A model generated the notes under the pieces. It was not told where the DNA came from. It searched no databases and worked only from the letters and a program-made list of their open reading frames with translations. A stretch of 49,428 bases of DNA from Methanobacteriota archaeon (GTDB lineage: Archaea; Thermoplasmatota; Poseidoniia; Poseidoniales; Thalassarchaeaceae), in assembly GCA_002683155.1 (NCBI GenBank), contig NYST01000009.1:7963-57390 (forward strand), given 5' to 3'. Below, piece by piece: positions 1 to 49,428 of the stretch. The position numbers and the translations under genes were made by a program. Position 1 is the first letter of the stretch. Each line of letters begins with the position of its first letter.

Positions 1-2045
1 AGGGCTGCGTAATCGGCATGGAACCGATAGACATTCCAGAGAGTCAAGAACATCTTGGCATATGACTCACGAACACCGTTTGGATCAAAATTAGTGGGGG
101 ACCAAGGGGCACTCTGAGTAGTCATGTACCACCTGATTGAGTCCGCCCCCTCCTTGTCGAAGTGATCCCACGGATTGACGACATTCCCCCTTGACTTGCT
201 CATTTTCTTTCCTTCCTTGTCGAGAATGTGCCCGAGTGAAAGGCAACGTCTGAAGCAAGGCTCGTCAAACACGGTAGTAGCTACAGCTAGCAGAGAGTAG
301 AACCACCCCCTAGTCTGATCGACTGCCTCACAGATGTAGTCGACCGGGAATGAGCCCGTGAAAAGATCCTCATTTTCGAATGGGTAGTGCCACTGGGCGA
401 ACGAGGCACAGCCAGAGTCGAACCAGCAGTCCATGACATAGGGTTCCCTAACCATCTCTCCAGAGCATCCATCAGATGGGCACGTCAATCTGACCTCGTC
501 GACATAGGGCCTATGCAACTCGGGAGGAGTGGGGGATGAGTCAGTCTTCATCGAAGACATCTCTTCGATGCTTCCGACACAGTGCTCGGTTCCGCAATCT
601 GGGCAAATCCAGACAGGAATTGGAGTTCCCCAGTAGCGCTCCCGGCTAATTGCCCAGTCCTTGATATTGGATAGCCATTCTCCCATTCTCTTGGTGCCTG
701 TCCACTCTGGGGCCCACTCTACACTCGCATTGTGGGAGATGATCTGCTCCCTGACCGCAGTCATCCTGACAAACCAACTGTCCATTGCGTAGTACAGCAG
801 GGGGTGGTCGGTCCTCCAGCAGTGCGGGTAGTCATGGGTGTAATCGTGCTCCCTGTAGAGCAGGCCGCGGTATTCTAGTAGATTGATTATCTCGTCATCA
901 CACTCCTTGACGTAGCGACCGTCTAGAAGCTCGTGAACCCCCTCTACGAAGGCGCCGTCCATCCCGACTGTGTGCTGTGCGGGGAATCCGACCTCCATGC
1001 CGAGTCTGTAGTCATCTTCGCCATACATCACTGCGGTGTGCACCACACCAGTTCCGTCGGTGGTTGTGACGAAATCCGCAGCTACGATCGTCCATGCTGT
1101 CTTGGAATCTCCTCTTTCGATTGCGCCGGGGAAGAGTGGTTTGTAGGACTTTCCAACCAACTCTGATCCGAGGAATTCGTCGACTATGTCCGCATGATTC
1201 CTAAGTACGCTACCAATCAGTTCTTTGGCTAGGATAAGCTCCTCACCAACCTCTGCTCCACCTCTTCCTTCCCATGAATCAGAGGGAGGTTCGGTGACTC
1301 TGACTCTGCAGTAAGTGACCTCTGGCCCAACTGCCAAACCCACATTTCCAGGGAGTGTCCAGGGAGTGGTTGTCCATGCCAAGACGGAGGCATCCTCCCC
1401 CTCCAGCTTGAATTTCACAAATACCGCTGGCTCGGAAACCTCCTTGTATCCTTGAGAGACCTCGTGAGTGGAGTAACTAGTCCCTGTTTGGGGGCAGTAT
1501 GGGAGGACCTTGTGACCTCTGAATAGGAGGCCCTTGTCGAACATCTGCTTCAGGGACCACCATGCTGACTCAATGTAGTCGTCTTGTAGCGTGACGTATG
1601 GTTCTTCCATGTCTACCCAGAAGCCCATTCTCTCAGTCATCTCCCTCCATGCCTCCTCGTAAGTCCAAACACTCTCCTTGCACTTCTGGTTGAAGGCCTC
1701 CATGCCAAATTCCTCAATGGCTTCGTTGGACATCAGATCCAGTTGCTTCTGAACCTCTATTTCTACAGGGAGTCCGTGTGTGTCCCAACCTCCCTTTCTC
1801 TCGACTATGTGCCCCTCCATCGACTTCCACCTGCATACCATGTCCTTGAACAGCCGAGACAAAACATGGTGGATCCCTGGTCTTCCGTTTGCGGTTGGAG
1901 GGCCTTCCAAGAAGGTGAATGGGGAGTTAAGTTCCATCCTGGATTCAATGGATTTGGAGAATGTGCCCTCATCTTGCCAGACCTCCATCAAAGAGTTCTC
2001 CAGCCCCACCGGGTCAAGTTCGCCTGGAGAAGCGGGCACGCTCAT
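1..2045 (-). CDS. ileS: Isoleucyl-tRNA synthetase, N-terminal ~680 aa (C-terminus lies beyond the left edge)
   Basis: Absent from the ORF track because it is open at the window edge. Hand translation of the reverse strand from the ATG at 2045-2043 gives MSVPASPGELDPVGLENSLMEVWQDEGTFSKS... It carries the class-I HIGH-type motif PTANGRPGIHHV, plus WAISRERYWGTPIPVW, CPDCG and KMSKS (KKMSKSRGN). The frame stays open down to position 1. Confidence 0.93.
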   Translation of the reverse strand, partial: MSVPASPGELDPVGLENSLMEVWQDEGTFSKSIESRMELNSPFTFLEGPPTANGRPGIHHVLSRLFKDMVCRWKSMEGHIVERKGGWDTHGLPVEIEVQKQLDLMSNEAIEEFGMEAFNQKCKESVWTYEEAWREMTERMGFWVDMEEPYVTLQDDYIESAWWSLKQMFDKGLLFRGHKVLPYCPQTGTSYSTHEVSQGYKEVSEPAVFVKFKLEGEDASVLAWTTTPWTLPGNVGLAVGPEVTYCRVRVTEPPSDSWEGRGGAEVGEELILAKELIGSVLRNHADIVDEFLGSELVGKSYKPLFPGAIERGDSKTAWTIVAADFVTTTDGTGVVHTAVMYGEDDYRLGMEVGFPAQHTVGMDGAFVEGVHELLDGRYVKECDDEIINLLEYRGLLYREHDYTHDYPHCWRTDHPLLYYAMDSWFVRMTAVREQIISHNASVEWAPEWTGTKRMGEWLSNIKDWAISRERYWGTPIPVWICPDCGTEHCVGSIEEMSSMKTDSSPTPPELHRPYVDEVRLTCPSDGCSGEMVREPYVMDCWFDSGCASFAQWHYPFENEDLFTGSFPVDYICEAVDQTRGWFYSLLAVATTVFDEPCFRRCLSLGHILDKEGKKMSKSRGNVVNPWDHFDKEGADSIRWYMTTQSAPWSPTNFDPNGVRESYAKMFLTLWNVYRFHADYAA

Positions 2046-2125
2046 CGGCCAAGCGACCTAGGAGTTCGTCTTGAACTTGAGGGGGGGCTAAGAGGACAAT
2101 TAGAATGTAAATTGCAAGACTTCAA

Positions 2126-2791
2126 ATGCCCTATGCACCAGTTGGAATCATGGCAGAGACGATTCGACTAGAAGTCGGAGGGATGACTTGCGATGGTTGC
2201 TCGAATCGAGTTAGGGGGGCCTTGGAGGACCTTCCGGGAGTAATCAATGCAATAGTTAGCCACCAGGATGGGAGCGCGGATGTCACACACGAGGGTGCAA
2301 CCAGAGAGGAGCTAGGTGATGCTGTTCGTTCAGTTGGGTATACTGTCGATGGACGGGGAGAAGATTTCCATTGGAAAGACAAAGCCGTCTGGCGGCAGTC
2401 AGCAAACAACACAAAATGGTGCCTAATTGGATGCAGTATCGGGGACTTCGGGACCATTGCAGCTTTCCAATTCGTATTTACAGAAACGGGTTTCAGCGCC
2501 ATGATGATAATGGCGCTGGCTATGTTCAATGGAATTATGACTTCTATTGCACTTGAGACATTCATTCTACTAAAACAGATGCCGATGTACGAGGCATTTC
2601 GTGTTGCGATAGGGATGTCGCTAATCTCGATGTTATCCATGGAGGCTGCAATGAATATAGTTGATCTTGTACTAACTGGCGGTGCTAAGCTCACTTGGTG
2701 GGTTATTGCGCCCATGCTAATCGCTGGATTCCTTACTCCGTGGCCTTACAACTACTGGAGACTGAAGAAGTACGGGGTGGCTTGCCACTGA
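2126..2791 (+). CDS. Heavy-metal-associated (HMA) domain fused to a DUF4396-like 4-TM membrane domain
   Basis: MAETIRLEVGGMTCDGCSNRV is the GMTCxxC metallochaperone motif, so the likely true start is the ATG at 2150. The C-terminal half is hydrophobic and contains WCLIGCSIGDFG, which resembles the DUF4396 signature. Confidence 0.8.
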   Translation: MPYAPVGIMAETIRLEVGGMTCDGCSNRVRGALEDLPGVINAIVSHQDGSADVTHEGATREELGDAVRSVGYTVDGRGEDFHWKDKAVWRQSANNTKWCLIGCSIGDFGTIAAFQFVFTETGFSAMMIMALAMFNGIMTSIALETFILLKQMPMYEAFRVAIGMSLISMLSMEAAMNIVDLVLTGGAKLTWWVIAPMLIAGFLTPWPYNYWRLKKYGVACH

Positions 2792-2800
2792 GGTTTCTGT

Positions 2801-3574
2801 ATGGATTGGAGAAATATAGCTGAAGATATATCCGAATGGATTGGCCAGTATGCGAATAAGAACGGCATAGAAGCACTAGTTGTCGGGGTTTCCGGGGGCG
2901 TGGACTCCGCAGTTACGTCCACTCTTTCGGCGATGACTGGAATCAACACAATCGTCTTGAACATGCCAATCCATCAAGACAGGGGGCAATTTGATCTGTC
3001 GGACCACCACATCGAATGGCTGAAATCGAAATGGGGGAATGTCAGCGGGAAGGTTCTCGATCTTTCTTCGACTTACGACGAGTTTTGCTCTGAGATGGGA
3101 GGGATGTCCGAATTATCTAGGGCGAACTCCAGGGCGAGGTTGAGAATGACAACCTTGTATGCAATTGCTGGCTCAAACAACGGCATAGTTGTCGGTACAG
3201 GGAACAAGGTTGAGGACTTTGGAGTAGGATTCTTCACGAAATACGGAGACGGGGGCGTGGACATATCCCCCATAGCGGACCTATTCAAATCAGAGGTTTT
3301 TGCGATTGGAAAGGAATTAGGGATTGCCCAGGAAATCCTAGACGCGGCTCCGACTGACGGCCTGTGGGATGATGGGAGGACCGATGAAGAGCAAATGGGA
3401 GCTTCCTATGACGAGTTGGAGTGGGCAATGAAGGAGTTGGGGGATCCCTCTGGTTCGGAAATGTCCGAACGTGAACTCGAAGTAATGCGCCTTTATGGCG
3501 ATCTTCACGAATCCAACTCACACAAGATGAACCCGATTCCAGTTTTCAAGCTTAATCCTGCATTTAGGGACTGA
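2801..3574 (+). CDS. nadE: NH3-dependent NAD+ synthetase
   Basis: PP-loop VGVSGGVDSAV; GTGNKVEDFGVGFFTKYGDGG. The 257-aa length is typical of single-domain NadE. Confidence 0.9.
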   Translation: MDWRNIAEDISEWIGQYANKNGIEALVVGVSGGVDSAVTSTLSAMTGINTIVLNMPIHQDRGQFDLSDHHIEWLKSKWGNVSGKVLDLSSTYDEFCSEMGGMSELSRANSRARLRMTTLYAIAGSNNGIVVGTGNKVEDFGVGFFTKYGDGGVDISPIADLFKSEVFAIGKELGIAQEILDAAPTDGLWDDGRTDEEQMGASYDELEWAMKELGDPSGSEMSERELEVMRLYGDLHESNSHKMNPIPVFKLNPAFRD

Positions 3575-3578
3575 TTAA

Positions 3579-3734
3579 ATGGAAGAGGATGAGGCTCGTC
3601 CAATCTATGTAGGCAAGAGCCGTTCGTCATACAGTGGGATGGTCCTAGAATCGATGTTCACCTATCTGCGTTGGGCGCTGGTTGCCATGGTGGTAATTGG
3701 CATCCTTCTGATGATGATGCCGCTCTTGCGGTAG
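3579..3734 (+). CDS. Possible 51-aa small membrane protein (below the ORF-track length cut-off)
   Basis: Hand translation gives MEEDEARPIYVGKSRSSYSGMVLESMFTYLRWALVAMVVIGILLMMMPLLR, with one C-terminal hydrophobic helix. It fills the gap between nadE and the convergent gene exactly. No homology recognised. Confidence 0.3.
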   Translation: MEEDEARPIYVGKSRSSYSGMVLESMFTYLRWALVAMVVIGILLMMMPLLR

Positions 3735-4601
3735 TCATCTCCCTTTACGACGGTCCTCGACCTTTTTCTTGTATTCAGCATCAGAGTCTGCATCGGTCCA
3801 CCCATCGAGGAAGAGCCCTCCCGACTTGTGGACCCCACCTCTGACGTTCCCCTTCCTTGGCTTCCTGAAGACATCTTTCTTCTCTGAGTGCCTGCTAAAT
3901 GCCTTCGGTAGGCCATCAGCGTCCCTCTCCTGTCCTGAAAGGGAATATGCGCGCCATTCGGCGGTAGGTCCGCTCCTCTTCTTTTTTGGAGGTTCATCTT
4001 GCTTTTCCGAAAGTAGCAGGCTAGAGATTAGGCCGAGTAAAAATATGGGGAAGGCGCTGCATAGAAATGATCTGCCGGTTGACAAGCCGTCAACAAACCA
4101 GTCTATTAATCGAGATATGATGGATTTATCTTCATTTTTCTCGAATTCTTGCGAGAGTCTGACATAGATATTGGAATCGAAGGTGTAATTTCCATTGTCG
4201 CATCGAGAAGATGATGAGTTGGATGGATCGTAACATAGCTGTCCCACATAAATCATATCGGGGACATCTTCTCTCTGGGTAGAATTACTACATTGGGGGT
4301 AGAAGAAGTCCGCTCCCGATTCATTGAGGAACGAGATCTGCACAAAGACGCAGTCATCCCAGTTCCCATCATCATCTTCATCCAAGTATTGCCCGAAGGA
4401 GTATATCGCCCATCCATTGTTGGAATCTGATTTGGTCTGTTCAAAGGTTAGATTGGTACTTTGTCCGACATAGGCGAATTCCACTTCGGCCTCTTCGGAG
4501 GATTCGAAAATTGGCAAAGTGGTCCCGGTCCCCAAAAAAAGAACCCCTACAAACATCATTGTTCCTGAGATAGCGATGAGCGCATTCGATAGAGGGTGCA
4601 T
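3735..4601 (-). CDS. Hypothetical bitopic membrane protein with a Cys-containing acidic ectodomain and a basic tail
   Basis: 288-aa ORF. N-terminal TM (ALIAISGTMMFVGVLFLG), an Asp/Asn/Cys-rich middle region, a second TM (FLCSAFPIFLLGLISSLLL) and a Lys/Arg-rich C-terminus. No family recognised. Confidence 0.6.
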   Translation of the reverse strand: MHPLSNALIAISGTMMFVGVLFLGTGTTLPIFESSEEAEVEFAYVGQSTNLTFEQTKSDSNNGWAIYSFGQYLDEDDDGNWDDCVFVQISFLNESGADFFYPQCSNSTQREDVPDMIYVGQLCYDPSNSSSSRCDNGNYTFDSNIYVRLSQEFEKNEDKSIISRLIDWFVDGLSTGRSFLCSAFPIFLLGLISSLLLSEKQDEPPKKKRSGPTAEWRAYSLSGQERDADGLPKAFSRHSEKKDVFRKPRKGNVRGGVHKSGGLFLDGWTDADSDAEYKKKVEDRRKGR

Positions 4602-4632
4602 GGTATCTACAGTTGTCGCATAGCAAAGACAC

Positions 4633-5028
4633 TCAAGTCAGTTGCGATGCCAGAATAGATGCCAATAGCCAAATTCTTGCAATTCTCCTCCTCCTTTTTG
4701 GGGCCTTTGCGGAGAAAGAGACCCGGAAAAGGAAAAGGAAAGAGAACAATCCGAAAATAGCCATGACTAGGAAGGAAGTCTCGCCCAAGCCCCAGGATAC
4801 TGGCCCTCCCATGCCCTCTGGACTGGTGGATTCAGTGCCTGCATGAAGCATTGTCAACGATACCAAGCTCGTCAATTGACCGACAAAAAGAGTCGCTGCA
4901 GAGGAGTCTGCCACTGGCTTTGACCAAGCATCGGACTTCGGATTATTTCTGGATTTTGACGCAGAATTGACCGGCTGGTATGAAGGGTCGTCCCGATTGG
5001 ACCATCTGGACCTAGGAGAAATTCCCAC
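4633..5028 (-). CDS. Questionable hypothetical protein (possible small membrane protein)
   Basis: This is the only long ORF in the 440-bp gap between divergent genes. It has one hydrophobic stretch (FLVMAIFGLFSFLFLF) followed by KRRRR. A competing + strand ORF (4613-4846) is no more convincing. Confidence 0.25.
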   Translation of the reverse strand: MGISPRSRWSNRDDPSYQPVNSASKSRNNPKSDAWSKPVADSSAATLFVGQLTSLVSLTMLHAGTESTSPEGMGGPVSWGLGETSFLVMAIFGLFSFLFLFRVSFSAKAPKRRRRIARIWLLASILASQLT

Positions 5029-5040
5029 GTCATTGTATTC

Positions 5041-5433
5041 ATGGGGGGATATATTGGGTTATTGATATTACAGAAGATACTCAAACTGAACCCCCCAGGG
5101 TGGTTTGTGGGATATCTCGAGTTGATAGAGGCGGCTTCACTGGTTCTTTGCAGTTCAGCGACATTCCTGTGGATGGCCATTGGATCCCTATCTAGGACTA
5201 CGAAGAGCGAGATCTTGGCGCAGCGAGTGATTGCGACGATCTGTCTTGCTTCGGCGGCTCTACTTTTTTCCCTACATTATTCCGGAGGGGAGATTTGGGG
5301 GTCGACGAAAATAGCGAGGCCGTTTGCGGTTATTGCTGTGATGATGGCGTTGGCTTCAGTCATGAACATCAAAGGAAAGGATGTCCAAGGAGAGGCAAAT
5401 CCTCACAAAATTATGAAGAAAGTGGATGATTAG
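5041..5433 (+). CDS. Hypothetical small polytopic membrane protein
   Basis: 130 aa with 3-4 hydrophobic segments. No family recognised. Confidence 0.55.
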   Translation: MGGYIGLLILQKILKLNPPGWFVGYLELIEAASLVLCSSATFLWMAIGSLSRTTKSEILAQRVIATICLASAALLFSLHYSGGEIWGSTKIARPFAVIAVMMALASVMNIKGKDVQGEANPHKIMKKVDD

Positions 5434-5437
5434 GGTC

Positions 5438-5713
5438 CTACTCCGAATTTAGTTTGTCATCTATGAAAGAGCGCATGTATGCTGGGAGTTCCCCGTTGAC
5501 GAAGACTACGTCCTCAACTTGATCTAGCTTCATTAGCGAATAGTAGATTTGCATTGCAGTCATAGGTGTGGCACTACAACCGGTACAGCCCCCTTCTAAG
5601 GAAATCATGATTACGCCGTCCGTGGTGTCTACCACGTTTACGACTCCATCATGGGCATCTAAAACAGCCTGCACAGGGCCTACGGAATCCAAGATTAGTT
5701 GTTTGTCGACCAT
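5438..5713 (-). CDS. NifU/Nfu C-terminal-domain Fe-S cluster scaffold-like protein
   Basis: ISLEGGCTGCSATPMT is the Nfu-type CxxC motif. I chose the ATG at 5713 (MVDKQLIL...) because the longer form (to 5794) runs into the divergent neighbour. Confidence 0.75.
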   Translation of the reverse strand: MVDKQLILDSVGPVQAVLDAHDGVVNVVDTTDGVIMISLEGGCTGCSATPMTAMQIYYSLMKLDQVEDVVFVNGELPAYMRSFIDDKLNSE

Positions 5714-5771
5714 GTTTCTCACCCTCCATGAGGGGCGGGGGTCTTTCAAAGAATTGCCTCTTCGGAGTGTT

Positions 5772-6677
5772 ATGAGCAGGCATACCCGAGTCATCCTAAT
5801 CGATCTCTTGGTTGAGAGATCCGAGTTTGGTCATGGTGGAAATCAAGAGGTGGTGAATCCGATTGCGGAGGGCGGCCCGGTGGAGGTTCTGCTTGTTACT
5901 CCACAAATGCAGTCTGAAGAAGTGGGTGTTCGTGCTCAGGAAGAAGGCTTAGTCAGGATTTCTGAGGGAGATGTCCCGAATTGGGATTACGAATACCCGT
6001 TCTGGGAGGAATGCGGCTTGGAGATGCACGGAAATGATGTTATTTTCAGGAGGGTAGCAATGCCACTGAACGGAGATGACGCGTTAATGCGGGAGTGGAT
6101 TCGGACAATAAAACCGGATGCAGTTGTCTGCAGTGGCTCGAGGAGGAACGTGACGATGTGGGAAGAGTGGATGAATGGGAGTGGATCCCTTCTCAGATGC
6201 TCCTCAAGAATGGGAATACCCACGCTGGGAATCTGCTTTGGGCATCAACTCCTCTGCCATTCTCTTGGGGCTAGCGTCGAGAGGGCCGATTCCATGTCCA
6301 GTGGCGTCTGGGATCTTGCGCTAAATTCACATGGTTCCGCAGACGAGATTTTTGCATCTCGTGGCAGTGGCGAGGGAGGGGCGCCTGTGGCTCTATATTC
6401 GCACCAGGACCACGTGACAACGGTGCCAGAAAGTTGCTTGCTACTTGGTTCGGCGGATCACAACAGAGTTACAGCGGTTCGAGTTCTGGACGAAGAGGGG
6501 CAGGCACTACCCGCATGGGGCCTCCAATTCCATCCCGAAGCCGCCAAGGCGAGGGTTGAGAGGGCTTTCGAATGGGGTCACATTTCTGAGGAGGAAATGG
6601 TGGCCTTCCAGCGCGAACACGACGGTGCTGGCGTCCTGAATTCGTTTGCCTCGGTAATCCATGCTAATATTGGCTAA
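5772..6677 (+). CDS. Class I glutamine amidotransferase-like protein (GuaA-N / GATase1 family) with an N-terminal extension
   Basis: Nucleophile elbow [10 protein letters not shown] and the His/Glu element LQFHPE. Start taken at MSRHTRV (5772), because the track start at 5568 overlaps the NifU-like gene. Confidence 0.8.
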
Positions 6678-6709
6678 ACAGCAAGGGCCGTTTTACTATT
6701 GGATTTGGA

Positions 6710-6716
6710 TTAAATA
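6710..6716 (+). promoter_or_regulatory. TATA-box-like element upstream of hppA
   Basis: TTAAATA lies about 42 nt upstream of the hppA ATG, in a 77-nt intergenic gap. Confidence 0.25.
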
Positions 6717-6754
6717 GAGCACTCGATTCGGCGAGCCGAACTGATGGTGTAACT

Positions 6755-8833
6755 ATGGATGGAGAACAACTAGGGATGATAGGGATTGCAGCGGGGCTTT
6801 TTGGGCTTGCTGTTGCATTTTTCCTATACAATAAGGTGAATTCAATTAAGATCGAAAACGAAACCGTGGCGAAGATTACCGGGCGAATCCAAGACGGTGC
6901 TATGGCCTTCCTTTACGCAGAGTACAGGTTGCTGTCCGGATTTATTGTGCTAGTAGCAGTCCTCCTCCTCTTAGGAGGGGAAGAAAGGGGACTCGGGATG
7001 GAAACCATGATTGCATTCATCATTGGTGCCCTATGCAGTGTCGCTGCAGGATTCTCTGGAATGCGATCTGCCACTAGTGCAAACGGCCGTACAGCACAAG
7101 CTGCAGCAGATGGCGGTCAAGCGGCCGCACTAACCACCTCATACAATGGCGGTGCAGTGATGGGTCTAGCAGTAGGGGGTTTGGGACTAGCCGGCATTTC
7201 TCTGATGTATTACCTAACTGAGACCGACTTCCTCACTGTGGAGAACATTGCTGGGTTCGGGATGGGGGCATCCTCGATTGCACTTTTCGCACGTGTTGGC
7301 GGCGGCATTTACACCAAGGCAGCCGACGTGGGTGCTGATCTTGTTGGAAAGGTAGAAGCTGGAATTCCAGAGGATGATCCGAGGAACCCTGGAGTGATTG
7401 CCGACAACGTCGGGGACAATGTGGGCGATGTTGCGGGAATGGGTGCCGATATTTTCGAGTCATTCGTAGGAAGCATAATCGCAGCAATGGTGATCGCTGC
7501 GGCAAACGAGGATCTTCTAGGACCAGACTACGTTATGATTCCAGTCGTACTGGCAGTCGTTGGTTACATTGCTTCCATTATTGGCGTATTCTCGATAACA
7601 GCAATGCAGAACATGGACCCAGGAGCGGCACTGAGGAATACCACATTCATCGGAGCGGGACTTTTCATCGCTGGTGGATACCTCGCCCTAGCCTACCTAG
7701 ATTTGCCGACCACGGTAATCCAAGCTGTCGCAATCGGATCACTAGTTGGTATCCTGATTGGCCTTGTTACTGAGTACTACACTGGGATAGAAGACGTTTT
7801 CTTCGTCAAGGTCAAGGCTATACCGTACATAGGCGAAGCAAGCAAGACTGGAAGTGCGACTAACGCAATCGCTGGATTGGCAGTAGGGATGCAGTCGGTT
7901 TTCATCCCAGTACTACTGATGGCTGCAGGTATCTTTGGGGCTGATCACGTTATGGGCGGTGGAGATCTGGGCCTATATGGGATAGCAATGGCAGCAATGG
8001 GAATGCTAGGCACCGTCGGCGTGACTATGACGGTGGATGCTTACGGCCCTGTTGCGGACAATGCCGGCGGGATTGCTGAGATGTCCGGACTAGGTGATGA
8101 CGTCAGAGAGATTACCGATGGTCTCGACTCGATAGGCAACACCACGGCTGCAATCGGAAAGGGTTTCGCTATCGGCAGTGCTGCTTTGACGGCTCTAGCC
8201 CTTTTCGCTGCCTTCAAGACCAGTGCTAACCTTGAGGCTGCGGACCTGAGCCTTACTGAGCCAATGGTCGTAATCGGCCTTCTGATAGGTGCTGCACTGC
8301 CGTTCGTAGTCGCTGCGATGACGATGAAGTCAGTGGGGCGCGCAGCAGAGGACATGATTACCGAGATCAGGAGGCAGTTCAGGGAGATCGATGGCCTCCT
8401 TGAGGGTCGAGAAGGAGTAGAGCCAGACAGTTCGACCTGCGTGGACATCTCGACCAAGGCAGCCTTGAGGGAGATGGTGTTGCCAGGCTTCGTGGCAGTA
8501 TCTAGCCCAGTGATAATTGGGCTGTTGCTAGGTAGCGCAGCGCTGGGAGGTACTCTGGCCGGAGCAACTGCTAGCGGAGTGTTGATGGCGCTATTCATGG
8601 CAAACGCAGGTGGTGCTTGGGACAACGCCAAGAAGGCCATCGAGCAAGGCCATATCGAAGGTGCTGCAAAGGGCGATGATGCTCACAGCGCTGCTGTAGT
8701 CGGAGACACAATTGGTGACCCGTTCAAGGACACAAGTGGACCCTCTCTGAACATCCTGATCAAGCTGATGAGCATAGTCAGCGTTGTTATCGCTGGAATG
8801 TTGACCAAGACAGGCGAACTAGGCGCTCTCTGA
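6755..8833 (+). CDS. hppA: Membrane-integral ion-translocating pyrophosphatase (K+-dependent-type signature)
   Basis: [74 protein letters not shown]. 692 aa and highly hydrophobic. Confidence 0.95.
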
Positions 8834-8878
8834 AAGTAAGCGGGCGAGCGTCAGGCTCTTGACTGGCTGGCCCTAGCG

Positions 8879-9844
8879 GTGAGCATGGGGAAGGCACTCG
8901 CATATGGCATACTAGTGGTTCTCCTTGCATCTTCACTTGGGGGATGTGCAGGAGGCGAGTCTGGTGGGGGCGATTCCTCATCGGATGTTTTTGAGGTGCC
9001 CATCTGGGAGATTGGCGATTGGTGGCTATACACATTCTCAACTCCGGATTACAGCGATGACACTGCAAGATTGGTAGTGGCGAGCACTAGCGAGGAGGAC
9101 GGGTCGGCGTACATGCTTGCAATCTCAAGCCTTACCGAGGCGAGGCGCCATGCAGTTCTCAATCACAACCCCTTCCTGGGCAGGATGACACATTCTGAAT
9201 TGGGTGCCTTCGAGAATGGGGTTGCGCAATCGGTTCTGAGTTTCCCTCTCGAAGAGGGGAAAACATGGTCTTTCACACTTTTCTCGGTGGAATGGAGTGC
9301 ATTTGTGTCCGACATCTCGGGTAGTTCTGCAGTAATCATTGCTACTTCCTCGGATGGCTCAAGGCTGGATTACGTGTTCGACAGAGAGGCTGGTTTCTTC
9401 TACTCATTTACCTGGAAGGATGAGATGGGGGAGAATAAACTCAGGATGATGCTTTCCGATAGCGGTTCTGGGCACTCGGGGGATGTCTACTTCGTGAGAG
9501 GTGGAGACCTGTTCAGTGACGTGTGGGAGGATACTGGGAACGACATTGAGATTCGTGACACATTCCTCGTTAGCGACCACCCCAGTGATGGTGATTGGGA
9601 TGAGATGATCTACTTCATCGATGCAGATTGTGGTTCGGGGTCGTCCATCTCGCTGACCCTTAGGGATCACATGTCAATATCGGCACTAGAGAGAGTTTGG
9701 GGGCCAGGAGCCAGTGAAATGGGAACTCTTGGGACTATACCCTATCCATCTGAGGAATATACCCTAACAGCGACCTTTACAGGTGGTTCGACATTCTTGA
9801 GAGTTAGAATTGCTGGTGGAATAACCCAATCGTGGAGCATCTAG
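8879..9844 (+). CDS. Secreted lipoprotein-like hypothetical protein
   Basis: Signal peptide plus a lipobox-like LASSLGGC, then a Gly/Ser linker. The rest is a beta-rich acidic domain. No family recognised. Confidence 0.65.
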   Translation: MSMGKALAYGILVVLLASSLGGCAGGESGGGDSSSDVFEVPIWEIGDWWLYTFSTPDYSDDTARLVVASTSEEDGSAYMLAISSLTEARRHAVLNHNPFLGRMTHSELGAFENGVAQSVLSFPLEEGKTWSFTLFSVEWSAFVSDISGSSAVIIATSSDGSRLDYVFDREAGFFYSFTWKDEMGENKLRMMLSDSGSGHSGDVYFVRGGDLFSDVWEDTGNDIEIRDTFLVSDHPSDGDWDEMIYFIDADCGSGSSISLTLRDHMSISALERVWGPGASEMGTLGTIPYPSEEYTLTATFTGGSTFLRVRIAGGITQSWSI

Positions 9845-10131
9845 AGATATTCCAGAAGGTTATCTGATCCTCCGACAAAGATGGGCGCATCACCTCGCAT
9901 ATCAAACACAACAGGAACTGTGCGATGCCCGGTTTCTATGACTACTTCCTTGCGGAGACCTTCGAAGTTATCGAGGTTGACTTCTGAATAGGTTAGGCCC
10001 TTCGAATCAAGGGTCCTGAATGCTCGGGTACAGTATGGGCAGATCGTCTGTGTGAAGACTAGGAAGTCCTCATTTGAGGACTCTATTATGTCATGCAGGC
10101 GTGACAGCGTCACCGCCCCCATCTTCCCCAT
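9841..10131 (-). CDS. Glutaredoxin
   Basis: FTQTICPYCTRA (CPYC active site), TVPVVF and FVGGSD. Start placed at an internal ATG (10131 or 10122). Either start overlaps the 3' end of the upstream S8-MFS gene by about 30-40 nt. Confidence 0.8.
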   Translation of the reverse strand: MGKMGAVTLSRLHDIIESSNEDFLVFTQTICPYCTRAFRTLDSKGLTYSEVNLDNFEGLRKEVVIETGHRTVPVVFDMRGDAPIFVGGSDNLLEYL

Positions 10132-13100
10132 CCCACCATGCAGACTCCCCCAAGTCTGCATCCATGACTTCGTCGTCTTCGGATTTGTTCTCGAGAACCC
10201 GATTGCACTCATCAGGATCTATGAACACTAGGAAAACCACGGTAATCATGGTAAGTGCGGCACCCACATAGATGGCGGTCGCGTAGTCGTTATCGAAAAT
10301 CTCCAACATCCTCCCTGTGAAAGTATAGGCCATCACGGCTGATAGGTTGAACATCGACATGTAAGCTGTGAATTGGGTGCCGCCGACCTTGCTCCATGTC
10401 ATCTTCATCGCTACTGCAATTACACAAATCCAAGCAACTCCATTGATCAATCCGCGGATAATCAGATATGTTGTCATGATTGCCGTATTTGTCCAGAATG
10501 GCTGCAGGACTGCCAGCATTGCGTTTGACAATGCTAGGCATGTGAATCCGATCATTGCAACTCTCCTGACTCCGAATCTGTCGCCAAGCATACCGCCGGA
10601 GATTTGGCCTATCATTGTGGCAAATATCACCACCCCCCCTACTATGACGTTGTACTTCTCCTGCTCCCAACCTGCCCTATTGATGAATATGTCAAGCACG
10701 ATTGGGTCCACGAACAAGTACAGCTCAGAGAGGAGGCACAGGAAGATGAGCAAGAAGGACGACCTTAGTGAGAATGCCTTTGTGAGATTAAAAGTGGTCT
10801 GCGCGAGTGTCCTTCTTGCCCCAAATGGAAGTAAGGAGAATGGATTCTTGACCTTTGGAATGGTAAATGCCCGAGACATCAAAGAGACTGCCAATGCAAG
10901 GACTAACCCCCAAAATGCATATTTCTTTGCAACACCATATCCGGAGACAGTTAGATCCACGGACAGAATTGCATACAACAGGCCCAGGACAAAGATCGTC
11001 AATGAAATGATGGTGATGAGGGCGGCTAGTGGGATCTTTTCGTCAAATGTTGATTTTCCAACAGCCTTTGCAGCCCACCACCTTGACTCTTCTGGTTCTT
11101 CCCAGTATAGTGACTCATCGACTGCTGCCACTTCCACGGAGTCTTGATCGCCCGAAGAATCCCCTCCTGAATCCTTGTCTGACTTGCCAGACCATGGGAA
11201 GAGTCGCGTACCTGGCTTCTCATAGAGGAATAGTGGCAGGAGCATGATTAGGAGGAGGAGGGGGAGTTGAACGGATAGCATTCCCCTAATGCCTATCTTG
11301 GTGGCGAATCCTCCCAAAACCGCTCCCCCGATAATCATCCCTGCCCGCTTAGATGCGAACATGTACCCGTTCGCCTTTGAGACCTCGTCATCGTGAAGAA
11401 CGTCAACTGCTAGAGCATCGGTACTAACGTCTTGGAGGGATGCGAAGATATTGTGTATGAATAGGAGTTTGATCACCAAACCGAGTTCGTTCTTCAGATC
11501 TGGAATTAGAAGAAGGGTCCCTATAGAGGCAGCCATTCCGAACTGGGCGAAAATAATCCATAGCCTCCTAGATCCGAATTGAGGCATGTTCACAGTATCA
11601 ATCACCGGCCCCCATATCCACTTGAAGGTCCAAGGGAGAGCAATTGTGGCGAATAGGGTGGCGATCTCTTGTGGGGTGAGTCCATTGTCTGCTAGATATG
11701 CCGCGAAGGCTACTGAGGCGAATCCCCAGGGGAGGCCTTGGGCGAAGTAGAGCACGCATAGGGAGACCATTCGCCTGAGTCTGTTCTCAGTCAGGCTCTT
11801 TCCTTCGAACCACTCCTGGACTAGTTGTTCTCTGTTGAATATAACAAATCCAACCAATACGGAAAGCATCAACCCTACACCGATTATCAGGATGTTGGAA
11901 CTGCTTGAACCCCCCGAGCCACCTCCGGATGTCGCGGGCGTGTCGAGCAGAATTACTCGGCGGGCGTCTACTGGGGAGATATGCTCCTCATCGACGACTA
12001 GTCTAGCGAAAATGGTAGAGTTCCCGGACTCCTGGTGGGGATCAAGGCGGATACTCCAGAGTGACCAGTCTTCCAGTGGTGAGTCGTCCTCTGCCTCCTT
12101 CCAATCCCCGCCTCCGACACGAATCTCGACCCGAGTAGTTGGCTGACCTATCCCTGCTCCTGACGAGTGGCCATTGATGTAGCTCTCGTTGCCGATTTCT
12201 TGCAGGGTCTCCATTTCCATTGAGACATTGAGTGAACGATCGATGCTTCCTGCCGCCTCTACAAATGCTGTGGGGTCCGCCTGCCCATATCCAAACTCAT
12301 TGTCTGGTCTGGTCTCGAGAATACTACAATCGTTGAATCCCGGGTCATCAAGGAGCTGGACATCCCTCTCTATCGAATGTGCTGCAATTATTGACTTGAA
12401 CTCCGTAGGAGTCAGATCAGGATTGGCTTGAACCATCAATGCGGCGATTCCTGCCATTAGAGGAGTAGCCATACTCGTTCCTGACTTGCCGGTGTAGCCG
12501 TCCTGAGTAGCTGCATCGGGAGCCATTATGTCAGAGCCGATTGTTGCGACATCCGGTTTTACCCTGAGATCTGAAGTGTACCCCCTGCTGCTGTATATTG
12601 CAAGTCCTAGATCCTTGTCCAAACTGGCCACTGTAACCGGCAATTGCGCATCCCCAGGGCTATCTATCGTATTACAACCGGCTATGGTTACCCCGCCGAA
12701 TTCGTTCCCTGCCGATAGAGTCGTGATGATTCCTGCTTCGACGACCATGTCCATCTGTCGGCTCCATGCCGAACTCCCATCATTGTCCACATGTACCTCA
12801 AATTGCTGTTCCCCCAAGGAAGAAGTGACAATGTCGATTCCATACTTTTCCTTGTTGTCAATTGCCCACTGGGCCCCTTGCATCACATCCTCAATATCGC
12901 CATCACAGCAACCTAGTATGTTGATCAGATGGGCTCCGGGGGCGGCTCCGACGTACCTCAGACCCGTTGTGGGATCGGTCTGGCCACCTCCGGAGCCAGC
13001 TGCAATTCCTGCAACGTGGCTTCCGTGAGTCCCAGAGTCATAGGATGTTGATGGGTCTTGCTCCTCGTCGGTGAAGACTGCATCGAAGAATGCGATTATC

Positions 13101-13804
13101 TTGGGGTCGCAGTCCGCTGGAATGGGCTGTGGTTCAGGATTCAGGGGATCTGGCTCGGGAGGATCATCGATACAGGTAAATGGGTCGTCGTCCATATCGT
13201 TGAGGCCCTCGTGATCGCCACGTACCCCCGTGTCCAGAATGGCAATCACAGAACCTGTACCATCGAGCCCGAAGTCTTCCCACACTGTGTCGACGCCCAT
13301 GTTTGGAACCGCCTCGTGCATGTTGACCTCGGCGAGTCCAAGATCCTCGACCATCACCACGCCATTCAGGGATCGGATACCTCCTTCGTCTATGATTGGA
13401 GCGATTGGAGATGTGCCAGAAACCGTGTTCAAATATCCAAATCTGAAGGTAACTTCCACTCCAAGTGACTCTAGTGCAGAGATATCGGCATCTGTCGGAT
13501 GGTGGTCATAGTCGACGAAAATACGAGCACTTCCCTCGGGAGCCCTCTTCCACCAGTCCCTCTGAGTTTGTTCCGGTTGCTCGATCAACCATTCCAATCT
13601 GTCGTCAAGGGAGTTAGAATCCTTGTCTCGACTCCAATGAGTCCACCAATTCCAGTGAATGTCTGACTCTACACTGGGCACCCAATCCCCATTTGCATCG
13701 AATCCTCCTTGTCGTGACGGCTCAAAGGAGATTGAGGATGATACCAATGGTGCGATTAAGACCAATAGGGCGAGGGATGCAAACATATGGCGGCGGTCGG
13801 CCAT
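10091..13804 (-). CDS. Fusion protein: secreted subtilisin-like serine protease (S8), single adaptor TM helix, AmpG/PAT-family MFS permease
   Basis: N-terminal signal-like segment. S8 triad motifs are AILDTGV (D191), HGSHVAGIAAG (H260), SAGNE (N367) and SGTSMATPLMAG (S444). A Gly/Ser linker (TSGGGSGGSSSS) leads into the TM helix ILIIGVGLMLSVLVGFVIF. MFS signatures follow: GLPWGF, LPWTFKWIWGPVIDT, FGSRRLW, ASLQDVSTDALAVDVL. Confidence 0.85.
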   Translation of the reverse strand: MADRRHMFASLALLVLIAPLVSSSISFEPSRQGGFDANGDWVPSVESDIHWNWWTHWSRDKDSNSLDDRLEWLIEQPEQTQRDWWKRAPEGSARIFVDYDHHPTDADISALESLGVEVTFRFGYLNTVSGTSPIAPIIDEGGIRSLNGVVMVEDLGLAEVNMHEAVPNMGVDTVWEDFGLDGTGSVIAILDTGVRGDHEGLNDMDDDPFTCIDDPPEPDPLNPEPQPIPADCDPKIIAFFDAVFTDEEQDPSTSYDSGTHGSHVAGIAAGSGGGQTDPTTGLRYVGAAPGAHLINILGCCDGDIEDVMQGAQWAIDNKEKYGIDIVTSSLGEQQFEVHVDNDGSSAWSRQMDMVVEAGIITTLSAGNEFGGVTIAGCNTIDSPGDAQLPVTVASLDKDLGLAIYSSRGYTSDLRVKPDVATIGSDIMAPDAATQDGYTGKSGTSMATPLMAGIAALMVQANPDLTPTEFKSIIAAHSIERDVQLLDDPGFNDCSILETRPDNEFGYGQADPTAFVEAAGSIDRSLNVSMEMETLQEIGNESYINGHSSGAGIGQPTTRVEIRVGGGDWKEAEDDSPLEDWSLWSIRLDPHQESGNSTIFARLVVDEEHISPVDARRVILLDTPATSGGGSGGSSSSNILIIGVGLMLSVLVGFVIFNREQLVQEWFEGKSLTENRLRRMVSLCVLYFAQGLPWGFASVAFAAYLADNGLTPQEIATLFATIALPWTFKWIWGPVIDTVNMPQFGSRRLWIIFAQFGMAASIGTLLLIPDLKNELGLVIKLLFIHNIFASLQDVSTDALAVDVLHDDEVSKANGYMFASKRAGMIIGGAVLGGFATKIGIRGMLSVQLPLLLLIMLLPLFLYEKPGTRLFPWSGKSDKDSGGDSSGDQDSVEVAAVDESLYWEEPEESRWWAAKAVGKSTFDEKIPLAALITIISLTIFVLGLLYAILSVDLTVSGYGVAKKYAFWGLVLALAVSLMSRAFTIPKVKNPFSLLPFGARRTLAQTTFNLTKAFSLRSSFLLIFLCLLSELYLFVDPIVLDIFINRAGWEQEKYNVIVGGVVIFATMIGQISGGMLGDRFGVRRVAMIGFTCLALSNAMLAVLQPFWTNTAIMTTYLIIRGLINGVAWICVIAVAMKMTWSKVGGTQFTAYMSMFNLSAVMAYTFTGRMLEIFDNDYATAIYVGAALTMITVVFLVFIDPDECNRVLENKSEDDEVMDADLGESAWWDGEDGGGDAVTPA

Positions 13805-13849
13805 GGATGCTCGGGCAAACGGTCATGTTTGAGATTTCGTGCTTGACTA

Positions 13850-14722
13850 TCAATCGTGAATCAGGACTCCTTTGTCCTCGAAATCCCAATCAATTATCTC
13901 CCATTTGGCTCCTTCTATGGCCTGAATTACCTCTTCACGCCCAGTGGAAGAGCACAGAATTGCTGAGCACCCCCCGCCGCCAGCCCCCAACGCTTTCCAA
14001 GCTACAGCAGAACCACTGTCGATGAGTGGCTGCACCACATCCCTGAAGGGATCGTGGATTGCATCGTCAATCAAGTCAACGCCCTCGCATACTTCATTCA
14101 ATGAAGCAACTACCATGTCTCTGCGATCTTGTTGGAGGCCCTGGGCCATCACCCTAGCTGCACCTCTGATCTTATGTAGGCCACTGATAACCTCCGGATC
14201 CCCATTTGAGTATCGAGACCACACTGATTTTTGCATATCTCCGGAATTCCTGGTTTTACCGGAGAATGAGATGACGAGATGCTTCTTCAGCCAATTCATT
14301 GACGACCTCATTGGCTCAAATGGCATCCTCTCGACCGAATCCCCAATGAACAGCAGATGGTTGAAACCCCCTACTGCTGATGCCCACTGATCTTGCCTAC
14401 CGCAGTAATTGCCGGATTCGGACTCCAGAACAAACGCTTCCTCGGCTAGTTTCACCGGATCTTCAATTTGATCAGGAGAGTTCAGCGCGGACAATGCGAC
14501 ATTCATGGCTGAGCTAGTTCCCAATCCGGATCCCCTGGGTACTGGAAACTCAAAGTGTGTCTCTGAAACACCTGAATCTGGGCCAAGTCGGGCGAACACC
14601 CTGAGATTAATTGCGAAGTTTACGACTTCTCCTCCGAAGTCCCCGGGATATGGGCCCACGTCGGTCCACCCGCCAGCAAGGTCAACTCGGACAGGCGATG
14701 AAGATGAGGTGCCCCCTGCCAT
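13850..14722 (-). CDS. GHMP-family sugar kinase (HddA / fucokinase-like subgroup)
   Basis: RVDLAGGWTDV, PRGSGLGTSSAM (GHMP motif II), GRQDQWASAVGG, GAGGGG. Confidence 0.8.
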   Translation of the reverse strand: MAGGTSSSSPVRVDLAGGWTDVGPYPGDFGGEVVNFAINLRVFARLGPDSGVSETHFEFPVPRGSGLGTSSAMNVALSALNSPDQIEDPVKLAEEAFVLESESGNYCGRQDQWASAVGGFNHLLFIGDSVERMPFEPMRSSMNWLKKHLVISFSGKTRNSGDMQKSVWSRYSNGDPEVISGLHKIRGAARVMAQGLQQDRRDMVVASLNEVCEGVDLIDDAIHDPFRDVVQPLIDSGSAVAWKALGAGGGGCSAILCSSTGREEVIQAIEGAKWEIIDWDFEDKGVLIHD

Positions 14723-14782
14723 AATTCCAGTGGGGTTTGCTACTAGACATCATTATTTCTAGACCGAAAGTATCGGGTATCA

Positions 14783-15514
14783 ATGGCCCCTCCGCGAGGC
14801 ATGGACGACGGAGTTGCTAGAGCGATTTCTGCATTCAAGTCAGGGAATCCTGTAATGATCTTTGATTCTGATTTCAGAGAGAAAGAGACAGATCTACTAT
14901 GGCCCGCAACATCGGCTACACCAGAGGTAATTAGGAGACTGCGCAAAGACTGCGGAGGACTTCTCTTCCTAGCAATAGGAAATGAAATCGGGGAAATGTT
15001 CGGACTCCCGTGGCTACAGGACATCCATTCTCACGATACCTTGATCGGAGAGAACCCTGTACTTGGGCATCTAGTAACAAACGACCTTCAGTACGATTCA
15101 AGATCTGCGTTCACTCTTTCTTTGAACCATAGGGAGACGTACACGGGAATTACCGACAGGGACAGAGCTCTGACAACAAGAAGGTTCGGAGAGCTGTCTG
15201 GGGAATTGATAGATATTGGTGCAATGGGCGACTTCGCTCTGTCCCAATTAGGAAAGGAATTCAGGACCCCGGGACATATCCCTGTGTGTAGAGAGTCGCC
15301 TGGAGGGCTCAAGACGAGGGAGGGGCACACTGAATTGGCAGTGTCCATAGCCAGATTGGCAGGGTTGGTCCCTTGTACAATTGGTGCCGAGATGCTAGAG
15401 CCGGATGGCGATGGTGCGTTGACCTTGGAAGGGGCCAGAGATTATGCAGATAGGTATGGGATTCCAATGATTACTGGGGAACAGATTTCCACTGCTTTCG
15501 ATGAAAAGGATTAG
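14783..15514 (+). CDS. ribB: 3,4-dihydroxy-2-butanone-4-phosphate synthase, archaeal type
   Basis: FDSDFREKETDLLWPA, LRKDCGGLL, SLNHRETYTGITDRDRA, EFRTPGHIP, REGHTELAVSIARLAGLVP. These align along the whole length with archaeal RibB as I remember it. Confidence 0.85.
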   Translation: MAPPRGMDDGVARAISAFKSGNPVMIFDSDFREKETDLLWPATSATPEVIRRLRKDCGGLLFLAIGNEIGEMFGLPWLQDIHSHDTLIGENPVLGHLVTNDLQYDSRSAFTLSLNHRETYTGITDRDRALTTRRFGELSGELIDIGAMGDFALSQLGKEFRTPGHIPVCRESPGGLKTREGHTELAVSIARLAGLVPCTIGAEMLEPDGDGALTLEGARDYADRYGIPMITGEQISTAFDEKD

Positions 15515-15537
15515 GCGAAGATATCAACGGGGTCTCA

Positions 15538-15999
15538 ATGATGGTCAGAGTGATGGCAGTAGGTATTTTCGACCTACTCCATGCTGGTCATTTGCACTAC
15601 GTCGAGCAAGCAAAATCGCTTGGTGACGAGCTTATTGTCGTCATTGCCCACGATGAGACCGTAAGGAAGCAGAAACACGAGCCAGTTACTGGTCAGAAGT
15701 TGAGGAGAAGAATGGTGGAAGGCCTGAAACCAGTTGATAGAGCGATTATTGGAAATCCGCCCGGAGTTCCCATTTTCGAGATACTTGAGGATGTGAAGCC
15801 AGACATTATTGCTCTGGGTTATGATCAGAAGCACTCTATTGACGCAATTAGGTCTGGCTTGGACAAAGCTGGCTTCGGAAAGGTGGAAGTGACGCGAGTG
15901 GAAGGCTTGTCGGACGACCTAGATGGCACAAGGAAGATTATTGCAAGGATTCTAGATTTGTGGCCCAGTACAGAGGGCGGGCCCTATGAGGAGGACTGA
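15538..15999 (+). CDS. ribL: FAD synthetase (FMN adenylyltransferase), archaeal RibL type
   Basis: Cytidylyltransferase-fold motif GIFDLLHAGHLHY, then AKSLGDELIVVIAHDETV and LKPVDRAI. About 150 aa, as for RibL. Confidence 0.85.
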   Translation: MMVRVMAVGIFDLLHAGHLHYVEQAKSLGDELIVVIAHDETVRKQKHEPVTGQKLRRRMVEGLKPVDRAIIGNPPGVPIFEILEDVKPDIIALGYDQKHSIDAIRSGLDKAGFGKVEVTRVEGLSDDLDGTRKIIARILDLWPSTEGGPYEED

Positions 16000-16001
16000 G
16001 C

Positions 16002-16601
16002 GTGTTTACGGGAATTGTAGCTGGTACTGCGCCTATTCTGAGAATTGACGAAGGCGAGGGGATTCGCAAAATAACAGTGGATCTGGGAGATTTCTTAGAC
16101 GGACTCGAAACTGGAGCAAGCGTATCCCTAGATGGGGTATGCATGACTGTGGTTAGCATAGATTCCGGACTGGTGACCTTTGATGCTATTTCGGAGACTC
16201 TGGACAGGACAACCTTGTCAGATAGGTCGGAGGGCGATTTGCTTAACGTCGAGAGGTCGATGAGGCTCGGAGATGAGTTGGGGGGGCATATCCTATCCGG
16301 GCACGTAATGGGAACGGCGGAAATCATAGAGTCGAGGACGGTTGGAGAGGGATTGGATCTCCTCATCTCCATGCCTGATGGATGCTCCCCATTCATACTG
16401 GAAAAGGGATTCATTGCTGTTGATGGAATGTCTCTAACTATTGGGAAATGCGATGAGGGGAGTTTCGGTTTGCATATTATTCCAGAGACACTCAGAATCA
16501 CCACTCTGGATAAGAAGGTCGTAGGAGACAGGGTAAACATTGAGATAGACTCGAGAACCCAAGCAGTAGTGGAGACGATGCTCAGGATGGGTAAATCATG
16601 A
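16002..16601 (+). CDS. ribE: Riboflavin synthase (bacterial/eukaryotic-type alpha chain, two lumazine-binding repeats)
   Basis: GTG start followed by FTGIVAG. There is an internal duplication (SLDGVCMTV and AVDGMSLTI). 199 aa. Confidence 0.9.
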   Translation: MFTGIVAGTAPILRIDEGEGIRKITVDLGDFLDGLETGASVSLDGVCMTVVSIDSGLVTFDAISETLDRTTLSDRSEGDLLNVERSMRLGDELGGHILSGHVMGTAEIIESRTVGEGLDLLISMPDGCSPFILEKGFIAVDGMSLTIGKCDEGSFGLHIIPETLRITTLDKKVVGDRVNIEIDSRTQAVVETMLRMGKS

Positions 16602-16993
16602 ATCTTGGAATTGTTTGTGGGTCTTTTCATCGCGAGGAAGTAGAGAGGATGCTTGAATTTGCCAAAGATGAGGCGGCTTCCAAGAATTTGCAAGTGCGGG
16701 ATGTCGTTTGGATCCCCGGTTCTATGGAGGCACCCCTTGCTCTTGACAGGATGCTCCATGATGAAGAAATCCATGGAGCCATTGTCTTGGGAATTATCGA
16801 ACGTGGTGAGACCGATCATGGCCTTGTAATGGGCAATTCTGTTACCATGTCAATTATTGAATTGCAAATCAAGCATAACAAGCCGATTGGATTGGGAATA
16901 ATCGGTCCTGGGGCCGAGCCTGAGCACATTGAGCCTAGGCTAGAGCCACACGCTAGGTCCGCGGTTGGTGCGGTCGCAGCGATGTCAGCGTGA
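16598..16993 (+). CDS. ribH: 6,7-dimethyl-8-ribityllumazine synthase
   Basis: IPGSMEAPLAL, GAIVLGIIERGETDH, KPIGLGIIGPG. Its start overlaps the ribE stop by 4 nt. Confidence 0.8.
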   Translation: MNLGIVCGSFHREEVERMLEFAKDEAASKNLQVRDVVWIPGSMEAPLALDRMLHDEEIHGAIVLGIIERGETDHGLVMGNSVTMSIIELQIKHNKPIGLGIIGPGAEPEHIEPRLEPHARSAVGAVAAMSA

Positions 16994-17002
16994 ACGAAGG
17001 CA

Positions 17003-17323
17003 TCATTCGCCCGGAAGGCGCATTGAAGGCAACTCAGTGGAAGTGGCAGCTTCCATCCCCTCGACAGTAATTAGAGGAGTAAGCTTTCCATTGAAAACTC
17101 CCGATGCTCCAACGTAGAGTGAGAACTTTACGGCCATTTCCTCTGGGATGTCGGCAATCATAAGAAAATCCATCTCTCCGAAAGACCAGTAGTAAGCTTC
17201 CAGGGACCCCCCCATTGCTTCCACTATCCTCTCGGCTTCTTCCTTTCTCGCTTTGCCCCCGTCCTTTAGCAGGCCAGCAGCACCTTCCTTAGTGTAGTTT
17301 CCAGAATACATGTATTTTGGCAT
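17003..17323 (-). CDS. GYD-domain protein
   Basis: MPKYMYSGNYTKEG...EAYYWSFGEMDFLMIADIPEE; about 100 aa, typical of the GYD family. Confidence 0.8.
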   Translation of the reverse strand: MPKYMYSGNYTKEGAAGLLKDGGKARKEEAERIVEAMGGSLEAYYWSFGEMDFLMIADIPEEMAVKFSLYVGASGVFNGKLTPLITVEGMEAATSTELPSMRLPGE

Positions 17324-17435
17324 GAGTAGCCCTCTTGATGGTTGTTATATTACGATTTCTTTCTCGATTTTTCCCTTATTCGATGGAGTGGTAAGACTGT
17401 CAAGATTCAAGGGATGCCTTACACCTCGGTGACTT

Positions 17436-18365
17436 ATGGGCGAGGACGTCAGGAGCGTGATCATTGTTGGTTCAGGCCCTGCAGGTTACACTGCTGGACT
17501 ATACTCGGCCAGAGCCTTGCTGAGTCCTTTGATGTTCGCCGGGTACATGTCAGGAGGACAGTTGATGCTAACATCGGATGTTGAGAACTTCCCTGGATAT
17601 CCAAAGGGAATTGGCGGGCCGGAGATGATGGTCGACATGAGGGAACAGGCCGAAAGATTCGGTTTGGAGGTCCAAGACAAGAACGTGGAAAGAGTCGATC
17701 TTTCGCAACGTCCCTTTGGAGTTTGGGTGGAAGGGGAGGAGTTCAGGGCAGAATCGCTGATTATTTGCACTGGGGCGGAGGCGATTTGGCTTGGTGCAGA
17801 AGGTGAAGAGGAGCAGAAGGGGCGTGGAATTTCGACATGCGCCACTTGTGACGGTGCTTTCTTCCGAGACGAAGAAATCATCGTTGTCGGGGGTGGAGAT
17901 TCGGCAATGGAAGAAGCTACCTTCCTAACGAGGTTTGCAAGCAAGGTTACAGTCATCCACAGGAGGGATGTTTTCAAGGCGTCAAAGGTGATGTACGAGA
18001 GGGCAGAGGGTCATCCAAAGATAGAGATCAAGCCATTCAGGCAGGTGAAAAGGTGGCTTGCCAACGAACAAGGCCTTACTGGTGCCATTCTGGAAGACCC
18101 CAGGGATGGATCGGAGGAGGAGATAAGTTGTGCTGGTGCTTTTATTGCGATAGGCCATAAGCCAATTACCAGCTTCCTAGAAAATCAGTTGGAAACTGAC
18201 TCGGAGGGATACATCGTCCACAAGACGAATACAATGACGGCAATTCCGGGAGTGTTTGCTGCTGGGGATGTTGTGGACAAAAGGTACAGACAAGCGATTA
18301 CGGCTGCTGGGATGGGTTGTCAGGCTGCAATAGATGCTGAGAGATGGCTAGAAGATCAGCACTGA
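17436..18365 (+). CDS. trxB: Thioredoxin-disulfide reductase
   Basis: IIVGSGPAGYTAGLY, redox-active CATCDG, VVGGGDSAMEEA, GVFAAGDV. Confidence 0.92.
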   Translation: MGEDVRSVIIVGSGPAGYTAGLYSARALLSPLMFAGYMSGGQLMLTSDVENFPGYPKGIGGPEMMVDMREQAERFGLEVQDKNVERVDLSQRPFGVWVEGEEFRAESLIICTGAEAIWLGAEGEEEQKGRGISTCATCDGAFFRDEEIIVVGGGDSAMEEATFLTRFASKVTVIHRRDVFKASKVMYERAEGHPKIEIKPFRQVKRWLANEQGLTGAILEDPRDGSEEEISCAGAFIAIGHKPITSFLENQLETDSEGYIVHKTNTMTAIPGVFAAGDVVDKRYRQAITAAGMGCQAAIDAERWLEDQH

Positions 18366-18375
18366 GGTAGTTAGG

Positions 18376-18789
18376 TTGGTAGAATTCGGAGTATTCAGTG
18401 ATAGAGAAAACTGGTTAGAGAGAAGTTGGTTATCTCATCGAATTGGGGATCTGTTCTACATCTCTCATACAATTGTCACACTTTGGTGCGCCATACTTTG
18501 GTTGGGACCTCACCAATGGATGTGGTGGGGCGTCATCATCCTATACTCGGCCACAGAAATACTCTGGTTCTTTCGGGGTCAATTCTGTATTCTTTCCGAT
18601 CTTGAAAGGTACTTCAAGGGAGTCCCTAGACCCGAGGATCCACTGAATCAAAACTTTATTCGCAGACTTTGGTATTTATTTTTCCGAAGAGAGATTTCAA
18701 CTGAGACGGCATATATTTTGACTCGAGTATGGGGGCGATTAGGTTTCTCTGTGGCTATTATTAGACTTTACATGGGTGGGGCCTTCTGA
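18376..18789 (+). CDS. Hypothetical membrane protein (tentatively DUF2784-like)
   Basis: 137 aa with 3-4 hydrophobic helices and a non-ATG start in the track. The family assignment is tentative. Confidence 0.5.
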   Translation: MVEFGVFSDRENWLERSWLSHRIGDLFYISHTIVTLWCAILWLGPHQWMWWGVIILYSATEILWFFRGQFCILSDLERYFKGVPRPEDPLNQNFIRRLWYLFFRREISTETAYILTRVWGRLGFSVAIIRLYMGGAF

Positions 18790-18867
18790 GGCATTTTGCT
18801 AGATGAAGCCCAGATGTGATCACCAATCAAACAGCCAATAGGGAGTGAAAAAGAGACCGAAGATACC

Positions 18868-19998
18868 TTGATTGTACCCCCTTTCACGATGACAATGTCA
18901 GACTACCTTGGGCCTGAACAAAGGGAGAGATATGCAAGACATCTAGTTCTCCCAGGAGTTGGGCATGAAGGCCAGGAGAAATTGCTCAAATCGTCGGTCC
19001 TGGTGGTTGGAGCCGGTGGGCTGGGTTCTCCGGCATTGATGTATTTGGCTGCAGCCGGAATCGGCAGAATTGGAATTATCGACAATGATAAGGTCAGTTC
19101 ATCCAATTTGCAGAGGCAGATAATCCACAATGTTTCCTGGGTTGGCAAATCTAAGGTTAAGTCTGCTTCCGACTGGATAAAGGGACTTAATCCGGATATT
19201 GACGTTGTAAAGATCGATGACAGGCTGACTAGGAATAATTCAGAGGAAATACTGAATGATTACGATGTTATTATTGACGGGACGGACAACTTCCAATCTC
19301 GATACCTAATTGGGGACGTGTGCGAGATTCTGGGCAAACCATGGATTTTTGGGAGCATTCATAGATTCGAGGGGCAAGTCTCGACCTTCAACCTGAAAGG
19401 GGGGGCGAATTATCGTGACTTGTTTCCCACCCCTCCTCCTCCAGAGTTAGCACCAAATTGCTCGGAAGCTGGAGTTTTGGGGGTATTGCCCGGCATTGTT
19501 GGAACAATACAAGCGACAGAGGCACTGAAAGTAATTCTGGGCATTGGAGAAAATCTGAGTGGAAAGTTACTGACAATTGATGCTTTGACGATGGAAATGA
19601 GGACACTATCGTTTTCCAAAAATCCAGAAAGAGTTAGGGTCACAAAACTAGGGGAGTCGGTGAGCAGGGATTTTGAAGAAATTGGTGCGAAGGATCTATC
19701 CGAACGGAGACAGGGTGGTTGGAAACCATTCCTACTTGATGTCAGAAGAGCGCATGAGGAGGCTATTGCTTCGATAGAGGGAACCGATGCCAGAATAATG
19801 CATCTTGAGATTCCGACGAGATTATCCGAGTTGCCAACAGGAACTGATATCGTTGTATACTGTAGAAGTGGCCAGAGATCGGCTGCTGTGGCCAGATTCA
19901 TCATAGAATCTGATTTGGAAATTGGACGCGTTTTCAACCTAACTGGAGGCATACTCTCTTGGTCGGACAATGTAGACCCGAGTATTGTCAAATATTAA
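18868..19998 (+). CDS. MoeB/ThiF-type E1-like adenylyltransferase with a C-terminal rhodanese domain (MoeZ-like)
   Basis: RYARHLVLPGVGHEGQEKL, VVGAGGLGSP, and a C-terminal rhodanese active-site loop CRSGQRS. Confidence 0.88.
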   Translation: MIVPPFTMTMSDYLGPEQRERYARHLVLPGVGHEGQEKLLKSSVLVVGAGGLGSPALMYLAAAGIGRIGIIDNDKVSSSNLQRQIIHNVSWVGKSKVKSASDWIKGLNPDIDVVKIDDRLTRNNSEEILNDYDVIIDGTDNFQSRYLIGDVCEILGKPWIFGSIHRFEGQVSTFNLKGGANYRDLFPTPPPPELAPNCSEAGVLGVLPGIVGTIQATEALKVILGIGENLSGKLLTIDALTMEMRTLSFSKNPERVRVTKLGESVSRDFEEIGAKDLSERRQGGWKPFLLDVRRAHEEAIASIEGTDARIMHLEIPTRLSELPTGTDIVVYCRSGQRSAAVARFIIESDLEIGRVFNLTGGILSWSDNVDPSIVKY

Positions 19999-20183
19999 TG
20001 TGGTATTTTCATCTTCTATACACTATTTTAATGTGGTAATTAACTACTTTTCAACTAATTTCACTAATATATCTGATATAATGTGGTATTTTTATCTACT
20101 ATACACTATTTTAATGTGGTAAAAATAAGAAAATATAGATCTAATAAAACGGAAATACCACATTAAACAATTAATTGTGGTTA
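19996..20183. repeat. AT-rich repeat array: two 44-bp direct repeats (19996-20039 and 20079-20122), each bounded by TTAATGTGGTA, plus an inverted and a degenerate copy
   Basis: Copy A is TAATGTGGTATTTTCATCTTCTATACACTATTTTAATGTGGTAA and copy B is TAATGTGGTATTTTTATCTACTATACACTATTTTAATGTGGTAA (42/44 identical, offset 83 bp). AATGTGGTA cores start at 19997, 20030, 20080 and 20113. There is an inverted copy, TACCACATTAA, at 20156-20166 and a degenerate copy, TTAATTGTGGTTA, at 20171-20183. Confidence 0.9.
20156..20183. promoter_or_regulatory. Imperfect palindrome built from the same motif, placed like an operator upstream of the E1-fusion gene
   Basis: TACCACATTAA-ACAA-TTAATTGTGGTTA sits 52-79 nt upstream of the ATG at 20235. 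It is followed by TATA-like ATAATTAT (20191-20198). Confidence 0.4.
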
Positions 20184-20234
20184 AATTATCATAATTATGG
20201 CCAATATTGTTGTACTATACCTGCTGGGGCGGCC

Positions 20235-23099
20235 ATGGTATCGGCGAGAATAGGGATTTGGAAGTGTCCCGAGTGTGGCCTTCATCAGATTTGGAAAACT
20301 AGGTCTAATAAATCGAGTAAATTGGACAGGAAGTGCTCAAAATGTGAAAAAAGGATCAGGGCCACACTGGATAGATCATCCAGTGGCAAGGGAAGAACAA
20401 GGAGCTTGGAGATATGGGAAAGGGATCCACGTTCTAAGATTGGAGAACTTGTAGAAGAGGCAGCAAGAAGAAACTCCGGGATTTCTATAGAAGAAGGGGC
20501 TCTTGACCGTCCTAATGATGAGCCGCAGTCGATATTACCGAAGATTTGGGGTTCTGGTTGGAAACCCGAGATTCCGTTAGAATTCCCCCAGAAAGTTTCT
20601 ATCGAGTGCGTCAGGGATGACTTGCTAGGATTCATTGCTGAAAGGCACGATGGCCATCTGGATGTGGTTTCTGACTGCTGGGGCAATCTGAAGATGCCAA
20701 ATTATCTGGATGGGGAAAGTTTCCACGAATTTTCGGAAATACTGGTTTCTGAGTTGAAAAAAAGAATGTCAGAACGCCTTCTTGGTCCAAACCTCTCATC
20801 TTTAGGTGAAACGGAAATAATTCCTCGAAGAACAGGAGAAGTTTTCCTAGAAAGGAGGATGGATCGATTCCTGGTCGATGTTACACTTTGCCTTAGGAGA
20901 ATGGCCCATTATCACTCAATTACAGTAGAAGATAGATTGCAATGGCAGAGATGGATGATTAGAACGAGATTAGTTGATGAACAGTTGAAGGATCTATTCG
21001 CATCGGGACTGCCCACCCCAGATGGCGGTACCTTCGGAGGGAAGGGTTTCAGATCAACTTGGCAGGAGGGCGTGGCGGCTTGTGCTTCTGCAATGAATAG
21101 AGCAGTTGATCTTCCCGAGAGTGAACGAGAAAATGCAGACGTAGTTGCACCTATGATTCGGGATATGGGGCTCGCCCTAGCCATGGGGCAGACTCCGATT
21201 GAAGTTCTTGCAGCCCAAATGGGCAAGGCGGGATCCTATATGGATGGAGGTATCGAGGGAAGTGGGGGGCGTGATTTGCATATTGGGAATTGGGAGAAGA
21301 GAGTCCTACCCCCAACAGCACCCCTTCCGATAGCAAGTGCAACTACAACCGGGGTAGCATTGGCTGCGAAGCAAATGGGTGTGAAGAGATTTCATCTAGC
21401 CCCGGTTGGAGAAGGTTGTAGCAGCAGTGGAGAGTTCTGGGAAGCGATGAATTTCGCAGGCGTCCGGGGACTTCCAATTTGCTTTATGATTCAAAATAAT
21501 CAGATTGCTCTCGACACTTTCAATTCGGCGCAATCTGGAGCGGAGACCTTTGGTGACAAAGGGCACGCAATGGGAATACCGTCGTGGACCATTGATGGAT
21601 CCGATCCAGGGATGTTCTACGCATCCTCAGCTGTGGCTAGAGAGTTCGCAATGGAAGATTGTGGGGCCACTCTGATTCATGTTGAGACAATGAGGGGTTG
21701 TGGTCATGCTCACCATCACGATGACTTGTATCTAGGATCTTCAAGTGGAAATCCTCCGGGTTATGTTGATCGCGATTTGCTTCGATACTGGTCCGAGAAG
21801 GACCCCCTCCCAAACCACAGAGAATTGCTGATTAAATTAGGAGTCGGGGAACAGATGCTGAATCGGATACTACGGGAAGAGGAGGAGGGGATCGCTGCTG
21901 CCAGGAGTGAATTGGAAGAAATGGATTGGCCAGAGGGAAATTCGGTAGTAAGGGGGGTGACCTCACTGTTTGATGCAACAAGTCATGAACACCAGCTGAG
22001 TAGAATAGATCGAGAGGGCGATGCCCTAGAAGCGGTTCTAAAATCTGGAGAATACGGCATCGAATTCTCAGATGCTCCAAACTCATGGACATTCAGTAGA
22101 TCAATACAGAATGCCATGGCAACTCTGGCTGAGCAATTTGGAGAACAGATGATTTTCATGGGAGAAGATATGGAAGTCGCTGGGGCTTTCGGGATGAATC
22201 TAGGACTGAAGGCAAGGGGGCACCAAACGAAGCTCCTCGATATGCCACTCTCCGAGGCAATTATCATCCATTCAGCAACTGGGGCTGCCTTGGGAGGAAT
22301 GAGGCCTCTAGCAGAAATTCAGTTCGGTGGTTTTGCTTCACTTGCAATGAATCCACTGGTAAACAACGCAGCTCAACTAAGGTGGAGGTGGGGCGCTGAA
22401 GTGCCTCTAACTGTCAGAATTCCACTTGGGGCAAAGACCCGTAGTGGACCATTCCACGCGAATATGATTGAGTCGTGGTTGACAAATGATCCAGGTTTGG
22501 TTATCGTCTCTCCCAGCAACCCACAAGATGCCTATGACCTTCTAATCGAATCACATCATCTTCCAGATCCAGTGGTGTACCTTGAGCACATTGGGTTATA
22601 CGGACTGAGGGGTGGGATGACTGGTTGGGGGAAATCAATCAATCAAGTCGTTGATACAGAATCGGTAGAGAAGAGGCTTGAAAGTGGCAATAGTTCCATA
22701 GGATCTGCTCGAATAGTTCGTGGGGGAAAAGACATCACAATTGTCACATGGGGAGCAATGGTTCATGTTGCCCTTGATGCGGCCAGAGAGGCATCAAAAA
22801 AGGGAGTCGAAGTTGAGTTAGTGGACCTTAGAACTCTTGTTCCGTTTGATTCTGAGACCTGCATAAATTCGGTATTGAGAACGGGTCGTCTGATTGTTCT
22901 GCAAGAGTCACAATGGACGGGAGGCTTCGGGCACACGGTATCAAGCAGGATTGTTGAAGAGTCGTTCTGGAGGATGGAGTCTCCCCCAATTGTAATTGGG
23001 GCTTTGGATACACCAGTCCCATTTTCACCCACTCTGGAGGATCACACGATCCCCAGCGTAGAAGTAGTTGTCAGGCATATTCAGAGGGCATGCACTTGA
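20235..23099 (+). CDS. CPxCG zinc-ribbon N-terminal domain, uncharacterised ~250-aa region, and fused 2-oxoacid dehydrogenase E1 alpha+beta (TPP-dependent)
   Basis: Start taken at ATG 20235 (MVSARIGIWKCPECG...CSKCEK), since the track's TTG at 20175 lies inside the AT-rich repeats. The E1-alpha TPP motif reads GEGCSSSGEFWEAMNFAGVRGLPICFMIQNN. The E1-beta part carries FMGEDMEVAGAFG, MPLSEAIIIHSATGAALGGMRPLAEIQFGGF, and a C-terminal transketolase-C-like region containing VDLRTLVPFD. Confidence 0.85.
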   Translation: MVSARIGIWKCPECGLHQIWKTRSNKSSKLDRKCSKCEKRIRATLDRSSSGKGRTRSLEIWERDPRSKIGELVEEAARRNSGISIEEGALDRPNDEPQSILPKIWGSGWKPEIPLEFPQKVSIECVRDDLLGFIAERHDGHLDVVSDCWGNLKMPNYLDGESFHEFSEILVSELKKRMSERLLGPNLSSLGETEIIPRRTGEVFLERRMDRFLVDVTLCLRRMAHYHSITVEDRLQWQRWMIRTRLVDEQLKDLFASGLPTPDGGTFGGKGFRSTWQEGVAACASAMNRAVDLPESERENADVVAPMIRDMGLALAMGQTPIEVLAAQMGKAGSYMDGGIEGSGGRDLHIGNWEKRVLPPTAPLPIASATTTGVALAAKQMGVKRFHLAPVGEGCSSSGEFWEAMNFAGVRGLPICFMIQNNQIALDTFNSAQSGAETFGDKGHAMGIPSWTIDGSDPGMFYASSAVAREFAMEDCGATLIHVETMRGCGHAHHHDDLYLGSSSGNPPGYVDRDLLRYWSEKDPLPNHRELLIKLGVGEQMLNRILREEEEGIAAARSELEEMDWPEGNSVVRGVTSLFDATSHEHQLSRIDREGDALEAVLKSGEYGIEFSDAPNSWTFSRSIQNAMATLAEQFGEQMIFMGEDMEVAGAFGMNLGLKARGHQTKLLDMPLSEAIIIHSATGAALGGMRPLAEIQFGGFASLAMNPLVNNAAQLRWRWGAEVPLTVRIPLGAKTRSGPFHANMIESWLTNDPGLVIVSPSNPQDAYDLLIESHHLPDPVVYLEHIGLYGLRGGMTGWGKSINQVVDTESVEKRLESGNSSIGSARIVRGGKDITIVTWGAMVHVALDAAREASKKGVEVELVDLRTLVPFDSETCINSVLRTGRLIVLQESQWTGGFGHTVSSRIVEESFWRMESPPIVIGALDTPVPFSPTLEDHTIPSVEVVVRHIQRACT

Positions 23100-23106
23100 T
23101 TTTTTT
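23100..23106 (+). terminator. Oligo-T tract directly after the stop codon (archaeal-style terminator candidate)
   Basis: TGA at 23097-23099 is followed immediately by TTTTTTT. Confidence 0.3.
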
Positions 23107-23157
23107 AGCATAAGACATTAGCAAAGAGTAATTTGTGAAATGTTGCGGGATTGACAT

Positions 23158-24117
23158 ATGGATGGGACTCTAGTCGACGTAATGTTCGTTCTTTCTGGTT
23201 TCGCATTCCTGATGGGAGGGGGGGAAGCATTAGTCCAAGGGGCGACAAGAATTTCACAAAATCTCAGCGTCTCCCCCCTGGTTGTTGGATTCACAGTAGT
23301 GGCAGTTGGAACTTCGCTACCCGAGTTGGCTGTAGCAATAGAGGCAATAGGAAATGATTCTCCCGACATAGCAATTGGCGGAGTACTCGGATCGAATGTT
23401 GCCAATGTAATGCTTGTTCTGGGAACTGCAGCATTACTGGGAGCGAAGTCCGAAGGTGGAGAAGACGTGAAGAGGGATGCAATAGCTGTCATAGTGGCTA
23501 CTGCTTTTATGGCGATTTTCGTATTTGGAGGGGAAGTCCCCCTAATGGGTGGCGTGATAATGCTAGTTTGTCTACTAGGATACTATTACTACACATATTC
23601 GAGAGCTATTGCAGGTGATGATGAATATGAATTCGAGGACTCATGGCTTCCAAGAAAAATGTCCGTCGCAATTCCGTCCTGCATCCTTGGCGGTGCGATG
23701 ATTTGGCTAGGAGCGAGGCTTTTGGTGGATGGTTCGACCAACATTGCAGAGACGTTCGGAGTCTCTGAGGCGGTGATAGGCCTGACTATTGTTGCCCTAG
23801 GTACCTCGTTGCCAGAACTAGCTGTTACGGTAGTTGCAGGCCTTAGGGGCCAGGGTGGTGTAGCCGTAGGAAATGTTCTCGGTTCCAACGTAATGAATAT
23901 CATGGGAATACTTGGCATTGCCAGTATTATTGGAGCAGGGATAACCGTCGATAGCGAGTTCAACAGAGACATAATCGTGGTCATAGCAACTTCTGGTTTC
24001 GTGGTTACGGCATTTCTTAGAGGCAAAGACTTCTCAAGGAATGTTGGTTCGTTAATGATCCTCACTTATCTTTCCTACATGACTTATCTCAGTGGATTGC
24101 TAGACGGATTGGTATAG
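23158..24117 (+). CDS. Ca2+/cation antiporter (CaCA family, YrbG-like)
   Basis: Two alpha-repeats, VAVGTSLPELAVAI and ALGTSLPELAVTVV, each followed by GSNV(A/M)N. About 10 TM segments. Confidence 0.88.
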   Translation: MDGTLVDVMFVLSGFAFLMGGGEALVQGATRISQNLSVSPLVVGFTVVAVGTSLPELAVAIEAIGNDSPDIAIGGVLGSNVANVMLVLGTAALLGAKSEGGEDVKRDAIAVIVATAFMAIFVFGGEVPLMGGVIMLVCLLGYYYYTYSRAIAGDDEYEFEDSWLPRKMSVAIPSCILGGAMIWLGARLLVDGSTNIAETFGVSEAVIGLTIVALGTSLPELAVTVVAGLRGQGGVAVGNVLGSNVMNIMGILGIASIIGAGITVDSEFNRDIIVVIATSGFVVTAFLRGKDFSRNVGSLMILTYLSYMTYLSGLLDGLV

Positions 24118-24147
24118 CACTATTACGAAGCCTGGTAACGGGCAACC

Positions 24148-24726
24148 ATGGAGTTGCCTCGGATTGAGTGTGTGATTCTTGCAGCTGGTTCCAGTACAAG
24201 ATTGGGGACTGATAAAGCACTAATTCGGATCGGGGGGCGCACCCTGGTAGGATGGTTGTCGGAAAGAGTTGCTAAAATTGGGGTCGATGTCACTGTTGTG
24301 GCGAACAAATCTAACATTGAAGAGATTTCTGAGGATCTTCTAGAAGCGAAGGTAGTTGAAAATAGAGAACCCCAGAAAGGGCGAACTGGTTCCCTAAAAG
24401 TTGGAATCTCGAGTATTGATTCAAAGGGGAAAAACTACAGATTACTAGTCATGCCAGTCGATAGACCAGGTTTCTCAAATTCAACACTAGAAAAACTGAT
24501 TAGTTTAGAGGAGAGTTCCTGCCCAATTAAAGATGGGAGGGGGGGACATCCTCTTCTATTATCTGCCGAGGATGTAGAAAGGGTCAGAGGGAGTGCTGGG
24601 GATTCCCCTCTGAGGGAAATAGTTGATCCGACTAGATTCGAAGTTTTTGACGAGATGCTCCACCTGAACATTGACACCCCTCCTGACATGGAGAGATTGG
24701 GGCAAAAGTTAGATTTGATTTTTTAA
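24148..24726 (+). CDS. MobA-like NTP transferase (molybdenum cofactor nucleotidyltransferase, MobA/MocA family)
   Basis: VILAAGSSTRLGTDKALIRIGGRTL and VMPVDRP; 192 aa. Confidence 0.8.
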   Translation: MELPRIECVILAAGSSTRLGTDKALIRIGGRTLVGWLSERVAKIGVDVTVVANKSNIEEISEDLLEAKVVENREPQKGRTGSLKVGISSIDSKGKNYRLLVMPVDRPGFSNSTLEKLISLEESSCPIKDGRGGHPLLLSAEDVERVRGSAGDSPLREIVDPTRFEVFDEMLHLNIDTPPDMERLGQKLDLIF

Positions 24727-24738
24727 GAAAATTGAAAA

Positions 24739-25569
24739 GTGCGTTTTCAACGCAGAACCGTGAATCTCGAAGATTTGCTGGGTGGCTTCAGTCCAATAGA
24801 GCAGGCATTGATGGCGGGCATGTTCACTTGGTTCATGACTGCAGCAGGAGCAGGTCTCGTATTTTTCTTTCACGAAATAAACAGAAAGGCACTCGATGGG
24901 ATGCTGGGTTTTGCTGCTGGCGTAATGATTGCAGCAAGTTGCTTTGGACTTCTTAGTCCAGCAATCGATCAAACAGATGGAGAGGGGTTGGCGAAGGTTC
25001 TGCCTGCTGCATTTGGATTCGTTATGGGTGGAGTATGCATGAGAGTAATCGATGCTTACCTCCCTCACCTCCATCCGGGCGCTCCACCGGAAGAAACCGA
25101 GGGTGTCAAGACCAGTTGGCACAGGAGTAAGCTTCTGATTTCTGCCATTACTCTACACAACGTTCCCGAGGGCCTTGCAGTCGGTGTTGCCTTCGGCGCT
25201 GCTGCCTCTGGGGATGGAATGGGAGCAGCAATTGCTTTGGCCATAGGGATTGGAATTCAAAACTTCCCAGAAGGGGCTGCAGTCTCAGTTCCACTAAGGA
25301 GAGAGGGTCTGACGAAGAAGGAGAGTTTCTGGTGGGGCCAGTTATCTGCAATGGTGGAACCTATTGCGGCCGTAGTTGGTGCAGCGACCATTGTATACGT
25401 AGACCCAATCCTCCCCTATGCCCTTGCATTCGCTGCTGGAGCCATGATTTTCGTAGTGGTAGAAGAGTTGGTGCCCGAAGCCCATAGGGGCAAAAATGGA
25501 GACATTGCCACGATGGGGGTAATGATTGGTTTCACCATCATGATGATGCTAGATGTAGCATTGGGCTAG
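24739..25569 (+). CDS. ZIP-family divalent metal transporter (ZupT-like)
   Basis: ITLHNVPEGLAVGVAF and GIQNFPEGAAVS. Collinear with ZupT as I remember it, including the C-terminal VVEELVPEA. Confidence 0.88.
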   Translation: MRFQRRTVNLEDLLGGFSPIEQALMAGMFTWFMTAAGAGLVFFFHEINRKALDGMLGFAAGVMIAASCFGLLSPAIDQTDGEGLAKVLPAAFGFVMGGVCMRVIDAYLPHLHPGAPPEETEGVKTSWHRSKLLISAITLHNVPEGLAVGVAFGAAASGDGMGAAIALAIGIGIQNFPEGAAVSVPLRREGLTKKESFWWGQLSAMVEPIAAVVGAATIVYVDPILPYALAFAAGAMIFVVVEELVPEAHRGKNGDIATMGVMIGFTIMMMLDVALG

Positions 25570-25591
25570 CAATAGTAACTCCAAAGGCAGA

Positions 25592-26443
25592 GTGCTCGGT
25601 CAGGTGGACGTGAGTATCGCCGTACTGTCCTGGGTCCTAGAGAGGTTGGGTAGCGGTGAGAGGGTCGCAATTGCATCTGTAATTGAGGCTCAAGGCAGCG
25701 TTCCAGGAAAGCCTGGTGCCAGACTAGCAATCAGTTCATCGGGATCTAGGTTCGGGACGGTGGGCGGTGCTGGACTAGAACTTAGGATAGGGAAGAAGCT
25801 TGAGGAAATGCTAGCTTCAGAGGATTCTGCTAATAGGAAGAAAGGTGGTTCTGTAGAGGTCTTCTTGTTGCACAAAGATGGGAAGGGAAAAGAGGTGACT
25901 GCCTTGGACAGCCTATGTGGGGGGCGCGTGACTGTGTCTATGGAAGTAATTGATCCGAGGCCAAACATCCTGATAGCAGGAGGCGGCCATGTGGGATTCG
26001 CAATAGCACAGGTTTGCGATAATCTGGACTGGGGGTACAGTATTTTCGACATCAGAGAAGATTTTTGCAATCAGGAAAGATTCCCCAATGCAGAACAGGT
26101 GATTTGTTGTCCAGTAGAGGATTTTCTTCGAAAAGAGGACACTGATTCCCTTAGAAGATTCTCTGACATACTTCTTCTGAGTCATGATTGGGAGGTCGAT
26201 GAAGACTTGTTGATTGGCCTTCTGGGAATCTCAGGAAGCAGTTTGAGGCCCAGGATTGGGGCAATCGGTTCGAAGAAGAAGTGGTCAGAATTTGAAAGAT
26301 CCGGAATCAGAAGTGGGATCGAAAAGAGAGTCCTAGAATCTGTAAGGTGCCCCATAGGTTTGGATATCGGAGCGGACTCTCCTGAAGAGATTGCAATAGC
26401 TGTTTGCGCGGAAGTTCTATCATTGGAGAGGTCAGTCAACTAA
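25592..26443 (+). CDS. XdhC/CoxI-family molybdoenzyme maturation factor
   Basis: N-terminal XdhC_CoxI-like region (IASVIEAQGSVPGKPGARL) and Rossmann-like ILIAGGGHVGFAIAQV. Confidence 0.85.
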   Translation: MLGQVDVSIAVLSWVLERLGSGERVAIASVIEAQGSVPGKPGARLAISSSGSRFGTVGGAGLELRIGKKLEEMLASEDSANRKKGGSVEVFLLHKDGKGKEVTALDSLCGGRVTVSMEVIDPRPNILIAGGGHVGFAIAQVCDNLDWGYSIFDIREDFCNQERFPNAEQVICCPVEDFLRKEDTDSLRRFSDILLLSHDWEVDEDLLIGLLGISGSSLRPRIGAIGSKKKWSEFERSGIRSGIEKRVLESVRCPIGLDIGADSPEEIAIAVCAEVLSLERSVN

Positions 26444-26480
26444 ACCTAAGTATGAAATTCGTGGTCAATAGCGGGGCACT

Positions 26481-27698
26481 ATGAAAACAGCCTCTGCTCT
26501 GATTGGTTTGCTGCTTCTGTCGGCACCTCTAGTGGGTTGCCTTGGCGAGCAGGAAAAGGGGGTTGAAGATGATCTCTGGGTTGATGATGAGTTCGGTTCC
26601 TTTAGCGTAGTTGCCCCAGTAGACACGGGAATCAACGTATATCATGTCCACTTCACCATGAACGAGTCATATCCACAATGGCTTCTTGATCAATTAGGGG
26701 TAAACATGGTGTGCAATATCACTACCAATGGAACCTGGCAAGAGAGATATGAAGCAGATAAGGAGAGTTGCTGGGACATCATTGAATCTGGAGACATTGT
26801 TTGGTTTAGAGGAACCAGGATAATCGGAACGACACCCGATGACAATACTGAGATACCGATATTGGATGATCCCAGTGACGGACATGGAACTGCAGTAACA
26901 GGTTCGGTACTAAACGCAAATCCTGATGCAGTAATTTTCTTTGTTGAAGGTTTCAGTGATGCTGCAGTACTAGCGGCTGCGAACCAACCACTGGTTGACA
27001 TCATCACTACTAGTTTTGGACCCATCCTCTCACTCCCAGTGCCCGGTATTGAGGATGCCACCAAAGTAGCAGTAGTTCAAGAAAAGAAGATACACACAGG
27101 GGCTGCAGACAACTCCCCTTCTCCGGCTATTCAAGACTCCACTGCAGGCCCACCTTGGAGCATTGGGATTTCAGGATATGCAGAGGAGGATGACGATCAG
27201 AAGGAAACCATGAGTGGGTCATATCCAGACATCGCGGCTGACTGGACTCAGTTTTTGCCCAACCACGACGATATTGATGGGTACCATTGGACTTCAGGGA
27301 CTTCTTTCGCAACACCTAGGACTGCCGGCCTACTATCGGAGGTTCTAGAAAGTCTGAGAGCCGAATTCGGAGACCTGTCTTCTGGAGCTGATCCTGAAGA
27401 CAGGATGGGTTTTATCGTGAATGGGACAAATTTCACATTGACGAATGATGATTTGCGGGATGCGCTAAATCTCTCTGCATGGTATCCGTCTTTCTCAACT
27501 TGGGACCCTCTGTCGGGGACGACTCCCGTCTCCCCAGTGGCCCCATGCACCCAAGTTGGATGGGGTGTGGTGAACGAGAGTAATGTCAAGCCAATTATTG
27601 AGCATCTAAATGAGAGTAATGCGATGCCTCAGAGGCCATTTGATGTCGAGACCTGTATGGAGTCGAATCAGGACATCAGAGAAGCGTATTGGAACTAG
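26481..27698 (+). CDS. Lipoprotein-type subtilisin-like serine protease (S8)
   Basis: Signal peptide plus lipobox-like LSAPLVGC. Triad motifs are VDTGIN, DGHGTAVTGS, GAADNSP and SGTSFATPRTAG. Confidence 0.8.
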   Translation: MKTASALIGLLLLSAPLVGCLGEQEKGVEDDLWVDDEFGSFSVVAPVDTGINVYHVHFTMNESYPQWLLDQLGVNMVCNITTNGTWQERYEADKESCWDIIESGDIVWFRGTRIIGTTPDDNTEIPILDDPSDGHGTAVTGSVLNANPDAVIFFVEGFSDAAVLAAANQPLVDIITTSFGPILSLPVPGIEDATKVAVVQEKKIHTGAADNSPSPAIQDSTAGPPWSIGISGYAEEDDDQKETMSGSYPDIAADWTQFLPNHDDIDGYHWTSGTSFATPRTAGLLSEVLESLRAEFGDLSSGADPEDRMGFIVNGTNFTLTNDDLRDALNLSAWYPSFSTWDPLSGTTPVSPVAPCTQVGWGVVNESNVKPIIEHLNESNAMPQRPFDVETCMESNQDIREAYWN

Positions 27699-27707
27699 GG
27701 GCTCCAA

Positions 27708-27716
27708 TTAAATATA
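27708..27716 (+). promoter_or_regulatory. TATA-box-like element positioned for a leaderless transcript of the HTH_10 regulator gene
   Basis: TTAAATATA is centred about 24 nt upstream of the ATG at 27736. Confidence 0.3.
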
Positions 27717-27735
27717 GAAAAGACCCAGCGAGGCT

Positions 27736-28380
27736 ATGAGAAAGGTTCTCCTAAGGTGGAAGGTTTCCTCCCTTAGCGGAATTGATGAGATAGATACTCT
27801 TATGCAGATCTGCGAAAGAATAGAAGTTCTTGGCCACCTCTCCACAGAGCCTGACGGAGTGACCCAACTAGTTGAGTTGAGAATTAACGAAGGTCATGAT
27901 CTGTCGGAAATCTCAGAACTGGATAGTTTTGAGGTTATTGAGAGGCACGAAGAGGATGAGAGTGGCGTTCTTGTCAGTATTCGTTGCACCCACCCTCTTG
28001 CATTATCTGCGGTTGGGTTATCAAACATCTATGTCTATCCCCCATATGGGATTGATTCGAAGAATGGGTTGGAGTTCAGAATATTTGGAATTTCAAGTTC
28101 GATACGTAGTTTCTTAGAATTTGTCAGAACTGTGATGCCCCCGGATACGATTAGTGTCCAGACTATCAAGAACGATTCTGAAAAGGACTATGATTTCCTA
28201 ACGGAGAAGCAGAGGGAAGTTCTGGAGTTGGCTGTTCTTAGAGGATACTACGAAGATGGTTCAGAAGTCACGCTGAAACAACTAGCAGATGAGTTAGGCA
28301 TAGCGAGGAGCACCATCGGTGAGCATCTAAAAAGAGCCGAGTCGGAGGTCGTAAAGAAGGCCGTCAGTGATTTCAACTAG
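27736..28380 (+). CDS. HTH_10 (bacterio-opsin-activator-like) transcriptional regulator
   Basis: The C-terminal LTEKQREVLELAVLRGYYEDGSEVTLKQLADELGIARSTIGEHLKRAESEVV is the archaeal HTH_10 DNA-binding module. Confidence 0.8.
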   Translation: MRKVLLRWKVSSLSGIDEIDTLMQICERIEVLGHLSTEPDGVTQLVELRINEGHDLSEISELDSFEVIERHEEDESGVLVSIRCTHPLALSAVGLSNIYVYPPYGIDSKNGLEFRIFGISSSIRSFLEFVRTVMPPDTISVQTIKNDSEKDYDFLTEKQREVLELAVLRGYYEDGSEVTLKQLADELGIARSTIGEHLKRAESEVVKKAVSDFN

Positions 28381-28428
28381 GTTTGGACTGAACCGAACGC
28401 TCAAAGGATAAACTCGATTGGTCATAAT

Positions 28429-28998
28429 GTGGTGCAGTTCCGACTCCCGATGCTCCCCCATCCCGATGAGGTCCAGTGGAATGGCACTGTGAACGGAGAA
28501 GAGGCTTCGATTTTCATAGAGAGCAATGCAATCCTACTGGATGTTCTAAGGGATAAAATCGGCAGTCTTGGAACCAAACGAGGATGTGACATGGGGACTT
28601 GCGGATGCTGTTCTGTCCTGGTCAATGGCGAGCCTAAATTATCATGCCTGACTCTAGCAATAGACACGAATGGTGCCGATATCACTACTGTCGAAGGATT
28701 AGCAGATGGGCACCACCTACACCCAATTCAGCAGACCTTCGCTGAATTTGGAGGGAGTCAATGCGGATTCTGTACTCCCGGTTTTCTAGTTGTGATTTCG
28801 GCTCTACTTTCTAACAACCCTCAGCCCGATGAAAGAGAAATCAAGGATGCGATAGAGGGAAATCTTTGCCGATGTACGGGTTTCCAACAGATTGTGGACT
28901 CAGTGAAAGCGGCTTCTGAGATTCTAGTCTCAGGAAATGTTGTTGGAGACTCGACAAGCCCCAAGAGCGACCCGCATCCAGGATTTGGTGGGAACTAG
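28429..28998 (+). CDS. Xanthine-dehydrogenase-family small subunit, two [2Fe-2S] clusters (CoxS/HcrC-like)
   Basis: GCDMGTCGCCSVLVNGEPKLSC, QCGFCTPGF, NLCRCTGF. Confidence 0.92.
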   Translation: MVQFRLPMLPHPDEVQWNGTVNGEEASIFIESNAILLDVLRDKIGSLGTKRGCDMGTCGCCSVLVNGEPKLSCLTLAIDTNGADITTVEGLADGHHLHPIQQTFAEFGGSQCGFCTPGFLVVISALLSNNPQPDEREIKDAIEGNLCRCTGFQQIVDSVKAASEILVSGNVVGDSTSPKSDPHPGFGGN

Positions 28999-28999
28999 T

Positions 29000-31798
29000 A
29001 TGGCCGAGGAAGAGGAGGATTCGGTTTCTGGTGACGAGATAATCGGGTACCGGCAACAGCCCGGAAAACTGCCCTTTTCTAGACCTGGCTCCGGTGGAAA
29101 AAACAGGTTCTCCGAGGCTACTGACCCAGAAAAGATTCCAATTTCACAAGGCGGATCTTTGGAGCAGCCATGGGGCCCCCATAGGCATGACGAATTAGTG
29201 AGTGGCCAGATTATTGGAAAACCTACAGCATTGGTGGATAGTTCTTGGAAGGTTACTGGGCGGGCCCATTATGGGGACGATGTGCGACTCCCGGGTGAGC
29301 TCATTGGAAGAATTGTTCGCTCCCCGCACCATTATGCAAGGGTCCTTTCGATAGACTGCTCAAAAGCACTTGAGTTGCCAGGAGTTGTTGCGATTGCAAC
29401 AGGCGAGGATGCGAAAAACCGGTTTGGAGTCCTCCCAGTAACAAAGGATGAGCATGCAATGGCGGTCGAGAAGGTTCGTCATGCAGGCGATTTGGTTGCT
29501 TGTGTAGCTGCAATAGATGAGGCTACTGCTAGAGAGGCGGAAAGGCTAATCGAAGTAGAATACGAAATCCTGGAGCCGATTCATGACATGCGCAAGGGCC
29601 TCGATGACAGTGAAGAGCCGATTCATGATCGTGGCGACTACCACATAGGAGAGTCAAATATCCAGAAGAGGGTCTTCCAAGAGTTCGGAGATATTGCTGG
29701 AATGTCGCAGAAATCTATTGCTAGCCACAAAAAAAGTTGGTTATTTGCAGGGGTCAATCATGGATTCACTGAGCCGCATGCAGTGGTCGCTAATTGGGAT
29801 CCATCAGGAAGACTAACCCTATACACACCGCAACAAGTCCCCCACTACCTACACAGAGCACTCGCCGATGTTCTTGAAATCCCAATGCACCAGATCAATG
29901 TGCATCGAACATTTGTAGGCGGTGGTTTCGGCGGCAAATCAGATCCTTTTCCTCATGAAATGTGCGCTGCTATTCTCGCGAGAAAGTCCGGTAGACCGGT
30001 ACGCATTACTTTCGACAGAGAGGAGGTTTACTGGGTAAATAGGGGTAGACATCCCTCTCGAATCGAAATGAATCTCCATGCAGACAAGGAAGGTCGGATC
30101 TGTGGGATTGAAACTGATGCCCTAATTGATGGCGGAGCATTTGCCTCTTTCGGACACGTGACGACCTACTACAATGGGGTCCTCCACACTGCTCCATACG
30201 AGATTGGGGCGTTTCACTACACTGGGGCCAGAGTATGGACAAATAAGCCAGCTAGCGGAGCAATGAGGGGCCATGGCGCGGTAAACTCGAGATGTGCTGT
30301 AGAAGTTGGCCTGGACGATTTGGCTGAGGAGCTTGGAGTTGACCCGATTACGCTACGACTGGCAAATCTACTCCCGCCCCACTCAGCGACAATTACAGGA
30401 TTTAGAGTAACTAGTATTGGAATGAGGGATTGTCTTGAGAGGGTTAAGGAAGAGAGCGGTTGGGATAAAAAATTCAGAAAGCTCCCCTTGGGCAAAGGAA
30501 TTGGTATCGGATGTGGTTTCTTCATCTCCGGGAGCGGTTTGCCTATACATTGGGATCCGAATAAATTCCCACACGCAACCGTCCATCTAAAGGTGGATAT
30601 GGATGGGGGAGTGACCATTCATACCGGTGCTGCAGACATTGGTCAGGGTTCGGATACAGTTGTTGCCCAATCGGTTGCAGAGGTGCTGGGACTGCCTCTT
30701 GACATGATTCGAGTCAAATCGAGAGAATCTGATACTTCTCCGGTTGATCTGGGATCTTACTCGTCAAGAGTGACTTTCATGAATGCAAATGCTGCCATTT
30801 CCGCGGCAATGAAAATCAGGGACGAGTTGATTGATGCGACGGTGGAAATAACAGGAGCCGAGAGGAAGGGGCTGGTTATTGGGGATCGTAGAATATTTCT
30901 GAAGAGTGACCCAGCAGTTGGAGTTTCTTATCTTGAGGCCCTTCACAAGGCTCAAGAGGACAGGGGTGCATTGGTTTCATCCGGCGCTTATAGGACACCG
31001 CCGATGGGGAGGACACACAAGGGAGCGGCGGCAGGACTCGCACCTGCCTACTCCTTCTCAGCATATGTGGCAGAAGTGACTGTGGATGTGGAAACAGGGC
31101 AGACAAAGGTGGACAAAGTCTGGGCTGCACATGATTGTGGCAAGGCCCTAAATCCACTGGCAGTGAAGGGGCAGATCATCGGTTCCTGCCACATGGGGAT
31201 GGGACAGGTCCTCTCTGAAGAAATGAGATATGGAAGAAATGGGAATCTGATGAATCCAGATCTCCTTGACTACAAAATCCCGAGTGTCCATGAGATGCCC
31301 GAGGTAGTTCCCATTATTGTTGAGTCGAATGACCCAGAGGGGCCCTTTGGTGCAAAGGAAGCAGGAGAAGGACCACTTCTACCAATCCTTCCTGCTGTTT
31401 GTAATGCTGTTTACGATGCAGTAGGAGTCAGGACTTCGGAACTCCCTATGACTCCCGAGAAGGTCTTCAAGATGATTGAAAAGCGCTGCAGAAACGAAGG
31501 GGTTTCAGATCCTACAGAACTAGAATGCCCATCACTTCAGTACTCTGAACTTCAGAAGACCCTGGAGGAGAGAGGGGAGAAACACAAGTCAAGAGACAAG
31601 GAAAGAAGGTTGGATGAAGATAGGGGTGATTACTACAATGGAGCCCTGTTTGGATTGGATCCTTCCACGCCTCCCGATGAAGTTGATCCCAGATGGGAAG
31701 TCAGAGTAACTCCAGATGAGGTGTACCTCGCTTCCCCCCGCCTTGCTGGGAGTGCTTGGAAGCATACCGAGAGACGTCACATGGAGGGTACAAAATGA
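29000..31798 (+). CDS. Xanthine-dehydrogenase-family molybdopterin-binding large subunit (not a form-I CO dehydrogenase)
   Basis: ATG at 29000, 1 nt after the small-subunit stop. Motifs: GKPTALVDSSWKVTGRAHYGDD, GGGFGGKS, GAMRGHG, GAADIGQGSDTVVAQ, GAKEAGEGP. A roughly 100-aa charged C-terminal extension follows the usual end of the family. Confidence 0.92.
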   Translation: MAEEEEDSVSGDEIIGYRQQPGKLPFSRPGSGGKNRFSEATDPEKIPISQGGSLEQPWGPHRHDELVSGQIIGKPTALVDSSWKVTGRAHYGDDVRLPGELIGRIVRSPHHYARVLSIDCSKALELPGVVAIATGEDAKNRFGVLPVTKDEHAMAVEKVRHAGDLVACVAAIDEATAREAERLIEVEYEILEPIHDMRKGLDDSEEPIHDRGDYHIGESNIQKRVFQEFGDIAGMSQKSIASHKKSWLFAGVNHGFTEPHAVVANWDPSGRLTLYTPQQVPHYLHRALADVLEIPMHQINVHRTFVGGGFGGKSDPFPHEMCAAILARKSGRPVRITFDREEVYWVNRGRHPSRIEMNLHADKEGRICGIETDALIDGGAFASFGHVTTYYNGVLHTAPYEIGAFHYTGARVWTNKPASGAMRGHGAVNSRCAVEVGLDDLAEELGVDPITLRLANLLPPHSATITGFRVTSIGMRDCLERVKEESGWDKKFRKLPLGKGIGIGCGFFISGSGLPIHWDPNKFPHATVHLKVDMDGGVTIHTGAADIGQGSDTVVAQSVAEVLGLPLDMIRVKSRESDTSPVDLGSYSSRVTFMNANAAISAAMKIRDELIDATVEITGAERKGLVIGDRRIFLKSDPAVGVSYLEALHKAQEDRGALVSSGAYRTPPMGRTHKGAAAGLAPAYSFSAYVAEVTVDVETGQTKVDKVWAAHDCGKALNPLAVKGQIIGSCHMGMGQVLSEEMRYGRNGNLMNPDLLDYKIPSVHEMPEVVPIIVESNDPEGPFGAKEAGEGPLLPILPAVCNAVYDAVGVRTSELPMTPEKVFKMIEKRCRNEGVSDPTELECPSLQYSELQKTLEERGEKHKSRDKERRLDEDRGDYYNGALFGLDPSTPPDEVDPRWEVRVTPDEVYLASPRLAGSAWKHTERRHMEGTK

Positions 31799-32778
31799 AG
31801 ATGCCCCCATTTAGAGTCCATTCACCGAAGAGCCTGGATGAGGCCCTTCAGATGTCACAAGATCTTGCGGAATCTGGAGAGGAGTTCGACTGGATCGCTG
31901 GTGGGACCGACCTATTGCCCAATTACAAATGGCACATCAATGTGAAGAGCCATGTAATTTCTTTATCTTCTATACCTGAATTAAGGGAATTGAGCGAGGG
32001 GCACATTGGTTCAATGGTTAGCATTAGCGAATTGGCAGAAGACACCCACACCCATCCAGTTCTAGCTAAGGCGGCAAATTCTGTTGCCAGCATACTAATT
32101 AGAAAATCTGGAACAGTTGGGGGAAACATCTGCCTAGACACCAGGTGCTACTGGATCAATCAATCTGAAACATGGCGAGAATCGATTGATTGGTGCCATA
32201 AGTGTGACTGTGGGACAGATGCAGATTGCAGGGTAATTCCAAATCAGAACACACTCTGTGTCGCAACATATCAGGCAGATTTGGCGCCAGTACTGATGTG
32301 CCTTGGAGCGTCAATACATCTTGCCTCGCCAAAGGGAGTTAGGTCGTTGCCGCTTTCTGAATTCTTTGAGTTGGATGGAATGAAAAGAAATATCCTAGAA
32401 AAGGGAGAGTTGGTGACTCACCTGACTATCCCAGAAGATTCCTCGGAATGGGTCGGAGATTACCAGAAATTGAGGCAGCGAGATTCGTGGGACTTCCCAG
32501 AGGCGGGCGTTGCTGTACTATGGAAGGGAGTTTCCAGTCAAGGACCCGAAAGGCTTCGAGTAGCTACTACGGGTCTAGAGTCGATTCCGAGCCTGCATTT
32601 GGAGGAAGCAGAAGGGGCACTGTCAAGTTGGCGAGGTGCCGAAACGATTGAAGATCTAGCAGAGTCGATTAGAAAGGCGGTGAAGCCGGTACAGAACACT
32701 TGGTTCTCCCCTGCGTACAGAAGAAAAATGGTGAAGGTCTTAACGAAGAGGGCGTGTAGTGACTTACTGGTGATTTGA
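31795..32778 (+). CDS. Xanthine-dehydrogenase-family FAD-binding subunit with a Cys-rich insertion (HcrB-like)
   Basis: ATGA start/stop overlap with the large subunit. Starts MKMPPFRVHSPKSLDEAL and carries AGGTDLLP and GTVGGNIC. The insertion reads CLDTRCYWINQSETWRESIDWCHKCDCGTDADCRVIPNQNTLC. Confidence 0.88.
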   Translation: MKMPPFRVHSPKSLDEALQMSQDLAESGEEFDWIAGGTDLLPNYKWHINVKSHVISLSSIPELRELSEGHIGSMVSISELAEDTHTHPVLAKAANSVASILIRKSGTVGGNICLDTRCYWINQSETWRESIDWCHKCDCGTDADCRVIPNQNTLCVATYQADLAPVLMCLGASIHLASPKGVRSLPLSEFFELDGMKRNILEKGELVTHLTIPEDSSEWVGDYQKLRQRDSWDFPEAGVAVLWKGVSSQGPERLRVATTGLESIPSLHLEEAEGALSSWRGAETIEDLAESIRKAVKPVQNTWFSPAYRRKMVKVLTKRACSDLLVI

Positions 32779-33725
32779 TGGGTTCAAGGTTTACCTCAAT
32801 TCTCTTGGGATCTATCCTCACATTGGCAATCTTCACTGCAATCCCTTCTTCTGCACAAGAGTTAGATGCTTGGGAATTGGGTATTAACTACCCTGAAGAG
32901 GACTCAACAAATCCGTTTTTGATAGCCGATGATGGCTCAGTCAAAGTTGAGTTCTTTGTAGAAAATTCCGGATTGACTGAGATAACCGTAGAGTTTGAAT
33001 TCAGCATTCCATTTGATGGAAAACACGATGCCCCCGAGGGAGAGACCATCTCTGCAGGTTCGAATGAGTCATTCGACCTCAAAATTAGCGGAATAGACGT
33101 TCTAGCCCATGATGCAGAAAAGAAGGAGAAATTCTCGATTTCCGCGAAAATAACAGCAAGGCAAGGAATTCCTGACCCCCTATCTTCTCCCCAGAACAGG
33201 GAAGGAGACCTAGAGATTCCTTCCATTTTTGATCTGTCTGTAGAAATTTCTGAGCCATTCGGGCCTATGAATGCAGGTTCCGACACCATCCTAACAGTGA
33301 CTGTGACGAACAATGGAAATGCACAAGATGGAGTCGAAGAAGTTGATGTAAAGGACGACTGTCCACTACTGACCACCGATAATGGCCTAGATGCGCTACT
33401 AAGCGGCAACATCGAATCTGGTAAAGAAAAGGATGCGAATCTGAAAATAACAGCATCTGAGAGTCATCCCAAGAGGCATTGTGACATCACGGTAACAGTG
33501 ACCTCGAAGAGGGAGATGAGTGGGGGTGGCAATGCCATGGCAGAAGATGAGGTGAGAGTTACGGTTGAGCCACCTCCAACAGGCGACTCAGGTTCTAGTA
33601 ACCCGGGAAGTGACAGCAGCAGTTCAGAGGACTCGGTGGAGTCGAATCTGGCCGCCCCGGGGGCCCTTGTGTCCATCTCTGGTTTGCTGGGTGCCCTTTT
33701 CTTCTCCAGAGGCAGGGGCGAATAG
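32778..33725 (+). CDS. Secreted CARDB/DUF11-like beta-sandwich protein with a Ser-rich linker and a PGF-CTERM-like anchor
   Basis: Signal peptide SILLGSILTLAIFTAIPSSAQE. ILTVTVTNNGNAQDG is CARDB-like. The tail reads PPPTGDSGSSNPGSDSSSSEDS...APGALVSISGLLGALFFSRGRGE. Its ATG overlaps the upstream TGA (TGATG). Confidence 0.65.
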   Translation: MGSRFTSILLGSILTLAIFTAIPSSAQELDAWELGINYPEEDSTNPFLIADDGSVKVEFFVENSGLTEITVEFEFSIPFDGKHDAPEGETISAGSNESFDLKISGIDVLAHDAEKKEKFSISAKITARQGIPDPLSSPQNREGDLEIPSIFDLSVEISEPFGPMNAGSDTILTVTVTNNGNAQDGVEEVDVKDDCPLLTTDNGLDALLSGNIESGKEKDANLKITASESHPKRHCDITVTVTSKREMSGGGNAMAEDEVRVTVEPPPTGDSGSSNPGSDSSSSEDSVESNLAAPGALVSISGLLGALFFSRGRGE

Positions 33726-33853
33726 AAAAAAATCTAGTAAAAACGTGATACCGCCCAGTTGAACGAACTTTACTCAGGAACATATAACCGTGATTTGGTA
33801 GTCCGACAGATGTTGATTGGGCCGGTGGTCCAACTTGAATAGGGGTTCGGAGG

Positions 33854-35464
33854 ATGCCAGAAGAGGTAGATGGAGAAGTTCGATTCAATAGGAACGTCAT
33901 GTATGCATTGGTAATTACATCGATTATGCTGCTTGTACTACCCATGTTCTTCGTTGTCGGAAAGTCGACAAATTACTCAGCATACGATGATAGCGGCCTA
34001 GGCCAGTTATCGGATATGAGGGAGAGTTTCGAAGGAGAGTATGTGGAGAACAGGAAAGAAGGTTACTACGTTGCTAACACGATGTCAACCCCAATGCTTG
34101 TGAATGACTGGAAAGACCCACATCGCACACTGCTGACGATTGTCGCACCAGAGAAGCCAATCGATCAAACTGAAGCAGATGAGATTTTCCGCTTCGTTAC
34201 GGAAAAGGGGGGCAAGGTAATTGTTGCTGCCGATAACACACAAGCTCACAACCTAGCCATATTATTCGGCGTCAGATACATGGATGCCCCGCTGAAGGAT
34301 GATAAGCAGCATTGGGTTTACACACAACAATCTGAGCAATTCATCGACTGGGGCAATGTTTGGAGCGCGTCCCCAGTAAACCAAGACATTGACGAGATGT
34401 CACCAGGGGCACTAATGCAGGGTTGTACGGCTTTCCAAGTTGAGAATCCTGAGTCTTTGCAAGACTGCAGACTCCCAGTGATGTACAGGGGCCCTACCGG
34501 AATGATGTTCGAGGCCACTGACAAGGATCTTGAGGACCCGAGCCACAGGAAGATAATGACTCTTGGAAGGGCTTCTCCTTCGGCCTTTATCGACAGAGTC
34601 GGGAATGGTGACCCCACAAACCCAGAGAATCCCGCTACAGGGGATCTGCGGCTAATGATGAGGTTCGACTATCCCGGAATAAAGGTCCTAGACAAGGTTG
34701 CTGATGAGGGGAGGGGAGCTTTCTCGGCAGGAGTGGGGGAATTGGAAGTTACGGGGAGCATAGTGTTCGTTGCCGATGACGAGGCTTTCTCAAACATGCT
34801 ATGGCAGTTAGGGGTTGCACAGGACCAGGGGCTGAGTCAAGACTGCTCGGCCATAGGTGACTACACTAGAAACAACTGCTGGACCCAGGAAATCCTGAAT
34901 AACAACGATTGGGGGGGTAATGAGAGGTTCTTCAGATTACTAGTTTACGATATGATGGAGTTTGACAACGTAGATCTCAATGCCCCCATAAGAAGCGATC
35001 CGGCCAATTTCCAAGTTGTTTTTGATGAAAGTAGACACGTGACGGGAGTCCTCTCAGAGCCTTTCGTCCAGACTATGGGGACCGTCGTGCTGCTAACCTC
35101 GAACCAGTTTCTGAAGTGGTTAGTGGTACTCAATGTAGCTCTCCTACTGCTAGTGGCCATGATGGTAGTGCCGGAAAAGGAAAACTGGAGGCATGTTTTC
35201 GATCTCACAAAATTCAACCAGCGTCCTGATAAACTAGACCCTGCAACGTATAGAGACAGGGTTAGAAGGGCCCTCCTCACCAAGGTTAGGATTCACCATG
35301 ATTTGACTCGGGACGAGATGGCAATGAGGCCACCGCCCGAGGTACAGGCGATGATTGGGGATCCACGTCTCGTGGAATTGGCTTATAGCCAAAGCCGGAC
35401 GTACACGCCTCAAGAGTTGCGCAAGTTGATGCAAACTATTCGCCGATGGGGAAAAAATAACTAA
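33854..35464 (+). CDS. Large ectodomain membrane protein (tentatively DUF4350-like) at the head of the MoxR module
   Basis: N-terminal TM, an ectodomain of about 400 aa, a C-terminal TM (VVLNVALLLLVAMMVV) and a basic tail. The family call rests mainly on its position in front of MoxR and DUF58. Confidence 0.55.
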   Translation: MPEEVDGEVRFNRNVMYALVITSIMLLVLPMFFVVGKSTNYSAYDDSGLGQLSDMRESFEGEYVENRKEGYYVANTMSTPMLVNDWKDPHRTLLTIVAPEKPIDQTEADEIFRFVTEKGGKVIVAADNTQAHNLAILFGVRYMDAPLKDDKQHWVYTQQSEQFIDWGNVWSASPVNQDIDEMSPGALMQGCTAFQVENPESLQDCRLPVMYRGPTGMMFEATDKDLEDPSHRKIMTLGRASPSAFIDRVGNGDPTNPENPATGDLRLMMRFDYPGIKVLDKVADEGRGAFSAGVGELEVTGSIVFVADDEAFSNMLWQLGVAQDQGLSQDCSAIGDYTRNNCWTQEILNNNDWGGNERFFRLLVYDMMEFDNVDLNAPIRSDPANFQVVFDESRHVTGVLSEPFVQTMGTVVLLTSNQFLKWLVVLNVALLLLVAMMVVPEKENWRHVFDLTKFNQRPDKLDPATYRDRVRRALLTKVRIHHDLTRDEMAMRPPPEVQAMIGDPRLVELAYSQSRTYTPQELRKLMQTIRRWGKNN

Positions 35465-35472
35465 GAAATGGA

Positions 35473-36546
35473 GTGAAAAAAATGAGTGAAACAGAACCAG
35501 CAAGAGGGATGCAGGCACCTGATTCGGGTGCACATGACGCAGTTTTGGCCCAAAAGGCCCAAGAGGCTCGTGGATCGAGTAAGAAGGACGAAGTATTGGC
35601 GGCCACGGGGGCAATGGGACAGGCAATAAGCACAGAAGTTCAGAAAGTTATCATTGGAAAGTCACACGTAATTGACAACGTAATGGTGGACATTCTGTCA
35701 AATGGAAACCTTCTGTTCGAGGATTTCCCCGGCCTAGCAAAGACCCTGATGACGAACACCTTCGCAGATGCACTTGGATGCGATTTCAAGAGAGTCCAAT
35801 TCACGCCAGACTTGCTTCCAGCAGATATTACTGGGACCAACATTTACGACGCTAAGAAGGGGGAGTTCACCTTTAAGCCAGGGCCGATTTTCTGTAATCT
35901 TCTTCTTTCGGACGAGATCAACAGAGCCCCACCCAAGACTCAGGCCGCTCTACTTGAGGCCATGCAAGAGAAGCAAGTGACAATTGGGGTTGTCACCCAT
36001 AAGCTCCCTTCCCCTTTCCTAACTATGGCAACTCAGAACCCAGTCGAGCAAGAGGGGACATACCCCCTGCCTGAAGCCCAGCTTGACAGATTCATGATGA
36101 AGATGATGGTTGGATACCCCGATAGGGCAGACGAGAATGAGATCCTCCAGAGGAGGATCAACCGTAAGACCGATGAGGTGGAGGTCAACAGTATCACAGA
36201 CCCAAGCATAGTGGTCAAGATGCAGAATTCATGCGAAGAGGTGTATGTGGACAGATCCGTGAGGGAGTACATGGTGGATATCGTGGCTAGGACTAGAGAA
36301 GATCCTAGAGTCCTGGTTGGTTCTTCCCCAAGAGGTTCACAAGCACTACTGAAGACCAGTAGAGCGGTTGCAGCAATGCGTGGAAGGGACTTCGTGACTC
36401 CTGATGATGTGAAGTCCATTGCAGAGTTGGCAGTGGCTCACAGAATCATACTAAAGCCAGAGCATCAGATTAAGGGACTGGAAACCGGAGAGGTCATCCG
36501 AGATATTCTACATGGTAAGAATGCAGCGAATGTCCCGACCGTCTGA
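35473..36546 (+). CDS. moxR: MoxR-family AAA+ ATPase
   Basis: FEDFPGLAKTLM (Walker A variant), LLSDEINRAPPKTQAALLEAMQEKQVT (Walker B and sensor), ATQNPVEQEGTYPLPEAQLDRF, GSSPRGSQALL. Confidence 0.92.
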   Translation: MKKMSETEPARGMQAPDSGAHDAVLAQKAQEARGSSKKDEVLAATGAMGQAISTEVQKVIIGKSHVIDNVMVDILSNGNLLFEDFPGLAKTLMTNTFADALGCDFKRVQFTPDLLPADITGTNIYDAKKGEFTFKPGPIFCNLLLSDEINRAPPKTQAALLEAMQEKQVTIGVVTHKLPSPFLTMATQNPVEQEGTYPLPEAQLDRFMMKMMVGYPDRADENEILQRRINRKTDEVEVNSITDPSIVVKMQNSCEEVYVDRSVREYMVDIVARTREDPRVLVGSSPRGSQALLKTSRAVAAMRGRDFVTPDDVKSIAELAVAHRIILKPEHQIKGLETGEVIRDILHGKNAANVPTV

Positions 36547-36565
36547 GTGATGACGAGGTGGAAAG

Positions 36566-37885
36566 ATGGCCTGGAGCCGAAAGTCAGCGATGTTCGCATC
36601 GCTTTCGGTTGCGATGTACCTGCTGGGCCTAGTTCTACGTAACCAACAACTTGTGACAGTGGCAGTGGTTCTACTTTCATTCCTGACATGGGCAGCCCTG
36701 AGAACTGCCCATGGCGATGTTGCCTCATCAGGGAGGAGGGTGGAAGAGGCAGTGATGGACGAAGGGGTTGAGCTTCAGAGCATCGTAGCGATGAGGAAGA
36801 CTTCAACATCCAGAGTTTTCGAGGATGGCGAGATTGACGTAACCCTGAGGATCCAGAACAGATCGGGGATGGCCAAGGTGCTCGAACTACGTGACAGGGT
36901 TCCAGAGGTCATGAGAATCAAGAAGGGTGCAAACTACGTCCTAATGGAAATTGGCCCAAAAAGGGAGACTGAGATCTCCTACACAATCGAGACCCCTCTG
37001 AGAGGTTTCTACACCATTGGCCCGGTCTGCATCAGGGTACAGGACGAGCTGGGTCTCTTCCACAATGAGAAAGAGGTCCAGCTCTATGACGACTTCTTGG
37101 TTTTCCCGAAGATGGAGGACATCAAGGACGCGATGATCAAGAGTAGGGTTCCTAAGATTTTCACTGGAGCGGTGAACATAAGAAACCCGGGAGAGGGCTC
37201 GAATTTCTACAACCTTAGGGAATACCTCCCTGGGGACCCGATGAGGAAAATTAACTGGAAGGCCACGGCAAGGCAAGATGGAAAGATGATGGTTAACGAG
37301 TTCGAAAGAGACGCCGTAAGCGATGTCATCATCCTAGTAGATAGCAGGTCAGTCAGCGAAACTGGTCCTGTTAGTAGGAATTCACTTGTATACAGCACAA
37401 GGGCAGCGGCTAGCCTCACGCAGCACTTCCTATCCAGGAGGGACTCGGTTGGACTTGTGGTTTACGGTGACGAAATTGTTTCGGTGGACAGGGATACTGG
37501 CAAGAAGCAGCTGTATGTCATCTTGACAAAGTTAGCAGGTGCGATGGCCAAGGGCAACACCCCACTCAAGATTGTGACGACGCGGATAATGCCTCACATT
37601 CATCGTGGAAGTCCGATCATCATACTTTCCCCCCTGGAGGACGATCCCACCATTGTGGATGCTGTTAGGGACCTCAGGGCCAGAAATTTCGAGGTCACCA
37701 TACTCTCCCCAAGTAGCCTAGAATTCGAATTCGACGCTAGGAGGATAGACAGGACTGGTTATGAGGTCCTAAAAACTGAGAGAGACATCTTGATGACCGA
37801 GCTAAGAGGATTGGGTGCCTATGTGATGGATTGGGAGCCTGACATGTTGCTTTTCACGGCATTGGCGGGGGCAAGAGGTTTCTGA
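36566..37885 (+). CDS. DUF58 (vWA-like) protein, the canonical MoxR partner
   Basis: Two N-terminal TM helices; the signature FYNLREYLPGDPMRKINWKATAR; and a vWA-like VIILVDSRS. Confidence 0.88.
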   Translation: MAWSRKSAMFASLSVAMYLLGLVLRNQQLVTVAVVLLSFLTWAALRTAHGDVASSGRRVEEAVMDEGVELQSIVAMRKTSTSRVFEDGEIDVTLRIQNRSGMAKVLELRDRVPEVMRIKKGANYVLMEIGPKRETEISYTIETPLRGFYTIGPVCIRVQDELGLFHNEKEVQLYDDFLVFPKMEDIKDAMIKSRVPKIFTGAVNIRNPGEGSNFYNLREYLPGDPMRKINWKATARQDGKMMVNEFERDAVSDVIILVDSRSVSETGPVSRNSLVYSTRAAASLTQHFLSRRDSVGLVVYGDEIVSVDRDTGKKQLYVILTKLAGAMAKGNTPLKIVTTRIMPHIHRGSPIIILSPLEDDPTIVDAVRDLRARNFEVTILSPSSLEFEFDARRIDRTGYEVLKTERDILMTELRGLGAYVMDWEPDMLLFTALAGARGF

Positions 37886-37899
37886 GGCAGGTGTATTAG

Positions 37900-38826
37900 A
37901 TGGCAGAACAAGGAAAGGGACCAGTAGACACATCGCACTTGTATGATGGCAAGGTTGTGAGGTCTTCTGCCCCTAGCAGGAAGAAGGCTGCAGGAACTAT
38001 GAAGGCAGACTCGGGAATCCCCGATGACGCGGTGCCAGAAGTAGCGATTCCAAATTGGATAGATGCAATCTTTGGAGGTCCGGTACTAGTTAATCGGGAG
38101 TTCGTTTCACCGAATAAGATGGTCTTAACTCTGCAAATGGGGGCAATTGGTTCACTCTTGGTCCTAGGTTTCCTCACATTCATGCTCACTCCGGTTTCGG
38201 GAACAGCTTGGTTCGCTCTGACGAACATTGCTGGAATTGGTTTTCTAGGCCTGTGGGTCCATCTTCTGATGATACTCATTGGGGTTGTTTCTGGATTCTG
38301 GGGAGTGTGGCAGAGGGATCAACGAGCGATGCTGCTGTCATATGTAGCGCTTATTCTGGTGACTATCAGATTTGCAGGCAGCAAAGTTGAGTTTGGCCTG
38401 AGTTTCCTGCCGGAAAATGAGGTGATTCAGAAACTGCTTCTAATCCTATATGCTGTTTTCCTTGTTGTATACATGGAGATATCAAGCGCAGTAATCCGTT
38501 TCTCCATGCTGGATACCTCGATAAGAACTGGAGAGGTTTACGTGATGAACGTGAAAAGTATCACAGATAGGTACAACAGAGCGTTGGGCTATACGCCCGC
38601 AGTTGCAGCAGTGGTAGCCACACTCACACTCTTCATCAATTTCTTTGTCCCTCTTTTCGTTCGAATTCTTGACCCGATAGCAGCAAATAGGCTCGAGGAA
38701 AGTGTCGAGTTGACAAGCGTTTACGGAGTTGCACTGGGGACAATTCTTGTTTTCATTGTGATTGCTGCGATGTTCGCGATCAACCTGCCCCTTAGGATTC
38801 AACAGTACCTTGAGAGGCAAGCCTGA
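37900..38826 (+). CDS. Hypothetical polytopic membrane protein, last gene of the MoxR module
   Basis: 308 aa with 6-7 hydrophobic helices after a polar N-terminus of about 60 aa. There is a 14-nt gap to the DUF58 gene. No family recognised. Confidence 0.6.
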   Translation: MAEQGKGPVDTSHLYDGKVVRSSAPSRKKAAGTMKADSGIPDDAVPEVAIPNWIDAIFGGPVLVNREFVSPNKMVLTLQMGAIGSLLVLGFLTFMLTPVSGTAWFALTNIAGIGFLGLWVHLLMILIGVVSGFWGVWQRDQRAMLLSYVALILVTIRFAGSKVEFGLSFLPENEVIQKLLLILYAVFLVVYMEISSAVIRFSMLDTSIRTGEVYVMNVKSITDRYNRALGYTPAVAAVVATLTLFINFFVPLFVRILDPIAANRLEESVELTSVYGVALGTILVFIVIAAMFAINLPLRIQQYLERQA

Positions 38827-39927
38827 TTACAGGAATCCGCCCATCAATCCCAAATCAGTGATTACGAGCATTGCGACTGCCTCAACGACGGGAGCGGCTC
38901 TTGGCCCGATTACTGGGTCGTGCCTCCCTCCAACCTTGAGAGGCTTTGTTTCGTTACTTGGCAGGTGCAGGGTAAATTGCTCCCTAGGAAGGCTGCTGGG
39001 TGGTTTGAAGTGGACCAACACCCTAATCGGAGAACCTGTTGATCTCCCTCCAAGAGCCCCGTCTGCATCGCCAGTGTCCGCACCTTCCAATTGTGGGAAT
39101 TCAGGTCCTGGGACCCACATGTCATTGTTCTCTGAACCTCTCATCTTCGATGATTCGAAACCGTTCGAGAACTCGATTGCCCGCGCTCCAGGAATGGCCA
39201 TCAGGCCCCTAGCTAGAGATGGCTCGATGCCATCGAACCAAGGTTCTCCGACACCTATTGGCAGCCCCTGAATCAACAACTCAACCACAGATCCGATGGA
39301 GTCCTTTTCCCTACGAATTCGTCTGATCATGTCTGCCATTCTTGGAGCGGCTTCCGGATCCCTACAATTGAGTCTGGACATTTCTGACTCGGCGTCATCG
39401 ATTCGATCTGAGTTTACTAGCTCTATCAGTGGCCTTGCAGAAATTTCGCCGACTCTGCTTAGATGGGCTGTACAAGACCATCCTGCGTTTTCCAGAATTG
39501 TCCTCGCTTGACTTCCTGCTGAAACTAGCCCAAGAGTGAGTCTGGCTGATTGGGAACCGCCTCCTCGGGGGTCACTGGACCCCGCAGATCTAACTCCCTC
39601 CACCATATCTGCATGCCCGGGACGGGGATGGTCTGGCAAGAATGCGTAGTCTGATGACCTGACATCAGAATTACGAACTAGCATCAGAAGAGGCCATCCG
39701 GTGGCTTTGCCCTCGTAAACTCCAGATAGGATCTCGCACTCATCCAGTTCCAGTCGAGATGACAACCCTCTCCTACCGGGCCTCCTTCTAGACAAATCAT
39801 CGTAAAGTGATTGCAAATCGATTTCGGTTCCAGGAGGGATTCCCTCGACTAAAGCGCCAACGCACTTTCCGTGACTCTCGCCGAATAGTGTCACCTTCAA
39901 CCGATCGCCCAATCCCATCCCCATCAT
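38827..39927 (-). CDS. aroC: Chorismate synthase
   Basis: RLKVTLFGESHGKCVGALVEGIPPG, RRRPG, GGRHDPVIGPRA. Confidence 0.93.
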   Translation of the reverse strand: MMGMGLGDRLKVTLFGESHGKCVGALVEGIPPGTEIDLQSLYDDLSRRRPGRRGLSSRLELDECEILSGVYEGKATGWPLLMLVRNSDVRSSDYAFLPDHPRPGHADMVEGVRSAGSSDPRGGGSQSARLTLGLVSAGSQARTILENAGWSCTAHLSRVGEISARPLIELVNSDRIDDAESEMSRLNCRDPEAAPRMADMIRRIRREKDSIGSVVELLIQGLPIGVGEPWFDGIEPSLARGLMAIPGARAIEFSNGFESSKMRGSENNDMWVPGPEFPQLEGADTGDADGALGGRSTGSPIRVLVHFKPPSSLPREQFTLHLPSNETKPLKVGGRHDPVIGPRAAPVVEAVAMLVITDLGLMGGFL

Positions 39928-40781
39928 GCCACCTCTTCCACAGTAGCGATGCTACTAGCAAATCTAGTTTGGATGGTCAGAAGTCCCATTTCTTCGATTA
40001 TTGCAGATATTGATTCTGCGTCATCTTCGAAACAAACTATTGCAATTGCCGGCCCTGAACCGCTGATTCCAGAAGCTATGGAGCCAGAAGCGATACAGAG
40101 ATTGCTTATTCTAAGAGCCTGGTGGTCATCTGTAGCGGCAGAAACCGCCATTCCGTTTGATGACAGTGAATCAAGAGGGGAACCACTCATTATCGATGCC
40201 AATGCCCTCTCGAAGATCTGCCTCTGTTCTAGGAATCTTTTTGGTGAAATTTCTAACGAACGCTCCCCTCTCAGACAAACTAACACCGACAGGCTTTCAT
40301 CCATCTTGCCTTGGATGATGATTGATTCGGATGCACCCATAGTTGGGTCAACAAGTTTCCACCCGGGTTCCAAGGCCGCCCAATTGTCATCCATGCTTCC
40401 AGTTATCGCGCATTTCGACATTATCTGAGACTTTGCAGCGAGGTCCGCTATTTCTGAATTTGATAGCCCGGTCCATGAGCAGGAGTTCAGAGCCCTAAAT
40501 GCGGCACACGAAAGAGCAGAACTGGACTTGAGTCCTTGTCCAATTGGAATCGTGCTCTCTACCTGCCATCCGAATTCATCGGGGATTGGGAGCCCCTCTT
40601 TTCTCCAGAAATACTCGACTGAATCTAGAAGTCGATGCATGTCACCATTAACTTTGTTTGGCTCATCTACGATTTGGACCTTAGTTTCTAATTGAATTCC
40701 TACAGAGCAGCCCTTCCCAATGCCCACGGCATGTAGGATTGAAATGGCACCGTTGGCCTTGCCTGATCCAAGGATCTTCAC
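39924..40781 (-). CDS. Shikimate kinase, archaeal GHMP-kinase type
   Basis: GHMP motif STIPIGQGLKSSSALSCA and SGSGPAIA. 4-nt overlaps with both neighbouring aro genes. Confidence 0.85.
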   Translation of the reverse strand: MKILGSGKANGAISILHAVGIGKGCSVGIQLETKVQIVDEPNKVNGDMHRLLDSVEYFWRKEGLPIPDEFGWQVESTIPIGQGLKSSSALSCAAFRALNSCSWTGLSNSEIADLAAKSQIMSKCAITGSMDDNWAALEPGWKLVDPTMGASESIIIQGKMDESLSVLVCLRGERSLEISPKRFLEQRQIFERALASIMSGSPLDSLSSNGMAVSAATDDHQALRISNLCIASGSIASGISGSGPAIAIVCFEDDAESISAIIEEMGLLTIQTRFASSIATVEEVA

Positions 40782-41755
40782 TTCTCCTCCACCTCTGCAT
40801 TTAGAGCGAAACCCACGTGTCTTGCCACACTATCCGTGAGAACAAATATCTCATCGCCTTCTTTCGCATCTGTAACTGAAATCACACCCTCATTTCGAGA
40901 AATCATTCTCACAGTCTCTGCTTGCTGGACTACCACTTGCCCCTCTGACCCTGCAACTTCAAATCTAATCAGCAACAGTGGTCGAGTCTCTACTTTCAGA
41001 CGCCCAACTGTAGCCTTGTTTAGATTGCCAGATGAAGATAGGATTGCAACTTCATCGCCAGAAGACAATTCGCTCAGATACTTGGTTTTACCATCCGCCA
41101 TTAGTGCGTAAGAGTGAATTGCCCCCGCGTTCACCCTAAATGGCCGGGTGGGTACGTAATCTGATCTAATGGTCTCACCATGAATTAAACAAAGCTTACC
41201 GGAAATTGAGCCGATGGCCATTCCATGGCCATCATTTATCCTCCTTGTCAGGTCAACGCATACCCTCTCACCCACTCCTGCGCCCTCAATTGATAGAATC
41301 CTAGCTTCTTCTATTACTGCCTCGGCTTCCCGGTTTTCCTCCTTATCCCACTTCCCGCCAATAATAGAAACGGCATCATCAATCAGATGGCTTTTGACTA
41401 GGATTGCGTCTACCCCACCTCCAAGTGCAAATGCTGCTCCATTTAGTTCAACTTCTTCATCGATGGCTGCTGCAATTCTGGTACTGGTTCCCCTTGATGC
41501 TGCAACTAGATTCTCCAGTGGGACCATGGTCCAGTCTGAGCATCGAACCAGAATCCATGGGACCAATCCAATTAGGGACATTGCTTCGTCCTGATCCGAT
41601 GGGTCATCGATTTGCACTTCAGAGACATCTGCGGAGAATCCATCCCAGAATCGGCTAATTAATTCCCTGTTGGCAGGATCTTCATCGGTGTAATCGGACC
41701 AAATCTGCATCAATTCACCCCAGAAGCATTGCTGCATGTTCTGCTGATTTCCCAT
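40778..41755 (-). CDS. 3-dehydroquinate synthase II (archaeal AroB')
   Basis: VPTRPFRVNAGAIHSY and RLKVETRPLLLI. The alternative ATG at 41710 (MQIWSDY) would remove the 41-nt overlap with the upstream gene. Confidence 0.85.
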   Translation of the reverse strand: MGNQQNMQQCFWGELMQIWSDYTDEDPANRELISRFWDGFSADVSEVQIDDPSDQDEAMSLIGLVPWILVRCSDWTMVPLENLVAASRGTSTRIAAAIDEEVELNGAAFALGGGVDAILVKSHLIDDAVSIIGGKWDKEENREAEAVIEEARILSIEGAGVGERVCVDLTRRINDGHGMAIGSISGKLCLIHGETIRSDYVPTRPFRVNAGAIHSYALMADGKTKYLSELSSGDEVAILSSSGNLNKATVGRLKVETRPLLLIRFEVAGSEGQVVVQQAETVRMISRNEGVISVTDAKEGDEIFVLTDSVARHVGFALNAEVEEK

Positions 41756-42509
41756 CGTGAACTATTGCTCTTAGAGACCTGATGTGAGATGCGGGATCTT
41801 CTGCGCCGAAGACGTTCCTTCCAATGCATACTCCAGAACCGCCGGCATTGATGGATTTCTCGACAATTTCTAGGATCTGAGAGAATTCAACCCCTCCCTC
41901 TCCGCCTGAGACTAGGACTGGTATCGGGACTGAAGATGTGACGATTCTGAAGGATTCTTCCGTGCCAGTCCAAGGGACCTTGACGACGTTGCAGCCCAAT
42001 TCCCATGCCAGCCTTGCAGCATGGGCAACGCCCATGGTAGAATCTGTTGGATCCAATCTCAAGTTGGGTCCTCTTGGGTAGAACATCCCCAGAACTGGGA
42101 GTTCTACTTCGAGTGCCTCTGAAGTAATTCCTGACATGCGTTGAATCATCTCTGGTTCTGCTGGATCCCCGAGATTTACCTGGCCAGAAATGCCAATTGC
42201 CCCTCTCGAAAAACACTCTCTAGCACCGGAGACATGGACCTTGTCTTGGGAGCGAGGACCACCATGGATTGTGGACATCGAAGAATGGCAGACGAATCTA
42301 CCCCAAGCGGTTCTATCAAAATGATAAGATAATGGTCCCTTATGGAGAACTATGGCGTCTGCGCCACCCTCTATTGCTGCGTCTACTGCTGAATCGCTGT
42401 CCATCAATCCATGCTCTGGAAATGAGGATGCCCCATGGTCAATAGGTACCCAAACCCCTCTGCCTCCCGGGAGGAGGGTTTCCAGGTGGTTTGCTAGTGC
42501 ATCTGCCAC
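41715..42509 (-). CDS. 2-amino-3,7-dideoxy-D-threo-hept-6-ulosonate (ADH) synthase, class I aldolase family (AroA')
   Basis: VPIDHGAS, IVLHKGP, MFYPRGP, AHAARLAWELGCNVVKV, IGRNVF. Collinear with the Methanocaldococcus ADH synthase as I remember it, and adjacent to DHQS-II. Confidence 0.85.
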   Translation of the reverse strand: MADALANHLETLLPGGRGVWVPIDHGASSFPEHGLMDSDSAVDAAIEGGADAIVLHKGPLSYHFDRTAWGRFVCHSSMSTIHGGPRSQDKVHVSGARECFSRGAIGISGQVNLGDPAEPEMIQRMSGITSEALEVELPVLGMFYPRGPNLRLDPTDSTMGVAHAARLAWELGCNVVKVPWTGTEESFRIVTSSVPIPVLVSGGEGGVEFSQILEIVEKSINAGGSGVCIGRNVFGAEDPASHIRSLRAIVHDGKSAEHAAMLLG

Positions 42510-42546
42510 GTATTATCGCCAATGTCACCTCTCTTGAATAGTCCCG

Positions 42547-42574
42547 TTGCCCCATGTCCTAGTTTCTGGGGCAA
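42547..42574 (-). terminator. Intergenic stem-loop 8 nt downstream of the xth stop (weak terminator or processing-site candidate)
   Basis: TTGCCCCA-(12 nt)-TGGGGCAA forms a perfect 8-bp inverted repeat. No strong oligo-T follows on the minus strand. Confidence 0.2.
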
Positions 42575-42582
42575 TTTGTATA

Positions 42583-43365
42583 CTAGAGTTCGAGGTCAAC
42601 AATCACTGGAGCGTGATCTGAAACTACCATCCCACCCTCCCTGAGGATCTCGGCATTTTTCATCAAGGGCCTAGCGGCTTTGTTTGCTAGTATGTAATCA
42701 ATCCTCCAACCCCTATCCCTCTCTCTTGCTCTTCGGAAATTCGACCACCACGAGTAAGGACCCTTCATTGAGCCAACGTGAATCCTCAGGAGGTCATGCC
42801 ACCCGGAATCCAGCATCCTGTCGAACCAAGCTCTCTCGTGCTCAAGGAATCCGGAAGTCCGTTTATTTCCCTTGGGATCCCAAATATCGTCCTCAGTATG
42901 GGCGATGTTCAAATCCCCGCACAATAGTGCAGGTTCGGATGACTCGATGAATTGTTGGCTCCACAGAAGCATGTCCTCCAACCACTGATCCTTGTAGTCC
43001 TGACGCTCCTGCCTTGCGGACCCATTCGGCAGATACATGTTTATGCAACTCAGATTTTCGTGCTTTGTGACCAAGACTCTTCCCTCTGGGTCTCTAGTTT
43101 CGTCCAGTTCGGTATCTATTCCTCTTCCGACCTCGGCCATGCCAACACGAGAGCATGACATCACGCCTGAGTAACCCTTCTTCTGGGCAGGATGCCAAAT
43201 TACCTCATATCCCTGAGGCTGAGTCCAATCCTTTGGCATCTGCTCTGGCAAAGCACGAACTTCCTGGAAAAGCATGACATCAGCATCGATGCGTTCGATG
43301 AACTCAACAAGTCCCTTCCGATGAGCGGCTCTAATCCCATTCAGGTTCCAAGAGACGACTCGCAT
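42583..43365 (-). CDS. xth: Exodeoxyribonuclease III (AP endonuclease)
   Basis: MRVVSWNLNGIRAA, FQEVR, GDLNIAH, WRIDYIL, VSDHAPV. Confidence 0.93.
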   Translation of the reverse strand: MRVVSWNLNGIRAAHRKGLVEFIERIDADVMLFQEVRALPEQMPKDWTQPQGYEVIWHPAQKKGYSGVMSCSRVGMAEVGRGIDTELDETRDPEGRVLVTKHENLSCINMYLPNGSARQERQDYKDQWLEDMLLWSQQFIESSEPALLCGDLNIAHTEDDIWDPKGNKRTSGFLEHERAWFDRMLDSGWHDLLRIHVGSMKGPYSWWSNFRRARERDRGWRIDYILANKAARPLMKNAEILREGGMVVSDHAPVIVDLEL

Positions 43366-43417
43366 GACGGGGGCTCAATGAGATAGGTCTTTGACTTTCT
43401 CGACCAAAACCATCATT

Positions 43418-45631
43418 TTAGTCTGATGCTCCAGCAAAGAATGACATTGACTCCTTGAATAATTCTTCTCTTCGATGACGCTTATTGTCTCTAATCTTGA
43501 GCCATGTGAATCCTATTGCTAGTAGGATGATGAATGGGACGAAGGCCTCAGCGTGATACCTCTCCATGACCTCGATAATGCCCCTTGCAGTGTATGCCCA
43601 TGTTATCGAGGCTGCAGTGCCACCGATGAAGCATGCGGCGAGTACCCTCTGGAATCTCATTCGAGCAACCAGTCCCAGCATGGCCCCAACAAGCACCCCA
43701 CTAGCCATGAATGGTATCCAGACGAAGACTATTAGACCCCAGAAGCCGTACTTGTCAATTCTTTTTCTGTTCTTGTGGGCCACATACTCAACAGAAGATA
43801 GGATGTCCCCCATGAATGGGTTCTGCAATAGAGCACCCGGAATGCCATCTCTCTTCGCCACCATTGCCTCGCCGGTGTGCTCTTCCGAACCCTGCTCAAC
43901 TCTTCCGGCGACTGCTCTATCGCCCAGTGTTGATTTCTCATTCCTTGCACTGACTACCAGTTCTCTGTCACCTAGGAGATGTTCCAAGTCGGAACCAAGA
44001 TGATTCCTTAGGTCACCTTGAAGGTGCTCGTATGTTGGTTTGAAAAGGAAATAGGCGAACTTCATGACTGGCCTGTAAATTACCCTGACAAAGACTGCAT
44101 CCTCATCTGCCATAATAGCGGAGCCGTAGTCTGCAACGTCATGTTTCCTGAACCAGCTTGACATGCTGTCCCTGAATGACTCCTCTAGTTTGCCAAACTG
44201 CCCTATTGAGGAAAAGAAGACGCTGTAGTCATCAGATAGGCTGACTTCTCCCGATATGTCGAAATCAAGAGTTTCGCCCTCTCCCTCATTTGAATCAGAA
44301 CAAACCGTCTTGATCTGAAGCGGCCTCATCTCTCCGAAGATTCGAAACTCGTTTAGGATGTCTTTGATTATCGTCCCTTTCACTTCGATCGGGGACATTA
44401 TGGTCTTCCTTGTAGTATCATACTGAAGGAAAACATCGACTGAAATTGCCCTATCTTGGACTCGAATCGAATTCATATCAGGCTTAATCTGTAGCCTCTT
44501 GGAGGCATTTTCAATCGTTCTGGAAATTAGCCGTTCCATTTGATCACTGGATAAGAGGTCATCCGTCTCTCTATGGTATAATCTGTGCATCAGAGGATAC
44601 TGTACACAAAGGAAAAAGATGGACATTCCCAGGGATACTATCGCCATATACCAAGGTGGAACTTCTGCATTCCCCCCAGTTAGCATTGCCGTCTCCCTTC
44701 CGCCAACCCACTCTGCACCCATCAGACCCCAGCCCCAAACCCCCATTCGCTGAATAGTGAAGCAAGCTCTTTTTTCATCATCGAATTCCTCCATCTTCCT
44801 ATGGTTTTCGTCAGAGCCAAAGAAGGATGATGAATCACTGGTGTGCAACTCTATTTCTAAATCCTTAATGGTGATTCCCGGCCGCCCATCTTGGAGGAGT
44901 GATGCATTTAGCTTATCTGACAAATCCTCGGTGGGAACATCTGACCAGTCATCTGAGGTGTTTTTCTGGTTGAGTACGATAATTCGGACAAAGTAATCTC
45001 CATCGACCAAATCTTCCTTGCTGAGTTCAATCTCCAGATCCCCAATTCCACCTTCTAGCAAATCAAATTCGTAGTCCGTTTGATGGCCTTCTTCGAGAGC
45101 AAATTCTGATGCGTTCCAAACATAGACGAAAATTGCAGATGATGATAACGATGCGACGTTATGGCTTTCGATTCTCAAATCATCATTCTCGACCCAAGTA
45201 TCAATCCAAATCTCGCCCCTCTTGTCAACGCAATCATTTGGGTCCAGAAGTGTTCCTGACAAGGAGTCGTCAATCACGATAGAGTCCCCCATGATTAAGC
45301 CAGATGAGGCCAGTGAAATCGAGCCGAAGAAAATCAGGCCGGCCATCAGTCCAAAGACCAAGGTGAAGTCGTCGAATGTCTGGGGAACAACTGTGTTGTA
45401 TAGGAAACTCTGACCGGGGTTCTCCCTCCTATCCCTAATCCTGTCCAACTCAACGTCGATCCTATCTTCTGCTTCAGAGTTAGGATTGGTTTCAGTGGAT
45501 TGTTTTTCCTCGTCTTCGAGGGATTCTGACGGAAGTACTCCTTTGTCCATTGGAAGCAGACGAGCGGGTCGGGCGTATGTGATATTTGTCACGGAATCGG
45601 AGGCGCAATTGTGCAAACTAGAGTGGTGCAT
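43418..45631 (-). CDS. Large multi-domain membrane protein with a C-terminal COG2426-like ('small multidrug export') module
   Basis: 737-aa ORF, probably starting at MDKGVL (45550). The C-terminus, KYGFWGLIVFVWIPFMASGVLVGAMLGLVARMRF...GGTAASITW, resembles PF06695-type proteins. The remainder is unassigned. Confidence 0.6.
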   Translation of the reverse strand: MHHSSLHNCASDSVTNITYARPARLLPMDKGVLPSESLEDEEKQSTETNPNSEAEDRIDVELDRIRDRRENPGQSFLYNTVVPQTFDDFTLVFGLMAGLIFFGSISLASSGLIMGDSIVIDDSLSGTLLDPNDCVDKRGEIWIDTWVENDDLRIESHNVASLSSSAIFVYVWNASEFALEEGHQTDYEFDLLEGGIGDLEIELSKEDLVDGDYFVRIIVLNQKNTSDDWSDVPTEDLSDKLNASLLQDGRPGITIKDLEIELHTSDSSSFFGSDENHRKMEEFDDEKRACFTIQRMGVWGWGLMGAEWVGGRETAMLTGGNAEVPPWYMAIVSLGMSIFFLCVQYPLMHRLYHRETDDLLSSDQMERLISRTIENASKRLQIKPDMNSIRVQDRAISVDVFLQYDTTRKTIMSPIEVKGTIIKDILNEFRIFGEMRPLQIKTVCSDSNEGEGETLDFDISGEVSLSDDYSVFFSSIGQFGKLEESFRDSMSSWFRKHDVADYGSAIMADEDAVFVRVIYRPVMKFAYFLFKPTYEHLQGDLRNHLGSDLEHLLGDRELVVSARNEKSTLGDRAVAGRVEQGSEEHTGEAMVAKRDGIPGALLQNPFMGDILSSVEYVAHKNRKRIDKYGFWGLIVFVWIPFMASGVLVGAMLGLVARMRFQRVLAACFIGGTAASITWAYTARGIIEVMERYHAEAFVPFIILLAIGFTWLKIRDNKRHRREELFKESMSFFAGASD

Positions 45632-45683
45632 CGACAGATGGTTTTACTGAGTTCCAAGATTGGGTTCGGAGGCAATTTTAATG

Positions 45684-45704
45684 TCCTCCTACTACGTAGG
45701 AGGA
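45684..45704 (+). promoter_or_regulatory. Perfect 9-bp stem / 3-nt loop hairpin enclosing the Shine-Dalgarno of the S8-RCC1 gene
   Basis: TCCTCCTAC-TAC-GTAGGAGGA; GGAGG (45699-45703) sits 4 nt before the ATG at 45707. Confidence 0.45.
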
Positions 45705-45706
45705 GT

Positions 45707-48700
45707 ATGTCCAGTGGCAACGCGGTGAGGTCACGCCTGTCTCTGATGCTAGTTGCAGTCATGCTACTCCCCTCCATTTTGTCAATCAGCCAATTGGGCT
45801 TAGGTTCCCAAGAATTGGTGGAAAGGCAAGACTCGAATGAAACAATAGAGGTCCCGGGATACTTGCCTTTTGATCAGAATTCGGTTGACTTCGAAGACCC
45901 GTCGCATGGTTGGAATTGGGATGAGGGCAATACGGGCAAGGCCGCGTTGTACTATAGGACAGCAAGCTACGTGCCAATACAGGAGTGGGAGCAAGTTACC
46001 GGGGAGGCGCTTGTCTCGGGTTGGCATGCACTGGGTCACGAATACCCGATTCCCTCAGACTGGAAAGAGGAACTCGAAGAAATCGGTCTGGAATGTAGGA
46101 CATTCTACGCCCCTCAGGGATTCCATTGCGATGTCCCCCGTCTAAGTCCCGCGACCCTTCTAGACGCTGGAGTGATTGGAGCTTTTCGCCTAGCCGATAT
46201 CGATAAGATTGCCCCTGATGCATTTCCAATAATTGAAGGAGAGTCAAATGGCAACGCAGGGATGGAGGGCGAAAAGTACCTTTTCAGAGTTCTTCTTTCA
46301 GGGCCAGGGCACCTTTCTGATTTACTAAAGACTGGGGTCGAACTGAGGGACTACAGGCTCCAGAGGTTCGCTGATGTGTTGGTTGGTCCGAAGGAGATCG
46401 AGATGCTATCCGAACAACCATTCATCGAATGGATCGAGCCGACTTATGCACCGACGTTTGACAACCAGGAAGCCTCTCAGATTATCGGTGCTGATTGGGT
46501 GACTGACTCGTCGAACATGATGAGTCACGGTGGGGCTGTAACCGGTGACGGTGTAATCGTTGCAGTAATGGACTCGGGCCTAGATACGGCTGTTGAATGC
46601 AGTGGAGTGACCAACTGCGATAGCCTGAACTCTGGGGTGCACGCAGACTTCTCTGGCAGAATTATGGGGGTCGTCTCATACAACAACTGTGGTGCGTGCT
46701 CTGATGGCACTGGAGGACCTAACGACTACAACGGGCATGGCACACATGTTGCTGGTTCGGTACTGGGCGATGGGAGCAACTCCCCCAATGGAGAGGACAA
46801 CAGCGGAATGGCTCCTGGCGCCTACCTTTTCATGCAAGCAGTTGGTTATGGCAACAATGACGGCTCACTTGCCCCTCCGGATTACGAAGATGCGTATGCT
46901 GAGGCTTATGCGGCTGGAGCCAGGGTGCACACCAACTCTTGGGGGACGGGGCCGGATGCATGCGCGCCGACGCAAAGCAACCCAACTGCAACAAACTCAC
47001 CCTCATGCTGGGCTTACTACACATCGGATACGATGGAGTTGGATGCAGCAGCGAATAATTACCAGGATCTTACTATCCTTTTTGCGATGGGCAATGACGG
47101 CAGAGATTGCACCTACGCCTCGTTCGGATGGCAGACTACTAATTGTCCCAGTGGGCAAGATGGCGAGATTAACCTAGGGGCATTGAACAGACAAGCGACA
47201 GCAAAGAACATCCTTTCCATAGGGGCTTCGGAGAACGTTAGGAACACTCTGGCGTTGCATTCACGAAGTTACTTCAGCGTATGTGGCAATTGCGATTGGT
47301 ATGGGACCCCAATCAAGTTGGATCAAGAAGGTGACAACGCAGAGGGAATGGCTGGCTTCTCAAACAGAGGACCTACGAGCGACGGGCGAATAAAGCCGGA
47401 TATAGTGGCCCCTGGAACCTGGATCCACTCTACAAAAACCTCACTCAGAGTAGCGAGTACGGATCTCGGGGACTACTATACGGTGAAGCGTGGTACCTCC
47501 ATGGCTACTCCGATTACAGCAGGAAGTGTTGCACTAGTTATCGAGCACCTGAACGCTCATGGATACAACTGCAACCTAGCATACAACTCCGCTAGTGACA
47601 ACTGCCCAGATTCTGCTCTGGTAAAGGCGATTCTGAGTGCTTCTGCTCATGATATGCAAGGCCAGTACTCCTCAGGTGGAGATGGTGAGAACGGTGCCGT
47701 AGAAAGGGCCCCGAACAATCACGAAGGATGGGGCAGGGTCGATCTAGAGAGAGCCATGGGTAGTGGTTTCTCGGAAGGCATAGACATCACGACATCGGAT
47801 ATGCATTCTTTCAAGTTGAGCGTCCCGGACTCAGGCGTTTCCACTTTGAGAGTGGTTCTTTCATGGAACGAAGCAGAGAATTCCCCCTCTGCGGGCACCC
47901 AACTCAGGAATGACTTGGACATATTCCTCAAGAGCCCCACAGGAGTTCTGCAGACGTACGACAATGATGACGTCAACAACCTAGTCGGAATCTCCATTGA
48001 TTCCCCCGATGCTGGAGACTGGGAGATAATAGTCACAGGGGAGAATGTGATTGATGGAGCCCAGAAGTACTACTTGGCGGCAAGCGATGGCGTCATCACC
48101 GACATGCGCCACCCGGTCTCGGAGAATTACAACGAGCCGGGTTTCCAATCCGGTTCAATATTCACAGAAACCACGATGTCCACTGGAGAAGATCACCTTT
48201 GCGCGATTCTAGATGATGCGAGCCTACAGTGCTGGGGATCGAATGAATTCGGGCAGCTGGGCGACGGGACCACAGCGGATAGACTGACAATGACTGAAGT
48301 AAGCCTCGATGCGGCTAGGACCGCGACGTCGATCAGTTCGGGCAAGCATCACACATGCTCAATACTAGACAACGGAGAGCTGCAGTGCTGGGGAAGGAAC
48401 AACTTCGGTCAACTTGGTGACGGGACCGAAACTCATTCAATTTCACCCGTAGGGGCGGTCCTTTCCCAGGTTCCAGTGCAAATCTCCTCAGGGGACTGGC
48501 ACACTTGTTCCATAATGGACGATGCGAGCCTGCATTGCTGGGGCAGAAACACAGACGGGCAACTTGGGGATGGGACGAATATCGACAGTAGCATACCTGT
48601 ATCAGTCTCCTTGGGAGAGAAGGCGCTGGCAGTCTCGGCAGGAGGAAGCCACACATGCGCTATAACCGAGAGTTGGGCACTGAAATGTTGGGGCTCTAAC

Positions 48701-49428
48701 GACAACGGGCAGCTCGGAATTGGGTCAACTGTCTCAAGTAACACTCCCACCACGGTTACTCTCGGAGGGAATGCCGTCGCGGTAACCGCGGGTGGCTCCC
48801 ATACCTGCTCACTACTGCAGGGTAACAATGTAAAATGCTGGGGTGACAATAGCAAGGGACAGTTGGGCGATGGAGGGACCAACCAACAGAATGACGCGTC
48901 TACGGTTGGAGTCACACTGGCAGGTGCAATCTCAATTGACTCTGGAAGGGATCACACATGTGTGGTGGATTCTGGTGATTCTCTCCACTGCTGGGGAGGA
49001 GGCGATGATGGGCAATTGGGCGATGGGAGTAACTCTGAGCAGGTCTCCGCCCCTGTGGCAATAGACCTTGGTCAGAACCTAGGTGCTCTATCAATATCAT
49101 CCGGTGGGTCTTACACGTGTGTTGTTGGTAGCAACGACTTAGCCAGGTGCTGGGGGGGCGAGAGCAACTCAGGAGCCCTCTCCCTTGGAAACGAACCAGA
49201 AGACTTCCCCCTATCTAGATGGAGTTACATCGGCTCATCGGAGAGAGACTGGAACAATAACGGGAACCTGAACATCTTCGAAGTCAATGTCGGATCGGAT
49301 GGCGATGGAGATGGCTTCCCATCCAACGAGGACAGTGATGACAGCAATCCCACTGTGGCAGCTGACTGCTCATCCGGATCATACGGCAGATTCACCTGCA
49401 GACAGGCCACACCAGGATACTTCGTCAG
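45707..49428 (+). CDS. Giant secreted protein: S8 subtilase, P/PPC-like beta-sandwich, 7-blade RCC1 propeller, TSP3-like acidic repeats (C-terminus beyond the right edge)
   Basis: Absent from the ORF track (open at the edge). Hand translation from ATG 45707 gives MSSGNAVRSRLSLMLVAVMLLPSILS. Triad motifs are VAVMDSGLD (D289), NGHGTHVAGS (H344) and RGTSMATP (S598). Seven CWG(x)NxxGQLGDG repeats lie at 48180-49170, and DGDGDGFPSNEDSDDSNP is at about 49300-49353. Confidence 0.88.
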   Translation, partial: MSSGNAVRSRLSLMLVAVMLLPSILSISQLGLGSQELVERQDSNETIEVPGYLPFDQNSVDFEDPSHGWNWDEGNTGKAALYYRTASYVPIQEWEQVTGEALVSGWHALGHEYPIPSDWKEELEEIGLECRTFYAPQGFHCDVPRLSPATLLDAGVIGAFRLADIDKIAPDAFPIIEGESNGNAGMEGEKYLFRVLLSGPGHLSDLLKTGVELRDYRLQRFADVLVGPKEIEMLSEQPFIEWIEPTYAPTFDNQEASQIIGADWVTDSSNMMSHGGAVTGDGVIVAVMDSGLDTAVECSGVTNCDSLNSGVHADFSGRIMGVVSYNNCGACSDGTGGPNDYNGHGTHVAGSVLGDGSNSPNGEDNSGMAPGAYLFMQAVGYGNNDGSLAPPDYEDAYAEAYAAGARVHTNSWGTGPDACAPTQSNPTATNSPSCWAYYTSDTMELDAAANNYQDLTILFAMGNDGRDCTYASFGWQTTNCPSGQDGEINLGALNRQATAKNILSIGASENVRNTLALHSRSYFSVCGNCDWYGTPIKLDQEGDNAEGMAGFSNRGPTSDGRIKPDIVAPGTWIHSTKTSLRVASTDLGDYYTVKRGTSMATPITAGSVALVIEHLNAHGYNCNLAYNSASDNCPDSALVKAILSASAHDMQGQYSSGGDGENGAVERAPNNHEGWGRVDLERAMGSGFSEGIDITTSDMHSFKLSVPDSGVSTLRVVLSWNEAENSPSAGTQLRNDLDIFLKSPTGVLQTYDNDDVNNLVGISIDSPDAGDWEIIVTGENVIDGAQKYYLAASDGVITDMRHPVSENYNEPGFQSGSIFTETTMSTGEDHLCAILDDASLQCWGSNEFGQLGDGTTADRLTMTEVSLDAARTATSISSGKHHTCSILDNGELQCWGRNNFGQLGDGTETHSISPVGAVLSQVPVQISSGDWHTCSIMDDASLHCWGRNTDGQLGDGTNIDSSIPVSVSLGEKALAVSAGGSHTCAITESWALKCWGSNDNGQLGIGSTVSSNTPTTVTLGGNAVAVTAGGSHTCSLLQGNNVKCWGDNSKGQLGDGGTNQQNDASTVGVTLAGAISIDSGRDHTCVVDSGDSLHCWGGGDDGQLGDGSNSEQVSAPVAIDLGQNLGALSISSGGSYTCVVGSNDLARCWGGESNSGALSLGNEPEDFPLSRWSYIGSSERDWNNNGNLNIFEVNVGSDGDGDGFPSNEDSDDSNPTVAADCSSGSYGRFTCRQATPGYFV

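What the first reader, a model, noticed from the sequence alone, without database searches (positions are those of the whole stretch)
10091..13804. Single-polypeptide fusion of an extracytoplasmic subtilase to an AmpG/PAT-family MFS permease (candidate tethered 'cut-and-import' machine)
Seen in the sequence:
- One uninterrupted 1237-aa ORF.
- Residues 1-25 are signal-like.
- Residues ~170-515 carry the S8 triad in canonical order (D191 AILDTGV, H260 HGSHVAG, N367, S444 SGTSMATP).
- A beta-rich domain and a Gly/Ser linker (TSGGGSGGSSSS) follow.
- One hydrophobic helix, ILIIGVGLMLSVLVGFVIF, lies at nt ~11837-11896.
- Then comes a polytopic domain whose first loops match the AmpG signatures almost residue for residue: GLP, FKWIWGPVID versus E. 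coli FKFLWSPLMD, FGSRRLW versus FGRRRGW, and ASLQDV..DA..VDVL.
- The central MFS loop carries an acidic insert and two extra hydrophobic helices.

The topology is self-consistent. The adaptor helix returns the chain from outside to the cytoplasm, where an MFS N-terminus belongs.

Established knowledge: bacterial AmpG imports anhydromuropeptides, and the PAT family moves peptides, glycopeptides and acetyl-CoA.

Inference: the protease is physically coupled to the permease, so cleavage products are released at the mouth of the transporter. That would be an economical strategy for a planktonic cell feeding on dilute protein or cell-wall debris. I know of no characterised protease-MFS fusion.
Basis: partly seen in the sequence, partly recalled or inferred. 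Interest (0 to 1): 0.8.

Follow-up and report, generated by a model that had tools for sequence, protein, structure and literature searches.

The report
Surface protease fused to membrane permease
A core gene of the abundant, uncultured Marine Group II ocean archaea really does encode a secreted subtilisin-type protease joined in one chain to an AmpG-like membrane transporter, probably so that digestion products are taken up where they are made, although this function has not been tested.

Summary
Window 10091-13804 (- strand) is one 1237-aa ORF. It encodes a signal peptide, a propeptide, an S8 subtilase with an invariant D191/H260/N367/S444 set, a beta-sandwich domain, a Gly/Ser linker, one adaptor TM helix, and a 12+2-helix MFS permease. 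The closest relatives of the permease by sequence and by fold are AmpG and SLC33A1.

It is not an assembly artefact. Relatives of the protein occur in 174 GTDB species genomes. The best 80 all look like Poseidoniales (one is binned elsewhere), include single-cell genomes and share one syntenic locus; 75 have an intact full-length ORF.

Both halves are under strong purifying selection (dN/dS 0.026 for S8, 0.005-0.014 for the MFS core).

The "cut-and-import" reading is plausible but unproven.
- For: outside-facing topology; a single TM would be enough to anchor; parallel M28-peptidase fusions to a paralogous MFS; the same S8 head on an unrelated MFS.
- Against: it scores below the AmpG family cut-off; the AmpG C-domain substrate residues are not conserved; the same MFS clade also carries cupredoxin and unknown ectodomains.

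New here: the MFS half is a recombining cassette whose history conflicts with that of the S8 half and both flanks.

Verdict: a new variant of a known kind, and interesting.

The parts
10091..13804 (-). Whole gene: 1237-aa S8 subtilase - MFS permease fusion (stop codon at 10091-10093)
   Evidence: ORF list; Pfam S8 + MFS_1 + Acatn; more than 120 full-length homologues
13730..13804 (-). Residues 1-25: Sec-type signal peptide (hydrophobic core 7-25)
   Evidence: Hydropathy peak 2.19 at 7-25. An equivalent N-terminal hydrophobic segment is present in all seven N-terminal ectodomain-MFS fusions examined. Cleavage is not tested.
13310..13729 (-). Residues 26-165: conserved Trp-rich N-region plus a subtilase N-propeptide-like beta-alpha-beta domain (about 89-155)
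   Evidence: AlphaFold strands and helices with pLDDT 60-92. The best fold and sequence match of the ectodomain is ProN-Tk-SP, 3afg.
12260..13309 (-). Residues 166-515: S8 catalytic domain. D191 at nt 13232-13234, H260 at 13025-13027, N367 at 12704-12706, S444 at 12473-12475
   Evidence: Pfam PF00082, E 3.6e-42. The triad and Asn are invariant in 35 homologues and 62% of columns are invariant. dN/dS is 0.026. AlphaFold did not fold this domain (pLDDT below 30), so the fold rests on the HMM evidence.
11945..12259 (-). Residues 516-620: Ig/CopC-like beta-sandwich domain with three N-x-S/T sequons
   Evidence: AlphaFold pLDDT 77-91 with about seven strands. Foldseek hits to beta-sandwich domains. 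Sequons listed.
11894..11944 (-). Residues 621-637: flexible Gly/Ser linker, part of the recombination breakpoint zone
   Evidence: Sequence; 6% invariant columns; identity switches at about residues 520-640 in mosaic pairs
11837..11893 (-). Residues 638-656: single adaptor TM helix, N-terminus outside and C-terminus inside
   Evidence: Hydropathy 2.92; AlphaFold helix 634-656; 0 K+R before it and R658, K669, R675, R677, R678 after it. The same single TM lies 45-70 aa before MFS TM1 in all seven N-terminal fusions.
11777..11836 (-). Residues 657-676: cytoplasmic linker, variable in length among relatives
   Evidence: Alignment A1 and the sequences: relatives carry 40-90 extra residues here, always in frame
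11210..11776 (-). Residues 677-865: MFS N-domain (TM1-6) with AmpG-type extended motif A (K728, W731, P733, D736, R746, R747, W749) and the QD...D motif of TM4
   Evidence: HMMER alignments to AmpG and SLC33A1; AlphaFold pLDDT 70-89; dN/dS 0.005
10805..11209 (-). Residues 866-1000: central cytoplasmic loop with an acidic stretch and a hairpin of two extra TM helices (926-947, 954-979)
   Evidence: AlphaFold helices. It is the least conserved part, with 5% invariant columns and dN/dS 0.20. It is absent from the M28-, cupredoxin- and some unknown-domain paralogues.
10205..10804 (-). Residues 1001-1200: MFS C-domain (TM7-12); invariant E1027 where AmpG has K235
   Evidence: dN/dS 0.014
10094..10204 (-). 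Residues 1201-1237: acidic cytoplasmic C-terminal tail
   Evidence: 15 D+E in residues 1195-1237, the last inside segment scored

Best explanation
This is a core, single-copy, syntenic gene of Marine Group II archaea (Poseidoniales).

Shown:
- It encodes one chain in which a Tk-SP-like subtilase ectodomain (signal peptide, propeptide, catalytically intact S8 domain, beta-sandwich) is tethered to a permease.
- The tether is a Gly/Ser linker plus one TM helix.
- The permease is a selectively maintained 12+2-helix MFS of the AmpG/SLC33A1 (PAT) lineage.

Inferred:
- After Sec-dependent insertion and autocatalytic propeptide removal, the active protease stays on the outer face of the membrane, a few nanometres above its own permease.
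- It cleaves dissolved or particulate protein, and the short products are captured by the proton-coupled permease before they diffuse away.
- This is a covalent version of protease-transporter clustering.

The substrate of the permease is unknown. Short peptides, or modified peptides, are the most economical guess. Anhydromuropeptides are unlikely.
For: Architecture and reality of the fusion.

Protease competence: D191/H260/N367/S444 are invariant and the S8 domain is 75-98% identical across the 80 GTDB loci (76-100% pairwise among the 76 aligned genes). Group means of 77-98% for S8 compare with 50-92% for neighbouring housekeeping genes.

Topology: positive-inside counts of 2/53 outside against 19/177 inside, and a single adaptor TM.

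Permease competence: motif A and the N-domain charged residues are kept. dN/dS is 0.005 and 0.014 in the MFS core, lower than in the protease domain.

An anchor alone would need only the one TM helix that is already there.

Recurrence of the design:
- An M28 metallopeptidase is fused in the same way (signal peptide, ectodomain, one TM, acidic linker) to a paralogous MFS in more than 55 protein clusters from Euryarchaeota and Thermoplasmatota MAGs.
- A Marine Group III clade has the S8-MFS fusion.
- The same S8 ectodomain is found on an unrelated, non-PAT MFS (P0484).
- More distant relatives carry C-terminal glycoside-hydrolase or 3-keto-disaccharide-hydrolase domains.

Precedents for enzyme-permease coupling:
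- The extracellular domain of PepT1/PepT2 binds trypsin (PMC4597091).
- The periplasmic domain of A. baumannii AmpG1 binds the lytic transglycosylase Slt (PMC13507758).

Ecology: MGII are reported to assimilate protein and to transcribe subtilase genes highly (PMC9723583). S8 and M28 are counted among their extracellular peptidases (PMC6864105).
Against: - No transport or protease assay exists.
- PAT-family members with known substrates move anhydromuropeptides or acetyl-CoA, and related families move siderophores or folate/biopterin. None is known to move plain peptides.
- AmpG cavity residues K132, K235, D238 and E336 are not conserved.
- The same MFS clade also carries a type-1 copper (plastocyanin-like) domain and unknown beta-rich domains, which do not fit a digest-and-import logic.
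- The MFS half is exchanged freely among lineages, with no co-variation with the S8 half (rho 0.07). This argues against an intimate, co-adapted docking of the two halves.
- The S8 domain is more conserved than is usual for a nutritional exoprotease, which hints at a specific substrate.
- The conserved gene neighbourhood is housekeeping (H+-PPase, glutaredoxin, GHMP kinase, riboflavin genes) and offers no functional support.
- AlphaFold failed on the S8 core, so nothing is known about how the head sits over the permease.
Confidence: 0.5

Rival explanations
1. Anchor or scaffold model. The essential activity is a highly specific surface protease, for example one that matures S-layer or other envelope proteins. 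The MFS serves mainly as a membrane platform, or does an unrelated transport job, so the two activities are not coupled through a shared substrate.
For: The S8 domain is exceptionally conserved: 62% of columns are invariant and group-mean identity is 77-98% against 50-92% for the flanks. MFS cassettes, including a non-PAT MFS, are interchangeable behind the same head. Cupredoxin and unknown ectodomains use the same MFS chassis.
Against: One TM helix already anchors the head, so a 14-helix anchor is costly. The MFS core is under the strongest purifying selection in the gene (dN/dS 0.005-0.014) and keeps motif A and the buried charged residues. This indicates a working transporter. Repeated independent joining of peptidases (S8, M28) to MFS permeases suggests selection for the combination.
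Confidence: 0.22
2. Export-and-process model. The MFS exports a peptide or metabolite precursor, which the tethered S8 domain matures outside the cell. This would be analogous to lantibiotic LanT/LanP systems or to ABC exporters with a C39 peptidase domain.
For: The central two-helix hairpin gives a 14-helix layout. After AmpG, the next Foldseek hits include efflux pumps (EfpA, QacA). That these are 14-helix DHA2-type pumps with a central hairpin is from memory, not tested here. Cassette-like diversification of the MFS half resembles the variability of conflict systems.
Against: The closest relatives by sequence and fold are an importer (AmpG) and an acetyl-CoA carrier, SLC33A1. The strictly conserved, housekeeping synteny contains no precursor, immunity or modification genes. 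The M28 aminopeptidase fusions do not fit leader-peptide processing.
Confidence: 0.08
3. True AmpG-like function. The permease imports peptidoglycan fragments (muropeptides) scavenged from bacterial debris, and the S8 domain trims the attached peptides or proteins.
For: AmpG is the best hit by HMM, by PDB sequence and by fold. The AmpG-specific extended motif A and K62/D125/D129 equivalents are present.
Against: The score is far below the AmpG family cut-off (123.7 against 350). K132, K235, D238 and E336 are not conserved and the TM13/14 vestibule is absent. The conserved N-domain residues that could be checked (K62, D125, D129) are shared with SLC33A1, so they are not AmpG-specific. By established knowledge, archaea have no murein to recycle and subtilases do not generate anhydromuropeptides.
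Confidence: 0.07
4. Artefact. Two adjacent genes were merged by a frameshift, a lost stop codon or a chimeric assembly join.
For: None found. One GTDB locus (L062) has a frameshift, but it lies inside the S8 domain and not at the junction.
Against: The ORF is continuous in 75 of 80 species loci, including single-cell genomes AG-343-E09, AG-422-I18 and AG-422-I22, and in hundreds of independent metagenome contigs. The linker length varies but is always in frame.
Confidence: 0.01

Closest known systems
E. coli / P. aeruginosa AmpG (anhydromuropeptide permease, MFS, PAT family TC 2.A.1.25)
   Same: It is the best match of the permease half by NCBIfam (TIGR00901, E 7.6e-36), by PDB sequence search (9j9z, 9c3f; E 1e-10 to 1e-11) and by Foldseek (E 1.7e-14). 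The extended motif A (K62, W65, P67, D70, R80/R81, W83) and the TM4 pair D125/D129 are conserved.
   Different: The score is below the family cut-off (123.7 against 350). K132 is Ala, K235 is an invariant Glu, D238 is absent and E336 is a variable R/K/Q. The extra helix pair is in the central loop, not C-terminal (TM13/14). The host is an archaeon without murein. It carries a 640-residue extracytoplasmic protease module that AmpG lacks.
A. baumannii AmpG1 with its periplasmic domain that binds the lytic transglycosylase Slt (PMC13507758)
   Same: A PAT-family permease with an added extracytoplasmic domain, proposed to couple polymer cleavage to import of the products.
   Different: There the enzyme is a separate protein recruited non-covalently, and the substrate is the cell's own peptidoglycan. 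Here the hydrolase is a protease and is part of the same chain.
Mammalian PepT1/PepT2 (SLC15, MFS) extracellular domain that binds trypsin (PMC4597091)
   Same: An MFS transporter with an extracellular module, proposed to cluster proteolysis at the site of peptide uptake.
   Different: It belongs to a different MFS family (POT). The protease binds transiently with micromolar affinity. The domain is inserted within the MFS fold rather than placed N-terminally through an extra TM helix.
Tk-SP, subtilisin-like serine protease of Thermococcus kodakarensis (PDB 3afg)
   Same: It is the closest solved relative of the ectodomain (E 5.8e-36 by sequence; top Foldseek hit). The solved ProN-Tk-SP construct supports an N-propeptide followed by the subtilase domain. 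That Tk-SP also has a C-terminal beta domain is from memory, not tested here.
   Different: From memory, Tk-SP is a soluble secreted enzyme. Here the chain continues through a TM helix into a permease.
Human SLC33A1 / AT-1 (acetyl-CoA transporter, Pfam Acatn)
   Same: It shares the TM1-TM4 signature (Pfam PF13000, 35 bits; PDB 9mun, E 2e-8), including the K, QD and D residues, and Ala at the AmpG K132 position.
   Different: Only the first ~75 residues of the permease match the Acatn model (profile positions 5-80 of 546). The cellular setting and presumably the cargo are different.

Membership tests
Peptidase S8 (subtilase), Pfam PF00082 / MEROPS S8 | Profile match above the curated cut-off | tested here: met
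   145.1 bits against a cut-off of 21.8, residues 182-507 covering profile positions 1-288 of 288
Peptidase S8 (subtilase), Pfam PF00082 / MEROPS S8 | Catalytic triad in the order Asp-His-Ser, plus the oxyanion-hole Asn | tested here: met
   D191, H260, S444 and N367 sit in canonical motifs and are invariant in 35 homologues
Peptidase S8 (subtilase), Pfam PF00082 / MEROPS S8 | N-terminal propeptide (intramolecular chaperone) that is removed autocatalytically | tested here: inconclusive
   A beta-alpha-beta domain at about residues 89-155 is modelled with pLDDT 60-92, and ProN-Tk-SP is the best structural match. There is no Pfam I9 hit, and cleavage cannot be tested with these tools.
Peptidase S8 (subtilase), Pfam PF00082 / MEROPS S8 | Proteolytic activity | not testable with these tools
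   Needs an enzyme assay
Major facilitator superfamily (Pfam MFS_1) | Profile match above the cut-off and two six-helix bundles | tested here: met
   97 bits against 33.4. AlphaFold gives TM1-6 and TM7-12 at pLDDT 70-89. Foldseek finds 322 matches at E <= 0.001, and all 50 listed are MFS transporters.
Major facilitator superfamily (Pfam MFS_1) | Motif A (G-x-x-x-D-x-x-G-x-R-R) between TM2 and TM3 | tested here: met
   GPVIDTVNMPQFGSRR. G732, P733, D736, R746 and R747 are invariant.
AmpG family muropeptide transporter (NCBIfam TIGR00901 / PRK11010) | Score above the curated family cut-off | tested here: not met
   TIGR00901 scores 123.7 against 350; NF008867 79.6 against 656; NF008238 61.2 against 756
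AmpG family muropeptide transporter (NCBIfam TIGR00901 / PRK11010) | Conserved titratable cavity residues K62, D125, D129, K132, K235, D238, E336 (PMC11568325) | tested here: not met
   K62, D125 and D129 are kept. K132 is Ala, K235 is Glu1027, D238 is absent and E336 is R1117, which varies among homologues.
AmpG family muropeptide transporter (NCBIfam TIGR00901 / PRK11010) | C-terminal TM13/TM14 hairpin forming the hydrophobic vestibule | tested here: not met
   The chain ends after TM12 with an acidic tail. The two extra helices lie in the central loop.
AmpG family muropeptide transporter (NCBIfam TIGR00901 / PRK11010) | Transport of GlcNAc-anhMurNAc(-peptides) for murein recycling | not testable with these tools
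   Needs a transport assay. By established knowledge the host clade (archaea) has no murein.
PAT family in the broad sense (AmpG / SLC33A1 / BT1-like clade of MFS) | Closest relatives by sequence and fold lie in this clade, and the TM1-TM4 signature is shared | tested here: met
   All PDB sequence hits are AmpG or SLC33A1. The top four Foldseek hits are AmpG. Pfam Acatn scores 35 bits against 23.7. Relatives also hit BT1.
Enzyme-coupled ('cut-and-import') uptake systems | Hydrolase located on the outer face, next to the permease entrance | tested here: inconclusive
   Signal peptide, one adaptor TM and the positive-inside distribution all place the S8 domain outside. The spatial relation of head to permease could not be modelled.
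Enzyme-coupled ('cut-and-import') uptake systems | The products of the hydrolase are the cargo of the permease | not testable with these tools
   Needs uptake assays with and without S444A and with an untethered ectodomain

The most novel reading that the evidence does not exclude
Poseidoniia archaea possess a modular family of 'ectoenzyme-permease chimeras'. Exchangeable outside heads (S8 protease, M28 peptidase, cupredoxin, unknown domains) are combined by recombination with exchangeable MFS cassettes through a standard one-helix adaptor. In this reading the S8-MFS member is the main digest-and-capture route by which these very abundant, uncultured archaea take up protein nitrogen from seawater. 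The shuffling of MFS cassettes would then reflect diversifying selection, either on cargo specificity or from viruses that use the exposed protein as a receptor.
Probability: 0.3. Interest if true: 0.85.

Novelty: new variant of a known kind. Interest (0 to 1): 0.66.

Why it matters
Marine Group II archaea are among the most abundant planktonic archaea. They are uncultured and are believed to live on dissolved and particulate protein, but the uptake route is unknown.

Genome surveys count their S8 and M28 enzymes simply as "extracellular peptidases" (PMC6864105). Here, a core S8 and a widespread M28 are each shown to be covalently joined to a permease.

If the coupling is functional, it is a compact answer to the diffusion-loss problem of extracellular digestion in a dilute ocean. 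It would be the first covalent example of protease-transporter clustering, which so far has been proposed only for non-covalent cases (PepT1-trypsin, AmpG1-Slt).

It also gives a single, expressible gene on which the idea can be tested. It would extend the cargo range of the AmpG/SLC33A1 lineage. Finally, it shows an unusual intragenic cassette exchange in a core gene.

Tried and rejected
1. Whole-chain AlphaFold of residues 30-1215 with 35 homologues gave a mean pLDDT of 57.5. The MFS, propeptide and beta domains were usable, but the S8 core was below 30. A second run on the ectodomain alone also failed on the S8 core, probably because the alignment is shallow and nearly invariant there. No statement about head-permease geometry is therefore possible.

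2. Gene neighbourhood as a functional clue: the neighbours are H+-PPase, an unknown lipoprotein-like gene, glutaredoxin, a GHMP kinase, riboflavin genes and TrxR. The synteny is conserved but is housekeeping and uninformative.

3. Frameshift or chimera: rejected.

4. True paralogues within one genome: the doubled loci in UBA181 and TMED192 have nearly identical values and the same flanks, so they look like assembly or strain redundancy.

5. Rate variation alone as an explanation for the S8/MFS discordance: rejected. Quartet bootstraps gave 500/500 for conflicting topologies in four quartets, and synonymous divergence jumps at the junction.

6. Recent horizontal transfer of the MFS cassette: not supported. 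MFS cassettes of the same type still differ at dS of about 1.3-1.4 (window against L007), so the exchanges are old.

7. Literature searches for a described S8-MFS or AmpG-like protein in MGII found nothing. The library lacks most subscription journals.

8. A Tat-type export signal was considered because of the RR in DRRHMF. It was rejected because the RR is not conserved in homologues and, by established knowledge, a polytopic membrane protein needs Sec/YidC-type insertion.

Full report
**1. The observation**

The window holds one uninterrupted ORF at 10091..13804 on the minus strand, 1237 aa.

Profile searches give:
- Pfam Peptidase_S8 at residues 182-507, E 3.6e-42, covering the full profile.
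- Pfam MFS_1 at 682-1158, E 1.4e-27.
- Pfam Acatn at 682-756.
- The best NCBIfam model is the AmpG family subfamily model TIGR00901 (E 7.6e-36, residues 677-1192). Its score of 123.7 bits is well under the curated cut-off of 350.

**2. Is the fusion real?**

Yes.
- A search of 5.8 billion proteins returned more than 120 full-length homologues, 1223-1317 aa, 62-99% identical and each carrying both domains. They come from independent ENA, JGI, Tara, NCBI and Logan assemblies.
- Source names place them in Marine Group II archaea (Candidatus Thalassarchaeaceae, Euryarchaeota or Methanobacteriota MAGs).
- IMG already labels some 'subtilisin family serine protease/MFS family permease'.
- A scan of one genome per GTDB species found 174 genomes with a relative.
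- The best 80 loci carry Poseidoniales or related archaeal names, except one binned as Neomarinimicrobiota that has the same archaeal flanks. They include three single-cell genomes.
- In 75 of these 80 the ORF is intact and longer than 1150 aa. Four are cut by contig ends and one (L062) has a frameshift inside the S8 domain, not at the junction.
- The region between the adaptor helix and the first MFS helix varies by 40-90 residues among relatives but is always in frame.

**3. Anatomy**

| Residues | Feature |
|---|---|
| 1-25 | Signal peptide |
| 26-165 | Trp-rich region plus a beta-alpha-beta propeptide-like domain (pLDDT 60-92) |
| 166-515 | S8 catalytic domain |
| 516-620 | Beta-sandwich domain (pLDDT 77-91) |
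| 621-637 | Gly/Ser linker |
| 638-656 | Adaptor TM helix |
| 657-676 | Cytoplasmic linker |
| 677-865 | MFS TM1-6 |
| 866-1000 | Acidic loop with two extra TM helices (926-947, 954-979) |
| 1001-1200 | MFS TM7-12 |
| 1201-1237 | Acidic tail |

These boundaries rest.

- The closest solved relative of the ectodomain is the archaeal subtilase Tk-SP, solved with its N-propeptide (3afg). It matches at E 5.8e-36 by sequence and is the top Foldseek hit.
- AlphaFold did not fold the S8 core in either run (pLDDT below 30). The S8 assignment therefore rests on the HMM evidence and on the motifs.
- D191, H260, N367 and S444 are invariant in 35 homologues.
- Loops predicted to face outward hold 2 K+R in 53 residues. 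Inward loops hold 19 in 177, with R658, K669, R675, R677 and R678 directly after the adaptor helix.

**4. What kind of permease?**

All PDB sequence hits are AmpG (E about 1e-10 to 1e-11) or human SLC33A1 (about 2e-8). The four best Foldseek hits of the model are AmpG structures.

Residue mapping uses the functional residues named in the AmpG cryo-EM paper (PMC11568325):
- The N-domain set is present: K62, W65, P67, D70, R80/R81, W83, D125 and D129. K62, D125 and D129 are also present in the aligned SLC33A1 stretch.
- The other cavity residues are not conserved. K132 is Ala, K235 is an invariant Glu, D238 is missing and E336 is a variable R/K/Q.
- E. coli AmpG places its two extra helices at the C-terminus (TM13/14). 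Here they sit in the central loop.

The permease therefore belongs to the AmpG/SLC33A1 (PAT) lineage but fails the tests for membership of the AmpG family proper. Its cargo cannot be read from homology.

**5. Selection**

Against the closest species genome (L001):

| Region | dN/dS |
|---|---|
| S8 domain | 0.026 |
| MFS N-domain | 0.005 |
| MFS C-domain | 0.014 |
| Linker | 0.10 |
| Central insert | 0.20 |

The permease core is thus the most constrained part of the gene. That is hard to reconcile with a mere anchor, particularly as one TM helix is already present.

The S8 domain is also unusually conserved. In the 35-sequence alignment 62% of its columns are invariant. Group-mean identity across Poseidoniales is 77-98%, against 50-92% for the neighbouring riboflavin, glutaredoxin and thioredoxin-reductase genes.

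**6. A wider modular family**

An exhaustive HMMER search with the permease half (residues 620-1237) was run against 1.84 billion cluster representatives. It found stand-alone permeases of 420-470 aa at 35-41% identity. IMG names some of these 'PAT family ... AmpG'.

It also found other proteins with the same layout of signal peptide, ectodomain, one TM, acidic linker and MFS:
- An M28 metallopeptidase fusion (P0123, 869 aa).
- A plastocyanin-like type-1 copper domain fusion (P0125).
- Several fusions with unknown beta-rich domains (P0121, P0122, P0126, P0127).
- A Marine Group III S8-MFS clade (P0129).

Further points:
- The M28-MFS fusion is itself widespread, with more than 55 clusters at 90% identity from Euryarchaeota and Thermoplasmatota MAGs.
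- In relatives of the Marine Group III clade, the same S8 ectodomain (propeptide, catalytic domain, beta domain and adaptor helix all align) is joined to an unrelated, non-PAT MFS (P0484).
- More distant permease relatives carry C-terminal glycoside-hydrolase, 3-keto-disaccharide-hydrolase or FG-GAP modules.

So the combination of peptidase plus MFS has arisen or been retained several times, which favours a functional link. The cupredoxin and unknown heads show that the chassis is not used only for digestion.

**7. An unexpected mosaic**

The locus is syntenic across the 80 species genomes: H+-PPase, an unknown lipoprotein-like gene, glutaredoxin, the fusion gene, a GHMP kinase, DHBP synthase, RibL, riboflavin synthase and TrxR. 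Yet the two halves of the gene have unrelated histories.

- Across 76 genes, the pairwise-identity matrices correlate within each half: rho 0.86 for propeptide against S8, and 0.81 for MFS-N against MFS-C.
- Between the halves the correlation is 0.07.
- Flanking genes on both sides track the S8 half (rho 0.64-0.88 for six of the eight; 0.45-0.48 for H+-PPase and the lipoprotein-like gene) and not the MFS half (0.06-0.27). This includes glutaredoxin, which lies directly 3' of the MFS-coding end.
- Sliding windows place the switch at about residues 520-640, which is the beta domain, linker and adaptor helix.
- Four quartets give 500/500 bootstrap support for conflicting topologies in the two halves.
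- Synonymous divergence jumps at the junction. For the window against L012, dS is 0.36 in S8 but saturated in the MFS. For the window against L007 the pattern is reversed.

The roughly 1.7-kb MFS-coding segment is therefore an old recombining cassette inside a core gene. Each cassette type is itself highly conserved. This shows the two modules need no mutual co-adaptation. The reason for the exchange is unexplained; cargo specificity and virus-driven surface variation are both possible.

**8. Mechanism**

My best explanation, at confidence about 0.5, is a tethered digest-and-capture device. The active subtilase is held at the outer membrane face above its own proton-coupled permease, which takes up short products.

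- Shown: the architecture, the outward topology by prediction, catalytic competence by sequence, and selective maintenance of both halves.
- Inferred: the cargo, and any kinetic benefit of the tether.

Precedents for the principle:
- The extracellular domains of PepT1/PepT2 bind trypsin (PMC4597091).
- The periplasmic domain of A. baumannii AmpG1 binds the lytic transglycosylase Slt (PMC13507758).
- Both are non-covalent.

Field data fit the model. MGII are reported to assimilate protein and to transcribe subtilase genes highly (PMC9723583). S8 and M28 are listed among their extracellular peptidases, with no mention of the fused permease (PMC6864105).

Rivals:
- A specific surface maturation protease on an MFS platform (0.22).
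- Export-and-process (0.08).
- Genuine muropeptide scavenging (0.07).
- Artefact (0.01).

**9. Novelty and verdict**

I found no paper describing this fusion, although the library is incomplete. The sequences and a dual IMG label are already public. The domains are ordinary. What is not ordinary is the covalent combination, its status as a core gene in a globally abundant clade, the parallel M28 fusion and the cassette exchange. I rate it a new variant of a known kind, with interest 0.66.

Noticed in passing
window 10094-11944 (MFS-coding half plus linker), compared with loci L001-L080: The MFS-coding half of the gene is an ancient recombining cassette. Its pairwise divergences are uncorrelated with the S8 half (rho 0.07) and with both flanks. 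Quartet bootstraps give 500/500 for conflicting topologies, and dS jumps at the junction. Breakpoints lie at about residues 520-640.
   Followed up: yes
proteins P0123, P0125, P0126, P0127, P0121, P0122 (not in the window): Paralogous AmpG/PAT-like MFS permeases in marine Euryarchaeota and Thermoplasmatota carry other N-terminal ectodomains through the same one-helix adaptor. These are an M28 metallopeptidase (widespread, more than 55 clusters), a plastocyanin-like type-1 copper domain with C..H..M ligands, and unknown beta-rich domains.
   Followed up: partly
proteins P0484, P0489, P0490 (not in the window): In relatives of the Marine Group III clade, the same S8 ectodomain and adaptor helix are joined to an unrelated, non-PAT MFS. 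Its hits are Pfam MFS_1 and MFS_1_like, and it has a canonical GxxxDxxGRR motif A.
   Followed up: partly
proteins P0167, P0205, P0239 (not in the window): More distant relatives of the permease (31-37% identity) carry C-terminal 3-keto-disaccharide-hydrolase, FG-GAP, or MGH1-like glycoside-hydrolase plus F5/8-type-C modules. Their taxonomy, and whether an extra TM puts these modules outside, were not checked.
   Followed up: no
window 8879-9844 (+): A 321-aa ORF with a lipoprotein-like N-terminus (LASSLGGCAGG) and no Pfam hit sits in conserved synteny between H+-PPase and glutaredoxin in most of the Poseidoniales loci where that flank is present (64 of 80). Its identity to the window copy is bimodal (43-47% against 57-90%) and tracks the other flanks poorly.
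   Followed up: no
window 6755-8833 (+): The membrane H+-pyrophosphatase next to the locus also shows a roughly bimodal identity distribution (70-77% against 82-97%). It correlates only weakly with other flanking genes (rho 0.24-0.62), so it too may have a mosaic history.
   Followed up: no
window 9841-10212 (-): The longest ORF for the downstream glutaredoxin overlaps the 3' end of the fusion gene by 122 nt. The Pfam Glutaredoxin match starts only at residue 51, so the true start is probably an internal Met and the overlap is probably not real.
   Followed up: no
window 26481-27698 (+): A second, weak subtilase-like ORF of 405 aa (Pfam Peptidase_S8, 25.5 bits, E 1e-5) lies elsewhere in the window. 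It has no MFS domain attached.
   Followed up: no
L062 (about 6001-9731) and L067: L062 (UBA8684) has a frameshift inside the S8 domain, near residues 378-396. This is either an assembly error or a pseudogene. L067 is binned as a Neomarinimicrobiota bacterium but carries the archaeal gene and flanks, so it is probably mis-binned.
   Followed up: partly
proteins P0403-P0418 (not in the window): M28 peptidases of about 860-890 aa from Thalassarchaeaceae share the M28 ectodomain of the M28-MFS fusion. They have a C-terminal half of about 400 aa with no confident Pfam match (one has a sub-threshold Acatn hit). This could be a very divergent membrane domain.
   Followed up: no
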